Below, one piece after another: positions 1-24,068 of a stretch of DNA of 24,068 nt (within the stretch, counting starts at the first letter, position 1; each line of letters starts with the position of its first letter). The translations under genes were made by a program, and so were the position numbers. Location of the stretch: assembly GCA_040005235.1 (NCBI GenBank), contig JBDTZG010000074.1, positions 1-24,068 on the forward strand. Direction: 5' to 3'. The notes under the pieces were generated by a model that was not told the origin of the DNA, ran no database searches, and worked only from the letters and a program-made list of their open reading frames with translations. This DNA comes from Acidobacteriota bacterium. Lineage in GTDB: Bacteria; Acidobacteriota; Thermoanaerobaculia; Multivoradales; UBA5704.

Positions 1-100
1 CACGGCCACCGGCGCGCCCAGGGTCGCCATTGCGGCTAACCGCGCCGGAAATGGGGCGCGGCGGGCGGCTTTCGCTGGAAAAATGGACACTGCGGTTCCA

Positions 101-287
101 GATAGCGGCTATCCGCGCTCGATAGCCGCTATCCTGGGCCGATAGCCGCTATCCTGGGCCGATAGCCGCTATACGTGACCGATAGCGGCTATCCGTGGCG
201 GCATAGCCGCTATGCACAGCCGATAGCGGCTATCCCCGACCGATAGCGGCTATCCGAGCCCGATAGCGGCTATCCGCGGCGACATAG
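101..287. repeat. Tandem array of 13-bp palindromes GATAGC(C/G)GCTATC with 7-8 nt variable spacers (left part: 9 full units plus start of unit 10)
   Basis: Units start at 101,121,141,161,181,202,222,242,262; unit 10 (CATAG at 283) is cut by the transposon. Period 20-21 bp. Confidence 0.95.
280..287 (+). repeat. Target site duplication, left copy (CGACATAG)
   Basis: Identical 8-mer at 5530-5537; each copy directly abuts a terminal inverted repeat. Confidence 0.92.
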
Positions 288-309
288 GGTAGTGGTAGCG
301 TTTCAATCC
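288..309 (+). repeat. Terminal inverted repeat downstream of transposase (GGTAGTGGTAGCGTTTCAATCC)
   Basis: 288-303 is the exact reverse complement of 5514-5529; similarity extends imperfectly through AATCC. Confidence 0.92.
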
Positions 310-1148
310 TTTGGATTTTCGAGCAAACCGACCAGGTCGGCGATCGACCAGCGGCGGGAGTCTACGCCCGCGGCTTGCACGGGAGTCTTCCCGCCGAGAC
401 TCGCGTGAGGACGGCAGAAGTTGTAGAAGAAAAAGTGAATCGCGACGTGCGCGGCGTGGTTCTCGACTTTCTTCGAAAAGGCGTTGGTCAGGCGCGTAAA
501 GCGACGGATCGACATCCGCATGGTGAGGTTCGAACGCTCGATGAACGAGGTCGAGATGTGCCGCTCGGCCGGATCGCCGACCACGGGCCGCTTCTCGCAT
601 CCCGTGCATTCCGCCGGGCTGTAGCGGGTTTCGGGGCCGGTCGGGGTGTTGGCGTAGCTCTTGACCAGCTGGGCGAAATCGACGTTACCGCCGAAGGCAT
701 CTTCAACCGCGATCGGGTACATGTTGTGGCCGTCCGTTGTGATCTGGGCGCGGCCCGAGAGACGGCTCGCGAGATCCTGCATCAGCTCGGTCGCGCATCC
801 GGCATCCCGCGAGCCCACCAAGAAAGACGGGACCAGCTTGGTGTCCGCGTCAATCGCGGCGAACGTCCAAACGTCGCCAAAGCCGAACGTGCCGCGCTTG
901 TCGGCGGGAACGTTCTTCGCCTTCGCGTAGCAGAAAGCCCAAATTTCGTCCACCTGGAGGCGCTCGCAATTGAGGTTCCGGAGTGTCTTGTCCTGGTAGC
1001 TGGCGCACGCGTCGCCGAGATCAACGAGCAGCCGGAGAATCGTGGTTTTCGCCACGCCGGTCATGCGAACGGTGGAATTGATCGAGTTGCCTTCGCACAG
1101 AGCGGCGACGACTGCGGTGCGCTTCGAGGACTTCAAGACGTTTGCCAT
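303..1148 (-). CDS. IS1-family DDE transposase (HTH + DDE in one ORF, 281 aa)
   Basis: N-terminal HTH (EGNSINSTVRMTGVAKTTILRLL); catalytic motifs QVDEIW, ITTDG, STSFIERSNLTMR; C-terminal RRFTRLTNAFSKK and YNFCRPH. Start moved from 1199 to ATG 1148 based on the promoter position. Confidence 0.92.
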   Translation of the reverse strand: MANVLKSSKRTAVVAALCEGNSINSTVRMTGVAKTTILRLLVDLGDACASYQDKTLRNLNCERLQVDEIWAFCYAKAKNVPADKRGTFGFGDVWTFAAIDADTKLVPSFLVGSRDAGCATELMQDLASRLSGRAQITTDGHNMYPIAVEDAFGGNVDFAQLVKSYANTPTGPETRYSPAECTGCEKRPVVGDPAERHISTSFIERSNLTMRMSIRRFTRLTNAFSKKVENHAAHVAIHFFFYNFCRPHASLGGKTPVQAAGVDSRRWSIADLVGLLENPKD

Positions 1149-1155
1149 ATGAAAC

Positions 1156-1184
1156 ATTGTACGTGACCGGTCTGGCAATGTCAA
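1156..1184 (-). promoter_or_regulatory. Sigma70-type promoter of the transposase, TTGACA-17 nt-TACAAT
   Basis: Minus-strand TTGACA at 1184-1179 and TACAAT at 1161-1156; ATG follows 7 nt later. Confidence 0.75.
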
Positions 1185-1208
1185 CACCTGGGTTGACATC
1201 GTGTCAAC
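1178..1208. promoter_or_regulatory. Overlapping inverted repeats (three TGTCAAC/GTTGACA half-sites), putative operator
   Basis: ATGTCAAC-6 nt-GTTGACAT (1178-1199) and GTTGACA-3 nt-TGTCAAC (1192-1208). Confidence 0.55.
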
Positions 1209-1337
1209 ATTCTTGGCGGACTGTTCGCGGACCCCGGGGCGTGGGTGCCGATACCAGGGTTCGCAAGGCGCGAACTAGGGTATTGACACCGAACCCAGAG
1301 TCGGCACAAGATGCGCTTGATTTAGAGATGGTCGAGT

Positions 1338-1521
1338 GGCGGTGCTCTTGAGTCTCAGGTGGGGACCAGGATCAAGAGCGACCGCCGGGGCCAGGGAAGG
1401 AAGGTGGACGCAAACCATGCAGTCACAATCACTAGCCGCCCCGTAGACGGGCGCAGGGGCCGGGAAACCGGTCCCTTTTGTGCCGCATGACTCACACCGA
1501 GGGGTAAAGGGTTACCTCTCG
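1338..1521 (+). ncRNA. Candidate structured RNA / long 5' leader
   Basis: Stems 1338-1351/1372-1386, 1416-1428/1478-1489, 1437-1443/1448-1453, 1456-1463/1468-1475 (GAAA loop) and 1498-1507/1512-1521; non-Watson-Crick pairs are G-U on the + strand. Confidence 0.5.
1455..1479 (+). terminator. Intrinsic terminator-like hairpin (possible attenuator)
   Basis: GGGGCCGG-GAAA-CCGGTCCC followed by TTTT. Confidence 0.5.
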
Positions 1522-1561
1522 ATCCGTTTTCATTCTAACGGTGTCCGCGGGAGGCGTCAAG

Positions 1562-2086
1562 ATGAGCGACATTGACTACGGCCCCGTGCTTGAAGATCTG
1601 CGAGCCCGGCGAGACGAGATCGACGCTGCGATAGCTGTGATTGAGAAGTTTTCTACCGGGCCCGGGGCCATCTCCGCCGCCGCGAGATTTTCTGTGGCGC
1701 CCGCCGTCGTCGAAAGCTTACCGGTTGAGGGCTCGCCGGTTCCTGTGCGAGTGGAATCCGACACGTTTTTCCGAATGAGCGCCAGCGAGGCCACGCAGAA
1801 GTACTTAAAGATGGTGAAAAAGCCTACCTCCCTAGTAGTGATCTGCCGAGCCCTGGAGGGGGGTGGCTACCTCACGTCCGCCAAAAACTTCTATTCGAAT
1901 TTGTACACAACCTTGATGAGGTCGAGCGCGTTTGTGCAGGTCAATAAGGATTGGGGGCTGGCGGAGTGGTACCCCGGGAAAAGAACCGACCCTAAGGTCA
2001 AACGTACCAACGGCGGGGGAGGCGCCGCGACCGAGGAGGCGCCTATGGCGGGGGGCGATCCGGTTACTTCGCCCACCGAGCCTTAG
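1562..2086 (+). CDS. Coiled-coil + winged-helix (HARE-HTH / RNA polymerase delta N-terminal-like) protein, 174 aa
   Basis: SD GGAGG at ~1550 before ATG 1562; N-terminal heptad helix LEDLRARRDEIDAAIAVIE; FVQVNKDWGLAEWYP resembles the wing motif of delta-subunit/HARE-HTH domains. Confidence 0.7.
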   Translation: MSDIDYGPVLEDLRARRDEIDAAIAVIEKFSTGPGAISAAARFSVAPAVVESLPVEGSPVPVRVESDTFFRMSASEATQKYLKMVKKPTSLVVICRALEGGGYLTSAKNFYSNLYTTLMRSSAFVQVNKDWGLAEWYPGKRTDPKVKRTNGGGGAATEEAPMAGGDPVTSPTEP

Positions 2087-2105
2087 CAGCCTTCGCCGCG
2101 CTCTC

Positions 2106-2132
2106 GCGGCGCTCCTCTGGGGTGAGCGCCGC
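2106..2132. terminator. GC-rich hairpin between convergent genes
   Basis: GCGGCGCTC (2106-2114) / GAGCGCCGC (2124-2132); no clear U-tract. Confidence 0.35.
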
Positions 2133-2184
2133 TGCTGTGGTATGCCCGCCCTTCAATCCGCCGCGAGCGCCGCCGCTTCGGGAT

Positions 2185-2685
2185 CTACTTGGCGTAGTTT
2201 TTTACCGAAAATCGAAGCTCGGCGAGCATGGTAGCCGTATCAATGCATCGAATATCAAAGGCCCTGGCGATCGTTGGTATCTTGATCTTCGATTTATTCG
2301 ATTTTTCGTTTTCTTGTGTAACTACAATCCCTCCGTCTGCTATCCCGTGGGCAATCAGCCATCCGTCCGCGCCTGACAGAAATAGCCTTGCCTGCTGGGG
2401 CTTGTAATTCTCTTGCGAGTAGGCCGCTATCGCGCCGTAGATTTCTTGAACCTCCCTGGATTCGTTCTTGCACAGCCCGGTCGTCTTTCTCGCCTTGCAC
2501 CACGCCGCCAGTTCGTCCTTGAAGCCAACCTTGGTGATTTCGTCGTATGCAAGTCTAGGCATCTGAATTCTTGAGGTCGCGAGGTGCTCTTCGATAAACA
2601 TCCAGAACTGCGGAACCATATCCAGCCGAAGCACGCCTCGCGACGCGTGGATCAATACCCCTGCATCGATCCAGTAATTGGGCAT
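2185..2685 (-). CDS. DUF4411 family PIN-like protein (putative RNase toxin)
   Basis: YWIDAGVLI N-terminus, YDEI, ADGWLIAHG, VVTQE and KIKIPTIA motifs; starts 4 nt after the peptidase stop codon. Confidence 0.85.
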   Translation of the reverse strand: MPNYWIDAGVLIHASRGVLRLDMVPQFWMFIEEHLATSRIQMPRLAYDEITKVGFKDELAAWCKARKTTGLCKNESREVQEIYGAIAAYSQENYKPQQARLFLSGADGWLIAHGIADGGIVVTQENEKSNKSKIKIPTIARAFDIRCIDTATMLAELRFSVKNYAK

Positions 2686-2689
2686 AGGG

Positions 2690-3850
2690 CTATCTCGACA
2701 TCTCCGCGAACTTCGCCAGCGTTGGCACGCTCAGGGAGAGTAGCTGGGCGCCGTGTGTCAGCAGCAGCGCTTTTCGATTCACTTCGCCCAGAACGGCGTT
2801 GGTGAAGCGAGCCCCCATTCGAGCCGTCACGTTTCGATAATAGTCGCCGCCGGACGATTTCTTGCCGTCGGAAATCTTCTTTAGTTCCGCGCTCCGCAAT
2901 TGATGAAACTCGATGTCAGATAACAAGTCGAGATCATGCGCCCTCCGAAGTACAACGAGGGTGCTCACCCAAAACCGCCTAGCTAAAGCACTGATCCTAG
3001 TTGCGCCGCGCTCGGAAGCCTCCCACCCATTCAAGAACTCACCTTGCGGAACCAGGGCTGTGGCCGCGACACGATTACAAAATGCTTCGACTGGATTGGC
3101 GCTCGGCTTCAGGGGGTCGGGGTTGGTGATTGCGCTCTGGTTAATCCATAGGTGTGCTAGTTCGTGGATAAGGGTAAAAATTTGAGCAGCCTTATAATCG
3201 GCGCTGTTGACGAACACTACCGGCGCGTAGGGGTCGGTAACGGCAAAGCCCTGCACTTCCTTGGGGGATATCTTGTATTGAGTGGTATTGCCTACGATGC
3301 TGCTTCTCATAACCAGAATGCCGCCGGTCTCTGCGTGACGGGTGATTGTGCTCAGGTATTCGCTCCAGCTTCCTACACCACTACGGAGATCCGCCGTAAG
3401 TCCCAGAGTGTTGCGAATGCTGGTCGCAACATCGGTTACTTTATCTTTCGATGTGAAGCTACCTATAAACTTTAGCTTTGCCAGGCGAGGGGAAGATTCG
3501 CGCAGGTGATCTCTGTACCAGTCCTGCCGAACCAAAACCTCATTCAAGAGCTGGAGGAATTCAACGCTCGGCGGATGATACCCGTGGCCAAGCGTGCGAA
3601 AATCAGGGATCGGTAAATCTTCTGCGGGCACCTCAGGAAGGAAGAGATACCCAAAGGGTAAATGCAGAGCCTTTGCGAGATCCTGGGCTTTCGCAAAGGG
3701 TGGCGGAATTCCTGCTTCCCAGCTTGCGATTTGCTCTGGATCTACCTTGACCTTAGAGGCAACGAGGGTCTTCGACTGCCCGCTAGCCTTGATGGCCCAG
3801 GTGAGAATCTCGGGGTTGATGAACGCAACGTCGGCGCTAGTTTTAGGCAT
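2690..3850 (-). CDS. Xre HTH + ImmA/IrrE (peptidase M78, COG2856) metallopeptidase, 386 aa
   Basis: INPEILTWA...IASWEAG...LAKALHLPFGYLFL HTH, PDFRT linker, FTLIHELAHLW HExxH, EAFCNRVAATALVP; AGGAGG SD supports ATG 3850 rather than 3946. Confidence 0.9.
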   Translation of the reverse strand: MPKTSADVAFINPEILTWAIKASGQSKTLVASKVKVDPEQIASWEAGIPPPFAKAQDLAKALHLPFGYLFLPEVPAEDLPIPDFRTLGHGYHPPSVEFLQLLNEVLVRQDWYRDHLRESSPRLAKLKFIGSFTSKDKVTDVATSIRNTLGLTADLRSGVGSWSEYLSTITRHAETGGILVMRSSIVGNTTQYKISPKEVQGFAVTDPYAPVVFVNSADYKAAQIFTLIHELAHLWINQSAITNPDPLKPSANPVEAFCNRVAATALVPQGEFLNGWEASERGATRISALARRFWVSTLVVLRRAHDLDLLSDIEFHQLRSAELKKISDGKKSSGGDYYRNVTARMGARFTNAVLGEVNRKALLLTHGAQLLSLSVPTLAKFAEMSR

Positions 3851-3964
3851 TCGACCTCCTCGTGATACAATTCGAGTAGGTCGTTCGCGCCGAGTGGGTC
3901 CAGCACTGGGAGCAACGGCAGGTGCTACGCGTTTTGTGTCGGCCATAGAACCGACCGCTTTTCC

Positions 3965-4243
3965 TTAAGCCTTCCTTCTACCTGCCCAGCGAGCCGCCGC
4001 CGCCTTGATAGCCGATTCGTGGCGCTCTAGCTGTGTAAGCTTTGCCGCCCTAGCTTTGCCGCCCTTTAGACCGCCCTTGCGGCCGAGCGCGACCGCGGCG
4101 GGGTCTTTTGCCTTGCCTGCTACCTGCTGAGGCGTTGACGTTCCTGTAAGCTCCGCAACGATTGCAAACGCGAGCGTGTTAGAGTCCCGCGGCCGTTTTG
4201 GGAGCGGGTCGGGGTGCTCGGGCTTCCGTGAGTGGTCAGGCAT
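3965..4243 (-). CDS. Small basic KGG-motif protein (often labelled histone H1-like), 92 aa
   Basis: KRPRDSNTLAFAIV and KDPAAVALGRKGGLKGGKARAAKLT...KAAAARW; extended -10 TGnTACCCT lies 6 nt before the ATG. Confidence 0.8.
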   Translation of the reverse strand: MPDHSRKPEHPDPLPKRPRDSNTLAFAIVAELTGTSTPQQVAGKAKDPAAVALGRKGGLKGGKARAAKLTQLERHESAIKAAAARWAGRRKA

Positions 4244-4290
4244 GGCCCTAGGGTAACACAGGGCGGCCCGTACAGGCGCCGCCCTTGGTG

Positions 4291-4737
4291 CTACACGCTC
4301 TCTTTCTCGTGACGTTGAACGATTCCCGCGGCGGATGCTTCATCGCGGGCGTAGGCGGGGGCCAGCTCGGCGGCAAGGGCTCGACACTGGCGCGCCGTCT
4401 TCAAGGTGGCGATCACCTTCCCGGTTGGCAGGTAGACCAGCGTCCGGGGCTCGATCCGCGCGGGACCCGCCGCGCTGCCCTGGTAGTAGCCGAAGGGAAC
4501 CGAGACCTTGCCCCAAACGTCGGGAAGCTCTCGGCCCCCGAGCAGGATGACGCGGAAGAACCCGCGCGACCAGTCGAGCGGCATCGGCAGACCGCCCCGA
4601 ACGATCGCGCGGAGCTGGGCATCCGCGGCATGGGCGAGCCAATGGCCGACGCTCGGGAAGGATTCGGCGCTCGCCACCCGCTTCCAGGCGATCGACTGCG
4701 GCATGGTGGCCCGAACGGTGAACGTCGCTACCTTCAT
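4291..4737 (-). CDS. Hypothetical protein with N-terminal ribbon-helix-helix-like segment, 148 aa
   Basis: ATG 4737 overlaps the upstream TGA (ATGA coupling); strand ATFTVRA followed by two amphipathic helices. Confidence 0.6.
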   Translation of the reverse strand: MKVATFTVRATMPQSIAWKRVASAESFPSVGHWLAHAADAQLRAIVRGGLPMPLDWSRGFFRVILLGGRELPDVWGKVSVPFGYYQGSAAGPARIEPRTLVYLPTGKVIATLKTARQCRALAAELAPAYARDEASAAGIVQRHEKESV

Positions 4738-4970
4738 GCGTCCGCTGCTTTGATCCATGGCACCAACGCCTTCGGGCGTTCGGTCGTCTTCACGAAGTAC
4801 AGGTTCACGTAGAGGGTTCCCAAGGCGTGAAGCCACGCCCCCACGTCCGCCCGGTGCTGGTGTGCTGCCAGGGCTTCGAATGCGCGTTGTTCGTCCGCGC
4901 TGGGGACCGTGACCGGGTAACACTTCGGCCCGGTCGGCACGATCGGCGTTTCCTTCGGCGGTCGCCCCAT
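4734..4970 (-). CDS. Small protein with GRPPK (AT-hook-like) start and RHH-like segment, 78 aa
   Basis: Starts 3 nt after the upstream stop and is coupled to the downstream gene; MGRPPK, YPVTV strand, two helices. Confidence 0.55.
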   Translation of the reverse strand: MGRPPKETPIVPTGPKCYPVTVPSADEQRAFEALAAHQHRADVGAWLHALGTLYVNLYFVKTTERPKALVPWIKAADA

Positions 4971-4973
4971 GGC

Positions 4974-5351
4974 CTAGGCCCCGACCGTCCGTTCGATCTG
5001 TTCGGCGATCCGCGCGGCTTCCGGAGCCTGAGACTCGGCAAGTTGGGAGAGCTTGACGCCTTTTCGATCCAGGCTCGCCTGTAGGTACTCCCGGCCGATC
5101 GCTTCGAGCTGGCCTTCAAGGAACCGGAAGTCCCCGGCAATGGCGAGCAACTCGCCTTCGGAGTCCGGCCCTTGGTCGCGATGCCACTCCCGACCGCATT
5201 CGAGCGCGCAGCCGTAGAGCAGGCGTCCGAGACGTTCCAAGGCGGTAGCGTCTTCGGGCTTGAACAGGCGGAGGAACGTGCCGCGAAACACGGCGAATTC
5301 CTCCCATTCGGCAGAGTGAAACGGCGGGATAGACTGCGGGCGGTCGGACAT
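4974..5351 (-). CDS. Hypothetical helical protein, 125 aa
   Basis: SD AAGGGAG upstream of ATG 5351; first gene of a tightly packed three-gene run. Confidence 0.65.
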   Translation of the reverse strand: MSDRPQSIPPFHSAEWEEFAVFRGTFLRLFKPEDATALERLGRLLYGCALECGREWHRDQGPDSEGELLAIAGDFRFLEGQLEAIGREYLQASLDRKGVKLSQLAESQAPEAARIAEQIERTVGA

Positions 5352-5415
5352 GGGGTTTCTCCCTTGTTCGGCTAGGTCCGTCGGGGTGTGCTGAGCACTC
5401 CGGCGGGCCGCTTCT
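5342..5415 (+). ncRNA. Candidate cis-antisense sRNA covering the RBS and start codon of the 125-aa gene
   Basis: -10-like TAGACT at 5330-5335; 14-bp stem 5375-5388/5396-5409 that is fully paired (3 G-U) only on the + strand. Ends are approximate. Confidence 0.45.
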
Positions 5416-5506
5416 GTAGGCATCGGAGATGGATTTCTCGCGCGCCCGGGAGGAAGTTACACCCGAAAACACGCCCTTTAACTCCATTCAATTACTTGGA
5501 TTTAGG

Positions 5507-5529
5507 GGATTTCAAACGCTACCACTACC
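5507..5529 (-). repeat. Terminal inverted repeat, cargo side (GGTAGTGGTAGCGTTTGAAATCC on minus strand)
   Basis: Reverse complement match to 288-309. Confidence 0.92.
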
Positions 5530-5537
5530 CGACATAG
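5530..5537 (+). repeat. Target site duplication, right copy (CGACATAG)
   Basis: Identical to 280-287. Confidence 0.92.
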
Positions 5538-5565
5538 CCGCTATCCACGGCCGATAGCCGCTATA
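5533..5565. repeat. Right part of the palindrome array (units 10 and 11)
   Basis: CATAGCCGCTATC (5533-5545), 7-nt spacer, GATAGCCGCTATA (5553-5565). Confidence 0.9.
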
Positions 5566-5711
5566 CGGAGGCGCAACTCAGCCCTCCACGACCGAGACCC
5601 GCTCTCCGGCGCCGATTGCCTTTCTCACGCACCGACAGCGGCGATCCGAGGCCGAGAAGCGGCTTTCCGCGCGGGATAGCGTGAGCGACGGCCGATACCG
5701 CTCCTACGCTT

Positions 5712-6368
5712 CTACGAGCCGTTCCACAGCTCCAGCGTGTCGCGCTGTTCGCGCAGCAGCACTCGCTCGCCTCCCGAGATCAGATAGCCGAGATCGCGGT
5801 AGCGGGCGAGCAGGCGCCGGCCGGTCGGGCTCGACGCCAGCACGACCCGGTGCGGCGCGCGCTCCCGGATGCCCTCTTCCACCCACAGGTTGTCGTCGTT
5901 CCAGACGAACTTCCGGCCGGCGACCTCGCTGGTCGTCGGCGGCTGAAACAGGAATCCTGGGTTGGTGACGCTCACCACCTCGTGCCGGGCCTTGAGCGCG
6001 AGCGCCCGGTCTCGGGCAACAGAGTATTCGCGCACTACTCCCACCGTCATCAGCATCAAGGCCGCCGTGGCGAGCGTCGCGAGACCGCCCCAACCGCTTG
6101 CGAGACGGGAAAAGAGCGAACGGCGGGGCGCGACCTTGGCCGCCTCCACGAGGACGTCCCAGCGCACCCGTTGCGCCAGGTCGGCGGGCGGCGCGGAACG
6201 CCGCACCCGGGAAAGGAGGTCAACCGTGCCGCGCAGGCGGTCCAACTGCGCCCGGCAGTCGGTACAGGTTTCGAGATGCAAGTCGAGCCGCCGCCGCTCG
6301 GGCTGCGACAGCTCGCGATCGAGATACGCCGAGGCCAGCTCGAACGTGAGATGAAAGGGACGATTCAT
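5712..6368 (-). CDS. Zinc-finger (zf-HC2) membrane anti-sigma factor, 218 aa
   Basis: SAYLDRELS...HLETCTDC (HxxxCxxC), one TM helix; ATG 6368 overlaps the sigma stop codon. Confidence 0.88.
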   Translation of the reverse strand: MNRPFHLTFELASAYLDRELSQPERRRLDLHLETCTDCRAQLDRLRGTVDLLSRVRRSAPPADLAQRVRWDVLVEAAKVAPRRSLFSRLASGWGGLATLATAALMLMTVGVVREYSVARDRALALKARHEVVSVTNPGFLFQPPTTSEVAGRKFVWNDDNLWVEEGIRERAPHRVVLASSPTGRRLLARYRDLGYLISGGERVLLREQRDTLELWNGS

Positions 6369-6955
6369 GATCCGCTCTCCAGCAAGTCGCGCAGCCGTTC
6401 CCGCCCGCGCGCGATCCGCGAGCGCACGGTGCCGATCGGCACGCTGAGCGCGGCGGAGATTTCTTCGTAAGCGAGGCCTTCGAGGTCGCGCAACATGACC
6501 GCCTCGCGGAATTCGATCGGCAATTGAGCGAGCGCCTCGCTCACCCGACGGCTGTCGTCGGAAGCGACCGCCAGATCCTCCGGTCCGCGCCCCAGATCGG
6601 GCAGCGGCTCGGCCGTTTCCTCTCCCTCTTCGAACAGACGGCGGAACGACCAGCGGTTGCCGCCGCTCAACCGGCCGCGGCAATGGTTGAGGGCGATCCG
6701 GTAGACCCAGGTGCGCAGGGCGGAGCGTCCGCGGAACCCCCCGAGGTGGCGATAGATGCGCAGGAAGACCTCTTGCGACAGGTCGGCGGCCCGGTCCGGG
6801 TCGCCCGCCAGGCGGAGCGTTACGTTCCAGACCATTTCGGCAAACTGGGAGTAGACCTCGTCGAAGGCCGAGCGGTCGCCGGCCCGATGCCGCTCGACCA
6901 GATCGAGCTCGGCATCCCGAACCGCGGTGGAGGTGGAGATCATCGCAATGCTCAC
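6365..6955 (-). CDS. ECF RNA polymerase sigma-70 factor (RpoE/SigW-like)
   Basis: Region 2 DLSQEVFLRIY...FRGRSALRTWVYRIALN; region 4 LRDLEGLAYEEIS...GTVRSRIARGR. Confidence 0.95.
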   Translation of the reverse strand: MSIAMISTSTAVRDAELDLVERHRAGDRSAFDEVYSQFAEMVWNVTLRLAGDPDRAADLSQEVFLRIYRHLGGFRGRSALRTWVYRIALNHCRGRLSGGNRWSFRRLFEEGEETAEPLPDLGRGPEDLAVASDDSRRVSEALAQLPIEFREAVMLRDLEGLAYEEISAALSVPIGTVRSRIARGRERLRDLLESGS

Positions 6956-7006
6956 CGGGCCCTCCCCGGCCCCGATCCTGCTACGACCCGGGGCCTCATC
7001 GAGAGC

Positions 7007-7035
7007 TTAGACCCATCCGGGGAGGATTTGGTTCC
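7007..7035 (-). promoter_or_regulatory. SigmaE-type promoter GGAACCA-16 nt-GTCTAA upstream of the ECF gene
   Basis: Matches the RpoE/AlgU-like GGAACTT-N16-GTCnAA architecture; ECF genes are commonly autoregulated. Confidence 0.6.
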
Positions 7036-7043
7036 CTTAGAAG

Positions 7044-8684
7044 CTACGGCTTCCGGAGCCGACGGATCAGGCCGCTCATCTGCGGGACGCCGAAGAGGAG
7101 CGCTACGACCAGGTACATCGTGCCGAACGTGCCCGCCGCAAGCCCGGCGAGGACAATCGAGCCGAGGCGGCCCGCTGGGGCGAGGTGAGCAAACGTCGGG
7201 CGCAGCGCAAAGGCCGACGCTCCGGCGATCGACGCCGAGCTCCAGAGGCGGACTTGGAGCGACCCCGAGAGCGCCACCCGGCCGATCCGCGCGCCGAGCT
7301 TTCGACGCAGCAGCAGGAGCTCGATCCACGCGGCGATCCCCGCCGAAGCGGTCAAACCCACGGCGCCGAGCGCGAGTGCCCCGCCGCTCACCGCCGGGAT
7401 CGGCAACCCCACCTTGACGATCGCCGCCACGAACAGCGGCCGGAGCGGAAAGGCGAACAGCACGCCGAGCACGGCGGTCAGCGTCACGCGGATCACCGCG
7501 ATCCGGAACGGCGTCCGCGGATCGCCGAGAGCATAGAAGGTCGAGGAATATAGCCGCCCCAGGCAGGCGGCGAGCAAACCGACCGTCGAGCCGGCGAGCA
7601 CGTACGCCACGAACTGCGAATCGGCCACGGTGAATTTGCCCGACTGAAACAGGGCGGTGATCAATAGATCGCCGAGCAGCAGGAAGGCGATCACCGTCGG
7701 CACGACGAAGAACGCCACCCGGCCCAGCCCGATTTCCAACTTCTCCCGGAGCGTTCGGGCGATCTCCTCTGCGGTTCCGGCGCTTCCCGCCACCCCTGAC
7801 ATGTTCGGCAGCTCGGCCGCCGCGATCGACATTCCGAACAGGCTGATCGGCAGCAGGTAGAGCGTCTGGGCAAAGCTCAACCCCGCCACCGCCGCGGTGC
7901 CCAAAAAGCTTGCGAGCATGCTGTCCACGTACGCCGATAGCTGCACCACGCCGCGCCCGGCAGCCACCGGCCCGAGGTTTTTGAACACGGTGCGCACGGG
8001 GGCCAAGCTGAGGTTAAGCGCGAAGCGGATCTCGCGATCGTGCCGGAACACGAACGGCAGCTGAAGCAGCAGCTGAAGCAGCGCCCCGACCACCATGCCC
8101 CAAGCGAGCAGCACGGCCAGCTCTCCGCCGCTCCGCCGGCCGCCGAAAATCAACAGGGTGGCGATCATCGCCGCGTTCCATACCACCGGGGCGACGTAGG
8201 AGAGGAAGAACTTCCGGTGGCTATTGAGGATGCCCAAGCACCAGGCGGAGAGCACCAGTAGCCCTGTGCCGGGAAACAAAATCCGCACGATGTCGATCGT
8301 CAAAGCACGAGCCGACCCTTCGAACCCCGGCGCCACCAGATCGACCATCCAAGGGGTCGCGAGCGCCCCAAGGGTCGAGAGCACCCCGACCAACAGAGCG
8401 AGCAAAGCCCCCACCACCCCGGCCACCCGGCCCGCCAGCTCCGCCTTCCCCTCCGCCTGAAGGCGGGCGTAGACCGGGATGAACGAAGCCGAAAGCACCC
8501 CTTCGCCGAGGAGATTCTGAAGCAGGTTGGGAATCCGCAGAGCCGCTTTAAAGGCCCCCGAAGCCGGCGACGTGCCGAGAAAATGGGCGTACACCTGCTC
8601 GCGCACCAGCCCGGCGATCCGCGACAGCAGAATGCCGGAAGCGACGAGCAGGGAATGGAAACCTGTGGATCGGGTGCGGGTCAC
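7044..8684 (-). CDS. murJ: Lipid II flippase MurJ (MviN)
   Basis: SRIAGLVRE, RIPNLLQNLLGEGVLSASFIPVY, LYLLPISLFG, FYALGDPRTP; the ORF-track extension to 9014 is non-homologous, so GTG 8684 is preferred. Confidence 0.93.
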   Translation of the reverse strand: MTRTRSTGFHSLLVASGILLSRIAGLVREQVYAHFLGTSPASGAFKAALRIPNLLQNLLGEGVLSASFIPVYARLQAEGKAELAGRVAGVVGALLALLVGVLSTLGALATPWMVDLVAPGFEGSARALTIDIVRILFPGTGLLVLSAWCLGILNSHRKFFLSYVAPVVWNAAMIATLLIFGGRRSGGELAVLLAWGMVVGALLQLLLQLPFVFRHDREIRFALNLSLAPVRTVFKNLGPVAAGRGVVQLSAYVDSMLASFLGTAAVAGLSFAQTLYLLPISLFGMSIAAAELPNMSGVAGSAGTAEEIARTLREKLEIGLGRVAFFVVPTVIAFLLLGDLLITALFQSGKFTVADSQFVAYVLAGSTVGLLAACLGRLYSSTFYALGDPRTPFRIAVIRVTLTAVLGVLFAFPLRPLFVAAIVKVGLPIPAVSGGALALGAVGLTASAGIAAWIELLLLRRKLGARIGRVALSGSLQVRLWSSASIAGASAFALRPTFAHLAPAGRLGSIVLAGLAAGTFGTMYLVVALLFGVPQMSGLIRRLRKP

Positions 8685-9047
8685 GAGGCGAGGATCTCGC
8701 GCCGATCGTATCGGAGCCCGGGCCTCCGATGTGCGAGCGCGAACAATCCGCCGAGCGCCAAGAGCGCGAGGGCACAGAGCGTCACGCCGATTTCGAGCCC
8801 CGGCGGCCGGTAGACCAGGCGAATCTTCTCGACCCCGGCGGGTACCCTGACGCCGAGGTAGGCGCCATTGACGGTGAGCGTGCGCAGGCGGGTACCCGAA
8901 CCGAACGCCCGCCACCCCGCCGGGCCGGGAAGCGACGTGGCGAGCAGGCGATCCTCTCGGGCGGGAGCGATTCGCCTCTTCGGGACGGACCGCCACGCGG
9001 CGCGGGTTCCTCATCCCGGCGATCCAGGCGGCGAGATCCTGGGCCGC
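8681..9047 (-). pseudogene. Truncated, frameshifted C-terminal remnant of a YfhO-family membrane protein
   Basis: Frame ending at TGA 8681 reads LLATSLPGPAGWRAFGSGTRLRTLTVNGAYLGVRVPAGVEKIRLVYRPPGLEIGVTLCALALL; upstream in-frame stop at 9011-9013 and no start codon ahead of the domain. Confidence 0.7.
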
Positions 9048-9124
9048 CTTCCTTCGATGAAAGGTTTAGGCCTGAAAGGCCATCTCAAGTTATCCCAGCC
9101 TGAAGGCCCGGGTTAATCGAAAGC

Positions 9125-10090
9125 CTACTCCGGCGCAGGCTCCTCGCTTTGCTTTGGCTGCCGCTCTTGCTGCTGTTTCGCCTGCAGCTCCGCGTATCGG
9201 TCGATCTCGCCCAGCACGTAGCGCCCGACCAGGAAAGCTACGATCAGGGCGGCGGCCGCGGCGAGTGCCAAGCGGAGCCGGCGGCCCGGTTTCTCTCCGC
9301 CTTCGATCCATGGCTTCGGCAGGTTGGCGGTGGCGGAACGCAGCGAACGGGCGGCGCGAATCCAAGCGCGATGCTCGCGGCGAAGGTAGCGCGGCAAGAT
9401 GGCCGCGTCGGTTTTGACCTCGGCGAGGATCTGCTGGGCTTCGTCCTTCTCGCCACGGGCCAGCAGCAAGCGGGCGAGACGGACCTGGCCCTCGATGATC
9501 GTCCGGCGCGCCAGGACCTGCCGCAGCACCTGCTCGGCGCGTTCTTTCTCACCGCTTTCGTCGAGGCTGCGGCCGAGCTGCATCAAGGCGCGGCCCAAAT
9601 AGGCGTCCGGCTCCTGCCGCACCAGCTCGTCGAGCGGCGGCACGGCCTCGGGGTACCGGCCGAGCATCTGGTAGGCCTGGGCGAGGCCGAAGTTGACGTC
9701 CTCGATCGCCGCGCCGGTCTTTTGCGCCTCCAGGAAGTGCTGGAGGGCCTCGTCGTATTTGCCCAAGACGAGCAGCTCGTCGCCTTTTTCGGCCAGGACC
9801 GCCGGACCGCGCCAATGGGTGAGTTGGACGTTGAGCTCGCGGATGCGCCGCCGCGCCTGGAGCCGGCGCGCGGTAGACGGTGAAAGCGACCGGCCCCGGC
9901 CGCCGAGCCAGCCGCTCCGGACGACGACGAAATAGGCCACGGCCCCGAGCCCGGGAAACATCAGGATGATCCAGATCCAATACCAGCTCGCGCCGACCCG
10001 GACGACGTCGACGATCGCCACCAGATTGAGAATCCAGGGCAGATAGCCGAACACGCCGAGGCTGGACAAAGCGAACAATAGTTGACCCAT
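9125..10090 (-). CDS. Membrane-anchored tetratricopeptide repeat protein
   Basis: N-terminal TM hairpin (WIWIILMFPGLGAVAYF), TPR helices (LAQAYQMLGRYPEAV, LGRSLDESGEKERAE), C-terminal TM. Confidence 0.85.
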   Translation of the reverse strand: MGQLLFALSSLGVFGYLPWILNLVAIVDVVRVGASWYWIWIILMFPGLGAVAYFVVVRSGWLGGRGRSLSPSTARRLQARRRIRELNVQLTHWRGPAVLAEKGDELLVLGKYDEALQHFLEAQKTGAAIEDVNFGLAQAYQMLGRYPEAVPPLDELVRQEPDAYLGRALMQLGRSLDESGEKERAEQVLRQVLARRTIIEGQVRLARLLLARGEKDEAQQILAEVKTDAAILPRYLRREHRAWIRAARSLRSATANLPKPWIEGGEKPGRRLRLALAAAAALIVAFLVGRYVLGEIDRYAELQAKQQQERQPKQSEEPAPE

Positions 10091-10134
10091 GAAGGCCCCC
10101 GGGATGATGATTCGATTCTATCATCCCGCAACCC

Positions 10135-11847
10135 ATGGAAATCCCGCCTGAAGCGCCACCGCCCGCCTGGCGCTCGGCACTGCGCCGCTTCGGGTCGGGA
10201 CTCGACAGCGATGGCGCGCTCTACCTGGGTCTACTCTTTCTGGTCTGGGGCTTGACGGTATGGAAGCGGGGCCTTTGGCAGGACGACACGCTGCTGCTCC
10301 GCCTGGCGCGCGATTTTCAAGGTCATGGCTGGGCCGCCGCGTTCACTCCGGTGGCCACCCCTCTTCGGCGCCTGTACTCCCTACCATTCCTTTTCGCCCT
10401 AAGAACGCCGCAACCGGTCTGGACCCTGCACCTGCTCTACGGGCTGACCTGGCTCGGCCAAGCTCTCGCAGCCGGCTGGATCGTCCGCCTGCTGCTCCCC
10501 GGGCAACAACTCGCGCGGTTCCTCGCGATCTGCCTCACGCTCACGGCGACCAGCGACTACCTGACCGACAACCTGACAGCGCTCGGCTACAACATCGCCG
10601 CCCTCGCTCTTCTCCTGGCCGTCGGCTGTGCCCTTTACTACTTGGAGTGCGGCAAGATCGGCTGGCTCGCGCTCTCCTCGGCGGCCCTTCTGATCAGCGT
10701 CTGGACCCTCGACGTCGCGATCCCGGCCCTGCCTTTCTTGCCGCTCGCCCTGCTCTTGCCCGCCGGCCCGAGCGCCTGGCGGCGACGGCTGTACTTCGTC
10801 TTGGCGTGGGCCGTATCTCTCGCACCGACGGCGCGGGCCGAATGGCGATTCCTTCATCTCAAGGTCGGTTACGGCGCGATCGCGATGAAGTCGATTCCGC
10901 TGGCGGAACGGCTCGCCCGGACCGGACAACTTTGGTTCGAAAACTTCGAGCCCTGGCGTTGGGCTTTCGCGCGCCCCCTCTGGTACCCCAGGCCGCCCAC
11001 GGCGATTCCCCTCTGGGCAATCGCCCTCGCCGCAGGAATCGGAGCGGCGGGTTTTGCCTGGCGGGTGTCGCGGCCTCGAACGGAGGCTCCCTCGGAGGCC
11101 TCCCCCGCCGCCCTCTCGCTTGTAGGCGTATTCGTCCTGATGGCGTTGGCTGCGAATGCGGCGTATGCCGGCCTTCAGATGGCTGAAATCCACTATCGAA
11201 CCCATATCCTCTCGCGCACTTGGGGCTCGCTCGCGATCGCCGTCGTCGTGGGCTGGGCGATTCAATCGTGGCCACGTTTTCGGATCGGATTCCTGCTCGT
11301 GCCACTCGGCTTCGTCGGCCTCGGAGTCTGGGGAGGAATGGAGCGCCAGGATCTGTGGGTTTCCACCTGGCGGCAACACCAGGTCGAGCTTCTCTCGATC
11401 GTCCTCGCGGCCCCGGCGCTCGAACCCGGCACCTCCGTCATCCTGCGCAGCGGGGGGACGCCCGAACGCTATCTCGCGACCGAAGCCGGATATCTCGCGG
11501 AAAGCTGGCTCATCCTGCTCTATGACGATCCCGCCATCCACCTCCTGCGCCTCACCCCGGACCGCGGAACCGGCTGCCTCGCCGGACAGGAGGGGCTCGA
11601 ATGTTGGCGCGAGCAGAAGGAGGCCTGTTTCGCGGCGGGAACCTGCGCCCCGGATCGTTATCCCTACGATAAGGTGGTGATCCTGGATTTCGATCTCCAT
11701 GAGGGAATCTATCGATTGCTCGCCGACTCGCACGACGACCCTTTGCTCGGCAACATCGCGGAAGCCGCGAGCCGGTACCGTCCCGAAAAGCGGATCGTCA
11801 GGCGGCCCCTCTCGCCCCGGCAGCGGGTCTTGGTGCTGCTGCAATGA
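10135..11847 (+). CDS. Polytopic membrane protein, probable GT-C-fold glycosyltransferase
   Basis: About 10-12 hydrophobic segments, GLWQDD acidic motif after the first TM, C-terminal extracytoplasmic domain; coupled to a GT2 gene. Confidence 0.6.
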   Translation: MEIPPEAPPPAWRSALRRFGSGLDSDGALYLGLLFLVWGLTVWKRGLWQDDTLLLRLARDFQGHGWAAAFTPVATPLRRLYSLPFLFALRTPQPVWTLHLLYGLTWLGQALAAGWIVRLLLPGQQLARFLAICLTLTATSDYLTDNLTALGYNIAALALLLAVGCALYYLECGKIGWLALSSAALLISVWTLDVAIPALPFLPLALLLPAGPSAWRRRLYFVLAWAVSLAPTARAEWRFLHLKVGYGAIAMKSIPLAERLARTGQLWFENFEPWRWAFARPLWYPRPPTAIPLWAIALAAGIGAAGFAWRVSRPRTEAPSEASPAALSLVGVFVLMALAANAAYAGLQMAEIHYRTHILSRTWGSLAIAVVVGWAIQSWPRFRIGFLLVPLGFVGLGVWGGMERQDLWVSTWRQHQVELLSIVLAAPALEPGTSVILRSGGTPERYLATEAGYLAESWLILLYDDPAIHLLRLTPDRGTGCLAGQEGLECWREQKEACFAAGTCAPDRYPYDKVVILDFDLHEGIYRLLADSHDDPLLGNIAEAASRYRPEKRIVRRPLSPRQRVLVLLQ

Positions 11848-12596
11848 ATCAACGCGAGGCGAGCGAAACAACGCTTCCCGATCTTTCCGTCGTCGTGCTC
11901 TGTTATCGCTCCGGGATCGACGTACGCGCCCATGCGGAGCGGATCCGCGCGGCGCTTCTTGACAACGGCATCGCCGACTATCAATTGGTGCTGGTCGGAA
12001 ATTTCGTCCCGGGAAGCGACGATGCGACTCCCGACGTCGTGCGGCAACTGGCGGCCGACGATCCTCGGATCCTCTGCTCGGCGGTCGCCAAGAAAGGGAT
12101 GATGGGATGGGACCTGCGAACCGGTTTGGCTCTCGCCACGGGAAAGTGCTTGGCGGTCATCGACGGCGACGGCCAAATTCTGGAGCTGGATCTGGTCCGG
12201 GTCTATCGGCTGCTGCAAGAACGAGATCTCGATCTCGCGAAGACCTATCGCACCCGGCGCGGGGACGGCCCCAAACGCAAGTTGTATTCGCTCGTTTTCA
12301 ACGGATTCTTCCATGTCCTGTTCCCGGGACTTGGCCTCCGGGACGTCAACGCCAAGCCGAAGATCTTGACCCGCGCGGCCTATGAGCGGCTGGCGTTAGA
12401 GGCCGACGATTGGTTCATCGATGCCGAGATGATGATTCAGGCGCGCCGCCTCGGATTTCGCGTCGGCGAGGTGGAAACCGAGTTCCTCGGTCTCACCGGC
12501 CGGCGCTCGTTCATCAACCTGGCGGCGGTCGCCCAGTTTCTGGGCAATCTCGTGCGCTACCGGGTGCTCGAATTCCGGCGCAGGGGCAAGGGATGA
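11844..12596 (+). CDS. Family 2 glycosyltransferase (polyprenol-phosphate sugar synthase, DPM1/GtrB-like)
   Basis: LSVVVLCY, SDDAT, VIDGDGQ (DxD), LRDVNA, WFIDAEM. Confidence 0.9.
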   Translation: MNQREASETTLPDLSVVVLCYRSGIDVRAHAERIRAALLDNGIADYQLVLVGNFVPGSDDATPDVVRQLAADDPRILCSAVAKKGMMGWDLRTGLALATGKCLAVIDGDGQILELDLVRVYRLLQERDLDLAKTYRTRRGDGPKRKLYSLVFNGFFHVLFPGLGLRDVNAKPKILTRAAYERLALEADDWFIDAEMMIQARRLGFRVGEVETEFLGLTGRRSFINLAAVAQFLGNLVRYRVLEFRRRGKG

Positions 12597-13486
12597 GAGT
12601 CCTGGTGACCGGCCCCGGAAAACTGGGCCGGCCCCTGCTCGCCGCGCTGCACCGGCAGGGCGTCACGGGCACGGTGCTACAGCGCAGCCCCGCAGATTCT
12701 TTGCCTCCCGGCTGGCGGTCCGTGAGCGCCGATTTGACCCAGCCGGAATCCCTACTTGGCGCGGCGGAGAACTGCGATCAGGTCCTCCACCTGGCTGCCG
12801 TCACCCACTCCAACCGGATCGATCGGTACGAAGAGGTCAACGCCTCCGGCACGGGGAATCTGATCGCGGAAGCCCGGCGAGCCGGAGTCCCCCGGTTCAC
12901 CCTCGTCAGCACCCGCGCGATCTCTCTGGAAGGCGGCGCCTACAGCCGCTCCAAGATCCACGCCGAAGAGAGGGTCCGGCAATCGGGTTTGGCCTGGAAC
13001 ATCCTGCGGCCCGCGGAGGTCTATGGCGCGGGAGGCGAAGGGATCTCGGCGCTGATCGAGCGCTGTCGTACCGGCCGCTGGGTTCCGATCGTGGGCGACG
13101 GCGGCGCGCGCCTCGCGCCGATTTTTCTCGATGACGTGGTCGAGGGCATTCTCCGCGCGGTCCGCGCCCCGGACTGCGGCGCCGTGCTCGATCTCGCGGG
13201 CCCCGAAGAGATGACGCAGCTGGAGCTGACCGGTCGCCTGGCGGCCTATTTCGGGACCAAGCCCTTCACCGTTCGCGTTCCGGCCGGCCTGCTCGAATTC
13301 GCGGCTCGCGCTTTTGCAGTCCTGCCGCTTCAGAAACCGCCGATCTATGTCGACCAGGTGGCGCGCCTGTTGAGCCCCAAGAGCCACGACATAGAAGGCG
13401 CGTTCCGCCGGCTCGCGTTTCGGGCGCGTCCGTTGGAGGAGGGGCTGGACGCTCTTTTTGGCTTCAGCTTGAGGAAATCAGCTTGA
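12593..13486 (+). CDS. NAD-dependent epimerase/dehydratase (extended SDR)
   Basis: MRVLVTGPGKLG, VLHLAA, YSRSK (YxxxK), LRPAEVYG; ATG 12593 overlaps the upstream TGA. Confidence 0.9.
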   Translation: MRVLVTGPGKLGRPLLAALHRQGVTGTVLQRSPADSLPPGWRSVSADLTQPESLLGAAENCDQVLHLAAVTHSNRIDRYEEVNASGTGNLIAEARRAGVPRFTLVSTRAISLEGGAYSRSKIHAEERVRQSGLAWNILRPAEVYGAGGEGISALIERCRTGRWVPIVGDGGARLAPIFLDDVVEGILRAVRAPDCGAVLDLAGPEEMTQLELTGRLAAYFGTKPFTVRVPAGLLEFAARAFAVLPLQKPPIYVDQVARLLSPKSHDIEGAFRRLAFRARPLEEGLDALFGFSLRKSA

Positions 13487-14148
13487 ACTTCGACGAGCAC
13501 AGCGCCGACTATTCGCGCCAGGTGGACGGGGCTCTCGCGGTGGCCGGGCTTTCGCATGACTTCTTCTTCGAGGCCAAGGTGCGGCATATCCTGGAAGTCA
13601 GGCGCCGGCTCCCCGAGAAAACGGTCCGGGTACTCGAGATCGGTTCCGGCATCGGGCTGCTGCAACAGAGGCTGCGTCCCCTGCTCTCCCACGTCTGGGG
13701 CATCGACCCTTCGATCGCCAGTCTCGCCGCGGCGCCGGGAGAGCGAGGGATCGCCGGCGACGGCCTCCGGCTGCCGTTCGCGCAGGAGAGCTTCCACCTG
13801 GTCATAGCGGTATGCGTCCTTCACCATGTGACGCCCGACCTGCGCGCGGCGTTCCTGGCGGAGGCGGCGCGGGTGGTCCGGCCCGGCGGCATCCTCTTGA
13901 TCTGCGAGCACAACCCGTGGAATCCCCTCACGCGTCTCGTGGTCAATCGCTGCGAATTCGATCGCGATGCGGTGTTGATTTCGCTGGCTGAATCGAAACG
14001 CCGCCTGGCAGCGGCCGGTTTCGCCAGGATCGAGTCGCGCTACATTCACTTCTTCCCTTGGCGCGGTGCGTCCTGGCAGCGGCTGGAGCGGCTGCTGGGG
14101 CCGATTCCGCTCGGCGGCCAGTACGTGGTCGACGCCTCGCGGACTTGA
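13483..14148 (+). CDS. Class I SAM-dependent methyltransferase
   Basis: VLEIGSGIG, LPFAQESF, VLHH, RVVRPGG, EHNPWNP; TTG start overlapping the upstream stop. Confidence 0.9.
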   Translation: MNFDEHSADYSRQVDGALAVAGLSHDFFFEAKVRHILEVRRRLPEKTVRVLEIGSGIGLLQQRLRPLLSHVWGIDPSIASLAAAPGERGIAGDGLRLPFAQESFHLVIAVCVLHHVTPDLRAAFLAEAARVVRPGGILLICEHNPWNPLTRLVVNRCEFDRDAVLISLAESKRRLAAAGFARIESRYIHFFPWRGASWQRLERLLGPIPLGGQYVVDASRT

Positions 14149-14169
14149 GCGCCGATATACACTGGACGC

Positions 14170-14610
14170 ATGCCCGCCGTCGAAGCTCAAGGCGCTTCCG
14201 CCGAGGCGGAAGCTCTCTCCCCCGCCCCGCTCCGCCCGATCGGTCTTTGGCTTCTCACGGTGGTGCTGCTCGCGAGCCCGCTGATTCATGGGGTCGCTCT
14301 TCTACTAGGCCGGCACTGGCTCAACTACGGCAGCCAGCGAGCGTGGGACGGCTTCGTTTACTTTCTGATCGCGCCGATCGTCGGCACGCTGATGCTGCGC
14401 CGCCACGAGCGGGCGCGGTTTTCGGCGTACGTCTTCTTGTCGTGCGAGATCCTACGGGCGGTGCGCATCCATTCGCCGACGCTCGGGGTGCTTGCGCTCG
14501 GCGCGATCGTCTACTTACAGCTCCGGGCCGCTCGCCGCTACCACCCAATGGTCGATCCCCGGCGGGTTCTGGAGAGGATTCGGCTCCGCCGCCCCCCGAC
14601 CGCCGAGTGA
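14170..14610 (+). CDS. Small integral membrane protein
   Basis: Four hydrophobic segments; TACACT 6 nt before the ATG. Confidence 0.65.
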   Translation: MPAVEAQGASAEAEALSPAPLRPIGLWLLTVVLLASPLIHGVALLLGRHWLNYGSQRAWDGFVYFLIAPIVGTLMLRRHERARFSAYVFLSCEILRAVRIHSPTLGVLALGAIVYLQLRAARRYHPMVDPRRVLERIRLRRPPTAE

Positions 14611-14663
14611 AGCTCTCGGACGGCCGGAGGGACTTTGAACGTCGGTTGGTTACTTCGCGCCGA

Positions 14664-15488
14664 CTACTTGGAGTCGACCGAGAAGTCGGTCAGTCCGACC
14701 GGCAGCGTCGTGACGACGAATTCCCAGCCGTCATTGGCGACCGGCGAGCCGCCGAAGGCGAGCGCGGCGCCAGCCGGGTTGTTGGTCGGGAAGAAGCTGC
14801 CGGCAGCCGTGGTCTCGAACAGGGTGTTGGTGGAAGAGCCGAGATCGACCGGATTGAACATCGCCTGGCCGAAATTGCTCAGCTCGGTGTCCGTGGCGCC
14901 GGTGGTCGTGCCGACGTTGTCGAACGTCTGACCCGCCCAGAGGGTCGTCGTGGTTCCCGCCGGGACCGTGAAGCCCGCGCCCAGGTTGCCGGAGAGAGTA
15001 GTCACCCCCGGCGGAAAGGAAAACGCGTTGAAGCTGAAACCGACCGGGGTTCCGCCCGGCGAATAGTAGGTGCCGGGAGCGTTCGCGAGCCCAGCGCCCA
15101 AGGAGGCGCCGTCGGCGTTCCAAAACCGCACGCGCGCGCGTACCGACTGAGTGGTGGCGTTCAGATTGGCGACCGAAAAGCGGATCGTGGTGACCGCGCT
15201 CACCCCCGGGTTGGTGGTGAATGTGAGGTCGTCCATGACCATGCGGGTAATGCCTCCGCTGGAGGCTCCTTGGGCGAAGGCCATACCGGAGAATCCGGTG
15301 ACGTTCGAGTAGATCGCGAGCGGGTCGACGACCCGAATCACCCGAACTTCCTGATGCTGCGAGAGCTCGGCGAGCGGTATGAACTTCTCGACATGGAGGT
15401 TGGAAATCGGCAAATTCCGGTCCGCGGCGAATGCCGAGGCGCCGCTTACGGCAATCGCGACGAGCACGGCGATGAACATCCTCTTCAT
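14664..15488 (-). CDS. Secreted beta-rich protein with C-terminal TLPVGLTDFSVD motif
   Basis: Signal peptide MKRMFIAVLVAIAVSGASAFA, SD GGAGAG, Thr/Gly/Asn-rich mature region. Confidence 0.85.
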   Translation of the reverse strand: MKRMFIAVLVAIAVSGASAFAADRNLPISNLHVEKFIPLAELSQHQEVRVIRVVDPLAIYSNVTGFSGMAFAQGASSGGITRMVMDDLTFTTNPGVSAVTTIRFSVANLNATTQSVRARVRFWNADGASLGAGLANAPGTYYSPGGTPVGFSFNAFSFPPGVTTLSGNLGAGFTVPAGTTTTLWAGQTFDNVGTTTGATDTELSNFGQAMFNPVDLGSSTNTLFETTAAGSFFPTNNPAGAALAFGGSPVANDGWEFVVTTLPVGLTDFSVDSK

Positions 15489-15535
15489 GGCGAATCTCTC
15501 CCGTTAGGATCAGGAATGAATTGTGGTTGTGCCGG

Positions 15536-15564
15536 ACTCTAAGGAGTACGGCTGCAACTGTCAA
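15536..15564 (-). promoter_or_regulatory. Sigma70-type promoter TTGACA-17 nt-TAGAGT for the secreted protein
   Basis: Minus-strand TTGACA at 15564-15559 and TAGAGT at 15541-15536. Confidence 0.6.
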
Positions 15565-15682
15565 CTATCACATCTGCAAGGGCGATGCCGCTCGACCGGT
15601 CCCCAGGGCCAATGCCGGCGGCAGGCCTGCGAGCCCCGACGCCGGGCTCCTACCTAATTAGAGCCCGCACCGGGCAAGGCGC

Positions 15683-17323
<1,641 letters not shown>

Positions 17324-17376
17324 GGGGGGCGGAGTATAGCCGCCAGAACTCTGCGACTCTACAGCCGGCTACGGCG

Positions 17377-17763
17377 CTACCACCGAAGGTCGACGGGGTA
17401 AGACCTCAGGACAGGATCGCCGCTGACGAGTGCAGCTCCCTCGACAAAGGCCTGTGCCACAAGGAGGCGGTCGAACGGATCTCGATGGTGAAAAGGAAGC
17501 GCTTCTAGAGCCAGGATATGCTCCTGGACGATCGGCAGAAGGGCTATGCCATTGGTCTTCTGCTGATGGGCCACGATCTCTGCCAGGGGAAGCCGAAGAT
17601 CCGGTTTGCCCAGCTGTCGTTTGATCTGGATCTCCCAAAGACAGGTCAAGCTGAGCACTAGCTGGTTCGCCGAGTCCCGGCAGAGGGCCAGAGCAGCCTC
17701 CGAGAGCTTCGCCGGCGCGCTATCCCACCAAATGAAAGTATGAGTGTCGAGGAGAAGTTTCAC
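17377..17763 (-). CDS. vapC: PIN-domain VapC-family toxin
   Basis: MKLLLDTHTFIW, WEIQIK, HHRDPFDRLLVAQA. Confidence 0.92.
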   Translation of the reverse strand: MKLLLDTHTFIWWDSAPAKLSEAALALCRDSANQLVLSLTCLWEIQIKRQLGKPDLRLPLAEIVAHQQKTNGIALLPIVQEHILALEALPFHHRDPFDRLLVAQAFVEGAALVSGDPVLRSYPVDLRW

Positions 17764-17996
17764 GCCGTCCCGAGCCAGAAATCATCCGCGAGAGGCGCAT
17801 CGAAATCGACCGCGGCTTCCATGCTTCCAGGATGCAGCCCAGGCACACGAAGCAGGGCAGGCGGTGCCAACGCCACCAATCGCGCCCGCGGAGTGGTGCC
17901 CTCCACCAACAAGATCTCCGTGCCCGCGGCCGCCTGCGCCACCAATGCGCGCAATTGGCTTTGCGCCTCAGAAAGCTCGATCGTTTTGGTCTCCAT
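17760..17996 (-). CDS. Phd/YefM-type antitoxin
   Basis: IELSEAQSQLRALV...GTEILL...PRARLV, acidic DFDAPLADDF tail; stop overlaps the toxin start. Confidence 0.88.
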   Translation of the reverse strand: METKTIELSEAQSQLRALVAQAAAGTEILLVEGTTPRARLVALAPPALLRVPGLHPGSMEAAVDFDAPLADDFWLGTA

Positions 17997-18196
17997 CGCG
18001 AGTACCTCTCTCAGCGGAGAGCTTGCAACATTCCCCTAATCCAAGAGCCTAGCAGACTGTTGAATTCTCCGTTCGTCCAGGAGATTTTATGAGGTTCGGA
18101 GACACCTGTCGACGACCCGTCCCGGGCCGTCCCGACGGCGGAGAGCGATTCGGTGCGAGAATCCCGTCCGGAACTTTCCTTCCGGAGGACCTCCCG

Positions 18197-18721
18197 ATGC
18201 GCCCGACCCTCACCCTGCTGCTCGCTTTCTCCTTCGCCGCCGGCTTTTCCCCCGTCTTGGTCGCCACCGAGGGTTTCGCGGCGCCCTCCGTCGGGGTCGA
18301 ACAGGCGCTCAACGCCTTCCACGCCGCCGCCGCCAAGGCGGACGAGGAGGCGTATTTCGATCTTCTGGCGCCTTCCGGGGTGTTCTTGGGCACGGACGCG
18401 ACGGAGCGGTGGGACAAGGCGGCCTTTCAGGCGTTCTCCCATCCCTACTTCGCCAAGGGCACCGCCTGGACCTTCGTGCCGCGCGACCGGCACGTGAACT
18501 TTTCGACCGACGGCCGGGTGGCCTGGTTCGACGAGTTGCTAGACAGCGCAACCTATGGCGAATGCCGGGGCAGCGGCGTTGTGGAAAAGATCGACGGCCG
18601 GTGGAAGGTGCAGCAGTACAACCTTTCGATCCCGCTGCCGAATGACCTCGCCAAAGACGTGGTGGCGCAGATCCGCGCTGCGAAGGCCGCCGCAACTCCA
18701 CCGGCGCGCCCGCCGCGGTAG
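18197..18721 (+). CDS. Secreted NTF2/SnoaL-like domain protein
   Basis: SD GGAGGA before ATG 18197; signal peptide; FLGTDATERW, VAWFDELL, CRGSGV, WKVQQYNLS. Confidence 0.88.
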   Translation: MRPTLTLLLAFSFAAGFSPVLVATEGFAAPSVGVEQALNAFHAAAAKADEEAYFDLLAPSGVFLGTDATERWDKAAFQAFSHPYFAKGTAWTFVPRDRHVNFSTDGRVAWFDELLDSATYGECRGSGVVEKIDGRWKVQQYNLSIPLPNDLAKDVVAQIRAAKAAATPPARPPR

Positions 18722-18776
18722 AGGACTCGCGCGCGTTTGACCCGCACCCCCCACCTGTGCCGAGATAGCGGCTCGC

Positions 18777-21035
18777 ATGCGCGCATTCTTTCCGCCCTCC
18801 CTCCTCGCCCTTTTCGGAATCCTGGCTCTCGCCTTCGGCTGTGACGAACAGCCTCTGGAGTACCCGGCGGTCCGGCCGCTGTTCGATGCGCTCCACGCTC
18901 CGGATCTCGAAGCCGAGGCGGGCGCGATTGCGTTGCCGCCTTCGCTCTCCGGCAATCGGTTCCTCTCCGGCTGGCAGGCTTGGCGGGATGGCGAACGGGT
19001 GGTCCTCTCCCCGACTCCCGGCGGCGGACGGATCGAGATAATCCGGTTGGTGGCCGAGGAGCGCCGGCTGGTGTTGGATCTCCGAGACGGCGATCCACTC
19101 GACGGGAGCGTACGGGTCCGCGCGGGCGAGCGCGAACTGGGTACGTTTCCCTGGCGCGATCCACTCGAAATCCCGATTCCGGCCGATCTGCCGCTCGGTC
19201 GGTTGGCGATCGATCTGGTCCCGGTTCCGGCAGGCGCTGCGAACCCCCGCGGCGCAGCGCAGATCCCCAATGTCGTGAACGCCGCCGTCCGCCCGATCCA
19301 ACCTTCTGGCGCGCTCAAAGTGGAGGGACGCGACCTGATCCAGGCGGGGAGCTCGCGAGTCGAGACGGTCATCCGCGCGACGGGCGAAACCGACTTGCTC
19401 GGCACGTTCGTCCCGCCGGAGAAACCGCGGTCGGGGCAGCGCTGGCAGCTCACGCTGGAACGGGAGGACGGCTCGAACATCCGCCGCTTCTATTGGTCGG
19501 CGAGCTTTTGGAACCGGCTGCGCGGCGAGCGTGGTTTCCGGCTGCCGCTGCGCGGCGCAAAGGGGCTCGTCCGCGTACGGCTCGACGCCTGGGGCGACGG
19601 CCCTCCCGGGCGCTGGCGCGATCTCTCCTGGGCCGGCCCGCCGGAGATAGCCGAGGGATATCTTGCGGCACGTCCGGCGGCGGACCTCGTTCCCGGCGCT
19701 CCGCCGCGACTGGTCGTGGTCTATGTGATGGACGCGTTGCGCGCCGATGCGGTCGGCGCTTTCGGCGGCCCGCCGGGCGGCACGCCGACGATCGACGGCT
19801 TTGGCCGCGAGGGGCTGATCGCGCTACGGCACCGGGCGAATTCGCCGAACACGCTGCCCTCCACCAAGACACTCTTCACCGGCCACGCCTACCTTTCGCG
19901 CGGCGGCTGGAAGCTCGGCCCCGAGGACGGGCCGACGCTCGCCGAGGCGTTCGGCCGCGCCGGGTACCATACCGGTCTGTTCTCGGGCAACGTCTACGTA
20001 AGCCCGGCCTATTCGACCGACCGGGGCTTCGAGCACGACGCGCCCGAGGTGCTGATCGAAGGCTACTCCGCGCAGGCCAAGCCGCCCTACAACGACAACG
20101 CCGAACGGGTGAACGCCGCGGCGCTCGCCTGGCTGCGGGGCCTGCCGCCGGGGAGCCGCGCCTTCCTTTATCTTCATGTGATCCACCCGCACAACCCGTA
20201 CGATCCGCCCCAGCCGTTCCGCTCGCAGTCGGCAGACATCGCGCCGGCCGGATCGAGCCTCGACGGCTCGACCGAGACGCTCACCGGGATCAAACAGGGC
20301 CGGCTCGAACCCGACGAGGCCGGCCGCGCGCGCCTGCGCGGGCTGTATCAGGGGAGCCTGGCGTATGCGGACGATCAGCTCGGTCGCTTCGCCGGGGAGC
20401 TCGCGAAGATCGTGCCGCCGACCGAGACGCTGTTCGCGGTCACCGCCGACCATGGCGAGGAACTGTTCGATCACGGCGGCGTGCTCCACGGCTACACCCT
20501 CAACGAGGAGATGCTCCATATCCCGCTCGCGCTCCGTTGGGCCGGGCGCCTTCGGCCGGGGAAGATCGAAGAGCCGACCGATACGCGGGACCTCCACGCG
20601 ACGCTCGTCGATGCTTGCGGCTTGCGCGATCCGGACGGCAAGCCGCTCCCCTCCGAAGGGCGCTCATTGCTCCGCCGACCCTTGCCGATCCCTGAGGGAG
20701 AACCGCTCCATTTCGCCGCCGCTTCGAGCGTCAAAGGGGGCATCTACTCGATCCAGTCGAAACGCTGGAAATTGATCTGGGCACCGCGGACGGGAATCGG
20801 CTGGGGCATGGGCGAAGGCGCCGGGCGCTCGCGCGATCCCGAATATCTGTTCGACCTCGCCTCCGATCCCGGCGAGCGGATCAACCTGGCAGGCAAGGGC
20901 GAAATCGAAGCCGAGTGGCTGCGCGGCCGGCTGCTCGCGTGGATCGCCCGGGCTCAACCCGAGGCCGAAGGCGGCGAGGCGCCGGTCGATCGGGAGACGC
21001 TCGACCGGCTGAGGGCCTTGGGGTATGTGAACTAA
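18777..21035 (+). CDS. Exported sulfatase/alkaline-phosphatase-superfamily protein
   Basis: Signal ending LAFGC; MDALRAD, SPNTLPSTKTLFTG, HPHNPY, TADHGE, LHG, LFDLASDPGE, C-terminal RLRALGY. Confidence 0.88.
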   Translation: MRAFFPPSLLALFGILALAFGCDEQPLEYPAVRPLFDALHAPDLEAEAGAIALPPSLSGNRFLSGWQAWRDGERVVLSPTPGGGRIEIIRLVAEERRLVLDLRDGDPLDGSVRVRAGERELGTFPWRDPLEIPIPADLPLGRLAIDLVPVPAGAANPRGAAQIPNVVNAAVRPIQPSGALKVEGRDLIQAGSSRVETVIRATGETDLLGTFVPPEKPRSGQRWQLTLEREDGSNIRRFYWSASFWNRLRGERGFRLPLRGAKGLVRVRLDAWGDGPPGRWRDLSWAGPPEIAEGYLAARPAADLVPGAPPRLVVVYVMDALRADAVGAFGGPPGGTPTIDGFGREGLIALRHRANSPNTLPSTKTLFTGHAYLSRGGWKLGPEDGPTLAEAFGRAGYHTGLFSGNVYVSPAYSTDRGFEHDAPEVLIEGYSAQAKPPYNDNAERVNAAALAWLRGLPPGSRAFLYLHVIHPHNPYDPPQPFRSQSADIAPAGSSLDGSTETLTGIKQGRLEPDEAGRARLRGLYQGSLAYADDQLGRFAGELAKIVPPTETLFAVTADHGEELFDHGGVLHGYTLNEEMLHIPLALRWAGRLRPGKIEEPTDTRDLHATLVDACGLRDPDGKPLPSEGRSLLRRPLPIPEGEPLHFAAASSVKGGIYSIQSKRWKLIWAPRTGIGWGMGEGAGRSRDPEYLFDLASDPGERINLAGKGEIEAEWLRGRLLAWIARAQPEAEGGEAPVDRETLDRLRALGYVN

Positions 21036-21065
21036 CCCCCACCCCCATTTGCTACAGTCCCCGCG

Positions 21066-22094
21066 ATGCGCATTCGCCCTTCTTGGCTGCTTTGGACCGG
21101 GATCGTGGCGACGTTTGCGCTCGCCGGATCGGCGAACGGGTTTCGGGCGGCTCATGCCCGCAAGAACCTTCCCACCCGGGCCGCCGAGTGGATCTGGTCT
21201 GGCGACGCGCGACGCGAGCGCAGCCCATCGGCTTTTTGGGCCGCCCGCGATTTCACGCTCGATGCCGTACCGGTGAGCGCGGTGCTGCAAGTGCAGGCCG
21301 ATCCGGAGTACGTGCTCTGGTTGAACGGCCGGCGGATCGGCGCGGGTCGCTTCGCGGTCGACGCGCCGCTCGACGGCTACGAGGTGGCTCCCCTGCTCGA
21401 AGTCGGAACGAATCGCCTGCTCGCCGAGCTGCGGAGCGACTATGGCGCCGGGGGCTTCCTGCTCAGCTTGACGGAGGGTCCCGCGGGGCGGCAGCGGGTC
21501 GCCTCGGATCGGGAGTGGACGATCCTGCGCCGCGACGATCCCAACTTGCTGCGCGGATTTCGGTCGCTCGACGGAGGCACCCCGGCGTATTCCTGGTCTT
21601 TCCCGCCGATCGGCCGTTGGGGCACGCCACGGCTCGGCCCCGTCCGGCCGATCCGTTTCGATCTTGGAAGGCCTGTGCCGCCGGCCCAACGCTCCGGATT
21701 GGCGAAGCGCGAGGTCCGGTTCGACTGGCCACCGGGGACACTCGGACGCTTGGCGGTCGAAGTCGTACCTCAGGAGGCGATACAGATCGCCGTGCTGCGG
21801 GTGCAGCCGGACGGAGCGCGGCCGGACCCCCGCTCGTGCTCCGCGATTTCGGTGATCCTGATGCCGAACCAGCGCGAATGGCTCGATCCGCAGGTGCGCC
21901 AGATTCAAGCGGTCGAAATCGTCGGCACGATCGGCATCGAATCCGCGCGGGTGCTGCCGCCCGACGGTCCGGAGGACCGGGTCGCGGCTCCGGCCGTAGC
22001 GCCGACCGGACTTCTCGGGCTGCGGGTGCCGCCTCTACGAACGCCGGTGGAGGACGAAGTCGGGCGCCAGCTCGAGCGCCTCCCGCACCTCTGA
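21066..22094 (+). CDS. Exported protein with galactose-binding-like (alpha-L-rhamnosidase N-terminal-like) domain
   Basis: AEWIW, RDFTL, LQVQADPEYVLWLNGRRIG, YEVAPLLEVGTNRL; no catalytic barrel recognised. Confidence 0.7.
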   Translation: MRIRPSWLLWTGIVATFALAGSANGFRAAHARKNLPTRAAEWIWSGDARRERSPSAFWAARDFTLDAVPVSAVLQVQADPEYVLWLNGRRIGAGRFAVDAPLDGYEVAPLLEVGTNRLLAELRSDYGAGGFLLSLTEGPAGRQRVASDREWTILRRDDPNLLRGFRSLDGGTPAYSWSFPPIGRWGTPRLGPVRPIRFDLGRPVPPAQRSGLAKREVRFDWPPGTLGRLAVEVVPQEAIQIAVLRVQPDGARPDPRSCSAISVILMPNQREWLDPQVRQIQAVEIVGTIGIESARVLPPDGPEDRVAAPAVAPTGLLGLRVPPLRTPVEDEVGRQLERLPHL

Positions 22095-23090
22095 GGGGGG
22101 GAAGAACTCCAGCTCCTTGCGCGCCGCCCGGGCGTACTCGGCGGCCAACTGCTCGGTCTCTTCGAGCGTCCCTTCCGCGGTCACCCGTTCCATGATCTCT
22201 TCCGGCGCCACCCGGTCGAAGCTGCGGTCGGCGAGCACCGTCTCGATCCGCCGCCGGTCGGCCGCGGCCACGCGGGGCAGCAGCAAGAGAATCGGCAGAG
22301 TGAGCTTGCCCTCTTTGAGGTCGGAGAGCACCGGCTTGCCCAGATCGGTCTCGCGGGCGGTGAAATCGAGCAGGTCGTCGACCAACTGAAAGCAGGTGCC
22401 GAGCGCCCGGCCATAGCGGGCGAGCACGGCCCCCGCCTCGGGCCGGCAGGGAGGGATCAAGCTCGGCAGCGAGCAGGCCGCGGCGAACAGGTGGGCGGTC
22501 TTCCGATCGACGATCTCGAAATACTCGTCGCGGGTGAGATCCGCGGCGCCGAGCCGCGCAAGGGCCAGCAGTTCCCCTTCGGTCATCTTGAGCGTCGCGT
22601 CGCACAGCCGCTGGACCGGCTCGAGGTGGCCGTGAGAAAGCGCCATGCGCATCGCCGTGGTGTAGATCCAGTCGCCCAACAAAACGGTCTGGTTGTTGCC
22701 CCAGAGATGGTTGAGGGTCGGCTGGCCGCGCCGGAGCGTGGCATGGTCGATGATGTCGTCGTGGATCAACGTCGCGGTGTGAATGAACTCGACCACCGCG
22801 GCGTAGGTGATCTCTTCCGGACCGTCGTGGCCGAGCAGCCTGGCACAGAGCAACAGCAGCGCGGGACGCACCCGCTTTCCCCCGCCATCGGCGATGTAAA
22901 CGCCGGCCTGGTGGATGAACGGCACGTCGGAGCCTAAGTGGAGGCGGAACACCTCTTCGGTCGCGGCCAGCTTGTCGGCGACAAGGCTTAAGAAACGGGC
23001 CGGCGAGACCGGCGGGCCGGCCGCCGTTCGAGGAACGTCGCGGGCCAACGGATCGGCCGCCAAGTCGAGAAGGTGAGGATCGGTCGCCAC
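22035..23090 (-). CDS. ispB: Polyprenyl diphosphate synthase (IspB/HepT-like)
   Basis: GGKRVRP, LIHDDIID (FARM), RRG, KTA, FQLVDDLLD (SARM), DLKEGKLTLP; GTG 23090 with AGAGG SD. Confidence 0.9.
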   Translation of the reverse strand: MATDPHLLDLAADPLARDVPRTAAGPPVSPARFLSLVADKLAATEEVFRLHLGSDVPFIHQAGVYIADGGGKRVRPALLLLCARLLGHDGPEEITYAAVVEFIHTATLIHDDIIDHATLRRGQPTLNHLWGNNQTVLLGDWIYTTAMRMALSHGHLEPVQRLCDATLKMTEGELLALARLGAADLTRDEYFEIVDRKTAHLFAAACSLPSLIPPCRPEAGAVLARYGRALGTCFQLVDDLLDFTARETDLGKPVLSDLKEGKLTLPILLLLPRVAAADRRRIETVLADRSFDRVAPEEIMERVTAEGTLEETEQLAAEYARAARKELEFFPPSEVREALELAPDFVLHRRS

Positions 23091-23116
23091 GTCTGGGCCT
23101 CTCTTGGGTCTGCGGC

Positions 23117-23785
23117 TCAAAACTTCCGGATCGGATCGAAGGGGATGACCTGGACCAATCGTCCGGATTCGAATCGGTAGGCGCGGCCGGCCTCGAAATA
23201 CCACCAGGTCGACTCGCGCCGGTCAGGGTACTCGACGATCCGCACCTCTTCGGGCTGCCCCAGCTCGGCGAAGACCCGGCGCTCGTCGGCGGTCTTGACC
23301 TGAGTCTCGAACGAGCGGAGCTTGGCCAATCGATCGCCCTCGCGGATGATCACGGGGACGTTGACCGCCCCGGACTCCAGTTGGCGAGCCGAAAGGCTCT
23401 GGCGCTCGAACACTTCGAACTTTTCTTCCTTGCCCCGTCGAATCGCTACGCCGGCTTGGAGCTCGAACCGGTTGAAGTACGGGTCCCAGGGCCAGGAGAT
23501 CGTATACGCCCCCCCGGCGTCCGTGTTCGCCGCGACCCGCCGCACCTCGTTCTCGCCGCGCCGCAAGCTCTTGCGCGAGGCGAGGAGCGCGATGCGAAGG
23601 CCCACCAACGGATGCCCCCCGGTGTCGGTCACCCTACCGGAGATCGCCACGGGATCGCCGGTCGAGAGCGCGAAAGAGGCCGCAGGAACGAGGCTCGCCA
23701 CGCAGCCCAAGACCAGGCACAAGCCGAAGGCGAGCCCACGAACCGGGCGCACGAAATGCCCTCGGGGCGGGCGGAGGCTGCTCAC
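23117..23785 (-). CDS. Exported protein with carboxypeptidase-regulatory-like domain
   Basis: Signal peptide, [15 protein letters not shown]...[10 protein letters not shown]-terminal LGQPEE...TWWY motif. Confidence 0.75.
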
Positions 23786-24068
23786 AGCGAACGGTAATTG
23801 GTAAAGGTGAGTGGAACGTCCAAAACGTCCGCGTCGAGGCCGCGCAGCATGGCGATCACGGTCTGCAGATCGTCGCGCGCCTTGCCCGAGACCCGCACGG
23901 TGTCGCCCTGGATCGAAGACTGGACCTTGATCTTACGGGTCTTGATCTCGGCGACGATCTTCTTGGCGGTCTCGATCGGAATGCCCTGCTGGAAGGTGAT
24001 CTTCTGCTTCGCCCGGCCGCCGCCCGAGGGCTCGACCTTGCCGTAGCGCGCCGACTTCAAGTTGATGC
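23782..24068 (-). CDS. yajQ: YajQ family nucleotide/c-di-GMP-binding protein (5' end outside window)
   Basis: [13 protein letters not shown]...[22 protein letters not shown]...FTNYR. Confidence 0.95.

Follow-up and report, generated by a model that had tools for sequence, protein, structure and literature searches.

The window, meaning the whole 24,068-nucleotide stretch of DNA that was analyzed, contains at 288-5529 what its sequence indicates is an intact and probably active IS1-family transporter IS of 5,242 bp. An earlier note had placed a passenger-carrying IS1-family element at 280..5537; the element is real, but that span also takes in both copies of the target site duplication (TSD) lying outside the terminal inverted repeats (TIR). 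The features of the locus are as follows.

101..287, no strand: left part of the target, a tandem array of 20-bp units with the 13-bp palindrome GATAGCSGCTATC, 9 units (TRF period 20, 9.1 copies)
280..287, no strand: left TSD copy, CGACATAG, exact 8-bp match
288..309, plus: TIR at the transposase 3' end, GGTAGTGGTAGCGTTT, 16/16 and then degenerate
303..1199, minus: IS1-family DDE transposase, single ORF, longest 298 aa (Pfam, NCBIfam, invariant residues, plasmid homologues)
1156..1199, minus: predicted transposase promoter with candidate operator, palindrome ATGTCAAC-N6-GTTGACAT and a third GTGTCAAC (motif positions 1178, 1192, 1201)
1200..1540, no strand: part of the variable cargo, a non-coding spacer with predicted structure (MFE -157.6 kcal/mol, z -4.86)
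1541..2086, plus: orf181, variable cargo, weakly similar to RNA polymerase delta at its N-terminus (HARE-HTH type)
2185..2685, minus: DUF4411 protein, candidate toxin (Pfam PF14367, 123.9 bits)
2690..3946, minus: HTH_3 + Peptidase_M78 protein (ImmA/IrrE-type, HELAH motif), candidate antitoxin/regulator (Pfam 46.9 and 23.2 bits)
3965..4243, minus: orf92, small protein rich in lysine (…GRKGGLKGGKARAAKLT…ARW), belongs to the backbone and occurs in many siblings
4291..4737, minus: r150, N-terminal ribbon-helix-helix (RHH) and C-terminal domain of ~95 residues (alignment, AF2, structural matches)
4734..4970, minus: orf78, small protein whose sequence pattern is RHH-like by our own reading, in 5/33 elements
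4974..5423, minus: geneA, probable start MSDRPQSIPP at 5351, first gene in 32/33 elements
5508..5529, minus: TIR at the geneA end
5530..5537, no strand: right TSD copy, CGACATAG, exact 8-bp match
5533..5573, no strand: continuation of the interrupted array to the right of the element, 2 good units followed by decayed ones to about 5675

Boundaries, transposase and IS1 affiliation

The repeat at 288-303 is the reverse complement of 5514-5529 at 16/16 positions, with the likeness extending to 18/20. Seven further ORFs occupy the interval from the transposase start to the far TIR, six of them in a tight minus-strand operon (4974-5423, 4734-4970, 4291-4737, 3965-4243, 2690-3946 and 2185-2685) and a single one, 1541-2086, on the plus strand. 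Two public runs, which may be the source samples, were independently assembled into contigs that span both junctions with no difference (143-4336 and 4330-6500), and none of their contigs showed an empty-site allele. The closest relative lacks the element at its orthologous locus, so the insertion is younger than the split from that relative, in agreement with the recent insertion that had been proposed. No empty allele carrying just one CGACATAG turned up; at the orthologous G003 locus the element is missing, but the array consists of only two units.

Could the locus instead be a short IS1 beside unrelated chromosomal genes, with the far TIR a coincidence? Classical IS1 elements are under 1 kb, which speaks for such an arrangement. 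The earlier note had raised the case of a second TIR right upstream of homologous transposases, yet no TIR copy lies near 1200, and in the whole 6.22-Mb assembly mismatch-free copies of the 16-mer occur only at the element's two ends, at 288 and 5529. In addition, the two TSD copies match exactly, 32 further elements keep the same gene order within TIR and TSD, the whole 5.2 kb is missing from the orthologous G003 locus, and a copy in genome G006 has the same two ends and a matching TSD, leaving this arrangement barely credible.

The transposase, which likely starts at ATG 1148 to give 281 aa, lacks an N-terminal zinc finger in the copy studied here. It matches Pfam DDE_Tnp_IS1 with 30.7 bits (cut-off 24.1), and its best NCBIfam model is IS1, at 51.9 bits yet below the cut-off of 100. 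All residues that do not vary among 32 aligned transposases (D67, E68, D139, E204 and others) are kept, and plasmid-borne homologues with 51-56% identity are annotated 'IS1 family transposase', among them the one in a related 3,370-bp element on a plasmid of Mesorhizobium loti (TIR 20/20, TSD CGCTGGTG, transposase 55.6% identical). The affiliation given in the earlier note is supported by these Pfam, NCBIfam and plasmid matches. As in single-ORF (non-frameshift) IS1 and the IS1595 transporter IS, a DDE transposase fitting the IS1 profile is combined with an 8-bp duplication and, as in the latter, with passengers inside the inverted repeats; the ends start with GGnnnTG, the end consensus according to ISfinder, where long IS1 members (ISMhu11 group) are also listed. 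Unlike these elements, the one described here has a conserved multi-gene accessory operon beyond free passengers, and unlike IS1 it has neither the insA/insB frameshift arrangement nor, in this copy, a zinc finger. A sigma-70-like promoter is predicted ahead of ATG 1148 (TTGACA-17-TACAAT at 1184-1156, 11/12 consensus), and the palindrome overlapping its -35 box may be an operator.

Backbone genes and cargo slot

To delimit sister elements, 51 transposase hits in 63 loci were examined, and 34 of the hits had TIR and an exact 8-bp TSD. One composite, which accounted for two rows, was then removed and C18 was included manually, giving a final set of 33 elements, the 17 hits not delimited by the strict rule being uncounted. 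The 33 measure 3,403-7,784 bp, come from 19 genomes and have TSDs that are all 8 bp and all different. The element belongs to a transposon family spread through one Thermoanaerobaculia family of soil Acidobacteria. Two siblings reside in the same genome as the window, C113 (3844-8344, TSD TGGATAGC, transposase 60% identical) and C18 (222414-226819, TSD CACCGGTG), whose transposase is 38% identical and has a zinc finger. Each shares r150 and orf78 with the window's element, and of the two only C18 shares geneA as well.

Seven passenger ORFs had been counted earlier, and seven are present, but they are not all free cargo: judging from the siblings, geneA, orf78, r150 and orf92 are a conserved backbone. 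The geneA product is modeled as a four-helix bundle with a disordered but conserved N-terminal peptide (AF2 pLDDT 79.5), and a search with this model found no fold match. Neither orf78 nor orf92 matched a Pfam family. The start ATG of r150 overlaps the orf78 stop (ATGA), and r150 is present in 33/33 elements because the loci were picked by it; more broadly, it was found in 29/36 genomes of the same family versus 1/24 from the order's other families. Its AF2 model (pLDDT 85.5) supports an RHH fold for the N-terminus, which matches NikR and other RHH proteins (VIA Z 6.9, rmsd 1.1 over 46 residues). The C-terminal domain is new, with no clear structural match (best PsiB, Z 4.9). For orf92, tblastn matches were obtained in 7/20 loci and the cluster spans 14 elements, and a homologue in Mesorhizobium carries the annotation 'histone H1'.

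The G006 copy, the nearest relative, matches the window at 239-1184 (89%) and 4253-5564 (92%) and differs in the middle, so that only ~1185-4250 is variable; there it has a HicB-type antitoxin module (38 and 37 bits) in place of the window's cargo. The exchangeable cargo is the HTH-M78/DUF4411 pair, orf181 and the structured spacer only. Cargo in sister elements includes HTH_3+M78, HigB, PIN, PIN_10, SocA_Panacea and Schlafen AlbA_2. A toxin-antitoxin-like pair had been read in this cargo before, and the DUF4411 protein, which we take to be PIN-like, does lie beside the HTH_3 + Peptidase_M78 protein. The two genes are adjacent, co-oriented and 4 nt apart, as in Xre-COG2856 (ImmA/IrrE)-DUF4411 pairs, and as in Rosmer, PADLOC RmrA models match the HTH-M78 protein (up to 55 bits); no PADLOC RmrT model matches the DUF4411 partner. 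Unlike in those systems, the pair here is transposon cargo, and its toxin and antitoxin roles are candidate ones. For orf181, the match to NCBIfam TIGR04567 (21.8 bits) is below the cut-off of 42, and the rest of the genome holds no further copy. As for the two candidate RNAs suggested earlier, the spacer at 1200-1545 does fold well, but nothing reached an Rfam family and the G006 copy has not kept the spacer.

Insertion into tandem arrays

The GATAGCSGCTATC repeats flanking the element, which the earlier note overlooked, are its target, and array targeting is a family-wide property and the main point of this analysis. At the left array the motif has 22 matches versus 6.5 expected.

Members of the family insert into arrays of 20/21-bp units far more often than chance, with 26/33 elements in such tandem arrays, including 3/3 in this genome, where arrays make up 0.36% of the sequence (121 arrays, 22.6 kb). 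Reconstructed empty sites have an autocorrelation of >=0.5 at lag 20/21/41/42 in 22/33 cases and >=0.45 in 26/33, versus the same level in 0.5% of 5,000 random genome windows and 0.2% of 2,440 fetched-locus windows. When 100-bp flanks are considered, 14 elements have periodicity on both sides, 12 on one side and 7 on neither, compared with 0.45% of 20,000 control windows (100 bp), and TRF reports a period 20-22 array at 27 of the 33 reconstructed sites. The seven elements outside arrays include two identical G026 copies. All three independent insertions of the window subfamily, C75, C113 and G006 (TSD GCTATCGG), went into GATAGCSGCTATC arrays, and at L035 and L042 one array is common to two different elements. 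The TSDs themselves have only a weak sequence bias, C......G. Array choice is an unusual landing-site strategy for a transposon.

The arrays are host features whose sequences differ from genome to genome. That the elements made or spread them, as footprints or element-borne landing pads, would fit the concentration of both arrays and r150 elements in one bacterial family (small samples). We consider this very unlikely, as the arrays lie outside TIR and TSD, many uninterrupted arrays exist, including in this genome, and 20/21-bp units cannot arise from an 8-bp duplication. Furthermore, genus members with the same array family carry few or no elements: adjacent-unit pairs number 50 in G003, 24 in G002, 9 in G004 and 2 in G001, and no element was found in G001 though the array family is present.

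The account by Tobes and Pareja (2006, PMC1525189) describes REP/BIME-targeting IS (ISPsy8, ISPa11, ISPpu9/10, ISRm22, IS1397 and others) that insert into abundant intergenic palindromic repeats, with genes spared. The present family does likewise. REP-targeting IS are members of other families, such as IS110 and IS3, and each recognizes one REP sequence, whereas this family is IS1-type and combines a fixed 20/21-bp period with many unrelated unit sequences and a variable position within the unit.

Sparing of genes through harmless repeats, the usual rationale for such IS in that same account (PMC1525189), also invites a passive explanation, in which random insertions survive in harmless DNA or recombination-prone arrays collect mobile DNA. 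The arrays are indeed non-essential, the one at the window's locus having two units in G003 and being absent from 5/7 genus relatives. However, 0.36% of the genome is a small share even of intergenic survivors compared with 26/33, related elements in other hosts lie outside arrays, and the exact 8-bp duplications at every junction indicate direct transposition into the array and not recombination. A passive association is therefore improbable.

r150 and the choice of target

Our best explanation of the whole, an intact transporter IS with a backbone and a cargo slot that belongs to an array-targeting family, is given a probability of about 0.8. The transposase lies at one end and would be transcribed from its own predicted near-consensus promoter, the other end holds the conserved accessory operon (geneA, the small RHH-like ORF, r150 and the lysine-rich small protein), and the slot between them takes exchangeable cargo. 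Insertion generates the 8-bp duplication. The transpososome may read a property common to arrays and no fixed sequence; candidates are a phasing of the DNA at intervals of two helical turns and a protein lattice on such DNA. We suggest that r150 acts as an adaptor bringing the transposase to arrays via the C-terminal domain found only in the array-hitting clade, that RHH domains also repress the element's promoters, and that the toxin-antitoxin-like cargo may stabilize the element or its carrier DNA.

Relatives that fall outside the array-hitting clade retain geneA together with a short RHH-only homologue of 64-87 aa. Arrays hold 0/9 delimited elements with this homologue versus 26/33 with full r150 (Fisher 2.6e-5; kin not independent), a contrast that is confounded, as arrays seem rare in the RHH-only hosts, though samples are small: G025 yielded 2 arrays over 400 kb, and G039, G046 and G048 yielded 0 over 100 kb apiece, versus 1.9 per 100 kb in the window's genome. 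In G026, which is rich in elements, 200 kb sampled contained 0 arrays. The strand residues FTVRAT of the RHH domain are identical in this genome's three elements, which sit on two unrelated array families, and the array palindrome has no copy inside the element; the RHH domain itself therefore probably does not read array sequence.

pSK41 ParR, an RHH protein, sits on 20-bp tandem repeats that are centromere-like. The N-terminus of r150 has structural matches that include omega (Z 5.1) and ParG (Z 4.7), and as in ParR/ParG/omega an RHH is joined to a C-terminal region, there partner-binding, and arrays of ~20-bp units have dyad-symmetric cores. In contrast to those systems, no partition ATPase is present and the array sequences are many and host-borne, and the identical RHH strands on different arrays speak against binding of arrays by r150; the analogy is functional only.

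Array preference might also be set by the transposase alone, for example through bent or deformable phased DNA, with r150, orf78 and other RHH proteins serving as repressors only. This deserves real weight, although we hold it to be somewhat doubtful. The candidate operator on the -35 box, the same RHH strand residues on unrelated array families and the weak TSD bias, as expected for shape read-out by a transposase, all point this way, and a recent report on IS605 elements offers a precedent in Arc, an RHH accessory protein reported to be simply a promoter repressor (bioRxiv 10.64898/2026.09.24.754181). Against it, the two array-hitting transposase clades, only 36-40% identical, are both in arrays with full r150 (14/18 and 12/15) and both outside them without it (0/3 and 0/6 in arrays). 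InsA of IS1 is likewise a small DNA-binding repressor of the IS promoter, of zinc-finger/HTH and not RHH type. An IS-encoded repressor role of this kind fits both the promoter palindrome and the RHH domains in r150 and orf78, but an Arc-like repressor needs no conserved 95-residue C-terminal domain, and it is by this extra domain, present only in the array-hitting clade, that r150 differs from both Arc and InsA.

Ends, transposase and passenger genes of the element

The element proper spans positions 288-5529 (5,242 bp) and ends in GGTAGTGGTAGCGTTT, with inverted repeats that are identical at 16/16 positions and show weaker likeness further inward, and the 8-bp target site duplication (TSD) CGACATAG directly abuts both ends. 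No further exact copy of the terminal 16-mer was found across the 6.22-Mb assembly, and Logan contigs, assembled independently from two runs that are possibly the source samples, span both junctions with zero differences. Both ends start with GGTAGTG; the terminal inverted repeats (TIRs) of the IS1 family have the consensus start GGnnnTG, and its target duplications measure 8-9 bp. The genes of the element are as follows.

Features of the window element
303-1199, minus strand: transposase (Pfam DDE_Tnp_IS1, 30.7 bits, cut-off 24.1)
1541-2086, opposite strand to the operon: orf181
2185-2685, minus strand: DUF4411 protein (PF14367)
2690-3946, minus strand: HTH_3 + Peptidase_M78 protein (PF01381 + PF06114)
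3965-4243, minus strand: orf92, operon member
4291-4737, minus strand: r150, its ATG overlapping the orf78 stop
4734-4970, minus strand: orf78, 3 nt past geneA
4974-5423, minus strand: geneA, probable start MSDRPQSIPP at 5351

The best NCBIfam model for the transposase was IS1 at 51.9 bits (below its curated cut-off of 100), versus 21.9 bits for IS1595. 'IS1 family transposase' is also the annotation of full-length homologues at 51-56% identity on alphaproteobacterial plasmids, and all residues invariant among 32 aligned transposases are kept in the window copy. As judged from profile scores and homologue annotation, the element belongs to the IS1 family. Classical IS1 (IS1A type) is shorter than 1 kb, links insA to insB' through a programmed -1 frameshift and has an N-terminal zinc finger. 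The window element is not a classical IS1, because it measures 5,242 bp, its transposase is a single continuous ORF and zinc-finger models gave zero matches to this copy. A near-consensus sigma-70 site (11/12 match, TTGACA-17-TACAAT, 1184-1156) lies 7 nt ahead of the ATG at 1148, which is the probable transposase start. The palindrome ATGTCAAC-N6-GTTGACAT (1178-1199) overlaps this promoter and is a likely operator for one of the DNA-binding proteins of the element. Three copies of (A/G)TGTCAAC overlie the promoter in positions 1156-1208, two of which make up this palindrome.

Upstream of the transposase lies a tight minus-strand operon of geneA, orf78, r150, orf92, the HTH_3 + Peptidase_M78 gene (HTH-M78) and the DUF4411 gene. 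As passengers unrelated to transposition lie within one pair of inverted repeats and one TSD, the element is a transporter IS (tIS) and works as such. ISfinder includes long IS1 members. A literature search whose coverage lacked most subscription journals and ISfinder/TnPedia returned no paper on an IS1-family tIS, and one overview confines transporter IS to the IS1595 and IS66 families. The HTH-M78 and DUF4411 genes are adjacent and co-oriented with a 4-nt gap, which is the layout of Xre/ImmA-IrrE (COG2856) plus DUF4411 pairs, and on this gene arrangement they are a candidate toxin-antitoxin-like pair. In PADLOC the M78 protein alone gave matches, to RmrA models with scores of up to 55 bits; for the Rosmer partner, no RmrT model matched the DUF4411 protein (PADLOC, E up to 0.1).

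The spacer between transposase and orf181 (1200-1545) folds better than 100/100 shuffles (z -4.86) and holds terminator-like hairpins and a second promoter-like site. An Rfam search at E up to 1 over positions 1-6200 assigned no family, the sole match being a chance miRNA model inside the neighbouring tandem array (E 0.099). The spacer lies in the variable part of the element and is absent from the nearest related copy, in genome G006. This spacer, the site of the candidate RNAs of the earlier note, might encode an RNA specific to the cargo or might do no more than terminate transcription. No RNA run that contains the region came up, which is neutral between the two.

A family of sibling elements with a conserved backbone and exchangeable cargo

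Two further elements reside in the same assembly (G000). The first (C113:3844-8344) has a transposase 60% identical to that of the window element, the TIR GGTACTGGGTC… and the TSD TGGATAGC; in the second (C18:222414-226819), the transposase shares 38% identity and includes an IS1/IS1595 zinc-finger domain (NF050000, 29.1 bits), and the TSD is CACCGGTG. Both carry homologues of r150 and orf78 at the transposase-distal end, and geneA is also found in the C18 element. Because the assembly, in which repeats may be under-represented, gave zero rve or DDE_Tnp_1 transposase matches and one IS110-type match, its principal assembled transposons are the window element and these two. An 82-bp hairpin repeat (C117:13112-13193, C65:388-469 and about 15 more) has ends that resemble the IS1-type TIR (GGTAGTGG-like; GGTAGTGGTT…) and was considered as a MITE of this family. 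This was rejected, since no target duplications and no array flanks were seen in 17 matches, and it is probably an unrelated REP-like element.

Beyond this assembly, r150 was found in 29/36 genomes of the same family, at up to 30 copies, and in 1/24 genomes of other families in the order. In order to delimit further elements, 60 loci were retrieved around r150 matches, and each transposase match was searched for inverted ends starting with GG and an exact 7-9-bp duplication. Such a pair was obtained for 34/51 examined transposase matches; two of the 34 rows represented one 9.9-kb composite and were left out. The 17 matches without a pair included the C18 element, whose palindromic TSD defeats the script and which was delimited by hand. 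The final set comprised 33 elements of 3,403-7,784 bp (median 4,343) from 19 genomes, every one with a different TSD. The start GG(T/C)N(C/G)TG was present in 33/33, although the filter itself demanded GG, and the duplication was 8 bp in the window element and in 33/33, with 7 and 9 also permitted by the search.

Clustering of ORFs, in which many clusters were disregarded as genuine genes of this GC-rich DNA read in a wrong frame, gave a shared order of TIR, geneA, an optional small RHH-like ORF (5/33 elements), r150, a small protein, variable genes, transposase and TIR. GeneA occurs in 32/33 elements, in three sequence classes with a common N-terminal M-P/S-D-R-P-x-S-I-P-P-like peptide. The slot after r150 is filled either by an orf92-type lysine-rich protein (a 14-element cluster plus orf92 itself) or, in 14 elements, by a small protein with an RHH-like pattern, as read by eye from the sequence.

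The nearest copy to the window element, in G006, is split across two contigs (C171 and C149) and is 92% identical to positions 4253-5564 and 89% identical to positions 239-1184. It is a complete and independent insertion, because GCTATCGG flanks both its ends. In its middle lie an orf92 homologue that is 76% identical in amino-acid sequence, a HicB-type antitoxin scoring 38.0 and 37.1 bits, a HicA-like ORF with a weak score of 12.3 bits (below cut-off) and a 230-aa protein without a family. As different genes lie between the conserved blocks in G006, the cargo that can be exchanged comprises the HTH-M78/DUF4411 pair, orf181 and the 1200-1540 spacer. The earlier note had counted seven passengers; the pair and orf181 remain so, while geneA, orf78, r150 and orf92 recur in sibling elements.

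Pfam was run on 69/130 candidate cargo ORFs of the other elements, with backbone genes and shorter ORFs left out, and most of the 69 gave no family. HTH_3 + Peptidase_M78 cargo was found in three other elements, two of them identical copies. The remaining recognised cargo comprised a HigB-like toxin, PIN, PIN_10, SocA_Panacea, Schlafen AlbA_2 + HATPase_c_4, a ClpP-like SDH protease, P63C and several DUFs. Owing to these recognisable families, the proposal of an addiction or defence cargo, which had been made for this element, holds for the slot in general. In soil Acidobacteria, IS1-family elements thus act as vehicles for swappable modules of the toxin-antitoxin and defence-like kinds. On a Mesorhizobium loti plasmid (CP050295.1, 470343-473712), a 3,370-bp relative (TIR 20/20, TSD CGCTGGTG) with nearly the same TIR encodes an HTH protein and an orf92-like product that its annotation calls 'histone H1'. 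This relative lacks r150 and sits outside arrays. Because of this relative, IS1-type transporter IS are not limited to Acidobacteria. The element itself is ordinary mobile DNA, and what is of interest in it is the choice of target and the accessory operon.

Insertion into tandem arrays of 20/21-bp period

The GATAGCSGCTATC repeats beside the element had been read as mere flanks. Instead, they form an array of 20-bp period in which the element sits, with nine units to its left and at least two to its right. The C113 element lies in another array of the GATAGCSGCTATC family and the G006 copy in a third, with the TSD at different positions within the unit (TGGATAGC in C113, CGACATAG in the window, GCTATCGG in G006); the C18 element lies in a 21-bp array of unrelated sequence.

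Empty sites were rebuilt for the 33 elements from 150 bp per side and one copy of the TSD. Autocorrelation reached at least 0.5 at 22/33 rebuilt sites and at least 0.45 at 26/33, with a lag that was always 20, 21, 41 or 42. The threshold of 0.5 was reached by 0.5% of 5,000 random G000 windows and 0.2% of 2,440 windows from the retrieved loci away from the elements. With 100-bp flanks taken separately, both were periodic in 14 elements, one in 12 and none in seven, compared with 0.45% of 20,000 control windows. TRF reported an array of period 20-22 at 27/33 rebuilt sites, with units that are mostly unrelated and many of which hold a 12-14-bp palindrome. Bias within the TSD is weak (C at position 1 in 19/33, G at positions 7-8). 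At two loci the array that holds one element also holds another, different IS1-type element (L035, from about 12990 onward; L042, from about 13170 onward), and both elements of L035 use the identical 8-mer CAAGATCG.

The arrays are host features, and uninterrupted ones are present in G000. TRF (period 20, 21 or 40-42; at least 70 bp) gave 121 merged arrays there, totalling 22.6 kb or 0.36% of the genome, with a median length of 162 bp and 11 at contig ends (for example C56:53726-53925, C82:130713-130965, C118:19385-19559, C10:25044-25444 and C33:36325-36786). Their units form many unrelated families, in which a palindromic core of 12-14 bp is frequent; the arrays are candidates for protein-binding lattices, curved DNA or coding heptad repeats. 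The element family also draws attention to these arrays in their own right, 121 of them in a 6.2-Mb genome. The elements could be seen in arrays simply through passive survival in harmless DNA, and this explanation is very unlikely because 26/33 elements lie in what amounts to 0.36% of the genome. An apparent split array on C122 was considered as an insertion and proved to be a duplicated segment.

The GATAGCSGCTATC family is conserved across the genus at very different abundance, with 50 adjacent-unit pairs in G003, 24 in G002, nine in G004, two in G001 and none in G005 (85% complete); G001 and G005 gave no r150 or transposase match. The orthologous locus was located via the right-flank genes in 7/7 genus relatives. 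In G003 (93% identical), the left flank (window about 18-113) passes through two repeat units (L092, C26) to the right flank, and since the flanks are joined through repeats without an element, the locus was unoccupied until recently. In five relatives both array and element are missing from the locus, where a different upstream gene abuts, and G006 has a long compound array of 41-bp period without an element (L097, C64). With about 11 units in the window (101-287 and 5533-5675) against two in G003, the array at this locus expands and contracts and changes fast. The empty allele that the earlier note called for, an intact unit containing one CGACATAG, did not turn up at the orthologous loci; the G003 orthologue is empty, with an array of two units only. 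An uninterrupted paralogous unit, …GGCGACATAGCC…, is present in the C113 array, and contigs of three runs, which drop rare variants, contained no empty-site joint of 287 to 5530. To the right of the element, two overlapping minus-strand ORFs (5712-6955) were read by eye as an anti-sigma and an ECF sigma factor.

The r150 protein and its possible role in the recognition of arrays

For most simple DDE transposons, the selection of a target is less well understood than any other step; the solutions known so far comprise sequence motifs, REP hairpins, replication forks, adaptor proteins of the Tn7 type and guide RNAs. Among the backbone proteins, r150 matched no Pfam (RHH profiles included), NCBIfam or PADLOC family, nothing in a PDB profile search below E 0.8 and nothing in the PDB by Foldseek at E up to 0.001. 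Only 234 proteins out of 1.84 billion representatives are related to it at E up to 0.001, and the protein Atlas returned its own cluster and low-score leads only. Its AlphaFold model (pLDDT 85.5) aligned over residues 1-51 with solved ribbon-helix-helix (RHH) structures, led by NikR (Z 6.9, rmsd 1.1 Å, 46 residues) and the PutA RHH (6.6) in VIA-align, where Z values under 8 count as moderate. Further matches to the N-terminus were TacA, Arc, omega and ParG; rows 1-38 all cover residues 1-51 under titles that are mostly ribbon-helix-helix, and Foldseek paired this part with 1y9b (probability 0.95, 45 columns). On the predicted fold, residues 1-51 belong to the ribbon-helix-helix (Arc/MetJ/CopG) superfamily. 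The C-terminal β/α domain had no convincing match, the best being PsiB (Z 4.9, within the full-length model). GeneA is modelled as a four-helix bundle behind a disordered conserved peptide, and its structure search gave generic helical-bundle matches only.

A comparison set was drawn from IS1-type elements of another genus of the same family (g10) and of other families of the order (18 loci, nine elements delimited). These elements retain geneA and the lysine-rich protein, and the r150 homologue, where seen (five elements), is a 64-87-aa RHH-only protein. None of the nine lies in an array, versus 26/33 of the main set (Fisher 2.6e-5, related elements not being independent), and the contrast recurs within both transposase clades (14/18 and 12/15 with full r150; 0/3 and 0/6 without). 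A scarcity of arrays in the comparison hosts would offer another account, and arrays do seem rare there (two doubtful ones in 400 kb of G025; none in 100 kb each of G039, G046 and G048). G026, which is element-rich and has two elements in arrays, also gave none in 200 kb sampled. A conserved, compact accessory operon travels with the family, and because it is shortened in relatives outside arrays, the targeting question is directly testable with few genes.

The three G000 elements share one and the same RHH strand, FTVRAT, despite their two unrelated array families, and the array palindrome, sought inside the element as an operator, is absent. For these reasons we think that the RHH domain may bind the element's own control sites, by analogy with Arc of IS605, an RHH protein reported to do so. 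Were r150 an adaptor, its C-terminal domain would read either the arrays themselves or a host protein that occupies them; that this domain is the array-reading part is a tentative suggestion, with the odds somewhat against it. The fuller reading, to which we assign a probability of about 0.3, is that r150 is a new kind of targeting factor whose C-terminal domain senses a 20/21-bp (two-helical-turn) lattice of DNA or host protein, whatever the unit sequence, and delivers arrays to the IS1-type transposase. This would amount to periodicity-guided insertion into a safe harbour. If true, the abundant 20/21-bp arrays of these Acidobacteria would be a chromatin-like feature exploited by a transposon. 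The elements are a natural family of small IS1-type transposons that find tandem arrays of a given period across many sequences.

A literature search, with much of the transposon literature outside its coverage, returned no paper on bacterial transposons aimed at tandem arrays, and none on targeting by period together with an RHH-plus-domain accessory protein. IS of other families that target REP sequences insert into intergenic palindromic repeats (PMC1525189). The elements described here use many unrelated array units at variable positions and so differ from the REP-targeting type, which is defined by a fixed position of one REP sequence. ParR-type proteins, RHH proteins that bind tandem repeats of about 20 bp cooperatively and have a partner NTPase, would offer a functional analogy only, and ORF and Pfam scans detected no NTPase gene inside the window element. 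A second context for r150 is a set of three diverged paralogues in tandem, around which 9 kb hold no transposase of the IS1 type (L051, L052, L087 and L089 in G026; also L039 and L088).

Follow-up and report, generated by a model that had tools for sequence, protein, structure and literature searches.

A conserved structured region with convergent promoter motifs and a mini-ORF lies upstream of a HARE-HTH-like gene in IS1-like transposons

A structured segment between two genes of a transposon

What does a densely structured non-coding segment do inside a transposon, between the transposase gene and a short gene on the other strand? The segment lies in a contig of an Acidobacteriota bacterium (JBDTZG010000074.1; the window is the whole stretch analysed, 24,068 nt). 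The original prediction saw at 1251-1530 a candidate element-encoded RNA of the + strand, which could be a small RNA, an RNA antitoxin, an RNP partner or a regulatory leader. We propose, with a probability of roughly 55%, that ~1283-1561 is the cis-regulatory region of the downstream HARE-HTH-like gene, with convergent promoters, a mini-ORF leader and antisense control, and that this control possibly extends to the divergent IS1-like transposase. The two flanking genes are:

303-1146, - strand: gene of an IS1-family DDE transposase; its reading frame is open to 1199, and homologues of 279-284 aa suggest a start at 1146 or 1155
1562-2086, + strand: 174-aa HARE-HTH-like gene, with an N-terminal helix, a disordered linker and a C-terminal winged helix with a WGLAEWY motif

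The segment is more stable than its shuffles and extends to the gene

The + strand of 1251-1530 folds at -127.7 kcal/mol, compared with -100.4 ± 5.4 kcal/mol for 200 dinucleotide shuffles (z -5.08), and 1 of the 200 shuffles matched its energy. The - strand folds at -111.9 kcal/mol (z -3.81), and 0 of 200 shuffles were equally stable. For the whole region, neither strand is the better folder (30 vs 26 loci, p 0.38). The hairpins and helices are:

1251-1283, no strand assigned: palindrome abutting the sense -35 box, a candidate DNA-level operator (from sequence and fold)
1338-1386, no strand assigned: P1, a long hairpin of 14 bp plus apical stems
1416-1489, + strand: P2, a closing helix (1416-1420/1485-1489 plus 1424-1426/1480-1482) around P3 and P4
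1437-1453, + strand: P3, a 5-bp hairpin (1437-1441/1449-1453) with a 7-nt loop
1456-1475, + strand: P4, an 8-bp GC hairpin (1456-1463/1468-1475) with a GAAA loop
1498-1521, + strand: an additional hairpin of 10 bp that resembles a terminator and has a weak U tail (from the terminator scan)
1524-1541, + strand: P5, a short stem (CCGTT/AACGG) closing an AT-rich loop

All elements of the original prediction were found in the sequence, with coordinates exact or off by a few bases. The 14-bp stem of P1 (1338-1351/1372-1386) has G1380 as its one bulge, the multibranch domain holds its two hairpins, one with the GAAA loop, inside a closing helix at 1416-1426/1480-1489, and the wobble pair G1459-U1472 is in P4. 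The inner stem of P1 proposed at 1352-1356/1362-1366 can be drawn, but the MFE structure gives other pairs (1353-1355/1369-1371 and 1358-1360/1365-1367). The hairpin at 1498-1521 was found again by the terminator scan, whose total of 2 sites, compared with 0.9 ± 1.0 in shuffles, is not significant; by eye, this hairpin is absent from the closest relatives (L079-L084).

Both ends of the segment were redrawn. The palindrome at 1251-1283 is real, but it lies upstream of the sense promoter and so is probably not part of the RNA. At the other end, the functional unit runs past 1530 to ~1561, where it takes in the hairpin at 1524-1541, the antisense promoter boxes and the Shine-Dalgarno (SD) sequence of the gene. 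By eye, palindromes also surround the -35 box in L079, L081 and L084.

The architecture is conserved and covaries

We searched with the 174-aa protein and found 31 proteins, the query's own entry included, which were aligned as A1; 80 of 244 metagenome stretches encoding a relative were taken in. The structured region recurs next to IS1-like transposases in metagenomes from soils and the rhizosphere. Upstream of the gene homologues, we found a shared architecture in the order sense promoter, P1, a strong SD with the start of a 2-10 codon mini-ORF, P3, the GC hairpin P4 with a GNRA loop, an AT-rich motif and the gene. Sequence similarity is nearly absent, since blastn and nhmmer searches with 1185-1561 against 157 loci matched a ~40-nt P3/P4 block alone; hence, homology was traced by architecture and covariance models. 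A global MAFFT alignment of 58 upstream regions was too gappy and RNAalifold yielded no structure; a DNA search of the genome itself and 60 relatives found nothing beyond the window.

In 66 sources with members of the gene family, covariance model R1 gave 33 + strand matches (E ≤ 0.01), and in 75 sources model R2 gave 34, including two IMG/VR loci (L165 and L164) that had been found by protein only and were absent from training. In 77 transposase loci (867,213 bases), R1 had 0 matches at E ≤ 0.1. Its 4 weak matches in 150 genomes of the phylum are all without the gene and the transposase, and these are probably false.

The paired positions covary among the homologous regions. In alignment A5 (25 loci), 93.8% of the P1/P3/P4 cells are paired, compared with 71.5 ± 1.1% in shuffles and at most 53.6% in slid controls, and 23 of the 27 pairs have changes on both sides (119 such cells vs 32 ± 4); A6 (35 rows) is also 93.8% paired (71.1% in shuffles), and these shuffle counts, like the binomial p-values given below, overstate independence, as the loci are relatives of one another and were aligned by fitting them to the model. 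All 14 modelled pairs of P1 carry compensatory changes, with about 91% of cells paired. P4 is 98% paired, with double changes at 7 of 8 pairs. For P3, with the consensus CGCCC-CUNNNAA-GGGCG, pairing in the model columns is 93-95%; three of its pairs do not vary in A5, two do not vary in A6, and 2 have double changes. P2 is present in the window, its family support is weak (contiguous-helix test, permutation p 0.05), its duplex energy is -18.4 kcal/mol with cognate and -17.3 kcal/mol with non-cognate flanks, and we keep it as a tentative helix. At the place of P5, 30 of 58 relatives have a stem of at least 4 bp around an AT-rich loop.

The original prediction recognised no known RNA family, and Rfam 15 agrees, with 0 matches in the window at the gathering threshold and nothing usable up to E ≤ 10. 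In 20 related loci, Rfam found 3 tRNAs and 1 DUF3800-IX RNA, none over the motif. The dauA motif (RF04311) aligned over 1438-1509 at 22.9 bits (gathering score 45, E 0.27), a weak partial match over P3/P4 only, and membership was rejected. By these sequence comparisons, the region is a conserved, predicted RNA structure outside all Rfam families and previously uncatalogued. In the parts of the literature consulted, a module of HARE-HTH-like gene and structured leader in IS1-like transposons was not found described, nor was it described in the DUF3800 passages of PMC5737381.

The region is linked to the HARE-HTH-like gene

The transposase scores 30.7 bits against Pfam DDE_Tnp_IS1, above the cut-off of 24.1. 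All 8000 of its homologues that were scored have E ≤ 0.001, the best 120 are mostly 279-299 aa, and the source records name them 'IS1 family transposase'; one subgroup of loci has a DDE transposase of the IS1595 type as neighbour instead. Of 51 non-identical loci with at least 600 nt of upstream sequence, 34 have a divergent IS1-like transposase there. We found a locus with a 97%-identical transposase (L002) that is without the structured region: it shares the promoter-like sequence of the transposase with the window, and the homology stops at window position 1184. Since the homology ends there and R1 has no match in the 77 transposase loci, the region, judged from sequence, travels with the downstream 174-aa gene and not with the transposase. 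This linkage goes beyond the original prediction, as do the mini-ORF with its SD and the antisense promoter described below.

A guide RNA, whether an omega RNA of TnpB/IscB or a bridge RNA of IS110, was rejected, as the neighbour is an IS1-family DDE transposase and the transposon ends are not complementary to the region. The longest word common to the region and the ends (1-310 and 5491-5720) is 8 nt, and 200 shuffles gave mostly 8-10 nt, which bears out the original judgement that a guide role is unsupported. We also observed 20-bp repeats (GATAGCSGCTATC).

For the 174-aa protein, a Pfam search found nothing at E ≤ 0.01. Its AlphaFold2 model has a mean pLDDT of 77.5, and the top six Foldseek matches in the PDB are N-terminal domains of RpoE/delta (E 1.8e-3 to 5.8e-2, probability 1.00, 18-23% identity). 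These models point to a HARE-HTH-like winged helix. The transposons carry defence-type cargo (DUF4411/ImmA, DUF3800, NYN and restriction enzymes), and in such cargo-carrying elements the HARE-HTH-like gene appears repeatedly, as an accessory gene next to an IS1-like transposase.

A short ORF with a strong SD precedes P3

Three features concern translation:

1393-1407, + strand: SD-like purine-rich tract of the mini-ORF, AGGGAAGGAAGGTGG; GGAGGUG(A/G)U in relatives
1417-1446, + strand: mini-ORF MQSQSLAAP-stop, read from the sequence, with its stop codon within the P3 loop
1549-1554, + strand: SD of the HARE-HTH-like gene, GGGAGG, 7 nt before the ATG

In 21 of 25 loci, an SD-like core and a start codon lie 11-20 nt ahead of P3, compared with 4.06 ± 1.76 when the linkers were shuffled, and 0 of 1000 linker shuffles reached the observed count. 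Short ORFs on the reverse strand across P3/P4 were set aside, as GC-rich sequence is expected to contain them. At this place relatives have ORFs of 2-10 codons, most of which stop before or inside P3. Among the 22 loci with a called mini-ORF, 12 have AGA, AGG or AUA as codon 2; the mini-ORF of the window is without those rare codons, and the peptide is not conserved in the family.

For the main gene, predicted ensembles of 45 loci gave no consistent SD-sequestering hairpin: the mean unpaired probability of its SD is 0.47, and it is below 0.3 in 12 loci and above 0.7 in another 12. As this SD is not consistently occluded, no simple expression platform is visible, and a transposon-borne gene for a winged-helix protein suggests no riboswitch metabolite.

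Promoter motifs face each other across the region

Promoter calls are consensus matches only:

1156-1184, - strand: transposase promoter-like site, TTGACA, 17 nt, TACAAT (11/12 consensus match)
1283-1312, + strand: sense promoter, -35 TTGACA (1283-1288) and weak -10 CACAAG/CAAGAT (~1305-1312), consensus match
1532-1560, - strand: antisense promoter, -35 TTGACG (1560-1555), 17 nt, -10 TAGAAT (1537-1532; 10/12 consensus match)

The TTGACA with a weak -10 in the original prediction is the sense promoter, which has the top + strand score of the window (9); at its place in relatives, a score of at least 9.5 was found on the + strand in 26 of 50 loci and on the - strand in 8 of 50. The antisense promoter points into the structured region and onward to the transposase, so that the two face each other. 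At the antisense site, 28 of 58 loci reach a score of at least 9.5 for the - strand, compared with 2 of 58 for the + strand, and the mean score is 8.97 (-) vs 7.51 (+), with shuffles at 7.49. The typical form in relatives is TTGNCN-17-TGnTATAAA. Read on the opposite strand, the conserved AT-rich motif corresponds to an extended -10 box that has a -35 box at 17 nt. The bases of P5 (1524-1541) hold this -10 box in the window. In 30 of 58 loci, the AT-rich motif also fits into the loop of an RNA hairpin, so it may act at the RNA level instead of as a promoter. For RNA motif discovery, the caution is that a conserved 'RNA motif' can be a promoter of the other strand.

A consensus scan from 1100 to 2200 found 2 sites, compared with 0.2 ± 0.4 in shuffles. 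As a promoter, the site at 1156-1184 would give a near-leaderless transposase mRNA. With a strong predicted proximal promoter of its own, the transposase would not need the antisense promoter.

P4 prefers the + strand and P1 leans to the - strand

P4 is more stable on the + strand in 43 of 54 loci (p 1.2e-6; 19 G-U vs 2 A-C), and P1 is more stable on the - strand in 33 of 54 loci (p 0.05; 9 G-U vs 23 A-C). These tests used the alignment fitted by the + strand model, and the lean of P1 to the - strand arose nonetheless; in the window itself, P1 is more stable on the + strand while the family leans to the - strand. The pattern suggests that P4 is selected on the + strand and that P1 leans to the - strand. 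Together with the conserved antisense promoter motif, this makes the purely + strand view of the original prediction an oversimplification.

Proposed mechanism

The sense promoter (-35 at 1283) would produce a structured leader of ~240 nt with, in order, P1, the very strong SD and start of the mini-ORF, P3, GNRA-capped P4, the AT-rich segment and the gene SD. A ribosome on the mini-ORF would cover the 5' strand and loop of P3, and ribosome loading there would remodel P2/P3. The AT-rich segment and the bases around the gene SD would form a - strand sigma-70 promoter (extended -10 in relatives) that fires back towards the transposase, from P4 through P3 and the mini-ORF to P1. Transcription of the region would thus be convergent, with an antisense transcript in full complementarity to the leader. 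This transcript would reduce or gate expression of the HARE-HTH gene in two ways, by transcriptional interference and by RNA-RNA pairing, which may block the mini-ORF SD or trigger duplex cleavage. We infer the firing of both promoters, the translation of the mini-ORF and the direction of the regulatory effect. The sequencing runs listed as containing the stretch are 3 DNA runs of one study, 2 of them possibly its source, and no RNA run is among them. The HARE-HTH-like protein and its convergent-promoter leader would make up a conserved accessory module, a candidate for self-regulation of single-ORF IS1-like elements.

The leader might further be a translation-state sensor that reads the availability of ribosomes or rare tRNAs and flips the sense/antisense switch. 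This idea rests on the over-strong mini-ORF SD, complementary to the 3' end of 16S rRNA, and on an AGA, AGG or AUA second codon right before the stop in about half of the members; we consider it quite unlikely. If true, host stress, for example phage attack or a tRNA-cleaving defence, would be coupled to the expression of the defence-type cargo as well as of the transposase and the HARE-HTH regulator.

Alternative explanations

A leader that works on the + strand only, as a cis-acting, mini-ORF-dependent attenuator or riboregulator in the style of erm and cat, is a doubtful alternative. Occupancy of the mini-ORF would switch P2/P3 against alternative pairings, for example between the P3 3' strand and a pyrimidine tract downstream of P4, and the AT-rich motif would be an RNA element (P5 loop or ribosome standby site) and not a promoter. 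The fixed distance of the SD and start codon from P3, the + strand selection of P4, the P5 stems in 30 of 58 loci and the second codons AGA, AGG or AUA in 12 of 22 called mini-ORFs would all follow, and in several loci the P3 3' strand can pair with a downstream C-rich tract. However, a motif that is RNA only fails to account for a -35-like hexamer exactly 16-18 nt from the AT-rich box, which is where the 28 of 58 (-) vs 2 of 58 (+) come from, the conserved CAA after the gene SD is left without an RNA-level explanation, P1 leans to the - strand and occlusion of the gene SD is inconsistent.

One or two discrete small RNAs, acting in trans or as RNP partners of the HARE-HTH-like protein or the transposase, are unlikely. 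They would run on the + strand from ~1320 to P4 or to the terminator-like hairpin at 1498-1521, and/or on the - strand from ~1525 to rc-P1, and the hairpin favoured on each strand is indeed the 3'-distal one of that strand's transcript. P4 is followed in the window by UUUUGUG, and the winged helix has a weak, Foldseek-level match to the RNA-binding example SelB with SECIS RNA. Yet a canonical U tract (at least 5 T in 10 nt) follows P4 in 5 of 33 loci, the window included, and rc-P1 in 13 of 33; these are a minority, which makes P4 and rc-P1 doubtful candidates for intrinsic terminators, and the scan total that includes 1498-1521 does not exceed shuffles. Moreover, the motif was never met apart from the gene (0 matches in 867 kb of transposase loci, and the 4 weak matches in 150 phylum genomes are probably false), and the transposon ends are not complementary. 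Of the roles first suggested, a regulatory leader fits the conserved structure, the covariation and the position directly upstream of the gene, and we found no support for an RNA antitoxin or an RNP partner.

P1 and the other inverted repeats may instead be DNA sites for a dimeric protein, the HARE-HTH-like protein or the transposase, whose half-sites must match, so that the arms co-vary without RNA folding. Neither strand is clearly preferred by P1, which can form on the one as well as on the other, palindromes lie around the sense -35 box, and the neighbouring gene encodes a winged-helix protein. We regard this as very unlikely, because P1 stems of 14-20 bp with variable apical parts and bulges are unlike operators, because the wobble-type mismatch bias, opposite for P1 and P4, is expected of RNA and not of protein-DNA recognition, and because P4 has GNRA-type loops and a strong + strand bias.

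That the region has no function is hardly credible: GC-rich intergenic DNA generally folds well by chance, and the - strand also has z -3.8, but the architecture and covariation are kept across loci with almost no sequence in common (A5 and A6), R1 has no match in 867 kb of control loci, and the R2 matches contradict it as well.

Comparison with known systems

The preferred reading, antisense control of a mini-ORF leader from convergent promoters, has several precedents. In IS10/Tn10, the opposed transposon promoters of RNA-OUT and RNA-IN produce transcripts that overlap, one of the two RNAs being a stable stem-loop, and the short overlap covers the ribosome-binding site of the transposase. 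The window likewise has opposed predicted promoters in a transposon, which would regulate an element-encoded gene. Unlike in IS10, the overlap would span ~200 nt and would lie over the leader, mini-ORF included, of an accessory HARE-HTH-like gene, and the transposase start (1146) is ~380 nt beyond the antisense start and has its own predicted promoter; there is no similarity in sequence or structure and no Rfam match.

The plasmid copy-number systems R1 CopA/CopT-tap and IncB/IncI Inc RNA-repY combine a structured leader, in which a short ORF has an SD of its own, with an antisense RNA gene that lies inside the leader and whose promoter faces upstream; their leader ORF (tap/repY) runs up to or into the start of the main gene, which couples the translation of the two. 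The region resembles these in its structured leader, short ORF with SD and predicted antisense promoter facing upstream. However, its mini-ORF stops at 1446, 116 nt before the ATG at 1562, which does not fit translational coupling of the tap/repY kind, and it belongs to a transposon, not a replicon, with an unrelated protein. The convergent-promoter switches of pCF10 (prgQ/prgX with Anti-Q) and coliphage 186 (pR/pL) share promoters placed face-to-face ~200 bp apart in a mobile element, so that transcriptional interference and antisense pairing could produce a two-state switch; in contrast to these, the promoters of the window are predicted only, and there is no homology.

ermC, cat and tnaC are leader-peptide attenuators, and lambda bar consists of two-codon minigenes. 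Unlike in the attenuators, the peptide is not conserved here and the main gene has no consistent SD-sequestering hairpin. The region shares with all of these a hairpin immediately preceded by a very short ORF that has a strong SD. As in the lambda bar minigenes, many relatives read AUG-AGA-stop or AUG-AUA-..., and several mini-ORFs of the family end in Pro-stop.

A structured region upstream of the 174-aa gene

All the elements of the original prediction are present in the sequence before the HARE-HTH-like gene that encodes a 174-aa protein (the hairpin P1, the domain holding P3 and P4, the 10-bp hairpin, the palindrome and TTGACA). We found that the 280 nt fold on the + strand (sense to the gene) at -127.7 kcal/mol, as against -100.4 ± 5.4 kcal/mol for dinucleotide shuffles (z -5.08; 1 of 200 shuffles equally good), in keeping with the proposed dense structure; the - strand gives -111.9 kcal/mol (z -3.81). 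The features, the first seven read from sequence, are:

1251-1283: palindrome
1283-1288: TTGACA
1338-1351/1372-1386: P1 hairpin, G1380 bulged
1416-1426/1480-1489: pairing that closes a domain enclosing P3 and P4
1437-1441/1449-1453: P3
1456-1463/1468-1475: P4, with a GAAA loop and G1459-U1472
1498-1521: 10-bp hairpin
1417-1446: mini-ORF, ATG 1417 to TAG 1446, encoding MQSQSLAAP and a stop
1184-1156 (-): TTGACA-17-TACAAT, 11/12, directly before the transposase start
1560-1532 (-): TTGACG-17-TAGAAT, 10/12, between the structured region and the 174-aa gene, pointing leftward

From the transposase start towards the palindrome, at 1178-1208, TGTCAAC/GTTGACA occurs three times in alternating orientation; these copies may represent a repeated operator or -35 boxes that overlap.

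The structure travels with the 174-aa gene

By DNA search, the structured region is single-copy within its own genome and was not found in 60 relatives, and positions 1185-1561 were matched in 0 of 77 genome loci encoding transposase relatives. In L002, a locus at 97% protein identity, similarity to the window covers 239 to 1184 and ends there. Loci found through the 174-aa protein (80 kept of 244 metagenome stretches encoding a relative) provided 76 usable upstream regions besides the window's, 62 of them non-identical. Only a block of about 40 nt is alignable across them by blastn; nearly all share one architecture, in which a TTGACA/TATAAT-like promoter is followed by a long hairpin, a purine-rich GGAGGUG tract and AUG or GUG, then by a small hairpin (CGCCC-CUNNNAA-GGGCG) and a GC hairpin, often with a GAAA loop, and finally by an AT-rich TTTATAGCA-like motif, a Shine-Dalgarno (SD) sequence and the start codon. 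L107, L134, L138 and L158 lack this architecture by eye and were excluded from later counts. In L158 (100-315), the place of the RNA motif before the 174-aa homologue is taken by an 11-bp TTGCTATG-type repeat in about 12 iteron-like copies, and ThiC lies downstream.

Of the 51 non-identical loci whose upstream sequence reaches 600 nt or more, 34 have a divergent relative of the same IS1-like transposase upstream (median gap 317 nt), 2 have it elsewhere and 15 have none; in the L116 subgroup, an IS1595-type transposase occupies the upstream position. Genes downstream vary (DUF3800, NYN, a BglII-type restriction enzyme with MT-A70, Mrr, TumE, PIN). Only 4 of the 77 transposase loci hold a relative of the 174-aa gene. 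Hence, the gene and its leader are an optional yet recurrent accessory module of these cargo transposons.

Covariance models and conservation

Model R1, built on an alignment of seven loci (A3; P1, P3 and P4), had 33 + strand matches in 66 sources at E ≤ 0.01; its five - strand matches were weaker and confined to the palindromic P1. The 77 transposase loci (867,213 bases) contained no R1 match at E ≤ 0.1, and 150 other genomes of the phylum yielded four weak matches only, none near the gene or transposase. Covariation was borne out in the 25 R1 matches at E ≤ 1e-4 (alignment A5; 28 sources given): standard pairs fill 93.8% of 612 cells (71.5 ± 1.1 in shuffles), with both-sided changes in 23 of 27 pairs and in 119 cells (32 ± 4 in shuffles), counts that come from related sequences in alignments fitted to the model. 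Sliding the partner by 1-3 columns left at most 53.6% paired.

A second model built from A5, R2, gave 35 matches in 75 sources at E ≤ 0.01, 34 on the + strand. Two lie outside its training set, L165 (E 3e-8; architecture complete by eye) and L164 (E 3e-4), both from a protein-only scan of viral contigs. Pairing among R2 matches equals that in A5 (93.8% versus 71.1%), one - strand row and one partial row included. Rfam has no family over the motif in the window and 20 relatives, just as none had been recognised originally, and holds no sequence or structure relative of the module.

Predicted promoters facing each other

A consensus scan of the window found two - strand promoter-like sites where 0.2 ± 0.4 are expected. 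Read on the - strand, the family's AT-rich motif is TGnTATAAA, an extended -10; 16-18 nt upstream of it, a TTGNCN hexamer shares bases with the SD of the gene and with the conserved CAA 3' of that SD. This site scores at least 9.5 in 28 of 58 loci on the - strand and in 2 of 58 on the + strand (means 8.97 and 7.51; shuffles 7.49). The AT-rich motif is thus a predicted promoter on the opposite strand. Upstream of P1, a sense promoter scores at least 9.5 in 26/50 loci on + versus 8/50 on -. With a sense site upstream of P1 and an antisense site before the gene, the structured ~200 bp lies between predicted promoters placed face to face.

Folds of the whole region show no strand preference (+ better in 30 loci, - in 26; p 0.38). 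When the hairpins are compared singly in symmetrically chosen windows, the + strand gives the more stable P4 in 43 of 54 loci (p 1.2e-6) and the - strand the more stable P1 in 33 of 54 (p 0.05); the P1 of our own stretch is better on +. The model alignment, of which 33 rows were used, holds 19 G-U versus 2 A-C cells in P4 (binomial p 2e-4) and 9 versus 23 in P1 (p 0.02), p values to be read knowing that the cells are not independent. The asymmetry appears despite a + strand model having made the alignment, and a smaller set agrees. Such opposite preferences would be expected under convergent transcription, with one hairpin under selection in each strand's RNA.

A mini-ORF before P3

An SD-like core stands 3-11 nt ahead of an ATG, GTG or TTG in 21 of 25 loci, the start codon beginning 11-20 nt upstream of P3; with shuffled linkers the count is 4.06 ± 1.76, and none of 1000 shuffles attains 21. 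Most mini-ORFs have 2-10 codons; of the 22 loci in which one was called, 12 have AGA, AGG or AUA as codon 2, and several mini-ORFs finish Pro-stop with the stop codon within the P3 loop. A ribosome at the mini-ORF start or stop would cover the P3 5' strand. P2, the helix closing P3 and P4, is clear in the window and several loci (GAGAUAGC/GCUAUCUC, CGAUGUUA/UAACAUCG, GGUGUUG/CAACACC) and weakly above non-cognate pairings (p 0.05). CAAC(A/G)C directly follows P4 (10 nt scanned) in about half of the modelled loci, and in some pairs with GGUGUUG of the mini-ORF SD region.

We favour, at a probability of roughly 0.55, a cis-regulatory region of the HARE-HTH-like gene, in which a predicted antisense promoter, conserved across loci, opposes a structured sense leader whose mini-ORF would be translated. 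The gene's main SD is not consistently occluded in the family loci, and a U tract comes after P4 in 5 of 33 loci and after the reverse complement of P1 in 13 of 33. A guide role, originally judged unsupported, stays so: the RNA region has no complementarity to the transposon ends. IS10 RNA-OUT, R1 CopA/tap and pCF10 prgQ/prgX are antisense or leader-peptide controls in mobile elements; the module would resemble them in its mode of working, but where testable it lacks the defining features of each.

The neighbouring genes and the transposon

ORF 1562-2086 (+) matched no Pfam family. A search with its product found 31 proteins, the query's own entry counted, and the family (alignment A1) has in common a helix with IDYxxVLxDL at the N-terminus and the motif WGLAEWY at the C-terminus; the ORF encodes a real, conserved protein. 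In its AlphaFold2 model (mean pLDDT 77.5), a disordered linker joins one long helix to a winged helix. The top PDB hits of the model are to RNA polymerase delta subunits, at their N-terminal domain (E 1.8e-3 to 6e-2, probability 1.00), which is the founding HARE-HTH example.

ORF 303-1199 (-) encodes a DDE transposase of the IS1 family (30.7 bits to Pfam DDE_Tnp_IS1; cut-off 24.1), which probably starts at 1146 or 1155 because homologues are mostly 279-284 aa. In the promoter-like site at 1144-1184 (-), the -10 box lies 7-10 nt before the ATG at 1146, which suggests a leaderless mRNA and a product of 281 aa, as in many homologues. Around these genes lie:

276-306/5511-5541: 31-nt inverted repeat, flanking about 5.2 kb together with the 20-bp repeat arrays
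82-283 and 5534-5675: repeat arrays whose 20-bp unit includes the palindrome GATAGCSGCTATC
2185-3946 (-): two cargo genes, DUF4411 (PIN-like, 166 aa) and HTH/M78 peptidase (ImmA/IrrE-like, 418 aa), within the ~5.2 kb

ORFs 3965-4243, 4291-4923 and 4974-5423 (all -) matched no Pfam family. The arrays, outside the inverted repeat, hold nine good copies on the left; on the right, two copies are good and several others are decayed. Since L002 (97% transposase) has about three copies at the corresponding place, the repeats seem to belong to the transposon end, not the target, and are candidate multiple binding sites.

In L148 (3470-3539, -), a related transposon, a DUF3800-IX RNA (RF02968, 66.8 bits) lies directly 3' of a DUF3800 cargo gene, and the cargo of L082, L100 and L112 begins with DUF3800 too. 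Therefore, the still unexplained RNA motifs associated with DUF3800 in Weinberg et al. 2017 may sit in this kind of transposon. In L030, three transposase matches (2154-2851, 4709-5406, 7264-7961) spaced 2555 bases apart look like a tandem triplication of an IS1-like element. tRNA genes 0.6-1.9 kb from the module in L116, L108 and L089 may be insertion-site neighbours.
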